Origin: Rhina ancylostomus
Lineage: Eukaryota
Direction: 5' to 3'
DNA: 63,984 nt
Assembly: GCA_030265395.1 (NCBI GenBank)
Contig: JARFYF010000084.1
Span: forward strand, 63,175,176 to 63,239,159
Under the pieces are notes generated by a model. That model did no database searches, was not told the origin of the DNA, and worked only from the letters and a program-made list of their open reading frames with translations. The position numbers were made by a program, and so were the translations under genes. Below are positions 1 through 63,984 of the stretch, one piece after another (the first letter of the stretch is position 1; each line of letters begins with the position of its first letter).

Positions 1-85
1 CCTGACCTGAAACATTGACCGCCTGCTTTTCTCCACGGATGCTGCCTGGCCTGCTGAGTTCCTCCAGCATCATCGTGATTTTCAT
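1..85 (+). mobile_element. Penelope-like element terminal repeat fragment (end of hammerhead motif plus tail)
   Basis: cctgacctgaaacattgacc...ctccacggatgctgcctggcctgctgagttcctccagcatc is the near reverse complement of 23425-23500. Confidence 0.75.
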
Positions 86-1124
86 TATATTCCCTGCTGT
101 TGGGAGGAAGGTTGTCAGAGACACAAGGAAGACATGGCTGCTCGTAGCCATTGATGTTCGCAGGCCCCACTCATGGATTCATGACATTAGAGCTTAATTA
201 TCAAATTGGGAAAGGTGAGCACTGTAGCACATTGATGTCTGGGCAATCTAATCCCTTTGATCTGCCCTCATGTTTAGTCAAGTAGAACTCTTTTTACTCC
301 TGATATTCCATATTCATTGAAGCATCTCAGCCCATAAACTTCACCGAATTCCCAATTGTCGGCCAGTTCTGATATTCATCCTCAGCTTTATTGAGTGCCT
401 TGCCTAAATCAAGAAGTTTCTTGCAGCTTCCTAGTAATAGAAATACATGTTATCCAACTACATTACTCACTTACGTGGACTTGTAATCAACAATGAGTAA
501 AATGTGATCTTGTGTATTATGATAACAAACATAACTTCCCAAGTTCTAATCTTTATGATTAATCCCACCTTGTGCTGCAAGATGATGATGCACTTTTAAC
601 CATTTAACCCTTCTTACCCTCTTGCAAATCTATCCACAGGGTTTAAAAGTACCCCCAGTATAATTCTTAAATATGCTGAAACATCCTTTATACTTTTCAG
701 TAATTCTGCTGTTTCTTTACCATATTAGGAGAATGTCAGTTCTCACACAATTGTTTTCTTTTAAATGTTTTTGTACCCAGTGATTTTTTTGTATCCATTG
801 TAATTTGAGAGGCACAGATCATAAGTGTAACTGCATTTGTTTCCAGAGACTTTTTATCATACTAGCAATTGCACAATGAGAAAACTAAAAAAAATTGAAC
901 ATTTCACAATAAGGATCCTTCGTCTTTCAAATGGATGCCATCATTTGCAACAAAAATTGACATTTCCACTTTACATGGATATATTCACTTCTAAATCTCT
1001 ATATATCTGTGCATAAAGCAAATTCTTATCATTGATGTTATGCAAAAAACATAGAGCAATTTATTTTAAATTGTTACTGTGTTATAATTTATTTAACAGC
1101 CATGTTCAAGATATGGTAAAGAAG

Positions 1125-1420
1125 AACTGACATTTATCAGACCTGATAGTATCCTCAGAATATTCTAAAGTGCTTTATCTGAAATCCCTGTTATTTTGCA
1201 GGCATGGACACCAGTCATTTTTACAACTGTCAAGAGATAGTTTGCTTTAAATTCAAGAATGACTGATGGCCAATCTACCAGGAGAATGCTCTTCTTTGAT
1301 TGATGCTGATATTTTTATTACTTTTATTTTATCTGTCTGAGCTATGGCCTTGAATTTTCAACTCTTTCTACAAGCAATAACTGTACAAAAGTTGTACTGA
1401 AGAGCCATCCGAGGTCATGT
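1125..1420 (-). mobile_element. highly degraded DeuSINE/SacSINE1-like SINE
   Basis: catttat...tcctcagaatattctaaagtgcttt matches the reverse complement of the DeuSINE-type 3' tail seen at 38800-38860. Confidence 0.45.
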
Positions 1421-1689
1421 GCTTGTCATTAAGGAGGGCTACCATATTACAGATGCCTCACCTGTAATATCTCCTCCAATATATTTACTCAAATTTTCAG
1501 CATGGATGAGACCTTTTACCTCTGTCAGTGGTTAGGGTTGTAATTAGAAACTCTTTTCACTTTTAGCAGTTTGTCAGCATCAGCACTTCCAAAGCAGACA
1601 GAGAATGGAAGAGAACAAAATTCCCTCTGCTTCTAATGACTTGTGATTTCTCCATTTCCCACATGATTCATGTTTTTGAGCTCTCCAAA

Positions 1690-2040
1690 CAAGATTGTCA
1701 AAGTGGTTGACAAGTTGAGAAGACTGTTTAACAAAACATATTGGATTTTTGGCATTGTTCAGAAAAAGAGAGTACAAGCAAGAGAGCCAAACCTTTAGAA
1801 ATCTGAATAGTCCTCGATTGGATATTGTGTTGTTTTTGGCTATCCTACTCAAAGAAATCTGTCAAAGCCTTGGAAGGGGCGCAAAAGATACTTACTAACA
1901 CATACAGTAGATGAATGACTTTGGTTACAAGGAGAACCTGGGGAGGTTAGTGTTCTTAAAGCAAAGAAGGTTAAGAAGAGTTTTGACAATATCAGAACTA
2001 AGCCAGCTGTTTCCAAGGGCAGGTTGTTGATGACATGAGA
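1690..2040 (+). mobile_element. degraded CR1 LINE fragment (ORF2 C-terminal region)
   Basis: ggatattgtgttgtttttggctatcctac...gccttggaaggggcgcaaaaga resembles the CR1 motif LEYCVQFWSP...ALEGVQRRFT. It contains many stops. Confidence 0.6.
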
Positions 2041-2064
2041 TGCAGATATTTTTGTTATTGTTCA

Positions 2065-2272
2065 GAATGTTTACTTTGTTGCTGAGGCCAGCATTTAGTA
2101 AGAATCTCTAATTTCTTGGAGAAGATGGTATGAACCATCTTCTTGAGCCACTGTGGTTTCTGTGGCCAAGAGCTGTTGAATAGGGTGTTCCATGATTTTG
2201 ACCCAATAATGATGAATGCTAATGGTGTGCTACTAGGAGAGAAGCTGCAAGTGGTGATAGTCCCTTACTCCT
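2065..2272 (-). mobile_element. 3' end of second CR1/L2-group LINE family (same family as 33680-34490 and 55860-56400)
   Basis: gaggccagcatttagta...ggagaagatggt...ccatgattttgaccca parallels 55890-56090. Confidence 0.55.
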
Positions 2273-3329
2273 NNNNNNNNNNNNNNNNNNNNNNNNNNNN
2301 NNNNNNNNNNNNNNNNNNNNNNNNNNNNNNNNNNNNNNNNNNNNNNNNNNNNNNNNNNNNNNNNNNNNNNNNNNNNNNNNNNNNNNNNNNNNNNNNNNNN
2401 NNNNNNNNNNNNNNNNNNNNNNNNNNNNNNNNNNNNNNNNNNNNNNNNNNNNNNNNNNNNNNNNNNNNNNNNNNNNNNNNNNNNNNNNNNNNNNNNNNNN
2501 NNNNNNNNNNNNNNNNNNNNNNNNNNNNNNNNNNNNNNNNNNNNNNNNNNNNNNNNNNNNNNNNNNNNNNNNNNNNNNNNNNNNNNNNNNNNNNNNNNNN
2601 NNNNNNNNNNNNNNNNNNNNNNNNNNNNNNNNNNNNNNNNNNNNNNNNNNNNNNNNNNNNNNNNNNNNNNNNNNNNNNNNNNNNNNNNNNNNNNNNNNNN
2701 NNNNNNNNNNNNNNNNNNNNNNNNNNNNNNNNNNNNNNNNNNNNNNNNNNNNNNNNNNNNNNNNNNNNNNNNNNNNNNNNNNNNNNNNNNNNNNNNNNNN
2801 NNNNNNNNNNNNNNNNNNNNNNNNNNNNNNNNNNNNNNNNNNNNNNNNNNNNNNNNNNNNNNNNNNNNNNNNNNNNNNNNNNNNNNNNNNNNNNNNNNNN
2901 NCTACTGTGCCTGCCCATATGTAAAGATGGCAGGCCAGAAACAGTGAGAAACCAAGGGTGTAGTGAAAATGAAGAGCAAAAAGAAGTTACTACTAATACT
3001 AAAAAAGGCACTGGGGAAGTTAGTGTAACTAGAACCAAACAATTCAGTCATCCATTTGTGCTATTGGCTCAGCTTGTTTGTGTTTTCTCTCATTTTTAAG
3101 TCTTTTTATTTAACCATTGGGAGTGGAGGACAGCACCAGCCTAACCTGCCGGGCATGAATTCCTGCTCTGCATTTTGCAACTCCTATATCCTTTTGTCAA
3201 TGTTCTTTTCTCGATGTTCTCACTCTCTTTTCACTTGTTAATCATTTAACCTTGTTTACAGTTTCTCCCCATGGTCACCTGGTTTTACCATATCAGAGAC
3301 ATTCCCCTTCCCTGCCCTCCCTGTAGCTT

Positions 3330-3470
3330 AAGAAGCTTCTCCTGTCTCCTTCCCAGTTCTGACAAAGGATCTTAGACTTGTTTCTCTTCCCACAGATCTG
3401 GTCTGATCTGCTGAGTATTTACAACATTTTCTGTTTTTATTTTACTTTTCCAGCATCTGCAGTTTTGTTT
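3330..3470 (+). mobile_element. older Penelope-like terminal repeat with degenerate hammerhead
   Basis: cccagttctgacaaaggatc...cccacagatctggtctgatctgctgagtatttacaacattttctgtttttatt...ccagcatctgcag. Confidence 0.6.
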
Positions 3471-3819
3471 TACTTTCCCTGGTTATTAGAATGGTGCCTG
3501 TGGTCAGAAAGGAAGTATATATACAGTATACAGTAAACCTTTAATACAGGAAAGGAAGGAATGAGGGGAAAAACTACCATAAGCATCAGTATATCTCTTC
3601 CTTTTCCTTACTTCACATTATATTTTTCTCTCATTGCCTGTAAGAGTCTCACCTTTGCTTTCACTCATCTCTTATTATATTAGTGTAGATGTTAAAATAT
3701 CTCTTGTTAGTTCACTCTCATTTTGATGTTATCAATTTTTGTTTTTTCTTTTAAATCCTGAGGCTTGCTTATTTTGACAAACTTGTGAGCCTCTTCCTTT
3801 AATCTAATATCACCAATGA

Positions 3820-5210
3820 ATCATTAGATGTTAATAGCAAAGAATGAAGCCATAAGGCTAGTTAGCCTGACATCAATAGTAGAGTAACCAATAACATTCA
3901 TAATGAAAAGTGTAATCAGTGGACATGGAGAAAATCACAACACAATTGCAAAGGGTCAGCATAGATGAATGAAGGTAATTCATGTGAGGGTGACTTAGGT
4001 ATGTGTGACATATTTGGATTTTCAAAATGCATTAGATAAGGTGGCACAAAATTAAACTTCATGAGTTTAGAGTTAACTTATTAGCAGAGACAGAGGATTA
4101 GTTAACATACTGAAAAAGAAGGACAGGGTGAAATGTTATTCTTGGGTTAGCAAGCTGGAATTAGTAGGGTACAGTGTTTAGCTATGACAATGTATAATAT
4201 GCAACAATGACTTGAATAATAGGCAAAAACAGAAATGTTGAAGAACACAGTCAAGCAGCATCAGTGGAAAGAGCAGCATCAGTGGAAAGAATGCTGTAAG
4301 AACTCAGTGTCTGTGAAAGCATTATCCGTTGAAGCAAAAGGTATAAGTAAACATTTCTGGTCGAGACCCCACCTCGGGACCACTTTGAAGAGGTTTTCCT
4401 CCAGCAATTTGGAGAAGATTTCCACCTTAAACCTTTTGCTTCCATAGATGCTGCTTGATTCACTCTTGATTCAATGTCTCTTTTGTCTTCAGTAGAATTG
4501 TAATGCCAAATGCAGTAGGCTAGGTTGGAAGAGGTGCAAGGGTAATGCTGCTTCACTTGTATTGATTGTTTGGGTGGCTGGATGTTGGGAAGGGAAAAGA
4601 TGAATGGACAGATGTTGCACCTCTTCTAGTTCCATGAGATCGACCTTGCTATATGTTTATTGACAATATGAGACTGGATGGAAAAGTAAGTTGTGAGGAG
4701 GATGCAAAAAACACAAAGATATAGATCAGTTAAGGGAGTCGGTAAAAATATGCCTTATCAAGTATAATGTGAAGAAATTATACTTGATAAGGCATCTTTT
4801 TACCAACTCCCTTAACTGTGAAGCAGAAAAGAACTGTATTTTTAAAAGGTGATGGACTGTCTTTAAAAGGAGTTGTGTGGATTTGTTGCTCTAATCACAG
4901 AAAATTAATAAATGGGAATAGCAAGTAATTAGGAGTTATATGAGCTTTTATTACAAAAGGCAGAAGAGTATAGATATACCTTACTTGAGAACCCTAACAG
5001 CATGTGTAATGAGAGGATATATTTACATCAAACTGATTTCTGGAATAGTGTGGAGGTTTGTCCGATGATAAGGCATTAAATAAACAATGGTAATCTATGC
5101 TAGAGTTTTGAAGAGTTTAGGTTTCATTGAAATATATAAAATTCTTAAAGGATTTAGATTGCAGGTTCTTCTCCTGGTTGTGGAGTCCAGAACTAGGGGA
5201 TCTCAGTAAG
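3820..5210 (+). mobile_element. degraded CR1 LINE ORF2, interrupted by Penelope fragments
   Basis: atttggattttcaaaatgcattagataaggtggcac resembles LDFQKAFDKVPH, and atgtttattgacaatatgagactgg resembles KFADDTKLG. Confidence 0.65.
4225..4640 (-). mobile_element. Penelope-like element fragments (terminal repeat plus Cys-rich linker preceding the GIY-YIG endonuclease)
   Basis: Minus strand 4640-4495 reads RRCNICPFIFSLPNIQPPKQSIQVKQHYPCTSSNLAYCIW, similar to the Penelope motif RRCxTCP...FQVKQxFTCTSSNLVYCIRC. 4225-4460 is the cagcatc/gatgctgc terminal repeat. Confidence 0.75.
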
Positions 5211-5715
5211 CTGGTGGGGGGGGGGGGGNNNNNNNNNNNNNNNNNNNNNNNNNNNNNNNNNNNNNNNNNNNNNNNNNNNNNNNNNNNNNNNNNNNNNNNN
5301 NNNNNNNNNNNNNNNNNNNNNNNNNNNNNNNNNNNNNNNNNNNNNNNNNNNNNNNNNNNNNNNNNNNNNNNNNNNNNNNNNNNNNNNNNNNNNNNNNNNN
5401 NNNNNNNNNNNNNNNNNNNNNNNNNNNNNNNNNNNNNNNNNNNNNNNNNNNNNNNNNNNNNNNNNNNNNNNNNNNNNNNNNNNNNNNNNNNNNNNNNNNN
5501 NNNNNNNNNNNNNNNNNNNNNNNNNNNNNNNNNNNNNNNNNNNNNNNNNNNNNNNNNNNNNNNNNNNNNNNNNNNNNNNNNNNNNNNNNNNNNNNNNNNN
5601 NNNNNNNNNNNNNNNNNNNNNNNNNNNNNNNNNNNNNNNNNNNNNNNNNNNNNNNNNNNNNNNNNNNNNNNNNNNNNNNNNNNNNNNNNNNNNNNNNNNN
5701 NNNNNNNNNNNNNNN

Positions 5716-5822
5716 GGGAGGAAAGGGTTAGATAGTATCAGGTGTGGTTTGATGGGTGGCACGACATGGTGGGCCGAAGGGCCTGTATTGTGCTGTATTG
5801 ATCTATAGTTCTATGGTTCTAT
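5716..5822 (+). mobile_element. CR1/HER1-type LINE 3' end (body probably in the gap)
   Basis: gggttagata...gggccgaagggcctgtattgtgctgta...ctatagttctatggttcta, same as 20300-20394. Confidence 0.85.
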
Positions 5823-6559
5823 TATCATAGAATTCTGGGAGGTTTATTTTCAAAGCCTCTCAACAAATCTATTGCACGTAATTGATTTGCAGACGAGAAG
5901 TAATATTTTAAACTAAAAACAATATCTTCCTACCCTATGGTAAAGCCCAACAGCCCCAATCATGCTGCAGTAAGTACATGAGGGAGCCGTCATGTGGTCG
6001 GAACTCCACTGATAAAGTTTCAACAAGTAGGTCCAAGGGAGTGAAACTGGAATTAAGACATAGAAACACTGGTGTTCACCAAAGGGACATTAGTGTTGTA
6101 TCAGCTCTCATCCTCCAAGACAAAATGGAGGTGGTGGTGATATCTTTGCCATCTTGAAAAGGCATTTTGAAAAAACATTAACTGATAATTAGTTGAAGAA
6201 AAGTTATAGAAGAGTTCACTTTGCAGAGAGCAAAAGGTTTGAGTTCCCAGTGAAGGTCTGTTACACATGGAGCTGATGTTATTTAAGTTTATTATAACTT
6301 AATTTAAGGAATGTGTTTNNNNNNNNNNNNNNNNNNNNNNNNNNNNNNNNNNNNNNNNNNNNNNNNNNNNAAGATTAGTGTGTTGTTTTAACAGCATTCA
6401 GGTTCTTTCAGTTTTGTCCAGATTTTTATTGTGGGACTACCTAGTTTATTCACATAACAACAAATGGATTGAACAGTAAAGCTAATTACTGAAACAAATA
6501 ATATTGTTTAAGGATGCAACAGCTAACAAGATGTGGCCATATGGCTTTAGAATCCAGCG

Positions 6560-7800
6560 CTAATGAGAGATAAAATTAGGTAGAGCTCGATTTGTATTTT
6601 TAAAAAATACTAGACAGGTGCAACCTTTGTTGATTGATGTCAGCTTTTGACTGTGTCTGAATTAGAGGCCTGATGCTGAAGCTCACAAGAAATTGGTGAT
6701 GTTAATGTTGAAGAATGTAGTGATCCATTTCCAAACACCATGCCTAATGTGGAGGGTGATTAGTAAATGTAGTTGTGTGCCTATCTAACTGAAAGCCAGC
6801 TCACAAAGATTTCTCAACAATGGACTGCCAAATGGCTCAGTATCCACATTAACATCTTTCATTGGCCACAGCAACATTCCATCAATGGAGTCACACAAAT
6901 TGCACCTGTTACACAAGTAGTCACTATACTGACATTGAGTTCAATCTAAACAAGGACTTAAGGGAGATGATGGAATATTACTGGAGTTAGATGGTCAAGC
7001 TAAATCCTCAGTAACTGTTTTTCATCTTGATAAAAATCTTGGATGTTATATTATGTAGCAACAATGTGAGACATGACCTCATCCCAATTTACTTCAGAGA
7101 GATTCTTGACTGAGCAATAACCTTCAAAGACTACCTGAAAAAGGAAACCAGCAAGACAAAGACATGAGTTAACTGATCCAGATACAAGCAACTTCTAGTT
7201 AGAGAGCATCCACATCAGTGTAGCAGACATCAGCAATGATCACTGCACACTCAGTAGCTGAGTACTGTGCACTAGTTGGCCCAGATGCAGCACAGTCATC
7301 TTGGTGATGTCCAACTCGATACTGTAATGCTATGCATCACTGGAACACTTAAATCTACATGGCTAACTGTGCTGAGAAATAGTTTTCCTCCATCCATATG
7401 TCAGGACATTAAGATCTTCTGCAGAGTCCCATAAAATGAATAGAAATACCTCCTCTTTCAACAGTTCGTTACAATGTCACCTGCCAGCATTTGAAGTCCT
7501 TGTGGATCAATGCATTCAATACTCAGCAAGAAAATTTTAATTCGAATGGAACTTGGAAAGCTTATCTTACAAAAGGTTGCAAGTAAACACCTTCTGAAAC
7601 ACCCACTGCAGAAGATTCCTGATGTTGTCCTCCCATATAGGTTCTGGTCATCTCTAAATTTCATCTGCACATGTGGCTGGTATGGTCAATTGATGTACAC
7701 AAAAGTAAATTAAGAACTTCTCCAATATATGACATGGCGGTGTCACAGCATTACATTTTGTCATCCCAGATGCAATTATCTGACTTCAAACTCAATGTGA
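6560..7800 (+). mobile_element. ancient Ingi/Vingi-like (I-group) non-LTR retrotransposon RT fossil
   Basis: Frameshifted colinear remnants: TGATFVD..SAFDCV*IRGLMLKLT, NGLPNGSV, TVFHL, HSVAEYCALV, HLGDVQLDTVMLCITGTLKST.WLTVL and HLLKHPLQKIPDVVLPYRFWSSLN. These match recalled Ingi/Vingi motifs such as VFVDLTAAYDTVWHRGL, NGLPQGSV, YSAAEYCAPVW, VDVQLNxxMRxITGTLRxTPxxWLPVL. Confidence 0.65.
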
Positions 7801-9344
7801 AAAATTACAGGTGATTTCTACTGTAACACCAGAAAGTCATACGAAGCAAGCTGTTACTATGATTATGGTGCAAGCAAGAAATGTTAAAAACAATTAACAA
7901 AATATGTTTCAGCTTAAAGATTAATAATTAAAGAAATTTTGAGTTAAGGCCAACTGATCGATTTGCACCTAGGGCATATATCTTATACTTAAGAGACCCT
8001 TATTGCCATTCAATTAAGGCTTCTCTCTTCTGAATATACTGGAGAACACTATGCCTTGCAATGGAAGGAGATTGAAAAATACATGAGATTTTATTTAACA
8101 ATGAATAATAAGGTGTGGGAAAAGAATGAGCCAATGCAAAAATCACCCCTCCCCTATTTCAGCAAAAGAAGAAGTCTCACAGGCAGGGAAACCATAATTA
8201 GGAACAATGAGGTGAATGTGTCTGGCTATTTCCTGAGAAACTCACCTTAGAATGTGACACTATGACCCTGTAAATAAAACAAAAGATTTGAATAAATTAT
8301 AGCTGTTTAAAATAAAATAAATTATTTCATGTAAAGTGATCCTAACTAGGCATAATTAACTGTTTTAATGATAAATGAATTCCATTCTATTGAACAACTA
8401 ATAATTATGGGCAATTTTTTGGATAGCTTGCAAATTGCTTAGTTACTAGATTTCTTTTATTGGTAAAATAACTGCAAAGTTGCTGTTATTTATATTCTAA
8501 TAACATCTAATGACCAAATAGGTTTAAAGATGGCTGCAACATGCTGTTTACAGAAATGTTTCATGAATTTAGTTTGATTGAATCATATGGAAACTGCTGT
8601 AACTTCATAGTGGATTCATCTAAAATAATCTTAGCAATTTTATGGAAATTTGTAAGCAAGCAGTGTGCTAAAAATAGTAAGTTATTTTAAAGAAGAACAT
8701 ATGGCCTTGAAAAACAAGAAGCTGTTTTATATGGTAATGAACGCACACAGAAATTCAAGACACTGTGCTTGGGGAAACTTATTTATTTGTATTTTAACAT
8801 GACAAATTGGAAATAGAAATTGCTTTTCCTCCTGTTTTTGAATCTAGTAGATTTCAATTTATTACAATGTAATGTTGTTTAAATGGTGCATATAAAATTG
8901 AACAGGGGCTGAAATTCTGCAAACCTTTTGCTGATTTCTTGCTGAAGTTACAGTGGGAAACCCAAGGAACCCACAAAGAACTTCAGGCCAGGCTTTTTTT
9001 GGTGGTGAGGAGCAAGACAAAATTATACATTTCTCAGTTCCATTTTTTATGATGTTGGAAATTTGAGACAAAATGTGGTCATGCAGTGGTATGTAGGGTT
9101 CAACTCTTATTGTGAGGCTGTGGTCAAAGATGGAATGTGTTTAGAAAAACTTGTTAGTCTCAATATATGCAATTTCAATGTAGAACTGACATCTGTTCCT
9201 TTTTCAGAAGAAAACTTACTTTGTGGGAGGTTTATACAGATCACACGGTAGATTTTTGAGATGGCATTATGAACATAGAATATCAGTCAGTCCAAGTGCT
9301 GATGATAGAATTATTTGCACAGGCAAGTCTGTCAGATTTGTTAT

Positions 9345-10140
9345 TAACATAAGAAATAGAAGTAGCAGTAATCATTTTGGTTCCTTGTTCTCTGTTATTC
9401 AACAGGATCACAACTGATCTTTTAGCTCAGAACCCATTTCTCCAATCCTCTAATATCAGAAAATTTGTCATTGACTGAGCCTCCACACCCTTCATGTATA
9501 GAGATTTCCAAAGTTTCAATACCCTCCAGATGAAAAGATTTCTTTTCATCACTGCCTGGCCCCTTATTTCGAGATTGTAACCTTTTATTTTCAAGATGCT
9601 TCAGCCGGGACAATCATCATTTCCACATCTATCTTGTCAAATGTAAGAATTTTATATGCATCTATGAAATCACCTCTCATTCTTCTTCAATGTAGTCCCA
9701 GTTTACTTAATCACTCCTCTTAATCAATCCCCCATCTCATGAATCAATCCTGTGAATTGTTGCATTCTCTATTTTGCAAGTATATCTTTCCTTAAATAGA
9801 GAGATCAGACCAATTTGAGTGAAACGTTTTTACTCATATGCCCAAATCATGTTGCAAATAAGGCCAACAGAGCATTTGCCTTCCCAGTTTCTTGCTGTAC
9901 TTACATGTACAAGAATACCTAACTTTCAATTTCTCATAATTTAAAAAAAACACTCTGCATTTGTATATATTCCTACCAAAGTTTTCCATATGATATTCTG
10001 CATGCCATGTGTTTGCTCATTCACTTTACCTGTCTTTACCTCCTCGAAGCCTCACTGCATCCTTCTCACAACACACACTGCCACCCAAAGAACTTGATTC
10101 ATTCGTTCAAATCATTAATATAGATTGTGAATAGCTGGGC
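9345..10140 (-). mobile_element. degraded CR1 LINE 3' portion
   Basis: Starts with the aacataagaaatagaagt tail; contains aaatcacctctcattcttc and tagattgtgaatagctgggc (reverse of PQLFTIY). Confidence 0.75.
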
Positions 10141-11944
10141 CATCTTTTGCTCCTGTCTTTACTCCTCAAGGGGCTTATTTTTGCACTCCTGATTCTTATG
10201 TTCTTGTTGAATAAGGTATTGTGCCCAATAGTGTAACGTAATTTTATCAATGTATTTTAAACTTCTCTTGCTAGTATGAACTCGCAATAAATAAGGATAC
10301 ACGATGCATAGCCTACCACATATACATATGCATTTATACTATAAATCTTGCATTACACTTTCTTCCTGTCTAATATTTGTAATACAGTTTCTTCCCCAGA
10401 TACTTAAGTGTGTGTATTTATCCCACAACAGCAACTTGCACATATATAGTATATTGAGATATGGTTTCTAATGGATGCAGTTCTACTGACCAGCAACATA
10501 AGTCAAGAACTTAACTTTTCCCTGGAAGGGTGCTTCAATTTGGCAGTGCATGGCAGGCCAAGTAAAGTTTTTATTTGTAGCAGGTCCCCTTCAAGTAATG
10601 GAAAAGTAGCCCGCGCATACATTGTTAAAATTTGTTTTCTGCGTGGATGCCCAATCAAAATCTTGAAACAGGGGTCCAGACACATGTGCATACCATTGGA
10701 GGGCATTGTGCAGGCTCAGATGCTTCTGTGCATTAGTCCATCAGGCACATCGAAGGAAAATTTTAAACATGGGAGTTCTCAGGGCAAGTCCCTGTTCATC
10801 ATTATTAATATATTTTATTTTGGTTGAAATTTTACTGCATAGCTCACAGAACATTGCGCTATGCAGGAAAAATTCTAGACCTAGATTTTTTCTCTTGTCT
10901 GCAGTGCGTGAGGTACAAAGCATTATGAATTAACTCCCAGGTTATATTTCTGTCCTTTGTAACTGTTTGGTACTCAAATTTTGCAATTGTTATGATGGCA
11001 AAAATGCTATTATGCTCTGTTATTAGATTGTGAAACTGATAGCAGATTTTGGACTTGGTACAGAAGTAATTAAATGCAGAAATCTAGAATTTACTCCTCC
11101 ATAGATGAGGTGTTGTAATCTATGATGTAGAAACCTTTTGAAATCATTGAAATGATGAGAATTTCAACTTTTTGCGCATTAGTTAAATGGTGTATAGCTA
11201 TGATATCAATGTCACAGATACAAATGAACACTTCTCTGGCCCTGAAAACATTTCCAACACTTGCAGCTTTTTTTTTCATTTTCCATCTCTTAAACTATGT
11301 GGCCTAATTTCATTGAGGTCACGCACTAACACCGTCATTTCACTGCTCATTGCAAAATACAGGTCAAAAGATATTCTGTGTCTATGTTCTATAATGGCTT
11401 GGTTGCTGGCAATTTTGATCTATGGCTATCATTACTCAGCATTGTCAATGAAGCCTGATAGAAAAATAAATTATAATGAAATAGAATGAAACAATTAGCA
11501 TCCATGTACTGTTGGCATGTATTCTAATGTCAGTGTTGGGTGACTATAGGGAGTATCCAAATATAAACCAGTCACAGCTGGAAAATTGTTCCTGATTGAC
11601 TCATAATGCTTTGAATGAAGGATTATCATTTAATTTTCTAGCCACTTTGGCTTAGCATTCCTGCTCTTTGGTTTGAAGAAGTAGATACAGGATCAGCAGT
11701 AAAATATCTGAAATTACGTTTGAGTTCTGTTTTTATGTGATTAGGTCTTTTCAATGTGAAATGTGAACAACATAAGTAGGGTGAGGTGATCTCCTACATG
11801 GTTCAAAGGAAAAAAAATATTTTTGATATTTCTGGTTCCCACTTCTCCCTTAACCTACACCATCAACAACTAAGGATGATCTGATCAGTCCAGTTTTAAA
11901 TTTTGAAAACAATTTTTTTCTAATAAAGTAGATTTAACTCTGAA

Positions 11945-12350
11945 GCAGCAAGTCAAGTGGCATCTGTGGAGAGTACAAGATAGAGTTAGTGTATCATGTC
12001 AATGACCTTTTGCCACAATGCTGAAAAGTTAAATGGAAACAAGAGGCTGCAGATGTTGGAAATCTGGAACAACAGACAAAGGAGCTGGAGGAACTCAGTG
12101 GGTCAGGCAGCATCAATGGAGGGAAATGGACATTTGATGTTTTGGTTCGAGGCCTTTAATTAACATGGGTCTCAACCCGAAATGTCAACTGTCCATTTCC
12201 CTCTGTAGATGCTGCCTGACCCACTGAGTTCCTCCAGATCCTTCGTGTGTTGCTGAAAAGTTAAACCTGTTTTTTCCTTTCCACAAATGCTGTCTGATCT
12301 GCTGGAGGTTCCCATTTTGGTTTTATTCGAGGATTCCAGCATCTGTAGTT
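11945..12350. mobile_element. older fold-back Penelope-end element interrupted by a younger one (12034-12250)
   Basis: The left part is ggcatctgtggagag...gagttag and the right part is ttccacaaatgctgtctgatctgctg...ccagcatctgtag. The insertion is flanked by a 15-bp direct repeat. Confidence 0.65.
12034..12250. mobile_element. palindromic (fold-back) Penelope-terminus element with 15-bp TSD tgctgaaaagttaaa
   Basis: Arms ~12073-12155 and ~12167-12252 are reverse complements (ctggaggaactcagtgggtcaggcagcatc / gatgctgcctgacccactgagttcctccag). Direct repeats lie at 12019-12033 and 12251-12265. Confidence 0.85.
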
Positions 12351-13453
12351 ATCAGCTTCACTACTTTTATCTTCTGTTGCTTTTCTTTCTTTTCAGTTTT
12401 GTAGATTTTTGCCTTCATTTCACCACATTGTCCTTCATTTTCTAAAACCTTTTCATATGTCTCAGGAATAATTGTTTTTGATTGATTATACTCCAACAGG
12501 ATATCCTGCAACATATAAAGCTGCAAGTTGTTCTTTTGTCATTGGACATGATTCACTGCTTATTTTTCCTTGCACATTATATTGAATTTACCATTCGTGT
12601 AGCTCCAAATTTATTACCCATTGCTTTAAAGCAGTTTGAAATTTGCTGCTTGCATTATTGATGTCATCATGCAAGGGTTCAGTCAATCCATTTTGAACAA
12701 CCCATTGTTTCTGACTTCATTGCTGACTGGTCCAAAGTTATATAACTTGATGCGATTGGAAATGTATTTTATGAACTATGTAGCTTGGTATCAATACTAC
12801 ACAGTGGGGGGGGGGGGGGTTGTAGAATATTTATATTTTTCATGACTTTAACTCTTTGTTTATTTCCTTGAACTGCTTTGTCTGACCTTGGTTGCAACAT
12901 CAGGATTGCATTATGCATTCTCTTTATTTGCTTGTGAACCACCCTTTATGAATGCAGACAACAGTCAACCTGGCCTAGGGTGTACCTGTGAAGTGCAACT
13001 TCAAGTGTTATTTAAATAGTGGTTCACAATCTTTCAGTATTTTAATGTGCTATTTTAATTACTTTTAATTCTGATAGTGCAGCCCCTTTCGTAAATGTAG
13101 GGGCAAAACAATTCTCTTTTAATCAATTAATTCTCCCCAGGGTAATTTGTGAATTACCTGAGTAATTGAGAAACAGAGATGGAATTTTTCTTTAATTCTT
13201 CTTGTGGTTTGTTTAAAGGCTGTATGAAATTTCTCTGAATGATCCAGGTTCTGCTTTCATGGAGTTTAATCCAGAAAACACTGGTGTTCCAAATGTGCAT
13301 GAAGATGTGTTTATGGACTATGTTCAATTATTCTTTCTTTAAGTGTTTTCTGTTTTGTCCTGCAGCAGTTAGGCCATTATTTACTAATGTTTAATAAAGT
13401 TGCTGCAGGTGAATTTTGTGTCAAAATATTACCGAGGGCTTCAAAGGACTATT

Positions 13454-14084
13454 TACTCAAAATTATTCATCATTGCCTAATTTGTTACTGGGATACAAGT
13501 CATAAAGTGCTAACCAGACTACCCTGAGGTCAACAGTAGTAAATTTAATCAGATTCAGCAAAATGTGCATGGTGTGCCTTAAAATCCCTTAGGATCATAA
13601 CTTATACAGTACTCCCCTGGCTTTAGCGCCACACTATTACCGAACCAGCGACCGGGGTTCGATTCCCGTCACTGTCTGTAAGGAGTTTGTACATTCTCCT
13701 GTGTCTGCGTGGATTTTCTCCGGGTGCTCTGGTTTCCTCCCACATTCTAAAGACATATGGGTAGGTTAATTTGGAGTTTAAATTGGGCGCCGTGGACTCG
13801 TTGGGTCGGAAGGGCCTGTTCCCACACTGTAAATAAAATTTTAAAAAAATTAAAAATTTAAAAATTACCCTCTGAATAAGCTGGAAAATTGCACTTGCTG
13901 GAACCAAGCTCAAAAAGCCAGGGGAGTACTGTATCAGGTATGACCCTAAGGGATTTTAAGGCACACCATGCACATTTTGCTGAATCTGATTAAATTTGCT
14001 GCTGTTGACCTCAGAGTAGTCTGTTTAGCACTTTATAACTTGTATCCCAGTGGCAAATAAGGCAATGATGAATAATTTTGAGTA
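13454..14084. repeat. 171-bp inverted repeat pair (13454-13624 / 13914-14084) with 289-bp spacer
   Basis: Manual alignment of the left arm to the reverse complement of the right arm is ungapped with ~11 mismatches in 171 bp. The structure begins and ends with TA. Confidence 0.95.
13625..13865 (+). mobile_element. 5'-truncated tRNA-derived V-SINE (HE1-like) with CR1-type tail
   Basis: B box ggttcgattcc at 13656-13666; V-domain ctgcgtggattttctccgggtgctctggtttcctcccacattc; tail gttgggtcggaagggcctgtt followed by an AT/A-rich end. Confidence 0.88.
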
Positions 14085-14594
14085 GGATATTGTTTTGTTT
14101 TCATACTTATGAGGACTGGCTCTCTGATGATCTACAATTGCTTTCTATCAGTTTCTAGAGCTTTATGTTATGCAATAAGCAATTTAAAGACAAAAAAATG
14201 CAGCAGTCTGTTTTATCCATGAGGCAATAGATGTTAGATATATGCCCCACAGGAAAGGGCACACAAACAACAGGTTGCCATGTTTTGGTGCTGATAACAC
14301 TACTTTGATCTAACAACAAATGTGAATCCAGTGCAGTTACTATGATTAGGACTTCTGATGACCAATCAATTAAGCATTCTTTTGGTGAGGACAAACAAAG
14401 GAAAGGAGGACATTTCACCCTAGCTTTCATGTAGATGTTATTGAACACAAAGCTGCACTGTTAAAGAGAAATCGTAATAGTGTATTAGACTATTTTGAGA
14501 TTAACAATATAAACTGCTGAAAGTTTTGTTTGCAATTGAGGATCCAAGTTGAGACACAATATAGGACAAGATTGACAAGAGTTAAAGAAAAGTT

Positions 14595-16400
14595 AACATG
14601 AGAAGTAACAGCTGGAGCAAACCATTCAGTCCCTTGTGCCAGCTCCACATTCACTAATATCATGGTTGGTCTTTAACCTCAGCACCAGTTTCCTGCAATT
14701 CTCCCAAAATCATTGATTCCCAAATTATCTAAAAAAAATCTGTACTCAGTGAATGAGCCTCCACAACCTTCTTGGGCACTGATGAGAAAAAAAGTCTTCA
14801 TTCAGTGAATACTTAAATTAACCATATTCTGGGTGAAGATTTTTTTTCCCTCTCATTGAAGTCCTGAATGACTGACTCTTTATTTTGAATTTCTAGACAC
14901 TCCAGCCAGGGAAAACACCATTCCTCTATCCACTCTGTGTAAGCTCATAAGAGTGTTCTATGTTTCAATTACAGCACCTCTCTTTCTTCTAAACTCAAGG
15001 TTTGCTTAACCTCTCCTCACAGGAGAAATCCCACCTCACACATCCCAGGAAACTCTGGTGAAACTTTATTGCACTTCCTCTGTTACCTTCCTTATATTAG
15101 GAAACCACATCTGTACGTAATATCCCCAGTGAAGTTTTATCAGGACCCCATACAATTACAGCAATTATGTACTCGAATCTTCTTGCAATAAAAGCCAATG
15201 TATTGCTTGCCTTCCTAACTGCTTGTTAAACCTGCACTTTAATTTTCAGGGATCTGTGTACAAGACCATCTAAGTCCCTCTGAACTCCAATTGTCATTCA
15301 CTCAGCAATGAAAAAAATACTCTTTTTTTCTTCTTTTTTTTTCTGCCAGTGTGGATGACCTTACATTTTTCCACATAGTGTCTCATCTGCCATAAACTAG
15401 CCCATTCACTTAACCTGTATACAACCCCTTGAAGCTTCTCTGCACTTAACATCTGTTTTTCTGTTTACCTCTAGATAAACAAATAGTACTTTCCCTTTCC
15501 TTAAATATGTCATGGCCATCCCTTGCTGAATTTTGCAACTTTCCCAATGCTCAGGCTTAGTGCTTTTTTGGCAATAATATATGCCTTTTCCTTTAACGTC
15601 TCTCATTAACCATAGCTGCAGCACTTTTCCTGTTGTTTCTATGTACCTTAAACTGTGTGGTAAACTTTGTATTAATTCTTTAATGGTTAGCCATTGCTTG
15701 TTTACTGCCATTACCTTTTAACTTGGTTTCCCAATCTACCATAGCCAGTTCATGCCTACGTAGTTTACTTTGTTTAGCTTTAAGACCTTGGTTTCAGATT
15801 GAGCTAAATCACTTTCAATTTTCATATTATAATTAGTCTTCTCTGAAGTCATCTAAGATACAAGATTATTAGTTAATCCTTTGTTAATGAATCCTTTTCC
15901 GTCATTGGTCCTTCAACATTCTGATCTAGAAAACTGTTCCTTGTACACTCCATGAATTGGTCTTCCACACCATTACTATTAAGTTGATTTGTCTGGTCTA
16001 CATGTAGATTAAAGTCCCCCAATATTATTGGATTGGGTCACATGTGTGTCTAATTTCCTGATTTATACGAGGCCTATGTTACCACTACTCCTTGAGGTCT
16101 ATAGGTAACTTCCATCGATTTTTTCTACCTCTTCCTATTTCTTAATTTAACCTAAACCAATACTACAACTTGATTTTTTGAATGAGGATCTTGTATCTTG
16201 ACTGCCTTTATCTCATTCTTTATTATCAGGTTACCCCACCAACTTTTCCCTTCTGCTCATCTCTTATAAAAGTTATGTACGCAGAATATTTAGTTCTCCA
16301 CATTGGTCACTTTGTGACTGTGCCTCTATCGTGGTCATTAGAGAAAGCCCATTTATTTAGATTAATTCATTGCATAAATCAATCTGGTTATGACAACAAG
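14595..16400 (-). mobile_element. degraded CR1 LINE fragments (3' end and more 5' ORF2 parts)
   Basis: aacatgagaagt...ggagcaaaccattcagtccc tail, cttgcaataaaagccaatg, gtggatgaccttacattttccaca (reverse of KCEVIHF) and gtagattaaagtccccca (reverse of GDFNL). Confidence 0.7.
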
Positions 16401-17734
16401 CTTTCAATCTCGTCTTTTTCCAACTTTGTCCCTGCTCTGACTCTAAATGGAGGTGTACTCTTTAGGCTTGAATGTCCTTTCCCTTCCTGCTGTACTCTGG
16501 TTATCATTGCCCATTTTGCTGCTCAGCGCAATTCCCTTGACCTTTCTTTCTAATTTTCTGACTTTTCCTTAATGATATGTTAAACTAAATGGCCCATGGA
16601 TATCTGCTTTCTGTCTCTGCCTTTTGAAGAAAGGAGTTATATTTGCTATTTTTGAATAAGACCAAGAAGTGAGAGTGTTAATGATGAAGATATTGCTTTT
16701 CTATTCATGAAACTCTCCATAGAACAATTGTAGCTTCTACTTATTGGAACCAGTGAGAACCTTGTTTTGAATTTCATTTTTTTTGCTTCTATTCTCCTGT
16801 TGTTTATAATGAGTAGTAATGAAAATGAAATTTTAGACTGGAAAAATAAATTTCCTGATGCAAGTTTCCTTTCTCTGTAGCATAACATGGAGGAGGAAGT
16901 GAAAACGGAATAAGTTAGATCAGTGGTACTCAGAGTGAGCCATTACAGGAGATATTTGTTTGCCACCATGATGACCCTTCCACTAGGTTTACAGACTTTC
17001 CTCTCTGTTAATGTTCTCCCTATACAACTAATTAGTCAACTCAAGTGCAAAAAACTCAGAAAATCTATGATGTTTCTGAAGTCAAAGTATCTCTATTCAG
17101 CAAAATGATGTGCACAATATTATGCTGACAGCTAAGGGCACTTTATACTCACTGCTTACCTCTTGTGGTAGAGTCTTTCAGTGAAATTTTTCTTAGCTTT
17201 TCAACAAGGTGGTTCTTCCTCAGTTAATGGTGGGTGGGTGGGTGGGTTGTTGAGAGGCAGGTAGCCAGAATACATCTGCTGAAGATTTCAAGGACCAAAG
17301 TGATCCTCATTTTAATGAAGATCCTATCTCTGGTAATCTTTCTCATGTCAAGATGTGGCAGGTTCAGGCCTGAGGTTTACTCAGATGTTGTCATTAGAGG
17401 GTTTGTGGGCCTCACCATCAGATCTGCGTGAGTCAGTTGCATCGGTGACCATTTGTTGCAGGTCTGTGCTGGGCACAGGCTCAAAATCTCCTATTACAAC
17501 AGATAGTTTAGCATCAGGTTAGTCTTGGATGCTATGCTTTTCTGAATATCTGTGTCCTTAATACTTAACCCTGGACTCTTGGCACCATAGATACTTCCTG
17601 GACTTCAGCACTCTCTAAGGTATTCCCTTTATTATTCTAAACATGAAGCTAGAAATGTGTACCTGGTCGTTTTCTATTTATCCATCATTTCAACTGCTTG
17701 CATGAAGGCCAATTCACCAGCTGTAGATAAACTT

Positions 17735-18105
17735 CAGTCTTGGCCCTGAGTCAGATGGGGTTGGTTTCACATTACCCTCAACAGACTTGGGCACAAAAGT
17801 TCTGGTAGTACTTGAGGCAATAGTGCAGTATTGGAAGTGCCATCTTTGGAATGAATTCATCTGACCTATTGGTGCAATTGAAGGATCCCAATGATACAAT
17901 ATTGAAAGAGTTTAGAGTTATGCACAATATCTAAAACAACACTTGTTTCTTAGTCAATGTCATGAAAAACAGGTTATATGATTGTTATTACAATCTTGTT
18001 AATGTAAATTGGCTGCTGTGATTCCAACAATAATGACACTAAGTTGGCTTTAAATCTCTTCAGACTTCCTAAAGTAACTATGCAATGAAAGGATCTTTTC
18101 TTTTC
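17735..18105 (+). mobile_element. DeuSINE/SacSINE1-like SINE (degraded)
   Basis: ctgagtcaga head, gcagtattggaagtgccatctttggaatga (Deu-domain-like) and gtaaattggctgctgtg tail. Confidence 0.65.
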
Positions 18106-18909
18106 ATGCTCTGGATTCATTGATTTTGAAAGATCTTGTGATCTGCAACTCAGGGCTCCTTATTTAAGCACAGGCATTTTGCTACTTCCTGAAGGGAAGA
18201 GTTTTCTTCTCTTCAGTCTCCAGATCCTTATATTCATAAGCTTCATCCTGTAAAAATCATCCTGTAAAAATCTACCTGTTTGCCTACCCTCTTGAGTGGG
18301 TGTCAGTGGGCTATTGAAGAAGCTTGTCAGAAGCCACAATCAAATTGGTAAGAATGGAATCCTGTAATCTTTTTTGCCTCTCTGTCAATGCTATCCCCTA
18401 GGATATTGAAAATGTTTTTTTTCAACTCCATGAGCTATCATGTTGCTTCTTGAAGATATACTGGTGAGTCAGTGTTTTTTTTTCTATGCTTTGATGTTCC
18501 TTCCAGTGCTCAAGTTGTTTCCAAAGAGCTTCTTGTATAAGAAGAACAAATGGTAACAGTGAGATTCTAACTATAATATTGACAATTAGGCTGTTTAAGT
18601 GTTATTAAAAATTAAACTGATTCATTAATATTCTGTTGATATTGAATTTTATCGTCCAGTATAATTCATGCCAACTTCATGATAAAATAGCACAAGAGCA
18701 GATACAGCGCAGAGGTGAGAGGTAGCTCAGTATAAAGCATAGTAGAGATTTGCCCAGTATAAAGCAAAGAACTGACCTACTATAAAATGGAAGAATGTGA
18801 TTGGAATATACAAAGCAATGTAAGTGCACATGGAGTAACAGTGATTGGTTACAGATATGTATAGTGTAGAGATTAAGAGTTTTTGGCAGTTGTATTAAGT
18901 TAGTTCAAG

Positions 18910-20394
18910 GTGAGCAAGCTGTTGGAAAAGATTCTTAGAGATAGGATCTATGGGCATTTAGAGAATCATGGTCTGATCAGGGACAGCCAGCATGACTTTG
19001 TGAAGGGCAGAGCATGTCTCACAAGCCTGAAAGGATTCTTTGAGGAGGTGACCAGACAGATTGATGAGGGTAGTGTCGTGGATGTGGTCTACATGGATTT
19101 TAGTATGGCATTTGAGAAGGTTCCACATGGTAGGCTTCTTCAGAAGGTCAGAGGGTATGGGATCCAGGGAAGCTTGCCCATTCAGAATTGGCTTGCCTGT
19201 AGAAAGCAGAGGGTTGTGGTGGACAGAGTGCATTCAGATTGGAGGGCTGTGACTAGCGCTGTCCCACAAGGATCTGTTCTGGGACATCTACTTCTTGTGT
19301 TTTTTATTAATGACTTGGATGAAGGGGTAGAAGGGTGGGTTGACAAATTTGCAGATGACACAAAGGTTGGTGGTGTTGTGGGTAGTGTGGAGGACTGTCA
19401 AAGATTGCAGAGGGCTATTGATAGGATGCAGAGCTGGGCTGAGAAGTGGCAGATGGAGTTCAATCTGGATAAGTGTGAGGTAGTAGATTTTGGAAGGACA
19501 ACTCCAAGGCAGAGTAAAAAGTTAATGGCAGGTTTCTGGGTAGTGTGGAGGAGCAGAGGAATCTGGGGGTTCATATCCACAGATCCCTGTAAGTTGCCTC
19601 ACAGTTGGATAGGGTAGTTAAGAAAGCTTATGGGATGTTAGCTTTCGTAAGACGTGGAATCGAGTTTAAGAGCCACGAGGTAATGATGCAGCTCTACAAA
19701 GCTCTGGTTAGACCACACTTAGAGTAATGTGTCCAGTTCTGGTTGCCTCATTATAGGAAGGATGTGGAAGTGTTGGAAAGAGTGCAGAGGAGATTTACCA
19801 GGATGCTGCCTGGATTGGAGAGTATGGATTGTGAGGAGAGACTAAGGGAGCTAGGACTTTACTCATTGGAGAGAAGGAGGATCAGAGGAGACATGATAGA
19901 GGTATACAAAATATTAAGAGGAATAGATCGAGTGGACAGCCAGCGCCTCTTTCCCAGGGCACCAATGCTCAATACAAGAGAGCATGGCTTTAAGGTAATA
20001 GGTGGGAAGTTCAAGGGACATATCAGAGGGAGGTTTTTCACCCAGAGAGTGGTTGGTGCATGGAATGCACTGCCTGGGGTGGTGGTGGAGGCTGATNNNN
20101 NNNNNNNNNNNNNNNNNNNNNNNNNNNNNNNNNNNNNNNNNNNNNNNNNNNNNNNNNNNNNNNNNNNNNNNNNNNNNNNNNNNNNNNNNNNNNNNNGGAA
20201 TGCGCTGTCTGGGGCAGTGGTGGAGGCAGGTACATTGGTCAAATTCAAGAGATTACTAGATAAGCATTTGGAAGAATTTAAAATAGGGGATATGTGGGGG
20301 AAGGGGTTAGATAATCTTATGTGAGGTTTAAAGGTCGGCACAACATTGTGGGCCGAAGGGCCTGCATTGTGCTGTACTTTCTATGATTCTATGA
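18910..20394 (+). mobile_element. 5'-truncated CR1/HER1-type LINE (RT pseudogene plus 3' end)
   Basis: ORFs 18910-19617 (SQHDF..GRACLT, YMDFSMAFEKVPH, VPQGSVLG, KFADDTK) and 19743-20324 (ERVQRRFTRM...RFFTQRVVGAWNALP) are separated by a frameshift and stop. The 3' tail is gggccgaagggcctg...ttctatgattctatga. Confidence 0.97.
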
Positions 20395-21718
20395 TAGTTG
20401 ATTTTAGTGATTACTTTTTTTGATGGTCACTGATCCTGTGTTTTTGTTGAATCTGGAGCATCAGACCATATTGTAGTTAGGCTTAGAGTATTTAAGGAAA
20501 GGGCCAAAGTCAAAATAAGCTCAGAGCCAATTTTAGTAATTTGAGAAGTGATTTACCATTTAGTTGGAAAAATAAGATGACCAGGAAAACTGTAAATGAA
20601 CAACAATGATGTTCAATACAGGAGGAGCTTTGGTACAAATGCCGAAAAGGTAGCAAAGAAATCAAGTTAGTCTCCTGGATGACAAAGGGAAGGGAGGTTA
20701 AAATAAAACAGAAATCAGAGATTTATGACTAAAGTCAGATGCAGAATACATGAAGTGCAGGCACCTTCAGGGGCAACCAAAGATGGTCAGTAAAGTCCAC
20801 CCACGTCAGAACTTTATTCATCCCAAGAATGGAAACAAAAATAACCAAACTTTGGAAAGTAGGTCACCCGCCTCTATTCCAATTGTTTTTCCATTGAACA
20901 CTAACATGATGGAGTATGAGGAGGAGCCATGCTTCATTTCATTCTGATGTTTGCATCCTTCCATTGATAATGCCTGCAATAATAGGCACCCTTTAAGTAG
21001 CTTCCCTACAAAAGCAGCATGGCCCTTTTTACAGGCAATGAAAGTTTAAATGGAGAATTAATATTATGCAAACATTTTACTGGAGATTCTCTGATATTGA
21101 TTCCAAGAGGGCATGTGGAGGATTGGAATATTTTATGCGTCTATCATTTCAATAAGGTCTATCTGGGAAATGGGTGCTTTGTCAATACATTGGATAACTT
21201 GGTGAGGTTCTTCATAACCTTCCAAAGTGCATGCTTCTTCATAAACTGGAGGAGATTGAACTAAGTGCTTCTGCCACACACTCACCACCTGAAGCTACAA
21301 TCTCCACATTTTAACCCTAGTTCTCCCTTTTATTGAAATTAATGTTCTCAGTCTCCTAAATGGTTTCTATTTCTATTAGTATCATGCGATAACATAGAAT
21401 TATACTTGGCGGTTCAAGGTGACCAGATGTCATCCAGTGTGATTGAAAGGCAGTTAAGATGAGCGGAATTCTAATATAGGACATTCACCTCTGACATTTT
21501 TGAGATTGGAGACTGGAGCTGATATTTTTTTGTGAAGCAGGTAAATTGAGATAATCTAATTGTATGGCAGAAGAGGAATGAATAGTCAGTCCTGATCCCC
21601 AAATGCACAGTATGTTAATGTTAAAATGGAGTCACAAGTTAGCTTGTTTATATGTACCTGTAATTGTGAACGTCGCATAAACTAGAAAACTTATTTCTCA
21701 TCTCCTCTTATGCGGAAG

Positions 21719-21755
21719 ACTCACTCACTCACTCACTCACTCAATCACGCACTCA
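21719..21755 (+). repeat. (ACTC)n microsatellite
   Basis: actcactcactcactcactcactcaatcacgcactca. Confidence 0.9.
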
Positions 21756-22754
21756 GTTTTCCTAAATTCAAGGCATTTGTGTTGGAAAACTAAACTTCCA
21801 AGAGTTCTCCTTGTTTATCTTCAGCTTTAATTGGAAAGAAGTTTTAAGTTTAACCATTGAGCCCATAAGAGTTGCTAACATTGAATAATCTGTCTCCTGA
21901 TCAAAGAAATCAACAGAATATTGGTGGTTGGTGTTAAATGTTGATGGTTATGAGCTGATTTAACCCACGGTGCAAATTTAAATGCAAATGGTGCTGTGAA
22001 AATACCAGAACACTGTTACCTGCCTTACATATTATAAGAAATTTTAAGTTATATTTATTTGAAACATCAAGATACTTAGCACTTTTCTAATTAAGTTATA
22101 CTTAAATAAATCTGTGTTTGAGTTTATTTAAAACAATTAGTTTGTACTTCATAGTGGAACAGCATCAGAACAAGGCTGCTGGTCTCCATTGTTTTGTTGA
22201 TTTCACAATGACAGGAAGTTATTGGTGGTACAAGAATTCACTTAGCAGAGAAAGAGATAACATCAAGATTTAGAGATTTCAGAACTTTTATCAATTAAAT
22301 TGAAGTGTGTGTGTTTTTAATTGGAAATTTTGATTTAATAAGCAAATGCCACATACACCTGAATTAAAAGGATTTGGAGTCTCAGAGAGGCACCAATGCT
22401 ACCTCTCATTTCTGGTCACTGCAGTACTTGTCCTACATGCTGAGAGCATCTTTCAAACTCCCAATAGGGATGTGGTGATCATCCATCAGTCAACAATGTT
22501 CAAAATGACTTGTTAAATCTCACCCATTTTACATAGGGTGCTTATAGGCATTAGCTTAGCAGTAAACCTATAGTAGCAAGAAGTATTATCCTCTGATATC
22601 GAACTTGCTCAGTTTAATTCACTTTAGGCATTATCATTGGTCACTGGATGAAGGTATTTGCATTTACTGGAACAGAAAGTGCCTTCTATTTTATTAGTAT
22701 GTAGATGGATGTAATTGCAGGAATATCATCACAAATTTAAACACATGCATTCAT

Positions 22755-23095
22755 ATAGTGCTTTTCATGATCCTAGACTATCCTAAAATACCTTCTGGTC
22801 AATGAAATGCTTTTTAATTGCAGACACTGCTGAAGTATAGTAAATGCAGCAGAAAAATTGAGCACAGCACAATACCTCCAACAGCAATGTGATAATGACT
22901 TCAGAATCTGTTTACTAATGCTGGTTAAGTGATAAATATTGGACAAGAGACCATAATGTTTGTCTGAGTCCTTTTTCAGAATTGTACAGTGTGGTTTTAC
23001 ATAAGCAGCCTGAGAGGTCAGACAAGCTTGCCTAATTTGCATTTGAAAGATGGTACATCCAATTTTGCAACGCTTCCTCAAGTATCCCATTGGAG
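22755..23095 (-). mobile_element. DeuSINE/SacSINE1-like SINE (degraded)
   Basis: aacagcaatgtgataatgac...ggttaagtgataaatattggacaagagacc...cctgagagg...tttgaaagatggtac is the reverse complement of the DeuSINE-type body. Confidence 0.7.
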
Positions 23096-23109
23096 AGTCA
23101 GGCTAGAGA

Positions 23110-23245
23110 GTTGTGATACACAAGAGACTGCAGATGCTGAAATCTACAGCAACAAACAATCTACTGGAGGAACTCAATGGGTTGAGCGGCATCTGTGGGA
23201 GGAAATGGATTGTCAACATTTCGGGTTGAAACCCTGCATAAGGAC
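23110..23245 (-). mobile_element. Penelope-like terminal repeat with degenerate hammerhead
   Basis: gatacacaagagactgcagatgctg...ctggaggaactca...gtcaacatttcgggttgaaaccctgcataaggac. Confidence 0.8.
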
Positions 23246-23379
23246 ATTTGTACTTGATGTGTGGCCTTACTCTCTCAAGGGTATTGAGGGAATGAAGGAA
23301 ATGTTTTACCTTGAAAGCTCAGACCGACAGCAGAGACTCAGACACGTGGAATAAGATCCTAAGAGGTCATAGAGTCATA

Positions 23380-23872
23380 GAGAAACAAAGGACTGCAGAT
23401 GCTGGAATATCTAGATGAAAAACACATTGATGCTGGAGGAACTCAGCAGGCCAGGCAGCATCCGTGGAGAAAAGCAGATGGTCAACGTTTTGGGTCGGGA
23501 GCCTTCTTCAGGACTGAGGATAGGAAAAAGGGAAGCCCGATATATAGGTGCGAAAAACAGAGCAGTGATAGGTGGACAAAAGAGGGGAGGNNNNNNNNNN
23601 NNNNNNNNNNNNNNNNNNNNNNNNNNNNNNNNNNNNNNNNNNNNNNNNNNNNNNNNNNNNNNNNNNNNNNNNNTCCACTGGCGGATGGGTCAAAGGTAAG
23701 AAGGAAAAAGGGGTAGAAAAAAGAGAGATAGGCTAGGAAAGGGGAGAAAAGGGGAGGGATTGTTGTGGTAGGAGGTGGGTGGTTGAGGGGATTATTTAAA
23801 GTGGGAGAATTCAATGTTAATGCCATTAGGCTGCAAGATTCCAAGACACAAAATGAGGTGCTGTTCCTCCAC
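23380..23872 (-). mobile_element. Penelope-like element 3' end: GIY-YIG C-terminus, pyrimidine-rich UTR, hammerhead motif, terminal repeat
   Basis: Minus 23870-23795 reads EEQHLILCLGILQPNGINIEFSHF, similar to the Penelope endonuclease end LEEQHLIFRLGTLQPxGxNIEF. The hammerhead-like motif lies at 23480-23515. Confidence 0.88.
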
Positions 23873-25269
23873 ATTCCTCTACAAGGAACAGCACTACAGC
23901 ACTCCATTTTCTGTCTTGGAACAGGACCTGTCAGCACCTATTTTGTTAAAAGTATGCCTGGTAACAAAGTGATACTTCCACTGACTTGATTTTGTAGATT
24001 AGTTTATAGGTTATTTAAACTACTTACTACTTTTGGATATTTCTGCGCAATCTATCAATGAGTATAGATGGATAGAAATTTACTGCAGTGTTGAGTTCAG
24101 TTAGCACAGATGCTCCCATCAGTGAGTGGGAGGACCATAACTCGTAAGTGTAGCTATTGGTGTTGACAAACCACTTCCTCTGATTGTTGCTGCAAAAAAA
24201 AAGGCAGGTATGTGGGTCCTGAGAACTTGTATTCAAACCAGCAAACCCTTGCAGGTCAGATGTGCCTCTCGGGGACGATGAAAAGTAGGACTGGTGCGTT
24301 CTTGATTTCAATAGNNNNNNNNNNNNNNNNNNNNNNNNNNNNNNNNNNNNNNNNNNNNNNNNNNNNNNNNNNNNNNNNNNNNNNNNNNNNNNNNNNNNNN
24401 NNNNNNNNNNNNNNTAGGACTGGTGAGTTCTTGATTTCAATAGTGTTGTTCTTTTTTTATTAAGAAATATCCACAAATTGTTTACATTTTAGATCTAAGC
24501 AAAATATAGCAGGGAGATAAAAAAAAATGATCAATCGTAAATTAATATTGTTAACGCTCTGTGGGAGAATGAGAAACTTCAAAACTGTGGTTTTTGAAAT
24601 ATTAGCACGTTGAGAAAAATTTAAAGATTTCAATCAAAGCATAAAGTGCTGTGTCTGCATCACATGGTGCAATTACTATGCTTCCCTTAGTTAATGACTC
24701 AAATATGAAAATTTAATTCACTTTGCAGTGTTGTTAAGTGTTTAATGTTTTAATGATTATGACACTTCACAAAGTAACAATGCCAGCATATACTGAATGA
24801 CTAGCCCAGTTGCCACCAGCTTTTAGTATAAAACTCTGGTGCAAATGAAACTTGTGTCATGTCTGTATTCTATCATTGCATGAATTTCAATCAGAACGTG
24901 CAAGGCCACACTCAAAATGTGATCAGTTTGTCATATTCAAGAGCAATCTACAAAATAAAGATGTCTACTTTTTCCCATGGTAGTTGGTCAAATGTGAACT
25001 ATGTGCTCTTAGCTCCGAGCCTATTAAAATCACAATTATCCATCAGTTGATACTCGTTCATTCCTCTATCCCCACACAGTTGAACTGTTACCAGACTGGT
25101 ACTATCACATGATGTAAACAAATTAAAAATGTCATCCTAAAGAAACTAAGTTTGGATCTATAATAAAGGAAATGCATTATATACGGCAACAATTGAGACA
25201 AAAGGAAGTGCAAGAATGACTTGGTCGTCAAGTATTAGTGGAATTAAATTCAAAGGTAGATGGTCAAAG

Positions 25270-25329
25270 GTTAATCTGATGATTAGATCATCTGTTAATC
25301 TGATGATTTGATAATCTGTTAATCTGATC
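25270..25329 (+). repeat. 24-bp tandem repeat x2.5
   Basis: gttaatctgatgattagatcatct gttaatctgatgatttgataatct gttaatctgat. Confidence 0.85.
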
Positions 25330-25629
25330 TCTTCAAGGTGGGCAATAAGAAAATTATCACTTTTCATAGTGCTCATATATGCTCTACCTTTCACTGACAC
25401 AGATTTGATTGGCATTATTAGGCTTTTTTTTAGTCAAAATTTCTGCTGGATCCAATAATAATGCATTAGTTTGATATTTACTTTTGCATGATTAATGTGA
25501 GCAAATTGGGGAGTATAATCAGAAAATTTGCTGGAGTTTTGCCTGACCTCTTTCAGTATCTTTGTTTTTCAAATCGTCACATGAATTGTCTGCCCATTTT
25601 TGCAAGGATCTGGGCAAATAAAAGGTCTT

Positions 25630-25950
25630 AAATACAAGGAGGCCATTCAAACTGTCGACACCATGCTGGCTCCCAGGAAAGCATTTCCATTAGTCCTTTT
25701 CTCCTTGTCTTTAATTCCTTGTACCCTTGCAACTTATTTTCTCTTGCATAGAGCCATCAACTCCCTTTTGAATCTTTTTGCCATTAACCTACAGTGAAGG
25801 GTCACTTCCAGTAGACAACTAACTACCAGCATGTCTTTGGGATATGGAGGAAACTGGAGCACTCAGAGGAAGTCCACACAATTATGGAGAAAATGTGCAA
25901 ACTGAGGTCAGGAATGAACCTGCATTACCATGCACCATCATGCTGCCCTA
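25630..25950 (-). mobile_element. degraded V-SINE with CR1-type tail
   Basis: gcatgtctttgggatatggaggaaactggagcactcagaggaagtccacac (reverse V-domain) and ggaggccattca tail. Confidence 0.75.
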
Positions 25951-27050
25951 TAGTTCATTATGTGTTCAGGCATATGCTGAACAGCCCAGGTCTCCCATCA
26001 ACATCATTCTACTGGTAGCTATTATACATGGAATATTTTGCTTCAAAGTCATTTCAGGCAGTCACCAAGGATGTCAGCAATGTGTTGCAATAAACTCTGA
26101 TACATTTGGCAAATTGTAGATGCTTTAATATAACAGCTAACAATTTAATCTCCTTCCTGAGGAACAAGAAGTGGTCAAATGACTCCTATTATAAGATTCT
26201 GAACAGTTGAATGAATAACAGGTCAGGCTGAAGTGGTTATATTTCTGGATGAATTGGTGTCATCCCAGGAGAGGGGTTATGCTTCAATGATTGGGAGAGA
26301 CTTATGATTCTAGGCAATAAACAGTGGGGCTTCCAGGAGGGAGGCTCATTTGTTTGAGACCAGAGATGGCCTGACAAGGATACCATTGTTTCCCCTAATC
26401 ATCTGACATTTTTCAAGGCAGGCCTTTTTAGCTGACTGCCAAGTGAAGGTATGATATGTCATTTTTCCCAAGTTCAGAACTGCATGATAATTAAAAATTC
26501 TGCTTAAAGCTCCTGGCACAAGCAAATATATTGACTGGTGCAGAGCTGAGTCACATTCATGAGAAGGCTTCAATTTTGATCACTTGTTTCACTTGGATTG
26601 CTGTTATGAGTTGGAAACAGCATATTTAGCTTTACGTTCCTGGGCTGGGGTAATGTGGAAGAATTTTAGTTTATGTGAGTCCACTAAATTGACCCCTATT
26701 AATGGTTCTACATGTACGTCAGGTAATGTAATGAAATCCAGTGCAGGCAAGGAGCACTACCACACAAGAACAAGAACTTGGAATTTTACTTTCTGCTCTC
26801 TGCAGTTAAAAGTGAACAAAAGTTCTTGCTGAACTTGAACCTGTCTCAATAGACAAACCACCATGCTAAGAGCCTGAAACCTACACTTCCTAAACTTACT
26901 ATGCTCTATGTTACTATCTAAGGCCAGACATGAGCAAAAGCATCTCAGTGNNNNNNNNNNNNNNNNNNNNNNNNNNNNNNNNNNNNNNNNNNNNNNNNNN
27001 NNNNNNNNNNNNNNNNNNNNNNNNNNNNNNNNNNNNNNNNNNNNNNNNNN

Positions 27051-27480
27051 CCCCCAGATCATACCTGAGTCTTTCCTCCCCTTTACTTCCCAATAACCCC
27101 AGTCTCTGATCCCACTCTCACCCTCTTCTAACCCCCAGATCCTCTTAACCTCTTCCTGTCTCCTCTCCCGATTCTCAATATCCACCTCCCCAGTTTTTTC
27201 CCCAGTTCCTCCTCTGTCGCTCTCCCCATAATTCCCTTTATCCTCATAATCACCCTCCCTACATTATTTCCCCGGTTCTTCATAACTGGCTCTCCCTATA
27301 ACCTCCAGATCCTCATAACTCCCTTCCCTACCCCTACCAACTATCCCTTGTCCCAATAGCGGCTTCCTCGCCTATGCACCTTCCTCTCAACTCCCCAATA
27401 TTTCCAACAAACCCCCATCCCACCCTCTCTAAAATGCTTTATCCTTCCTGTCCTCTAACCACCCCACTTTCCTTCCTTTG
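27051..27480 (+). repeat. C/T-rich low-complexity region
   Basis: Strong pyrimidine bias next to a gap, with recurring cccagatcctc and ctcataac motifs. Confidence 0.7.
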
Positions 27481-27924
27481 TTAATAGATTCCATATTACT
27501 CCTGAAGAGTGGGATATTTCCAATTTCAGCTTCATCTTCTACGCTGCACTAATGATATGCCTCAGCTCAGCATAGTTAATTGTATGCACAATTTTCCATG
27601 CCTTCAAACCCGTCTGAGTAACCTTACCAGCTGTGCAAAATGTAATTCAACCCAGGCAACCAATGCTAAACATCAATATTTATTGCAACACTGGAAAGCT
27701 ACATAAATCAAACTGGACTAAAAAAATTGTGGATGATCACTAGTACTGAACTAGCACAATAACATGGTGTATTCCTGCTGTATTCTGAATAGCCAGCTCC
27801 AGTTAAAGTCATTGGAACTCAATGTCAACAGAAAAGTACAGTAGATGCCACCTATTTACCATTAGTGACCAATTTTAAAAAGCAATAACTTGCATTTATA
27901 CAGTACTTTTAGATGCATGCACAC

Positions 27925-28900
27925 AGGAAATATGAGGAGGAAACCCATTTAGTCCCTCAAGTTTGCTTGGCCATTCAATAAGATCATGACTGATCTGAGC
28001 TTGGCCTTGCTCCATTTTCTTGCCCATTGCCCCCTAACCTTTAATTCTCCTGTCAATGAAAAATGTTTGTTGGTGTTGAATCTATTCAATGATGCAGACT
28101 TCTCATTTCTCTGGGGGTAGACAATTCCTCACCTCCATCTGGAATGGACAACTCCTTAATCTGAAATGATGCCTCCCATCCATCCCCACCCCCACTTCCC
28201 AGCTCTTCATTCCCCAATCATCCACTATGTCACCCCTTTCGCAAGGCATCAGGCCCTGAATGTGTACCTGGCCGGGCACTGAAAACTTGAACACTCCAGC
28301 CAGTTGGTCGGCACAAGGACATCTTCAGCCCCTCAGTGCTGCAGTCTAGGTTCCCACCTGGTTCAAAAGGGCAGCAATCATACTGGTGCCCAAAAAGACC
28401 AGGGTGAGCTGTCTCAATGACCATCGCCTGGTAGCACTCACATATACCGTGATGAAGTGCTTTGAGAGGTTGGTTATAGCTAGAATGAACTTCTGCCTGA
28501 GTAAGGACCTGGACTGGCTGCAATTCGCCTACTACCACAACAGGTCTACAGCAGACACAATATCATTAGCTCTCCATTCTGCTTGGAAGCACCTAGACAA
28601 CCACAAAACATATGTCAGCCTGTTTATCAATTACAGCTCGGCATTCAACACCACTATCCCCAGTATTAATCACCAAGCTTCAAAACCTGGGTCTCTGGAC
28701 CTCCCTCAGCCACCCTCAAAAGCTTATACATGGCAATAACACCACCTCTCATTAAAATGAACATAGGCCAAACCTGTTCAACCTCTCTTCATTTGTTGAT
28801 GTCTTCATTCCCAGGAGTCAATTTCATGAACCTCCTCTGCACTGCCTCCACATCCTTCCTTAAATTTGGAGATTAAAGTTATTTGCATCAGCCATTGTGT
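27925..28900 (-). mobile_element. degraded CR1 3' portion interrupted by Rex1 fragment
   Basis: ccattcaataagatcatgactgatct; ctctgggggtagacaattcc; resumes at accacctctcattaaa...gaacctcctctgcactgcctcc. Confidence 0.65.
28232..28712 (+). mobile_element. Rex1/Babar LINE RT fragment
   Basis: RKASGPECVPGRALK...PKKTRVSCLNDHRLVALTYTVMKCFERLV...LQFAYYHNRSTADTISLALH...FINYSSAFNT. Confidence 0.92.
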
Positions 28901-28989
28901 TGAGTTCTGCCTTCGATAATGTATTTTGTAGTAGTTCTCTCTGTTATTTGCCTTAGTTTGCAACAACACTAAAGATACCTACAGACTTT

Positions 28990-29290
28990 ACAAGAAGGCA
29001 AAGGAAGAAGCCAGTTGGAGACTCCATTCAGTCTACAATGGTTATCCTGAGCCTCCAATTTTCTGTCCCACTCCCACCTCTCTATTTGGCCTCTTACAAG
29101 GCCCAAGGTAAGCTTGGGGATCAACATCTTATCTTTCTGACTGAGCCCTCTGTTTTTAACTTTGAATTGAACAATTTCAGAGAAGGGACCTTTCCAGTTT
29201 GCATCATAACTACCTGGTTCTGAGGAAAGATCAAATTTGAAACAGCAACTTGGTTTCTCTCTTTACAGATGCTGCTTGATGTTTTTCCTG
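28990..29290 (+). mobile_element. degraded Penelope GIY-YIG C-terminus plus terminal repeat
   Basis: YKAQGKLGDQHLIFLTEPSVFNFELNNF resembles EAQRKLEEQHLIF...NIEFNNF, followed by ggttctgagga...tgaaacagcaac...acagatgctgcttga. Confidence 0.65.
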
Positions 29291-29699
29291 GTGTAGTCCA
29301 GTTGACAAAAGTACCACCAATTGTAGACTTGTTAACAAAGTCACAAAGAAGTGACTGAATGGATACAAATTGACTAGATTGACTGGAATAGACTGGGAAA
29401 GAAATCCACCAAGGTCCTCACTACTCATTTCTCCAATGATGCCCCTCCCTTTGTAAATCATTCATAGCATTATTGATAATAAGTGATGTTCTTTTCAGCC
29501 CAGAAAGAATTTAATCAAATGACGATCTGGACAAAGTGCCAAAGCAAAGATGGAACCCAGAAAACTTTACACCAACATGAACCCAATAACTACAAGAGAG
29601 CGAGAGGGAAAGATGACAGTGAAATATATGATTTCTGCTTTGATACTTGTTCACAGGACATTTCAATTAGACTGACAAGTTGTAAATACTTATATAATT

Positions 29700-29763
29700 G
29701 AGTAAAAGAGGCTTTAAGAGTAAAAGAGGCTTTAAGAGTAAAAGAGGCTTTAAGAGTAAAAGA
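29700..29763 (+). repeat. perfect 18-bp tandem repeat x3.5
   Basis: (gagtaaaagaggctttaa)x3 plus gagtaaaaga. Confidence 0.95.
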
Positions 29764-29918
29764 TGCAGGGAGATAACAGATCGACTTTTCCATTAATTAC
29801 AGAAGAGAAGCTACTATTATAATAGGGCAGAACCTTCAGATGAACAGCTCATATGGTTATTGCTATTGGGTGTTTCAGATTTTACATAGCCAAATTATGG
29901 TGTGTAGAACGCCGAATA

Positions 29919-29924
29919 TTTATT
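29919..29924 (-). promoter_or_regulatory. candidate polyadenylation signal (AATAAA) of ZNF622
   Basis: tttatt on + gives AATAAA on -, about 245 nt downstream of the ZNF622 stop codon. Support is positional only. Confidence 0.5.
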
Positions 29925-30169
29925 TCATATCAAAATTGAGTTGAATTACGGTAAACAGTGTGCAGTAGGACACACATTTAAGGGAATGCTTTGATGTTTC
30001 GCAATTCCCATTTTAACATCTGAAAGAGACAAGTTAAAGCAGCAAAAACACACCAACCGCCCCAAAACACAAATTGAAAAGTCAGCAAAAAATCAGTCTT
30101 CAGTTATTGATGTTGCTATTATGTCTCCATCATCAATAGATACAACCTGATAACTACAGTCCAATGTTT

Positions 30170-30303
30170 CTAAAATATAACTTGAGGTCTAAAGTGCATC
30201 TGCTTTGTTGCATTGTTGGACATTGCTGTCTTTAGCATCCACTTGGATTTCATTCTTTGCACATACTGCATATCACGCTCCTTTCTCTGTGATGCTGCTT
30301 TAG
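30170..30303 (-). CDS. ZNF622: ZNF622 last coding exon including stop codon
   Basis: The acceptor tttctttccttaccAG is followed by CT AAA GCA..., which joins the trailing G of the previous exon to give GCT. It encodes KAASQRKERDMQYVQRMKSKWMLKTAMSNNATKQMHFRPQVIF*, matching the ZNF622 C-terminus ERDMQYVQRMKSKWMLKTGMKNNATKQMHFR. Confidence 0.97.
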
Positions 30304-31449
30304 CTGGTAAGGAAAGAAATAACAGTTGATCACATAAACCAGAAGAGTTTATTACACTACTGCCACACATTCAAAAACACCTCAGAAATCAATCTCTAAA
30401 AAAAATTAAATAGTGGTAAATTATCTGTCTAAGCAGCTGTTTCCAACAAGAATATAAATATCACTAATATTTAACATTCTTACTGAAACAAAGTGGAATA
30501 TCTCAGATTTCAGATACTCTAACGCAAAGATAACTTTTTCCACACACACAGCTCAAATTAGTAGTTACTTAATATACAACATCAGTATGCATCACACAAG
30601 ATTTTTCTGAAATTAAAAATCTGTGAAGTTTAGAAACTCAATCAAAGAAGGTTAAAAAAGATAATATATTATGCTGAGAAAATCAGTATTTGAAGATTTT
30701 TGTGACAATAGAGATTTCTTCTCTATTGGAACAGCTCACCGTTATGGAAAAAGGAAATTATTCATTCAGCTGCAAATATACTCATGGTAATTATTCAATG
30801 GAAGGCACAATTTAATTACATTGTTTATGAGCCATTCTTCCTGTAATTATCAAAATTAACATCTTGTCATTATTTGAGCTGTGAAGTCTATCTGATGCAG
30901 GACAGAGAACACCCACAGCTCAGCAAAGCAAGTCTGGTGAAGTGGCACATACATGACACTAAGTTCTTAGAAATCAATCTCTGGTCCAGCAACAATCTAA
31001 AACAGTCAGTCAGATCAATCAGGACTCGGATTTTGGGGAGAAAAAAAAGATTTTGGGGAGAAAGATTTTGAAAAGGTATGAAAAGTCAACAATTTTTATC
31101 ATTAATTTTTTTTAAAATTGCATATGCTACCAGAAAATATTTAAACTCCAATTCATCTTAGAAAACACAATTAGTCTTCAATTAAACAAAATTAAAAAGT
31201 GCACATTTCCTGTCAGATTGTTTATATACAGATTTGTGGATCTGTTTCTTATTATTTACTTCTTTTACAAAATATTCAATGAACAGAAAATGAGGAATTG
31301 TTTAACACAGTATGGTCAGAACATGGCACTTGTTTGGGGCATCATACAGGACTGGTCCCCCGAGGAAGGTAGCAAACGAGGAAGTGCAAAGTTCTCCAGA
31401 TTGATTCCCAGATGGGAGCTGGTGGTTTTTGCAAGAGGAGAGACTAAGC

Positions 31450-31848
31450 ACACTGGGCTAATACTCTCTTAACATTAGAGGAATTGAAACATACAAGATT
31501 CTTATAGCACTTGACAGGATAGATGCAGTAATGATATTTCCACTAGCTGGGCTGTCCAATACAAGGGTCAAAATAAAAGATTGAACATTCAAGAACAAGA
31601 TGCAATGAAATTTCTTAATCGAGAGAGTAGCAAATCATTGGAATTGTCAACCCAAGTGTTGTGGAGGCTCAGTCACTCTGTATGTTCTGGATAGAGAATA
31701 GCAGACCTTTGCATTTTAGGATATCAAGGGATACAGGATTATTGTAAGAAAGTGGCACTAAGGTAAAAGATCACCCATGATTTTATTGAATGGCAGTGCA
31801 GTCACGAGGGATTGAATGGCTTACTCCACATTTCTTATATTCTTATGG
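31450..31848 (+). mobile_element. degraded CR1 3' portion in last ZNF622 intron (antisense)
   Basis: gaaacatacaagattctta...cttgacaggatagatgcag...gaatggcttactcc...tcttatattcttatg. Confidence 0.75.
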
Positions 31849-31989
31849 TTGAGGCAATTGCTTAGACACTATCAAAGCAGCTAGGTAACTGGATGAGGGA
31901 AAAGTACTACGAAATATGTTAAAAGGGTGAGATGAAGTTGATAGAATGAGGAGACACAAGCATGCAGTATACATGTTAGCAAACTACTT

Positions 31990-32245
31990 TGGCTCTTTGT
32001 TACCTCCACACCACCTCCCAGCCTGTCTCTATTTCCACTCTCCCCTCCTCCATCTGTCTTTCACCCCTCCTCACCCAGATCCACCTTTTACCTGCCAGCT
32101 CTTGCTCTACCCCTTCCCTCCACCCTTTTATGCTGGCTAACTCCTCTCTATCTTTCAGTCCTGATGAAGGGTCTCGACCCAAAACATCAACTATCCATTT
32201 CCCTCCTATATGCTGCCTGACCCACTGAATTCCTCGTGTGTTACT
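31990..32245 (+). mobile_element. Penelope-like 3' UTR/terminal repeat with hammerhead motif (32157-32192), in last ZNF622 intron (antisense)
   Basis: A pyrimidine-rich UTR is followed by agtc CTGATGA agggtctcgaccc aaaac atc aact ... tgctgcctgacccactgaattcctc. Confidence 0.85.
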
Positions 32246-32433
32246 TGGGCTGAATGATTTTTTTAACATTTTGTATGATTTATACAATTGAAAAAAAATT
32301 ATACATCAGTATCAATTACTTTATGTTGGACTGTGAATACTTTCTGAAAGACACAACCATAAACAATAACTAGATTTTCATGGCTGAATAGGGCAAAAGA
32401 TTGAAGTTACTGCACAGATGTCAAGACACTTAC

Positions 32434-32577
32434 CAAGCTCACTTGTCCAACCAAGGGCCTTGTACTGCTGTAGCAATCTCCCCAGCACACGGCGAGTTCC
32501 AGTCACAGCCACTGCTCTAGAGGTACCAAAGTGTTGCTTATAGTATCTCAGCAATGACCGATGACCAATTCTAGCGC
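32434..32577 (-). CDS. ZNF622: ZNF622 (cytoplasmic 60S maturation factor, Rei1 homolog), penultimate coding exon
   Basis: The minus strand reads polypyrimidine tttcttcttctgttgaatctcAG | 144-bp exon | GTAAGT. It translates (G)ARIGHRSLLRYYKQHFGTSRAVAVTGTRRVLGRLLQQYKALGWTSEL(A), matching the recalled vertebrate ZNF622 segment GARVGHRSLMRYYKQRFGLSRAVAV...GRVLQQYRALGW. Both ends are phase 1. It is absent from the ORF track because it is short. Confidence 0.96.
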
Positions 32578-33679
32578 CTGAGATTCAACAGAAGAAGAAA
32601 AAAGGTTAGAAACATGAATAGATGAAGGTCAGACCATTCTACCAGCTTGTGCAAGTAACTCTGTCTACGAGTTATCATTAAACAACCTTAAAACTATCTG
32701 CACAGTTCTAAATATATACTGTGAATAAAACAAATTCTATTCACAAAGATTTCATTTTCTTGTAAATGCAGTGCTTTGCCCTTCACTTCCTGGCTCAGAC
32801 ATAAAGATACTGGGTTACTTTTAAAAAGGACACTTTCATTTCTGCATTGTAATTGTGCAGTAGTATTTTACACAGAAGTGTTCCAATATGTGCCTGTAAT
32901 TTGTCGGTTTTACACTAAATACTGAACCAAATTCAAGTTGGACTAACCGGATAGTTCCTGAAAATAGACACACCTTACGGTGTGAGGTTAACCATTGCTA
33001 ATTGTTTATAATCCAGACAGAGTGTCCACTTGCATTGCCTGCTTATCAAGATTACTCCATGCAGTCAGTGTGGATGACTGATTAATACCACTTAAAGCTA
33101 GCTTGTGCTAGCCTGCTTATTGTAAGCGGGATGAGAAGTGGGGAGGTGTATTATGGATGTAACTGCTGATCAAAGTTGTTGAAGAGAAAAATAATCATAC
33201 AATGGCCAATTTGGGAAAGACTAGACTTCAAGACATTCTGATGCTGTGTGGAGGCTTTGGCAGAGGAGTTAGGGGGAGAGAACTGCTCTGTCCTTGGGGC
33301 CAGGAAGATCTTGAGATATCTTCTCACATGACAGTGAAGTCAGACACTGAATACACCAAATGATGCCAGAAGTGAGGCTTTGGAACCTGGTGAAGTGCAG
33401 TAAAATATGTCAATGACGTAAAATTATCTTTAAATCCTGTATTCCATCAACTGTAGTATTGGACACAGATTCTCTTTGATGGACCCCACTCCCATTAAAT
33501 ACTCAGCAACAATATCAATCAGAACCCATACCAAACACTTATATGTTAATTTCGCCTTCACATAATTTTTGCAACTCTACACCTACACCTCACAGTTTAT
33601 CTACACTGCCAGCTATTAAGACATGCTGTGCGAGATTCATTGCCTCATTTCTCATCTTCTTAAAGGACATGACAACTCA

Positions 33680-34490
33680 AGGCATTATAAGGTCAGAAGC
33701 GGGAATCTCTCCTGATGATTGCACAACGTTCTACTCCATTTGCAACTCATCAGCAAATGAACCAGCTCATGCCGACACGCAGCAAGACCCTAGACAATAT
33801 TTGGATATGGCTGATAAATGGTAACTACCATTAGCACCATAAAAGTGCCTGGCAATGACCACCTCCAACAAGAGAGAGTCAAACCAATCATTAATGACAT
33901 TCAATAGCATTACCATCACTGTGGCTACACGAGCAGATCTGGGGCTGGGTATCCTGTGTGAATGATTTACCTCTTGACACCCCAAATTCTTTCCACCATC
34001 TGCAAGACACAAGCAAGAGTGTGATGAAATATTCTCCACTTGAATGGGTACAGACAAGAAACCCAACAGCATACATGAAGACCACTTGACTGGTACCCCA
34101 TGCACTGCCTTGAGCATTTGCTCCCTCCACCACTGATGCACTGTGGCTGCAATATGTACCATACACAAAATACATTGCAGTTATTCACCCCAGGGTACTC
34201 CAAGAGTATCTCCTAAACCTAGTGATTTGCATTGCCAAGAATAGGAGCTTCAGATGCATATGAACACCACAATCTGCAGGTTCCTTTCCTAGTTGACACT
34301 GTCCGACTTGGAAATATATTGCCATTTCTTCGTCATCACAGGTCTAAATTCTACATTTATCTATCCAATGAAACTGTGTGTACCTCAACCAGAGGATTGT
34401 AGAGGTTCATCATCTTCTCAACAACAATCAGGGATAGGCAAGAATTGTTACCCTGCTGGCAAAACCCAAATTAGGAAAAATGAAAAAAAA
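33680..34490 (+). mobile_element. CR1/L2-group LINE 3' portion (second family)
   Basis: IIRSEAGISPDDCTTFYSI...QQDPRQYLDMADKW is an FADD-region remnant. It ends caatcagggataggcaagaattg...aaatgaaaaaaaa. Confidence 0.75.
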
Positions 34491-34699
34491 AGCAGCAGTG
34501 TTTCTGCATGACTACATGTCTTAATCCCAGAAAGACATTTATGAATGGCCATTACTGAATCCATGGCTGGAACTGTTATTTGAGTCAATTGAAGATGATG
34601 GTATCCGTGTATCTCTTTCCCTTTGTAATCCCACTTCCTCTCACGCCACAAGCTATTGTGATTGACATGCTGCAGATCATATGATCATAGAATTAGAAT

Positions 34700-35560
34700 A
34701 AATGAATATCTATAACATACCGTAGGCGATTTAGTGCACCCAAGCTTTGCAGGTTCCTAGCTGAGCAAATCCCTTAGTCCCATTACCCTATTCTTTCTAC
34801 ACAGCTTTGTATGTTATTCTTCCAAGTGCCTATCCAATTGACTTTTACAGGCACTGTATCATTTTATTTCCACCACCCTTAAAGGCAGTGAATTGCAGGT
34901 CATTCCTAATGTCTGAGCAAAAAGAAATACTTCCCTCACATCTCCTTTATGTCTTTTGACCAAAATGTTCAATCTGTGTCCCCTGGTTCTTGAACTAAGC
35001 CAATCACAATCTAAGCCAATCACAATCTTGTACACCTCTATCAGCTTTTCTCATGAAAATATTCACTACCTTCTCCATAGGCAGAGAAGGTGGGCATTTG
35101 ACCCAACATATTTATGCTAATTTAGTTTTAAAGATCTAATCCCTCATCCCTGGAACTATTCCAGTAAAGCCCTGCACCCTCTCAAGGGCTTCACATCCTT
35201 TTGAAAGTGTAGCAATCAGAAATGGAGGTAGAGGTGTAGTTGTGGGCTGACCAGTGTTCTGTATAAGTTCAACTTATGATGAAAGGTCATTGATCTGAAA
35301 TGTTAACTCCTTTTCTTCCTCAGGAGGTGCTGCCTGATCCGTTGATTATCTCGAGCATTGTCTGTTTTTATTTTAGATTTCCAGCGTCTGTCATGTTTTG
35401 GTTCAAAATAACTTACCTATGTTTATACTTTATGTCCCTATTTATTAATCCCAGGATCCCATGTACTTCATTAACTGTTATCTCTACATTAATTGCAATT
35501 TTCATGGCTTTATACATATAAACCCCTAGGCCCCTCCATTCCTGCACATCCTTTAGATCT
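34700..35560 (-). mobile_element. degraded CR1 with inserted Penelope terminal repeat (35270-35400, +)
   Basis: CR1 motifs ccaccacccttaaaggcagtgaattgcaggtc and cctgcaccctctcaagg; insert tgatgaaaggtcattgatctgaaatgttaact...tgctgcctga. Confidence 0.6.
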
Positions 35561-36669
35561 GTGCTATTTATAGTAACCTAGGAATTGGATTTCATCCATC
35601 TTTGTTGTGCTAAATAGGTGCTCATATGTCAAATCACATTGGCAATAAAAAGTCGCTGAACTGAAACATCCTTACTTTAAGAGATTGCAATTGTGCTTTT
35701 CTCCCATTTAATAGCTGGAAGCCAACTTGAACGTTGGTAGTTGTTGCATGAGCTCACAGCAGCTGAATCATTTAGGCACTTCCTGCAGGGAGTTAGGTTG
35801 GAGCTCATCTGTGGCAGCCACTCAGGCGATGAGGGAAAACAGAAGGGTGGTGAGGGCATGGAGGGTAGAAAATTGAGAGGGAGAGGGAAAATAGAGAGGG
35901 AGACTTTGGGGGAGTGGAAATCATCGTGGAGAGAAGGATGAAACAATGCACAGTTGGCCTTTTGGGCTCTAAGCTGTGGCCAGATCCGGACATCAATCCG
36001 AGCCGCCTGTCATGAACAAGCTACAGTAATCATTAGGGCTAGAGGTCATGTCATCAAGTGTAGAGGTGCTGCAATATTTCTCAGTGCTGACTACCTGCAA
36101 AGGACAGCATCTATAAATCAGTGTCGGGAGAACCAGTGAAATTAAAGTCTCTATATACCAGCAGGGAACCTTCAATTTATTTATGTTTTCCAAATTTCTG
36201 TTTGCTGCTTTCCTAGTTTTACTCGATGTGAACAATGAAAGTTTAATTGGTACATCAGAAACTCATGGGCTGTCCGTTAATGATGTTGTCACATAAGAGG
36301 AATGACAAGAGGAAGTGTCTGTTCCAAGTTCCCAAAGGGTGGAACCTTCTCTGGAAATGTCCACAAACACTCAAAGCAGGTGCAAAGCACATTTTATGTG
36401 GGATTGATACGTGAAAAATAAGCATACATTTTATTCAAACTCCATTTCTTGGCTAATGTTGCTCATTCTTTCTGCCAAAGGGCATCACTTCATGCTCCTT
36501 GGTTTTAAATTTCATGAGCTACTTGCTTGCACATTTAACCTATCCATGTCCTCCTGTGGTTTATCTCCACCCTCCTCATTATATAACACACTCCCTTTGA
36601 GCTATCTGCAAAACTGGAAATCCTGTTCCGCCTAACCATGTCCAGGTTGTGGCCCCAGTTGTCCGAGTC

Positions 36670-37050
36670 CAGTCATAGAGAAATACTGCATGGGGACAGG
36701 CCTTTTGGCCCAACTCATCCATGCCGACCATGGTGCCCACAAACTAGTCCCATTTGCCCGCACTTGGCCCATCAACCCCTCCTATCCATGTACTCATCTA
36801 CCTTTTCAATGTTGTTTTTGTACCTGCCTCAACCACTTTCTCTGGCAGCTCATTCCATATATGCTTCACCCTCTGCATGAAGAAATTGCTTCTCATTTCC
36901 CTTTGAAATCTTTCACCTCTCACCTTAAATCTATGCCCTCTAGTTCTTAGTTTCCCTTTCCTGGGAAAAAGACTATGTGCATTCATGCTGTCTATGCCCT
37001 TCATGATTTTATACGTATCTATTAGGTCATCCCTGAGTCTCCCACACTAA
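36670..37050 (-). mobile_element. CR1 LINE 3' end
   Basis: ORF 36798-37004 reads KGID..NAHSLFPR...TRGHRFKVRGERF...FFMQRVKHIWNELP. Tail agtcatagag...acaggccttttggccca. Confidence 0.9.
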
Positions 37051-37054
37051 TAAG

Positions 37055-37660
37055 CAGGAGATGCTTCTCAACCCACTGAGTTCCTCCAGCATATTGTTTG
37101 TTGCTCCAGATTCAAGCATCTGCAGTCTCTTATGTCTCCAGAATATTCAGTAGTATTCTAAATATGCTTTCTGCCTCTATGCATTGATCACTTTCTTTAT
37201 CAGTAAGTGACCCCACCCCTCATTTTACTAACTTTTTAATTTACATGCCAATAAAAGATTTTTGTTACCCCTTTTATGTTGAGTGACGTTTCCGGGAGTA
37301 CAATACGCAATGTTATGATTTTCTGGGTTGAATGATGCCACTCCAGAAATTCCACTACGCACTTCCCATTGCAAATCGGGCATGCACAGATGGGTCCTTT
37401 TCCACATCAGTTGCAGATTTAATAACATCATACTTCCTGAGGCAGAAGTTGATCCAAACCCCTTCTGCCACTGGTGACTGACAACCAGGATTTCCTGGCA
37501 TTTGAAAATACAGAAATTGCAGGTGCTGAAAATCTGAAACAAAAACAGAAAATGCTGGAAACACATACCAGGTCAGGCAGCATGTTTGGAAAGTGAAACA
37601 GTTAGCATTTCAGGTCTGGGACCCTCTGTCAGAATTGGGAAAGAGAGAACCCAAGTTAGA
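37055..37660. mobile_element. two Penelope-type terminal repeat fragments (37055-37140 +; 37505-37650 -)
   Basis: agatgcttctcaacccactgagttcctccagc...gcatctgcagtctc and aattgcaggtgctgaaaatctgaaac...caggtcaggcagcat...gttagcatttcaggtc. Confidence 0.7.
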
Positions 37661-38012
37661 TTTAATTCGCTGAGAGTATGGGGGGAGCACAAATGGAAAT
37701 GGCTAAATGTGGTAGTTCAGAAGCAGATAAAATCAGAGTAAGTTTCTTTGTCTGTGTTGCCGTGGGTCCTGTGCAACAGGCCAGACTATACAAAAAAAAA
37801 GGAGAAAAAAATTCATGGTACTGTTTTTTTCTGCAGCTGTGTAATTGCAACCTTGGCCTGAGAGATTGTAGTGAGTTCTCCTTTCCACTTTGTGAATATT
37901 AATGGGGCAAAGTTTTTTCCCTTTGAGGTTACAAGAATCAATCTACTTATTTATTTTTCTTCCAAAGAACAAGAAAAACTCAATTTTAGAAAATGTACAT
38001 GAAATGATTTAA

Positions 38013-38138
38013 GGTGCTCCAGTTTCCTCCCACATTCCAAAGATGTACGGGTAGGCTAATTTGGGGTTTAAAAAAAATGGGTAGTGTGGACTCGTTGGGC
38101 CGGAAGGGCCTGTTACCATGCTGTAAATAAAATTAAGA
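38013..38138 (+). mobile_element. V-SINE 3' half with CR1-type tail
   Basis: ggtgctccagtttcctcccacattccaaaga...ggactcgttgggccggaagggcctgttaccatgctgtaaataaaa, paralogous to 13723-13840. Confidence 0.88.
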
Positions 38139-38434
38139 AAAAAATGTAATCTTCACTCGAACTAGCATTGGGTCTTCCTTGGTGAAAGGATTTTATTTGC
38201 ACTTTCATTCTTAAATATTTGTTTTAAAATCAATGAGATTGCTTATTGATTTCAATAGGGATGATTTGCACCTGGATAGTGTTGAATTAGGAATTGACTT
38301 TGGTGAAAAATCAGTTGATGCAGTAATATTATATCATATTAGTTAAAGCCCACAGTAACTAATGTGACATAACACTCAACATTTTGTGTTCGTTTAGTAT
38401 AGTTATTGGTGTTATATGAAATATCTTTGCATGT

Positions 38435-38865
38435 TATTTCAGTTGCTTTTCACTCTGAAATCTCTCCCACTCCAGAAATATGAGTGCAAAAGTGTAAGTT
38501 AACCCTTCAATTCATTGCTGAGAGATTATTGCAGTGTCAGGAATGGTGACTTTCAAATGAGAAGTCATTTTTGGCATGCTGTCTTGGGTAGAAATAAAAA
38601 TAATATCCCTTGGCTATATCTCAGAGAAATGTTGGGTTCTCCCTTTTGCCTGGTCAATATTTATCTTTCAATAGTACACAAAATAATCTAATTATATGAT
38701 GATTATTGGACCCTTTTTGCAGAAGGTTGCTGTGCACAAAGTCTTTGTCATAATTTTTCGCATTACAATTGGAACTACAATTCTAAAAATTAGATACTGT
38801 TCTGTAAAGTGCTTTGGAATGTCCTGAGGTTGTGAAAGGCACCACATGAAATCAAGTCTTCTTTT
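38435..38865 (+). mobile_element. DeuSINE/SacSINE1-like SINE, near full length, degraded
   Basis: cccactccagaaatatgagtgc head; cctggtcaatatttatctttcaa; tail gtaaagtgctttggaatgtcctgaggttgtgaaaggcacc. Confidence 0.75.
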
Positions 38866-39759
38866 AATCAAGGTTCTATAATCAACTTCCTATCTTTATT
38901 ATTTAAACAGAAAATGTAAATAAAATATTCCCCGAAAACTAAACTGTATGTAGCAAGAATTTAATAAAATGAGTTTAGATCCTGTGAGAGATATAGGTAT
39001 GACGTAACAGTATCTTGGATTTGTGAAGTACTTATATGGGTAGTGGTATGTCCATCACTCTCTTCTTTGAGTTAGCACTGAAATAATACTTGAATTATTA
39101 TTTCATCCTTTAGATTACTTTATAGCATGGCATACAGGCTTAAAAATCATTATTTTAATAATTATTTTTTAATATAAAATCACAGTAGTGTCTGTTAAGA
39201 TTCAAAATTTAAGAAGTAAAATTATAGGCAAATCAGACACTTCCTTGGAACCTTAATCCCTCAAAACATGGGGAAAAACAGCATGATTCTTGCATTTTAT
39301 TGCAGAATTATGGGAGTGATCAGATACAGTTGTAATTATATGTTCATGATTTAATAACTTCTCAAAGTTATGAGAATAACTTCATGTAAAATAGTATTAA
39401 GTCTTTCTTGTCTGGGCTTTAGGGTCCAAGTTAAACTTAACAGTTTTCTGAAAGATCGCCATGATCTTTGCTATTCATTGGTTAAATTATGACCCAGTTT
39501 AAATATCACCAACATTAACAAGCTAAGCCATGTTAATGCAATAATAAGAAACCAGATTAACAAGGCAATTTGATGCAACTTACCAAAAACCTGATTTAAG
39601 GCTGATCGTAAAGCATTCTTCCTTATGCAAAAATGATTTGTTTGTGAAATGGACATTAGAAGCAAAGGACTTGAATTATATGAAAGAAGTTGCATATGAA
39701 AGAGGTAGTTATTTGTGAATAAATGAGCCATAGAGAACCAACTAGATTTTCTAATTAAT

Positions 39760-40790
39760 ATAAGAACATTAGAATAAAATAAATAGGAGAAGGACTGGAC
39801 CGTTCAGTCACATGAGCCTTTTTTACCTTCAGGCTGATTCTATTTCAAAGACTACTTTTCTGTCCTATCTCTATATCTGAATCAGAAACAGGTTTACTAT
39901 CACTGACGTATGTCGTGAAATTTAGTGATATAGACATAAAAATTACTATAAGTTACAAAAATANNNNNNNNNNNNNNNNNNNNNNNNNNNNNNNNNNNNN
40001 NNNNNNNNNNNNNNNNNNNNNNNNNNNNNNNNNNNNNNNNNNNNNNNNNNNNNNNNNNNNNNNGACATAAAAATTACTATAAGTTACAAAAATAAATAAA
40101 TAGTGCAAAAGAGGAATAGCAAAGTAGTGTTCATGGGTTTGTGGACTGTTCAGAAATCTGAAGTTGGAGGGAAGGAAGCTGTTCCTGAAACATTGAGTGT
40201 GGGTCTTCAGGCTCCTGTACCTCCTGCCCAATGGTGGTAATGTGAAGAGGGTGGTGAGGGTCCTTAATGATGGATGCCACCTTCTTGAGGCAGCGCCTCT
40301 TGAAGATGTCCTGGTTGGCAGGGAGGGTTGTGCCTTGATGGAGCTGCTGAGTCTACAACCCTCTGCAGCCACTTTCGATCCTGCAATTTCTTTAATATTC
40401 AGTAATCCAAGAACTTCTGTTATGCAATCTATCAACGACTGAGCTTGTCAGCTTTCTGAAGCAAAGAATTTTGAAGAATCATCATCTGTAGAGTGAAGAA
40501 ATTTCTCCTGATTTCAGCCCTAAATGTGCTATCCTGTATTTTGAGAATGTGACTTATTCTAGACTCCTTAGCTGAGGAAACATCCACCATGCATCTATCC
40601 TGCCAAGTCCTATAAAAATGTTGCACGCTTCAATGAGGTTATCTTTGGTTCTGCTAAACTCTGAAGAAGGAGGTCTGGCGTACTTAATATCTCCTCATAG
40701 GACAGACCCAGCATCCCAGAAATCAACCTGGCAAATCTTTTCTGAACTTCCTCTATTACATACATATTCTTTTGTCAGATCCAAATTTTA
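39760..40790 (-). mobile_element. CR1 3' portion with nested Rex1/Babar 3' end (~39880-40385)
   Basis: Rex1 C-terminus TLFTLPPLGRRYRSLKTHTQCFRNSFLP...RFLN (ORF 39953-40435); CR1 remnant FRAEIRRNFFT (ORF 40432-40626). Confidence 0.85.
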
Positions 40791-41554
40791 TGGATCCCTT
40801 TTGTGATCCTCTTGCGTAGTTTCAAGCCTCCTTGGATGATACAGCTTCAGTAACTCAGTTGTCCACATTGGCTGTAGCTAATAATCTCTATTCAAGATTC
40901 TGCTGTCAGTATAAACAGTGGAATAGAATTTTCCTTCTTGGTGCTCACAGGTAGATAACTTCTGAGTAGGAGGAAGCAGCTGTTTGTGTCTTTTCTCTTC
41001 TGGGCCATTTGCATGGTCGAGGAGCTTCAGGCAAAGGCTTCTCCTGGCTTGGCCAAGTGATTCAAAAATCATGGAGGAGGTGCAAACACAGCTGCTGATT
41101 CCTCCCAGAGCTCCAGGCCTGAGCACACTACAGCTGTGCACCTGACCTCTGAGATCAAGTCCATCTGGCTGTTGCTGGAAAATGGCTGTCTGATAGATCT
41201 AAATTTCAAATCAACCACTAGAATGACTTTCTCATTGAAGAAAATTCTTATCATGCCTTTTTATCTTTTCACCTGCCCCACGTAATATTGCAGCCTTCTA
41301 AAGCACAGGGTCCAGAGGCCAAGACTTGGTGCTAGATCTCTACAGCCAGCAAGAAATAAGGCTTGCTCCAATTTCTCTATCATATCTTGCAATGTTCCAC
41401 CTGCTATCTTCCAGTGGTGAAAAAAGAATATACCCACAGTGGATAAGTCCTCAGAGTTTGGATATGGGCAGGCAGGACAGAAATCTGTCTTTTATTTTCC
41501 TTTCAACCAAAAATAATACCACTTTAGAGCTATTTCTATTTTGAGTGATTCAGC

Positions 41555-41990
41555 CCTTACTCAGTGGGTAGCATTCTCTCACACTCGGAAGGTTTTGATT
41601 CATGTTCTACTCTGGGGACAAAAATCTGGGCTGGCATTTCAGTGCAGAACTGAGAGAGTATTAGGCTCTTGGAGTGGCTGTCTTTCTGACGATGTGTTAA
41701 CTCGAGGCTCCTGCAAATGTGAATGGCTCTGCGGTAGGATTTTGTGGAGCAAGTGACTCAGCCCAGAATTCTACCAGTGTTTATCTTTCAACCAATATAG
41801 CTAAAAACAGATGATCCAGTTGTTATTAGATTGTTGTTTAGGAGAGTTTGGTGTTTTTGAATTTGCTGCCATAGCTCCTAAGTTAGAACAGTGAGCACAC
41901 CTTTTAAAAGTTAATTTGTTGGCTGGGAAGTATTTTTAGACATCATGAAAGCAGTGAAAGGGATGACATAAACATTAATCTTTACTTTTT
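41555..41990 (+). mobile_element. DeuSINE/SacSINE1-like SINE (degraded)
   Basis: ctcagtgggtagcattctc head; cagtgcagaactgagagag; gtgtttatctttcaaccaa...aaaacagatgatccag. Confidence 0.7.
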
Positions 41991-42874
41991 TTTAAATGAA
42001 CTACCATGATCATACAAATGGAGAATGACATAAAATAAGATAGAATTAGGAAATAAACAGCAGAATAATAAGCTGCCATGTGGGAATTTGCACTTGAACT
42101 CAAACCCATTAGGGTTAAGTATATCACCTATACACTTGTTTAGGGCTATAATTACCATTGCCAGATTATGACATTCACACATTGGCAGAGTTGAAAATGT
42201 TTTGGTGAGGAGTCAGTTAAAAATATATATGGCTTTGGTTCCCACTGACCACAACTCTAAGTCAGTACTTTAACTTGACCTTGAGAAGGCTAGATTGGCT
42301 TCTTTCATTGAGCCTCATTTAACATTTAAGCATCTTACAATTGCTATTGCATCAAACTCCTTCTGTTTTTCTTCCTTTTTTTTAAACAACTATCCATTTA
42401 CTTGGTTAGCCTTTGCAATTTGATTCAGGTCTTAGTCCAGTACTTAAAATCAAGCAGTTCATCTATCTTAGCTTCCAGTGTCTGGACTTCTTGCCTTGTT
42501 GCAGTGATCATCACGTACATACAAATAAACATATAGGTGTAGGAGGATGTTGAGGGATGAAGGCAGTGAGAGGTGAGCCACTGTGGGTGCCTGTAGTCAT
42601 GAAGAGTGCTGTGGAATCAGGAAGAGCAACATTGTTCCATGTAGTTCCAGGTTCTTTTTTTTAGAATTTCGATTTACCTTTAGAGTTGATGGTTTATAAG
42701 TCATATCGTGACCTGATATCCTTACTGAGCAGTCCTGAGAACTGTTGCACACAATGCAGCTTGGTTATTCCCCCTGTTCTTTCCATCCCTAACATTGTCT
42801 GCAAATTAATGCATGCCTATTTTCTCATTTTTTCCAGGCATGATGAAAGGTCATCATTTGAATTATCAGCAGAC

Positions 42875-43026
42875 TTAGAACCATAGAACACTACAGCACA
42901 GAGGAACAAGCCATTCAGCCCTTCTTGTCTGTGCCAAAACATTATTCTGCTAGTCCCATTTACCTGCACCCAGTCCATAACCCTCCAGACCTCTCCTGTT
43001 CATGTATCTATCCAATTTATTCTTAA
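42875..43026 (-). mobile_element. CR1 LINE 3' end
   Basis: agaaccatagaacactacagcacag...ccattcagccc; KNKLDRYMNRRGLEGYG on the minus strand. Confidence 0.88.
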
Positions 43027-43287
43027 NNNNNNNNNNNNNNNNNNNNNNNNNNNNNNNNNNNNNNNNNNNNNNNNNNNNNNNNNNNNNNNNNNNNNNNNNN
43101 NNNNNNNNNNNNNNNNNNNNNNNNNNTACCTTCATCATTCCCCTGAGGCAGAACAAAACAGTTCTGGACATATATGCAGAAAAGTCTCTGAGATAAAGGC
43201 GAAGTGAATTGGTAGGTCACCATCAAAAAAAAGTGTGGTTTTAGTTGACAATCATAATTCCGGGCTGTGAGTTTGCACCACCAATCA

Positions 43288-43690
43288 TGTTCAAGTTCAA
43301 GTGAAAGTTTATTGTCATGGGCATACTTACCCAGGGTATAAATGCCAAGAAAATTAACCCTTTTCAGCAGTCGCATAGTACCTTACAAACATGACAAATA
43401 TAAATGAACATACACTTAAATAAACATAAATTATACATAACCTACATGACAAAATAAACATAACAACGATAGTGCAGGTTGAGGGAGAGAAGTAAAGAAA
43501 TATAGTCCGAAGCAGTATAAAGGTTTTTCAAATCAGTGTAGTGGGGAAGCAATTGTTGTTGAACCTTGAGCTGTAGGTCTTCAGACTCCTGTACTTCTCG
43601 TCTGATGGAAGCAACGAGAAGAGGGCATGGTCCGAATGGTGGGTCCTTACTAGTAGATGTTGCCTTCCTGAGACATTACCTCTAGTTGAT
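43288..43690 (-). mobile_element. Rex1/Babar LINE 3' end
   Basis: (ttcaag)n tail plus tttattgtca; HHSDHALFSLLPSDEKYRSLKTYSSRFNNNCFPT. Confidence 0.88.
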
Positions 43691-44294
43691 TTCCTCACCA
43701 CCCTATCCACTTTTAGGGAACAATGGACTTGAACTCCAAGATCCATCTTTTCATCGACATTCCTTAGAGCCCCATCATTTACTGCATATCTGCCTGGAGA
43801 TTGAGTGAATTCACAATTGTTTGAACTTACAACAATACAGTGATATAAATAATTAATTTATTGTGTAATCTCATGTGTAAGCAGTTTGATAATATGATGG
43901 TTTTCTTTTTAATGGGTAAGTAGTATAGTGTATATCAAGGTAACCTTCATGAATTGTTTTGACTCTTGATATTCTGTTCTGCCCAGTTTAGTTGAAAGTT
44001 ATTGACTTTATTTGTAGCTCTACCTCTTTTTATTTGCATACACAAACAGAAACATCAAGAAACCTACAGACATTAAAGCTATGGCATTTTGAAGATTCAA
44101 ATAGTGACATTGATCATCTCTTACGTATCTACTTTATGAGGGGTAGGCACATGGCTTTGACTGTTTCAGCTGTCTCTTCCCACTGTACCTAATGTGAACA
44201 TCAGGATAGCCTTTAGCCCTCACTGAAAATCGGTCATCCCTTGTCCCTCTTCCATCCACCTAAGCGTGTGATCACAAGAAGTCACGTCACAAGA

Positions 44295-45250
44295 GGATGG
44301 TTATAATGCAGAAAGAGGCTGTTCAGCCCACCGTATCCATCTTGGCTTTCTACAAGAGCAACTCACTAGTTCTACTCTTTATTCTGCATATATGTTATCT
44401 CCTCATTCTTCCTACCAAAATGCATCACCTTACATTTTCCACATTAAGAATCATCTGTCATGTGCCTGCCCATTCCCACAGCCTGGCTATGCCCTGTTAA
44501 AATTTATCACTCTCCCCCAAGCAATCTACACTGCCAAGTTTTATGACACATGCAAAGTTAGAAATTTTGTGGCTTGAACCCCCATGTTGAGGTCATTAAC
44601 ACCTGGTCAAGAAAAGCAAAGGCTCAACATGAGTTCCAAGAGAAGGTCACTATTCACCTTCACCCAATCCAAATAACATCCGCCACAACCCTCTGCGGTC
44701 TATTGTTCAGCCAACTTCATATCCATCCCCTTTTATGTCATGTGCTCTAACAGAGCTGAAATGCCTGTTATGAGGCACCTTATTTAAAGTCTTCAGGAAG
44801 TAATCTGTATACTCCTACCCTTGTTTACTATCTCTCAGTCCAGACTGGTATATTCCTCCAATTCCATATGATCCAAAGTAATTCAGTAACTTCCTATATG
44901 AGATGTTATCTAAAGCCTTCTGAGAATCTAAATATGCCACATCCATTTGGTTTCCCATCATCTACTGGATTTATTCTCAAAGAACTTCAAATATGTTGAC
45001 TCTGCTCACTCATATTATTTAAGTGTCTTGATAACACCTCCGATGGATTCCAACATTTACCAATGTCAGACATACAGGTTGGTAGTTCTCTGTTTTCTCT
45101 CTCTTTCCTCTTTTAAATGACGCAGTAACACTTGTTACTCTCCAATCTGCAGGAAAAATTCTAGAATCTGTAGAATCTTGGAAGATTTCTTTTGCCCCTT
45201 TGCGCATGAAGACAGATACAAAGTAATTATTTAATACCTCTGCTATTGAT
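44295..45250 (-). mobile_element. degraded CR1 LINE fragments
   Basis: IAEVLNNYFVSVF...IFQDSTDSRIFPADWRVTSVTASFKRGKREKTENYQPVCLT (ORF 45019-45261). Confidence 0.8.
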
Positions 45251-47556
45251 ATATCCCTCATTATAATTAAGGACTTCAGTGCAGTGTCAGAAGACTATGT
45301 GGGCTGCAAGTTGCAAACTATTCAAGCATTTGCTGCAAAAAAACAGTTCTTGTTAAATTGCAGAGTGGCTTTTGAACTGACTTTGCCACAAATGAAATCA
45401 AGCCTTTATTTGTGGGGAAGAAAAGCCATTGAATTATATAGTTATGCTAATTATATGGTTACACCAATATAATAAGAATGCCATATGCATTTTGGACCAA
45501 ACAGACTTAAGTTAATTATGCATCACGAACATGAGATCTTTCTCAAGATCAATTCAATTTGTCACTGATTTGCTTATTTTATTGAAAGGTTGCTAAAGCA
45601 TAGAAAATCATGTAAGTATTTTCTCCTTGTGATACATCCAAACTGTATTTAAATGAACGTTATAACGGCAATTGTTTTTGATTGCTTATTGCTCCCCACT
45701 TGCCTTTTCTTCCCTGGCATTTGACATGAATGTGCAAAATATTTATTATTTGCTTTACAGATGCCAGAAATGATGAAAAGTGGGGAGATACAGAAATTGT
45801 ATTATTGTGGCAGTAGTAGGAAATTCCAATAATTTCTTCCCATTACCAAACAATGTGCATATAACAGGTAATAGATTGGAGTTAAAAGGCAATAATTAAT
45901 TAATAATTCTGTTGACATTATGAACAAGTTTGAAAAGTTTGTAAGAATACTGAAGTCATATTATTCTTTTAAACTCCCAGCTGGCTGACATCAATAAGGG
46001 CTTCTTAAGCCCACTGCCCCCCCCCTCTCATTGCAAATTTCTCTTTCAAAGGAATACTTAACAGATGTTAAGTATCTAACTAATTGCAAAGACATATTTT
46101 CAGTTTCAAAACTGGATTAACATCACTTTGAGTTGACTTTCTAAATTATGTTTTACATACAATCAAGTGATGGCTCACCTGTGGTAAAGTGCAATGCTAA
46201 TTTTCAGACCTAAGGTCCATGTAGATGTACTTTGTTTATAAAGCACAATGATTATATGATTAAATAGCTGCATACATATTATAAAAAATTGTGCATATTT
46301 TAGACATGTTGGCTCATTAATGTCAATTTTGTGTTGCTCAAACTTGTCATAGTAAGTAAGAAGCAAAGTCACAAATAGTTTCTGAAATATAATTATATTC
46401 AGGACATTCTAGCATTAATTTGTTTTCATTTTATACAGGAGTTCAGTTAAATAACATGGTTCAAAGCTAAAAGGGGATGCCCTAATGTGGTGTAGTATGA
46501 ATATAAAGCTCACGGTCTGAGCTAAAAATAGATGACATGACAATGTTATTCAGTTGATGCTGTGCTACTTATCAGTAGAAAAAACAGTCAAAATTAGGTT
46601 TTTGAGTATTTTCATTTCTATTCTGATTGCTTGAATTTCAGTAATATTTCAACATGTAGTTTGCTCCTAAATCTTGGGGCTACTATATTTAGCGTTGCTA
46701 TGTGAATGACAACTCTGGTTGTTACTGAGGCATTAGCCTATCTTAAATTAAAGTTACTGCTTTTGTTAGGGTAGCCATTAAAGGAATCTCTGAGCATCTA
46801 TTCTTTGATACATATCACATCCTCTGGGCCTAAAAAAATCGAAATCAGCTACTATTTGTTTTAATCACTCTTGGTGCTTTGCTGCATGTAAAAAAATGCT
46901 TAATAACAATTAGAAATCTTAATGATATATTTTCTAACATCCACATACTCTGCTGTCAGAAGTAGCTGACTCTTTTGATAATTATTACTTGTCACACTCT
47001 GTTGGTTCTTGTTGAGTCATGTTGTAACGTGTCTTCAAGCTGTTGTCAAGATGAAGATGTGACTGTATTCCATCTTGGTAATAGTCTTTGACCTCTGACC
47101 TTAAAATGCTTGATGCTTACAATTATTGTTTTGCCATGAGGTGGTACAACAGCTTTTACAGCTGAAGCAAGCAATTTCAGTTCAGTTCTTTGCTGTATGG
47201 TCTTGCCTTAAGTATATACAGTATCTGATGCAGTATGGAATCTAATGCAGTGCACAAGATACAAACGTCAAGAGGAATAATGGATGTGTGCCAAGATTCC
47301 CACCTCATTCTGATAGCCACAATAAACCACTCCCACTGTAGCAATGGGAAACAACAACAGTAAACAACTATCTCTGCACTGCAGTAGGGCCTGCAATAAA
47401 CTTCTCCAAATGTACAGTTGTGGGAACCACTTCTATTGAAGTGCAGTAAAAATACAGAAAATTGCCAGTTCATCCTTGCAGTGAGAGTCACAGTAAACTA
47501 TTTCTAATGGTTTGTAGTTAGAAGTACAGATTTACGACATTGTTCACCATGAGAAA

Positions 47557-49112
47557 ATAAGAACATAAGAAATAGGAGCAGGAGTAGGCCATTTGGCCTG
47601 TCGAGCCTGCTCCGCCATTCAGTAAGATCATGGCTGCTCTGGCCATGGATTCAGATCCACCTACCTGCCTTTTCCCCATAACCCCTAATTCCCCAACATG
47701 CAAAAATCTATCTAACTGTGTCTTAAATATATTTAATGAGGTAGCCCCTACTGCTTCCCTGGGCAGAGAATTCCACAGATTCACNNNNNNNNNNNNNNNN
47801 NNNNNNNNNNNNNNNNNNNNNNNNNNNNNNNNNNNNNNNNNNNNNNNNNNNNNNNNNNNNNNNNNNNNNNNNNNNNNNNNNNNNNNNNNNNNNNNNNNNN
47901 NNNNNNNNNNNNNNNNNNNNNNNNNNNNNNNNNNNNNNNNNNNNNNNNNNNNNNNNNNNNNNNNNNNNNNNNNNNNNNNNNNNNNNNNNNNNNNNNNNNN
48001 NNNNNNNNNNNNNNNNNNNNNNNNNNNNNNNNNNNNNNNNNNNNNNNNNNNNNNNNNNNNNNNNNNNNNNNNNNNNNNNNNNNNNNNNNNNNNNNNNNNN
48101 NNNNNNNNNNNNNNNNNNNNNNNNNNNNNNNNNNNNNNNNNNNNNNNNNNNNNNNNNNNNCCTCTCGCATTGAAGGCCAACATTCCATCTGTCTTCTTGA
48201 TAATCTGTTGCACCTGCAAACCAACCTTTTGTGATTCATGCACAAGCACTCCCAAGTACCTCTGAAAAACAGCATGCTGCAATCTTTCACCATTTAAATA
48301 ACAATCTGACCTTTTAATTTTTCTTCCAAAGTGGATGACCTCACATTTATCAACACTGTACTCCATCTGCCAGACATTTGCCCACTCACTTAACCTATCC
48401 ATATCTATCTGCAGAATCTCCACATCCTCTGCGCAATTTGCTTTTCTGCTCAATTTAGTGTCATCAGCAAACTTAGATCTGCTACACTCGGTCACCTCTT
48501 CCAAATCATTAACGTATATTGTGAACAGTTGCGGGCCCAGCACTGACCCCTTCGGTACTCTGCTCACCACTGGTTGCCAACTAGAGAAATACCCATTTAT
48601 CCCAACTCTTTACCTTCTATTTGTTAACCAATCCTCTATCCATTCTAATACCTTACCCCAACCATGCATCCTTATCTTAGGGATAAGTCTTTTATTGAAT
48701 GCCTTCTGGAAATTCAAGTATACAACATCCACCTGTTCCCCTCTATCCACTGTACTCATTATATCCCTAAAGAACTCTAGTAAGTTTGTCAAACAGAACC
48801 TACCCTTCCTGAATCTATGCTGTGTCTGCCTGATGGAACCTGTTCTATCCAGATATCTTGCTATTTCTCCCTTAATGATGGCTTCAAGCATTTTCCCAAC
48901 TACACACATTAAGCTAACTGGCCTGTAGTTACCTGCCTTTTGCCTACATCCTTTTTTAAACAGTGGTGTGACATTCACTGTCTTCCAGTCCACCAGGACC
49001 TGCCCAGAGCCCAGAGAATTTTGGTAAATTATCACAAATGCCTCTATTATAACTTATGCCATCTCTTTCAGTACCCTGGAATGCATCCTATCATGACTTG
49101 GGGACTTGTCTA
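47557..49112 (-). mobile_element. 5'-truncated CR1 LINE (RT pseudogene plus 3' end)
   Basis: ORFs 48610-49035 (DWKTVNVTPLFKKG..NYRPVSL..FCLTNLLEFF) and 47518-48570 (VPKGSVLGPQLFTIYVNDL..KFADDTK). Tail ataagaacataagaaataggagcaggagtaggcc on +. Confidence 0.96.
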
Positions 49113-49534
49113 CCATGGAATTACAGATTAAGGTCATAGACACAGGCTCAGGTTTAACTGACCTTTGGATTGCTGGCTAGCTGGAAAGCTCACACTGGCA
49201 CCTTCCAGACATATATCTGCACAGTGTATCATGGGAGTTCTTAACACACTCTGTCCCTAGGCGTACACTGGGTCCAAGTACCATTCCATTATCATCTGAG
49301 CTGAGGATCCAGATACTTTTGTATGCAGACCCTTTGTGGTCCCCAAGTTTCTTCAACATTTTCTAAGTTCTCTGTTCATCAGAGGCATTTAGAAATGGTG
49401 AAATCATCTTAGACGTTATGAATTGTGAGGCCTCAAGATCACTGGGAGTCACCAGGTTGCAAAAGATTAGTACAGTCCAGGGGCTAGTGCAGGGATTAAG
49501 GCATAGGCTGGGTCCAGTATTATCTGTAAATTAA

Positions 49535-49705
49535 AAGAACTGCAGATTCTGGAAGTTTTAAATAAAAATAGAACATGTTGGAAACACTTAGCATTGTCAG
49601 GCAGCATCTGTGGAAAGAGAAACAAAGTTAACCTTTCAGGTCCGAAGCCCTTGTCCACTGATGCTGTCTGACTGTTTCCTGCTTTTTCTATTTTCATTCT
49701 AGCAC
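49535..49705. mobile_element. older Penelope-end element with partial fold-back
   Basis: aactgcagattctgg...tcaggcagcatctgtggaaagag...gttaacctttcaggtc followed by gatgctgtctga. Confidence 0.65.
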
Positions 49706-50164
49706 TATCTGGCCTAACTTTTCTTCCATGTGAATAAAGATGACTATGTATCTTCTGTTGACAGTTATATTTTTTTTATTGTTGAATGCTATTTGCTTGC
49801 GTTGAGCTTGAAGTTGTTTGGATGAAGTACTGATCATAATATTCATGAGAGCTATGTTAACATAGTGGGAAGAGAATTCCTGCAGAAGCATGCTATTACC
49901 ATAACTTTCCCTCAGGAATTAACAGGAATTAATGGATAATTACACATTGGCACCTTCCTTTTTCATTAATTTCAGTTTTGTAAGAATAAGATTGCAAAAG
50001 GCAGATTGTAATTCCACAGCTGCATTCATTATCCAGGAATCTCCTATAGTACTCTACTCTCACGGAATTTCTTTTAAGGTGTGGTTACTATTGTGAAAGA
50101 TGTTACAAGAAAAATATGGTGACGTTACTTGTAACCCATTTCTATCTTAACTGGCTAGTTTTGT

Positions 50165-51065
50165 ATTCTAAAAGTACACCCCTTTGTCCTAGATTCCACC
50201 ATGAGGGAAAAACATCCTCTCTGCATCCACCTCAGAATTTTGTATGTTTCAAAGATCACCTCTTATTCTTCCAAACTTAAATAAATATAGGCCCAGTCTA
50301 CCTCATGAGACAACCTTTCTTTCTAGGTATTAATCTAGTGAACCTTCTCTAACGCAAGTATACTTCCTTAAATAAGATCAAAAATGTTTGCAGCATTCCA
50401 GGTATGGTCTGACCATTGCCCTGTACAGTTGTTGCAACTGTTCCTGTCTTTGTCCTCAATCCTGCCCCCACTTCCTGCAATAAAGGGCAGCATTCCATAT
50501 ATCTTCCTAATTATTTACCTTGCCTTTATGTTAACCTTTTGCATTTCATACTTCATACATTTAGCAGCATTCTGTAGTCTCTCACCATTTAAACAATAAT
50601 CGGCTTTGCCATCCTTCCCACTGAAGTGGGTAGCTCAATAGTTTCCTACATTTCCCCACATTATGCTCCACTTGCCCAATGCTTGTTCACTCACTTAACC
50701 TGTCTGTTTCCCTTTGCTGACACTCCTTATAATTTGCTTTTGTACCTACCTTTGCATCATTAGAAAATATGGCCAAATTACACTTAATCCTTTCATGAGT
50801 CATTAAGGTATATTATAAATGATTGAGGCCCCATCACTGATCCTAAGGCACTTTACTCAGTACAACTTGCCAACCTGGTATTTTTTATTATTAGTTAATC
50901 TTCTAATCATGCCACTATATCCCCTCCAACTTGGTTGGTTCTTAATTTGAGTGGTAACCTCTTTTGTGTAACACCTTATCAAATGCCTTTTGAAAATCCA
51001 AATGCAAATCATCAACAAGTTCCACTTTATCCACCCTGATAATCATTTCCTCAAAGAATTCTAAT
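50165..51065 (-). mobile_element. degraded CR1 LINE
   Basis: agatcacctcttattctt; ttgcatcattagaaaat (reverse of FADD region); ccttatcaaatgccttttgaaaatccaaa (reverse of LDFQKAFDK). Confidence 0.8.
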
Positions 51066-54000
51066 ATTTCCAGTTCTAAACTTCTCCTTATAAGGTAGAA
51101 TTAGATATAAAAACAATTTTACCTTTGTGACACAGAGGATGATGTTAGTTAAATTACCAGTTTGTTTGTGCTTTCACCATGATCAGTTTTACTCTCAATG
51201 TTTCTAAATCTATTCTGGGTTTGGTAATGCAAATACTTTAAGTAGTTTCCACCATATTCAATTGCAAGTTAAGATTAACTACTCCAAGAAAAAATGTCTT
51301 TGCTATATTTTGGCTAAGGTTTGATGGTAGAATAGTCCAACTGTTTAAAAGTAGGTGTAGAATTTTCCTGTACTTGTGTTTAGTGGTTTTATTATTTTGC
51401 ATTAAAGTCATTCTAGAGAGAAAACGAGCCGACTACAATGCAGAAGTACCTATCAAGAAGCAATTTGCACATGCAAGAAGGTTCATCAACCTAAGCAGAG
51501 GCTTTGATCCATTTGCAACTACACTACCTTGGTATCAACACTGGGGACATGGTGAGTGCACATTTAGTGGTGAGTAAAGAACAGTGAGATTATTGGCAAT
51601 TACAATATTTTTACAACATTGAACATATAAAACTTAGTCAATAAGAAACTAAAATCATTAGATTGTAATTAAAGGTCAAAAATGGTGACTGAATTGATGA
51701 GGATGTTAGTGCAATCACAGTGGACAACACAGTGACAATGCAAATATGGGGGCTGGAGGGCATTTCATGACAGCAGTCAGTGTGCAAAGCAGATATGACA
51801 CCAGAGTTGCTGTTCTGGAGTTTGGAGCTGACCATCCTTATTCAAATTCTCATGTCTGGATATGATTCAACAGCAGAGGTATCAGTCACCAGGGTTAATT
51901 AAACAAATCTTTAAACATCTACAGATATTTGTTGGTTTCTTTTTGTGACATTGCCATCATATAATAAGTGTCTGTTGCTTTCTGCAGTTGCTTTAAGTTT
52001 CAGGGGTCTGGAGGGAGTGCCTTGCATGTATTAATGGACATCTTGCTGACAAACACGAGTGCATTAGTCATTATCTCTTTGGAAGCTCTTTGGTAGTGAG
52101 AAAGAAGTGAGAACATGTGGATCAGGATAAAAAGATTAATCATAAAGGAGAAGCTCTTAGTGGAGAGCTGTGTACTGGATGTTATCAACTAAAGTGTTAA
52201 AAAACAATTTTCCTACCAGAAAATTGGCATGGAAGAAAAACATGAAATGCTTGTACTTCACTTAAGACAAAAATTTGAAATGTACCAACTATAAATGAAC
52301 TGTGTGTAAATGGAAGATTCAAGTTAATGAGAATAAACATTTTCCAAATATTTTGTTCACTTATTTGCCTTTGCTTCAAGGCCTAACTAAGCATATGTGT
52401 TAGGAGCTGCAAAAAAAACACCAAATGCATACCTTTTAGTTATAAGTCATATAACATTCTAACCTGTTATCCTTGGTTTGTAATCCATCCAAGGTACAAT
52501 AGCCAAATTGTCTTTGTAGCCGATACAACTAAAAACTAATTTATTTGGTTTTCTAGTACCTATTGACAGGCATCTTTAAAATATATTAACATTGTAGTTA
52601 TTTCCAAAGTGCTATATCAAACTTATGTAACCTTGAGATGAAATATTTTGTTTAGCCCTGGACGTAGCTAAAAAGGGCAGTGAAATACATAAGGGCTTCC
52701 TCCTTATAGTAGCTGGCATGAAAATAAGCTACTGGTGGGAAAATAAATCATGTNNNNNNNNNNNNNNNNNNNNNNNNNNNNNNNNNNNNNNNNNNNNNNN
52801 NNNNNNNNNNNNNNNNNNNNNNNNNNNNNNNNNNNNNNNNNNNNNNNNNNNNNACCCTTTCCAACAATATTAATTCTGTTTAAATGCTGTTCACGACCTA
52901 CTCTCACACTAAGTTATCAGAACTTGATTTAATTTATGAGAGATCATTTATACTATTTGTGGAAGGATTGTGTGTTTGAGAACTGTTTCTGATTGTATAT
53001 TGTGTAGCATCCAAATTTAGCTAGAGTAAAATTTATAAAAGTTATAAAAAAAGTGAGTTAGTAAATATTCATATTTTCAGAGTATTTATCTGTAGTAAAG
53101 TGGTTGAATAGGAGGTTTATTTGACATCAAAAATTATATCTATGTTGTATTGTAGTTTCAGCTGTGAAACACACTTAACTGATAGGCTCTGACTTGTATA
53201 AGGTATGTGAAAATATTTTATAAATGTAGTTTCTTGTCCATCAAAAACAATGTGACAGCATCATAGTCCAAAACTTTATCTGATGACTAAATATCTGAGA
53301 ACTAATTGAACTGTGGTTCCTCTTCAGATTACTGTGGCTTGATTATTTATTTTGCTTTCCATTTTCTATAGAGTAAAGGTCTCATGCTTCATAAAATAAT
53401 ACACTTCTGTCCATTTTCAATCATTTATAATCATCATTCAAATAACTGTGGGTACCGTTTGGACTGATGGCTTATACTTCTGTGTTTAATCTTCCAAGGT
53501 TATGCAAAGCTACACTCCAAACTTCTTTTTCTGAATGATTTCTCTGTGGGTAGTTTTGCTCTTTTCTCACATGAAAGGCACAAGTGTTTCTGGTTGTAAA
53601 GTATTATTATGCACCATTTCATTTTATAAATATCTTTTATTTGGATTTTGCAGTAAAACCATTAAAGAAGATATCAGTCCTTCTAATAAATAAACAGTAA
53701 ATCAGGCAAGATCATCAAATTACTGCAGAAACAGAAACTGAATGTGGAAATTAGGAATTTGCTGATCAATTTACCATGCTTTTCCAGAGGCTTTACTGCA
53801 GTTATATCTCACGATGATGCTGCACTGAAAAATGTGTGAAATTGTTGTATTTGTTCTCTAGATGCCCATTAAGCTCACCAGGAAAAGTTAGGCCTTGTTC
53901 AATCTGATGCATGTAGATTTTACTTCATCTTACTTCATTACTGCCAATTAATCTGGCATTGAAAATGGTCTCATTTCTTCAGATTGAATTAGTATTGTAG

Positions 54001-54349
54001 ATTTTAAAATAAGTATTCCTGTGAGCTTAGTTCTGTATTTTCCTCTCTAGTGCTATTATTATTTTTTTTCTCCCTTTACATGCTCATCTACTAAAAATCT
54101 ATTGATTTATTTGACTGAACACCAACAGCCTTTTGAGGGAAAACATATTTCTGATCTCAGTATTTCATATATGAAACTAAGAGATAAAGTTCAAAATTTC
54201 AACAGCCTGTCTATTTACATTTTTTTAATGTGCTTGCTTTTAAGGAATTATATGCATATGTATTTAAATAACATGAACCCTTCATTAATCTCAATCTTTA
54301 CTATAAAATAAATATTTTCATTTAACATTTTTGGATCAAAACTGGATTA

Positions 54350-55470
54350 TTTTCCAACATTACATAGCATCTGTCAGAGTTTTATCACACAATTGATTTA
54401 TTCCTTTAACAATCTGTTGCCAGCTACTTATTCTGTTAATGACAATTGTATTATCTGTAAATCTGTGTACACTTCCAAATGATAAATATATATGTTGGCT
54501 CCCTCTACAATCCTGGAGAATGCATTTTGTCAGTTCCCAATAATAAGGATCCATCCTTTTGTCCTTACTCCTACTTCCCAGCCTCCAAATACATGTATTT
54601 TTATGAATAAACTTTGCATTTATTCTGTAAGCCACTTAAGAATTTTTTGTTTTAATACAATAACAATCTGCAAAAAATTCAACCCACCTTAAATCCTTTG
54701 TCTAAGTAACTTAAGAAGGAAAGAAATGTAATATGATAGACAAATTAAAAAAAGTATTCAGTAAGATATTGCAAAATTAACTCATGGCTAATCTCAAAAT
54801 GTCTCTGATAAGGGGAGAAATAGCAGGATGGAAATCAAGCTACAAAACAGGAAACACATAATATTAGTTAAAGGCAGTTACTCAGATTGGCAAAGGTGGG
54901 AAGGAGATAACTGTTCACTCTTTACATAAATAATTTGGAGTTGGGTATTGGAAAAGGAATGTAAAAAATATGGCTGAGGCAATATTGAGGAATATAGTTA
55001 ATGGAGAGCAAAACTGCAAGAAAAAGGACAATATTATCATTATATTAACCTTCACCAGTGCTCTACATAGTTTTTATAATATGATCAGAATCGTTCACAG
55101 TACGCTGAGTGTGGTCTAAACATATTTAACATGATTTATCTACTTTTCATTTTATCCCTCCAGACTATAAAAGGGTTTGTTAAGCTAAATTTAGCAATAA
55201 ATTTCCACTGCAGATGAGAAGTAAATATATTACTGATAAATCTAAAAGAGAATTCAGAAGAAAGTTCCTTAACCAGAGAATGGTTAAAATGTGGAACTAG
55301 CTACCACAAGGTGTATAAGCAAAGGTGCATTTAAGGGAACCGAGATAAACATATGAGAATAGAGGACTATGTTGCTAAAATTTGATAAAGTAGGGTGAGA
55401 ACAGGCTTGAGTGGAGCATACATAGTGGCTGGGATTGTTCAATTGAATACCCTGTTTCTGTGCTGTAAAT
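54350..55470. mobile_element. cluster of very old CR1 fragments in both orientations
   Basis: ggagaatgcattttgtcagttccc (minus); aaccagagaatggttaaaatgtggaact...gcatttaaggg (plus). Confidence 0.5.
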
Positions 55471-55859
55471 ATTGTGCAACATTCAATCAACATTTTTGTC
55501 ATTTCCTTGTTCTTTGTGGTTTTGTCTGTATCTATTTTTAATGGGTCACATTTCTCTTAACAAGTTTACAAAAAGGCAAAATTGCCCTTTGCCTTGCAAA
55601 ATTGACTCCTCTTGCAAGTTTGTTTTCAAATTCCATTTTGCATATTATTATGTCCTTCATGTAAATTGGTTACTTAATATGCACTTATCCCCTGTATTTT
55701 CTTAGAATTTTATGTACCTCTTCATTTGAAATTTCTTCTCACCTCACTTTTGTGACCACGGCTTAATTGGAGCAGATTGAACCGACTGTTATCCTTTAAT
55801 ATTTTAGCACCTCTCTTTATTAGGTATAAAATCAGAGGCAGAATCACAAAAACACGATT

Positions 55860-56400
55860 CTTTTTTTCATTTTTCAGGATGTAGATGTCACTGCCAAAGC
55901 CAGCATTTATTGCCCATCTCGATTTGACCTGGGGAGGTGCCAGTGAACCTCCTCTTTCAAATGTTGTCACCATTATGGTGTTGGGTTGAAAGTTCTAGGA
56001 TTTAGACAAAACAATGATGAAGGAATGACTGCACAATTCCAAGTCAGGATGATGTGTGACTTAAGGAGAATCTGCAGGTGGTGGTGTTCCCATGAACATT
56101 CAGCCCCTGACCTTCTTGTTAGTAGAGGTTTTAGGTTTTGTGGGAGGTTGTGCTGGAGTAGTCTGGGTCAGTAACTGCAGAATATATTTTGTAGATGGTA
56201 CACACTGCAACCATGGTGTAATGGAGGTGGAGGAAATGATTGCTTAGAGTGGTTGATTGGATACCAGGCTAATAGATTGCTTTTTTTTGGATGGTTATGA
56301 GCTTCTTTTGAATTGTTGGAGCTGCACCTATTCCATTACAGACCTTCTAAATGGAGGAAACATTTTGGGGTGAAAGGAGTTGAGTCATTTAATCATAGGA
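55860..56400 (-). mobile_element. CR1/L2-group LINE 3' portion (second family)
   Basis: ttttttcatt...gccagcatttattgcccat...ttccaagtcaggatg...gcaggtggtggtgttccc is the reverse complement of the 34100-34490 region. Confidence 0.78.
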
Positions 56401-56407
56401 TATACAG

Positions 56408-56560
56408 TGGAGACACAAAAGACTGCAGATGCTAAAATCTGGAGCAACCAACAAGGCGCTGGAGGAACTCAGTAGGTTAGGCATCATCTATGGAGAGATG
56501 ATGTTTCAAGTCAAGACCCAGATGAAGGACTTCAGTCTAAGTAAAGGGTCTCGACACTGA
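56408..56560 (-). mobile_element. Penelope-type terminal repeat
   Basis: ggagacacaaaagactgcagatgct...ctggaggaactcag...gatgtttcaagtcaagaccc...aagggtctcgac. Confidence 0.75.
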
Positions 56561-56579
56561 ATTCCAGACAATTTTCTGC

Positions 56580-56920
56580 CCTTGCACCCTATTGTCTACT
56601 TGTACTGCACTTTCTCTGTAACTGTAACATTCAGATACTTTGCCTTCTGTTATTGTTTTTCCCTTTGTATTACCTTGATGTACTTGTGTTTTGAAAGGAT
56701 CTGTATGGATGGCATGCAAAACAATGTTTTTCATTTTGTCTCAGTACATGGGACAATGCTAAACCAATTACCAATTCCAAAAACGTAGGGGTTAGGAAGT
56801 TGTGGGCATGCTATGTTGGTGCCAGAAGTGTGGCGACACTTGTGGGCTGCTCCCAGAAAAGATGTATTTCACTGTGTTTCGATGTACATATGACTAATAA
56901 AGATACCTTACCTTATCTTA
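56580..56920 (+). mobile_element. Rex1-type 3' UTR (56580-56778) abutting V-SINE 3' half (56774-56920)
   Basis: ctgtatggatggcatgcaaaacaatg...gtacatgggacaat..aaaccaattacc, then ggttaggaagttgtgggcatgctatgttgg...atttcactgtgtttcgatgtacatatgactaataaagatacctta. Confidence 0.75.
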
Positions 56921-57254
56921 AATGTTTCTTGCGACTTGAGGCTACAAAGCCCGAGTGTTGCTTGATCTTTGCTACATGCAGGTACAGGTTGCTTCATTTT
57001 CTAAGGAATTGCAAATGGAATTTAACACAGTGTAATCATTTACCTCTTGTTTTTGAGGATTTCCAACTGTGACGCTTGTAGTTTCTGCAGGTCTGTGTGT
57101 GGAGGAAATGTCTGAATAATCAATTGTTCTGGAATGTTGATCAGTTGAATTTTATTTTTTGAGAAGCATCTGTGGTCATTCTAAATGCAGTATTTTACAG
57201 CAAGTCACTTAATAAGAGGAAGCATTCGCACAAATGTTTATATTTCCCTTATGT

Positions 57255-57585
57255 TATGGGTGGACGCCAATTGACCCACTGAGTCTATGCTGGCTTTCAG
57301 AACAATTCCACGAATCGCATTCCACCCCCCCCCTCCTTATTTCCTTATAATGTGTTTTCTCACACATGCCTTTTAACAACGTCTGATTCTGCTGCCAGCC
57401 AACTATGCTGGGTAATTTACAGTACCAATTAACCTCTCAACCAACACATCATTGAGATGTGAGATGAACCGAATCACCCAGCAGAAACCCATTGTTGTCA
57501 CAGGGGGAACATGCAAACTCTGAACACACAACATTGGAGGGCAGGATTGAAGATGGGTTGCTGGTGTGCCACTGTACCACATATA
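57255..57585 (-). mobile_element. degraded V-SINE
   Basis: ggtaatttacagtaccaattaacct...gaaacccattgttgtcacagggggaacatgcaaactc. Confidence 0.7.
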
Positions 57586-58242
57586 ATGAAGGCCTCTCTG
57601 CTTCATATATTGAAAGCTATTCTAATACTTTGTTTTGCTAAGGCAAGAATATCCTGACCTTAAACCAGCTGAAGCAATAACTGATAAAATTCACCAGATA
57701 TATAATTTGTTTAATGGCAAACTTTTCTTAAATAAGAATTGAAAAAAAACTACAATAATGTGTATCATTTGGACCACTTGTATAAAGTGAAATCAGGAAA
57801 TGAGAGTAAAAAATTGGTTAATTTCTAACATTTAAAAGGTGAGAAGTTAGCTTCTCAAATTAAGCAGATTGTTAAAATAAATGAGCATTAGCATATGATA
57901 TGGTGGTTGAATGTATTCTCTTGAAGGTGTGACTTTTAAATTTAATTATACACTTCCTTTGTAGATGTGAACCACCATGCAAGATTGAGGAGATAAAACA
58001 ACCTGTAATTCAATATTAATTCTTGTCTTTTCTCTCTAAATATTGTACTTGGGAAATAAATGCATAAAATTAAAATTCAGAGTGAAATGCCAGGTCACTT
58101 GCTTGCCCTAGTGGCGACAGCTTTATCAGTTGTAAAAAGGAATTTACAGGTTTATTTTTCTACAAGCTATTTTTGTTTTAACTTGTGTTGTTCAGTGCTA
58201 TCCTAGCCCTCTGCATAGAAAGTAATGCTGTTATTAGGAGAG

Positions 58243-59625
58243 TTCAAGTTTATTGTCATGGACATACATACCTAAGGTATAAATGCCATGAAAATTAGCT
58301 TTTTGCAGCAGCAGCAGCGTACTTTACAAACATAAGATATAAGATTTCTTTATTAGTTACATGTACATTGAAAGACACAGTGAAATGCATCTTTTGCGCA
58401 GATTGTTCTGGGGGCAGCCCACAAGTATTGCCGCACGTTCAGTGCCAACATAGCATGCCCACAACTTCCTTTGGAATGTGTGAGGAAACCGGAGCACCCA
58501 GGGGAAACCCATGCAGTCATGGGGAGAACATACAAACTCCTTACAGACAGCGGCTGGATTTGAAGCTGGGTCGCTGGCGCTGTAATAGCGTTATGCTAAC
58601 CACTACACTACTGTGCCTGCCATGACAAACGTAAGTTACATAAACTTAAATTAACATAAATTATACATAACTTACATGACACACTAAACAAAAATTAACA
58701 TAACCACATTAGTGCAAATTGAGGAAATTATAATCCAGGGTAGTGTTAGGGTTTTNNNNNNNNNNNNNNNNNNNNNNNNNNNNNNNNNNNNNNNNNNNNN
58801 NNNNNNNNNNNNNNNNNNNNNNNNNNNNNNNNNNNNNNNNNNNNNNNNNNNNNNNACTGTGGCTGCCATGACAAACGTAAGTTACCTAAACTTAAATTAA
58901 CATAAATTATACATAACTTACATGACACAATAAACAAAAATTAACATAACCACATTAGTGCAAATTGAGGAAATTATAATCCAGGGTAGTGTTAGGGTTT
59001 TTTGGGTCGGTTCAAGAACCTGATGGCAGTGGGGATGAAGGTGTTGTTGAACCTTGAGGTCTGGGTCTTCAGGCTCCTGTACCTCCTTGCTGATGGCAAC
59101 AATGAGAAGAAGGCATGGCCCTGATGGTGGGGGTCCCTGATGGTGGGGGGTCCCTGATGATGGATGCCTCCTTCCTGAGACATTGCCTCTTGTAGATATC
59201 CTCGATGGTAGGGAGAGATGTACCTATGACGGAACTGGCTGAGTCAGTCCCCTACTCTCTGTAGCTTCTTGCATTTCTGTGCGTTGGAGATTACATACCA
59301 GGCCATGATGTAACCAGTCAAAATGCTTTCCACAGTGCATCTGTAGAAGTTTGTCAGAGTCTTTGGTGACATGCTGAATCTCCTTGAACTTCCAATAAAA
59401 TAGAGATGCTGCCACACCTTCTTCATGGTTACATCTGTGTGCTGGGCCCAGGATGTTGAGTACTCCGAGATATTGACACCCAGGAACTTAAAGCTGCTCA
59501 CCCTTTCCACTGCAGACCCCCCTTAAGTACTGGTGCTAGTTTGCCTGACTTCCCCTTCTTAAAGCCTGCAACCAGCTCCTTGGCTTTACTGACACTGAGT
59601 GCAAGGTTGTTGTTATGACATTAGC
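58243..59625 (-). mobile_element. Rex1/Babar LINE 3' portion with nested V-SINE
   Basis: ERVSSFKFLGVNISE...LTNFYRCTVESILTG..AWY (59244-59510) and DPHHQGHAFFSLLPSARRYRSLKTQTSRFNNTFIPTAIRFLN (58992-59183); tail ttcaagtttattgtca. Confidence 0.93.
58334..58620 (-). mobile_element. near full-length V-SINE with non-CR1 tail
   Basis: Minus strand: gcaggcacagtagtgtagtggttagc (A-box-like)...cttcaaatcc (B-box-like)...ctgtctgtaaggagtttgta...V-domain...catttcactgtgtctttcaatgtacatgtaactaataaagaaatcttatatctt. Confidence 0.9.
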
Positions 59626-60939
59626 TGACCTATCTCATAAGCTCACGACCTGGACACTTGAAGATTCTTGTCTATTTTGTCCTATGTTACAAAGGTGACT
59701 TCACAGGTTGTAAAAGTGTTTTGGAAATTCTGTGGTTGTGAAAGACACTCTAAATATTTTTCTTATGTTATTGTCCTCCCACCTCCATGTTGCAAGTGCA
59801 GAAGAGCAAGCCAGATAATGTCTTCAGCATAGATGGCATAATGAGAAAGGAATTGGGCCAGTCAAAGTGGATAAAATTATTCCTCTAATCTAGTACATAA
59901 GCCAATGGTTGCAATATTGAGTTGGCACCCTAAGAAGAATAAACATTGTCAGGCAATAATTTAAACCTTTTTCTTTCACAGGAGGAACTGAGACTAAAGA
60001 AAATTCCCAGAACTAGATCCTGAAGTGTTAATTTAGTTAGAAAATGAACTGCAGTGAATGATTCATTCATGATAAAATAAGATAGTTGCTCTCTGGTGTT
60101 AATTGTGAGTCAGAGGATGTGATCTTTTATCAGAACATCAGTGATATACCATGAACATATATTACAAATCCTTAATTTCATGTAATACTGCCCCTAAACA
60201 ATTTTTTAAAAATGATAACATTTAAAAGACAGGAAATCCTGTTCTTGCACCAGAACAGTGGTGTGGCAGACTTATCCATATTCTTTCTCAGCTCTTACCC
60301 TATCCCAAATTCTGAGGATGGGCTCACTCTAATGACAGGGAAGCAACATAATTCCGGAGTGGCTCCTTGTTCAATGTTTAGATTGGCCAAAGTGTTGAAC
60401 AGGAAAATTGTCAAGAAGCATTCTCCATTTCTGTTTCTGTAAGTGTTTGGTGATTTCCAGGGTCCTTCATAATTGATGAGGTCTTCAAGAGATGGAGTGT
60501 GAGATTCTTACTTCAAGGTTTCAGCTCGAACTATTTGTTTCCAGATGCATTTCCAGATATCGGTATTGTGATGCTGGGGAAAACGAGCAGAAGCTTGCAG
60601 AGAAGATAGGCTGGCAGGGAATGGGCAAGGTATGTAAATAGGAGGCCAAATCTGCCCAGCATATTCAGGGAGAACACTCCTGTCAGAACCTGCTAGGAGC
60701 AATTTGTGAGATAATTGTTCTTCAGAAGAATGTTCTCTTTGAAATTGTCACCTGCTGCAGCTACAACTTTAAATAACTTGATGCCAATGACTCAGGCAAT
60801 GAACATGTTTTTTGTCAAGATCTTTCCAAGCTAAGATAATGACATTTTTTTAAAAACTGGTATTTTGGCTACATTGCTTGAAGAAAATGGGCTGATGATG
60901 GATTTCTTTTCCAAGAAGAATCAAATAATTTTTCTTATA

Positions 60940-61034
60940 AATAATAAAAACAGAATCAGGCAAAATCAGATCAGGCAAAATCTGTGGAGAGAGAAAGAGA
61001 ATCAATGTTTCAGGTCTGACCTTTCATCAGAACT
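60940..61034 (-). mobile_element. Penelope-type terminal repeat with hammerhead motif at 61000-61034
   Basis: Minus strand reads agtt CTGATGA aaggtcagacct GAAAC att gatt ctctttctctctccacaga. Confidence 0.75.
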
Positions 61035-62429
61035 CTCTCCTCAATTTCTTTTACTCCTGCCAAAGGGCAGCAGATGGGATAGGGAAATGACTTTAAGCTA
61101 CCAGGAGCCAATTGTCATTGACTGTGCACCGTATCATTTTGTGAGTGTCACATGTCTGCTTTGTGATGTAGCACAAGCAATAGGGATTCCAGGTCCTCAG
61201 TATTTAGTTGGTTGACACCTACATTATTCAGGCCAGTGCCCAGGATCCTGGCTACAGTCCCAACACTTTTGTTCTGGAACAGTCTGTTGTGCCATCCATG
61301 TTTCAGCCCCAACTACAATCCAAAAGATAGTTACTAGATGATGACAGCTATCCATTATGGCCAAGCCACTTATCTGTGGAGGTGCCCTGAATAATACTTC
61401 TCAAGATTTGTGCTGGGTCTGCTGGATTATGCACAGCTGTACAGCAAGCAGGAGTACGGGCAGAAGGAGAAGGAAGAGACATAACCTCGGTAAGTACCTT
61501 CTGATTGGGCTACTCACAATTTATCCAACTTCAATACGAATATGCACCATAGTAATTCACCCTTTATCTCTAATTTGCCATTTTGCCACACTATAAAAAG
61601 TCAACATAAGCTAAATGTCTAAATCAACTTTAAAAATCAAAGCATGAAAATTACATGGAAATGCCTTTGTTTTCATGTTCTGTGTACCCTTGCTTGTCCT
61701 ACTCAGACAGCAACGGCTCAAGTAGGAAAGATAGAAGTCTGGGCAGCCTGGACGACAAGCAACAACTAAGGTTCAGGTTCAGGTTCGTGCTCTTGAGAAT
61801 CACTGCCTTTCCCCAGGAATGATGTGGTCTGCTGGAGGACAGATTACTATGAAATGCTGTAATGTACTATAAACATTGTCTTCCAAAGCAAAAAAGGCAG
61901 CAAGATGACTGTGTCTGTTCGAAGTTTTCCAGATATTGGGTGGCTTTTGCTAATCCTGCAACAAGAGGCTGAGACATTAGCCTTGAGATCCTGAATTAAG
62001 ATTCAGATGAAACATTTTGGAATGTTAGTTCTACTTTTCTTTCCACAGATGCTGCCTGGCCTGTTGAGTAGCTCTTGAATTTTCAATTTTTCTTTCAGAT
62101 TTCCAGTGTAGCATTTTCCTTTAATTCCCTCGGTGACGGTTTGGTGAATCATCCCCAATTTCCATTTTAAAAAGGGTAGCCAGAAAACTCTGCATGAAGC
62201 CTTTTGCCAGGTTTCCTAATTCCTTTGTGCACTGAGTGACTGTGTTGCTTACTCTTGACTTCTTCAAATATTATCCCCCTGCCTTGTAGTTCTTGGAACT
62301 CAAAGGTAAAGTGAATAAGGTTGTCAGAGGGAGAATGGAATGAGGGGATCTGAGGAAGATAAAAACCACAGAAAAGCAAAATGCTGCAGAATTTGAAAAT
62401 CAGAAAAGAGCTATACATGATATTCCAAG

Positions 62430-62770
62430 AGCAGTCTCATCAAGGCTCAAAGTAACTTCAGTAAGATATCCTTATCTATGCACAAATTCTATTGCAATAA
62501 AGGTCAATGTACCCTTTGCCTTCCTGATTGCTTGTTGTTCTTGCATGTTAATTTTCTGTGGTCTGTGTATGAAGATTCTGAGATCCCACTGAACACCAAC
62601 ACCTTTCAATCTCTCATCATTTAAAAAGTTGTACGTGTTTTCTACATTTTAATACCAAAGTGGATGACCTCACATTATATTCCACCTGCAATATACTTGC
62701 CCATTCATTTAGCCTATCTACATCCCCCTGAAGCCTCTGAGTCACATGCTGCCGCCCAGCTTTGTATACA
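62430..62770 (-). mobile_element. degraded CR1 fragment
   Basis: QRLQGDVDRLNEWASILQVEYNV (ORF 62617-62829). Confidence 0.8.
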
Positions 62771-63454
62771 GGAGGATTTGGTGTGAGCAAATGGAAATAA
62801 CCTGTGGATTCAGCCAAGCTGTCAGTCACGTAGTCATTAAAGTTGGTCTAGTTTTCCCCAGCACGCTTTGCCATGGAAGATAAAATGACAGAGCTGTGCC
62901 TTTCTGCAACAGTTAGTTGCTGATGCTGGTGATTTTGTTTCAATTTGTCTTGCAAAAGAGTGTCACGCGCTGTATTTAAGTGATGTGCTTGCAAATTCTG
63001 AATCGATGCCAAGGTGTGAAAGCTATGCAAGGCTTGCAGCAATTCTGTGTGTGAAGTTGTGGTGGAGTAGATGAACATTAGTTACAAGTCCTGATTAATG
63101 GAGGTTCTTCTTTTGATGAGCCATTGCTCCTATCAGTTGTGTATTTGCTCAGATATGGCATTTCAGGATGTGTTCACTGACTGTGACCATTTGGGTGAAA
63201 TAATTGAAAAAAACTGAGGCACTTTTATTCAGGTTCTTGGAATTTGAATCCTTATCATTGATTGCTCTTGTTATTTCTTTCCACTGCCTTCACAGGGATG
63301 CCTGCTGAACACCCCCCACAACCCCACCCTTCTCCCTTTTACTGTACAACTCCTCAATCAAGATCTTTGATACAGCATTAGAAAATCATGGTGCATGCAC
63401 CCCTGTGCCATTGTTGAATGTCTCCTAGTCACAATGTATTCCAGAATATTGTCG

Positions 63455-63865
63455 GAGGCTGAGGGGAGACCCGACAGAAGTTTATAAGAATATGAAAGTC
63501 GGAATCTTCTTCCCAGGGTAGAAATGTCAAGTACTGGAGGACATGCATTTAAGGTGAGAAGGGGAAATTTTAAGAGAGATGTGCAGGACAGGTTTTTTGC
63601 ACAATGAGTGGTAGGTACCTGCAACAGGCTGCCACGGATCGTGGTGGAAGCAGATATGATAGTGACTTTTAAGAGGCTGTTAGGTAGACACATGAATATG
63701 CAGGGAGGCTGTTAGGTAGACACATGAATATGCAGGGAATAGAGGGATGTGGATCACATGCAGGCAGAAGAGAATTAGTTTAACTCAGCGTCATTTCAGC
63801 ACAGGCATTGTGGACTGATGGGCCTGTTGCTGTGCTGTACTTTTCTATGCTCTTATATTCTATCT
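63455..63865 (+). mobile_element. CR1 LINE 3' end with internal 32-bp tandem duplication (63673-63736)
   Basis: ggaggctgaggggagac...ggacatgcatttaaggtgaga...gggcctgttgctgtgctgtacttttctatg; (gaggctgttaggtagacacatgaatatgcagg)x2. Confidence 0.9.
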
Positions 63866-63984
63866 GTCAATAACTTCTGCAGCCACTGTATCCTTCCCTC
63901 TCTAGAGCTGCAAGGCTGGTTTTAATTGTCCAGAAAACATATCTCATATTGATTCTTCTCCTTGGGCATTCTGTCAGGATCAAA

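Follow-up and report, generated by a model that had tools for sequence, protein, structure and literature searches.

A CpG-decayed, probably Penelope-derived hammerhead motif in a ZNF622 intron of the ray Rhina ancylostomus, and a 5' edge shared by its genomic relatives

Minimal hammerhead ribozymes (min-HHRs) have been described in the pseudo-LTRs (pLTRs) of metazoan Penelope-like elements (PLEs) (Lunse et al., via PMC6765202), with the consensus core CUGANGAH (supplement of PMC4209133), no cleavage as monomers and low cleavage as dimers (Cervera and De la Pena, 2014, PMC4209133). Among PLEs, a CX2-5CxxC linker defines Neptune and is common to Nematis (PMC8557442). In the Anolis Poseidon element PAc, the hammerhead cuts only in the presence of the element protein, insertion proceeds from uncleaved RNA, reverse transcription starts internally, and no RNA reads ending at the cut site are reported (PMC11167929). 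The Penelope element of D. virilis has an internal promoter with an initiator (PMC2377424), and non-LTR retrozymes have been reported in one chondrichthyan genome (bioRxiv 2026.07.22.740005; PMC7229834). No agreed role has yet been assigned to PLE hammerheads (PMC8557442, PMC11167929).

The locus analysed here lies in the ray window, by which we mean the whole 63,984-nt stretch of DNA under study. A preliminary description had recognized a hammerhead motif at 32157-32192, and the letters at this and four other cited places are as it gave them. The motif sits within a 5'-truncated Penelope-like element end of about 247 bp (31995..32241, plus strand) that comprises a pyrimidine-rich 3' UTR, the hammerhead and a partial tail. 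The left edge at 31995 was placed from a probable 10-bp target-site duplication, read from the letters, whose left copy (31985..31994, plus strand) is identical at 9/10 positions to the right copy (32242..32251, plus strand). Compared to young copies, the element is colinear over 32064-32235 at 73-76% identity, and the profile match to it extends over 32082-32242 with 98 bits.

Along the plus strand, the 5' strand of stem I occupies 32156..32160, as assigned from the letters and from pairing in intact copies; the same five positions also fit an initiator-like motif (A at 32157) and a 3' splice-site-like AG behind a pyrimidine tract. The CUGAUGA core (C3-A9) with the extra nucleotide typical of PLE hammerheads is intact (32161..32168, plus strand), as is stem II, for which the computed fold gives 4 bp and a 4-nt loop (32169..32180, plus strand). 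The GAAA core and zero-loop stem III (32181..32188, plus strand) are broken, as judged by alignment with intact copies and by CpG decay rates: G12 (32181) and G16.2 (32186) are both A, and the predicted cleavage point follows C17 (32188). The 3' strand of stem I (32189..32193, plus strand) carries A in place of G1.1 (32189), which breaks the junction-closing pair. The copy therefore lacks both the G12 and the paired junction stems that an active hammerhead requires. G12 is the general base of the hammerhead (PMC6155905), and its loss predicts that this copy is dead.

The placement of the copy inside a ZNF622 intron and antisense to the gene was borne out. The exon at 32429-32581 corresponds to residues 387-436 of human ZNF622 (E 2e-18) and matches a sawfish protein at 98%, the last exon lies at 30173-30303, and the last intron runs from 30304 to 32433 on the minus strand with a GT donor and an AG acceptor at its bounds. 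The assembly divides ZNF622 between two places: this one holds the last two exons (30173-32581, minus strand), and residues 1-375 are encoded 8.3 Mb away on the plus strand (contig C84, 71472165-71481316), which is probably a scaffolding inversion or misjoin and possibly a real breakpoint. With exons 1-4 mapped to another place, the part of ZNF622 whose introns can be demonstrated contains a single copy. Genome-wide, intact motifs are equally frequent on the two assembly strands (1186 and 1212), a count that is uninformative on gene orientation.

Domesticated intronic hammerheads exist in amniotes (PMC6155905), and with CUGAUGA and stem II both kept, the intronic copy might be read as a co-opted active ribozyme that regulates ZNF622. 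We regard this as exceedingly improbable: the copy runs antisense to the gene, neither the general base (PMC6155905) nor the stem III palindrome is left, and no partner lies nearby, with a double-hammerhead fold energy in the nearest-neighbour model of -0.2 kcal/mol vs -19.3 kcal/mol for an intact copy. Moreover, all three losses are CpG-type G-to-A changes of the same kind as those found family-wide. The window copy is instead likely to be a CpG-decayed, inert hammerhead of a Penelope-like terminal repeat (pseudo-LTR), inserted antisense in the last ZNF622 intron, and the locus itself is ordinary.

The intact consensus that had been pieced together from the decayed copies proved to be real, as 273 exact core copies occur in the 2.2-Gb genome and none in the reversed control. 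Intact copies are built of a 5-bp stem I, CUGANGA, one extra nucleotide, a stem II of 4-5 bp, GAAA and a loopless ACGU palindrome, with cleavage predicted after C17 or U17. The pattern of canonical core and stems, including GAAA, a palindromic N15.2-N16.2 without a loop, U16.1 and H17, has 2,398 matches in the genome and 0 in the reversed control. The original reading of a minimal type I hammerhead with palindromic ACGU as stem III thus stands, and its 5-bp stem II with a 2-nt loop does not: a 2-nt loop cannot close, so stem II of the main family has 4 bp and a 4-nt loop. At the family level, the sequence features tested for a PLE minimal hammerhead were found, and cleavage itself is a prediction made from them.

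Four subfamilies were distinguished in an unbiased sample of 229 copies (A 51, B 112, C 20, D 46). CUGANGA followed by one extra nucleotide before stem II is present in subfamilies A, B and C. In subfamily D, 17/22 copies covering the site have C at position 9, and 260 otherwise intact matches of this type occur genome-wide; by its letters, this core could be an alternative, shifted register with the extra base before A9. A occupies core position 4 in 10/31 copies assigned to family A. Two abundant subgroups, one with C at position 9 and one with A at position 4, have spread with altered, non-canonical cores. All seven scored copies of the A-at-4 subgroup (L238:382-428 and a listed set of 20 copies) carry a C-containing tail variant.

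Stems I and II are paired in 88.6% of cells, and pairing in unselected copies agrees with that in copies selected by pattern. Double changes occur at two pairs: stem I closes on U-A where other copies have C-G, and stem II has A-U in place of G-C as its outer pair. The second family proposed in the preliminary description is real, with 38 exact copies in which U-A in place of C-G closes stem I. Compensatory stems between families are supported, with each of the two pairs reflecting one lineage event. Because both pairs mark a single split of B versus A/C/D and stem II was preset by the search patterns, we consider the covariation supportive but weak. In folding calculations, the double-hammerhead fold of an intact A copy reached -19.3 kcal/mol vs a dimer minimum of -34.9 kcal/mol, so intact copies prefer other folds in this model, and single-strand folding z-scores were weak (-0.5 to -1.9).

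The window holds more copies than the approximately ten originally counted: a profile search, for which reversed-sequence controls peak at 7.1-7.5 bits, returned 20 remnants that score 12 bits or more. Of the 15 window copies that reach 20 bits, none passed the structural descriptor for an intact core, and the CTGANGA heptamer is in mild excess (50 vs 37.9 expected, with 4/100 shuffles reaching 50). An Rfam scan of the window with E up to 10 found no hammerhead family; its MIR2118_2 match at 12082-12240 was rejected, as it is merely the inverted pair of element ends that lies there. This pair (12042..12261) is arranged head to head, and each end is cut inside the hammerhead. The motif at 23480-23515, which had contributed to the inferred main-family consensus, represents a third subfamily, in which position 17 is U: it is part of a subfamily C copy (23376..23584, minus strand) with CUGAAGA and U17 that has lost G12 and has a GIY-YIG remnant upstream at 23774-23875. 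A subfamily D copy with C at position 9 begins at the stem I edge (23114..23245, minus strand). Subfamily B, the second family of the preliminary description, is represented by decayed copies at 35277..35409 (plus strand) and 60942..61034 (minus strand), the latter beginning at the first A of stem I with a G before it.

The window contains several other repeats. The segment 13454-14084 has 171-nt terminal inverted arms with 94% complementarity and 289 nt between them, and looks like a MITE or non-autonomous DNA transposon. A near-perfect 42-bp hairpin with an 8-nt loop (4727-4818) adjoins a Penelope ORF remnant (4509-4622). Reverse transcriptase (RT) remnants at 18904-19614 (plus strand) and 48160-49053 (minus strand) are, by their motifs, what we take to be CR1/L2-type LINE sequences.

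The genomic load was estimated from 119 evenly spaced stretches of about 10 kb in large contigs (1,041,311 non-N bases). These contained 235 matches of at least 15 bits, which corresponds to an estimated 4.4-5.0 x 10^5 per genome, and the modelled element ends alone account for 2.3% of bases. The suggestion of a very large functional ribozyme load did not hold up, as the 2,398 intact-core matches amount to about 0.5% of the estimated 4-5 x 10^5 remnants and about 99.5% are fossil; with a looser structural descriptor, 6/229 sampled copies pass. Decay is concentrated at CpG positions, where 114/341 cells were changed vs 67/1045 elsewhere. Four CpGs overlap the motif, and G12, C15.2/G16.2 and G1.1 are therefore quickly lost: among family A copies that span the motif, 16/32 keep G12 and 4/32 keep G12, C15.2 and G16.2 together. 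With four core CpGs and about 99.5% of an estimated half-million copies dead, the family illustrates a vertebrate genome disarming a ribozyme repeat.

At 58610-59001, duplicated sequence flanks a 100-N gap (98% identical 146-mers around 58756-58855), and the same arrangement is found on contig C7 (L136). This points to scaffold overlap artefacts, which inflate repeat counts.

The proposed link to Penelope elements was strengthened by the sequence upstream of the motif. Copies have about 110 nt downstream of the motif in common and vary in upstream length, and longer copies have RT and GIY-YIG endonuclease sequence upstream, with endonuclease remnants also preceding copies of subfamilies B and C; the endonuclease was matched with a Pfam E of 0.002, and the Pfam scores (18.7 and 20.9 bits) are below the curated cut-off of 22.6 bits. 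Long open frames around these endonuclease matches were discarded as runs of N. Starting from RT, the same hammerhead or tail was found 1.2-1.5 kb downstream on the same strand in 10/20 loci, and in most of the other 10 the downstream stretch is N-masked or truncated. One locus (L007/L074) combines RT, endonuclease and the exact intact motif. Among longer proteins in the database, one relative, P0001 from a ray, has the RT motif YIDD, a Cx4CxxC linker and CCHH.

Extension in the upstream direction led to DKG and GLxF motifs and to an N-terminal region rich in proline, which gives the element order N-terminal GLxF and DKG, RT (YIDD), Cx4CxxC linker, CCHH-type GIY-YIG, hammerhead and tail of about 110 nt. 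This two-step upstream walk found no full-length element and no 5' pLTR in tandem. The CX2-5CxxC linker between RT and endonuclease is present in both P0001 and L007, and these motifs point to Neptune or Nematis, with Neptune the likely clade of the element. Most copies are short 3' stubs, an inverted partner lies directly upstream in 59/229 sampled copies, and 3' ends are spread, with clusters near +100 and +125-135. Together, these data make us confident that the hammerhead belongs to the pLTR of a Penelope-like retrotransposon with an endonuclease and that the window copy is a decayed, probably inert example.

An excess of copies begins at the same place, the 5' strand of stem I. In the sample of 229, 26 copies have their 5' ends at -6..-2 relative to C3 vs 5.2 under a constant-hazard simulation, which drew on copies that also seeded the profiles; around the cleavage site, the same comparison gave 19 vs 17.3. 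The flanks of these edge copies are unrelated DNA or inverted tails. Genome-wide, a junction pattern matched 691 times at the stem I edge vs 97 times at a control site in the tail, the motif of which is the commoner of the two (21 vs 8 in the sample). The base before the first A, tallied by hand, was C in 54, G in 28, A in 12 and T in 6 among 100 listed of the 691 edge matches, and C in 68, T in 14, A in 12 and G in 3 among all 97 control matches, part of which are colinear copies with a mutated flank. Among non-C bases, G is therefore enriched at the edge (28/46 vs 3/29, Fisher p 1e-5), with the 28 cases distributed over subfamilies A (14), C (8) and D (6).

The first A of stem I agrees with the consensus of an initiator, BBCA+1BW (PMC5287114). 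In L1, an additional G derived from the cap is present in full-length copies (PMC11702581). A downstream promoter element, sought by eye at +28 to +32, was not matched. We propose that the element RNA would start, capped, at the first A of stem I, and that reverse transcription primed within the tail would run off this capped, uncleaved RNA start, such that many stubs would derive from uncut RNA. Whether this is so seems to us evenly poised.

To trace the G bases, we examined 40 junction loci (all 28 with G and 12 of the 72 others among the 100 listed). Target-site duplications were seen by eye at 7/40, and an automated test found them in 6/33 vs 68/1287 mismatched pairs, some of the automated matches being spurious. 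The traced G lies inside the target-site duplication (L306, L312, L327) or comes from the inverted tail (L302, L310, L324), often with A as the next base in the donor, and no untemplated G was demonstrated among the 28 G loci. This pattern fits annealing of a cDNA with an extra terminal C and is not proof of it. In addition, the base ahead of the A is still the C of the element itself in 54/100 listed edge copies, which puts many ends at -5 or -6.

We also considered a footprint of cleavage itself in the junctions and rejected it, as it is absent in the profile sample and is weak and pattern-confounded genome-wide. Among 100 listed of 514 matches to a cut-site pattern, 30/87 starts fall at +27/+28 vs 17 expected (25/82 without five stem I fold-backs, p 0.01); per base, this excess is about 6x weaker than that at the edge, with small normalising counts.

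RNA reads of another organism, from one study, have their largest upstream piles of loose ends at -5 and -4, which indicates that the pile-up of junctions extends beyond this assembly. There was no place in these reads where many begin or end. They cover both strands and mostly run into unrelated sequence, which argues for read-through rather than element starts. Templated traced G, kept C, the weak cut-site excess and the lack of a pile of read ends are the reasons why we place the capped start no higher than an even balance. Separately, in run X23, compared with L015:1496-1531, an abundant transcript (about 3,700 reads) includes a D-type copy with its start at -5 and without G16.2. Words of the family A end recur in runs of 12 organisms, in several of them at a low share, and a wide distribution of the family among relatives is therefore probable.

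Several of these observations bear equally on a stem I pile-up that involves no RNA end, caused either by RT stalling after the hairpin or by microhomology or fold-back junctions through stem I. Many inverted junctions do lie at stem I or at CAG/CTG homology, the traced G bases are for the most part templated, and the C at -5 is kept in the 54 listed edge copies noted above. However, such a mechanism gives no reason for an excess specific to G at the edge and not at the control junction, and many edge copies have an unrelated flank and no inverted piece. We consider it rather unlikely, if the strongest of the competing accounts.

Alternatively, the AG of stem I could act as a 3' splice site, by analogy with the Penelope element of D. 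virilis, where the intron ends at helix I (PMC4209133), and edge copies would then derive from spliced RNA. A pyrimidine tract followed by CAG is indeed present here in all four subfamilies; however, the upstream letters differ between copies, which leaves no common first exon, and the upstream flank is target DNA wherever a duplication is visible. An A before AG is common at exon ends; among the listed edge copies it is under-represented (12/100). Taken together, these features make a spliced origin very improbable.

The sharp common start and the size of about 145 nt would also suit a self-propagating non-autonomous short element or retrozyme that begins with stem I and has its own transcript as template. 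PLE terminal repeats are the source of retrozymes (bioRxiv 2026.07.22.740005), and the target-site duplications seen at 7/40 junction loci are compatible with mobility of this kind. Against it, subfamilies A, C and D all show this edge together with the G excess, and all three include longer colinear copies as well; 5' ends are spread continuously on both sides of the edge. Among 105 loci anchored on an intact motif, none has tandem repeats with a complete hammerhead in consecutive units, and the short series of units at L175 consists of partial, mostly decayed ones. We therefore think an independent short element unlikely. The one close tandem pair of intact copies, on C7, was set aside because it is the same sequence duplicated on the two sides of a 100-N scaffold gap. 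At L175:1460-1640, L304, L319 and L325, hammerhead starts are repeated in short runs, as if the polymerase had restarted several times at the stem I edge.

Under the preferred reading of a capped RNA start at stem I, many stubs would have been copied from uncut RNA, and cleavage would therefore probably not be needed for insertions. By analogy with the described systems, cleavage of an intact copy after C17 would require a dimer formed through the ACGU palindrome and would be weak, probably with help from the element protein. We tentatively extend this to a model, which we hold to be somewhat less probable than the capped start itself, in which the 5' strand of stem I doubles as a transcription initiator, run-off produces the stubs of about 145 nt (tens of thousands), and the hammerhead acts as a post-transcriptional decapping switch that removes a capped 32-mer. 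Such a role, if true, would explain the spread of the subfamilies with altered cores (C at position 9, A at position 4). If the shared edge is a capped RNA start, genome fossils would read out cut versus uncut templates and would give a precise site for a test.

We found no account in the literature of a cap-marked edge or of these ray families; Lunse et al. may hold shark sequences or core variants, and names are possible in Repbase or Dfam. Neither the compared part of the supplementary alignment of PMC4209133 nor its supplement file 2 includes a cartilaginous fish, and subgroups with C at position 9 or A at position 4 are absent from that part of the alignment. The architecture of the ray families is that of the published dimer-type minimal hammerhead of Penelope-like elements (PMC4209133). 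Like the min-HHRs of that study, they have type I topology, CUGANGAH, an extra nucleotide before stem II, G10.1-C11.1, a loopless palindromic 15.2-16.2, C or U at position 17, several families in one genome, solo remnants in massive numbers and pairs on opposite strands. Unlike those, stem II of the ray families is short (4-5 bp), and the ray remnants are far more abundant, although the 2,398 intact cores are of the order of those in coelacanth (about 4,000) and Xenopus (about 9,000) (PMC4209133).

The parent element resembles Neptune/Nematis-type endonuclease-bearing (EN+) PLEs (PMC8557442) in its C-terminal GIY-YIG with CCHH, CX2-5CxxC linker, DKG, heavy 5' truncation, inverted 5' copy and optional tail; unlike them, it was recovered only as partial copies, none intact or full-length. 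Unlike non-LTR retrozymes, which form tandem arrays with a hammerhead per unit, the ray copies are dispersed solos or inverted pairs, and the two have in common a type I hammerhead and an origin in PLE terminal repeats (bioRxiv 2026.07.22.740005; PMC7229834). As in Anolis PAc (PMC11167929), the hammerhead is followed by a tail, which in PAc measures 110-150 nt and has ends that mark RT starts; unlike the ray element, PAc is without the linker and belongs to the Penelope/Poseidon clade. The account of PAc consulted here includes neither a mapped RNA start nor a pile-up of 5' junctions at stem I (PMC11167929).
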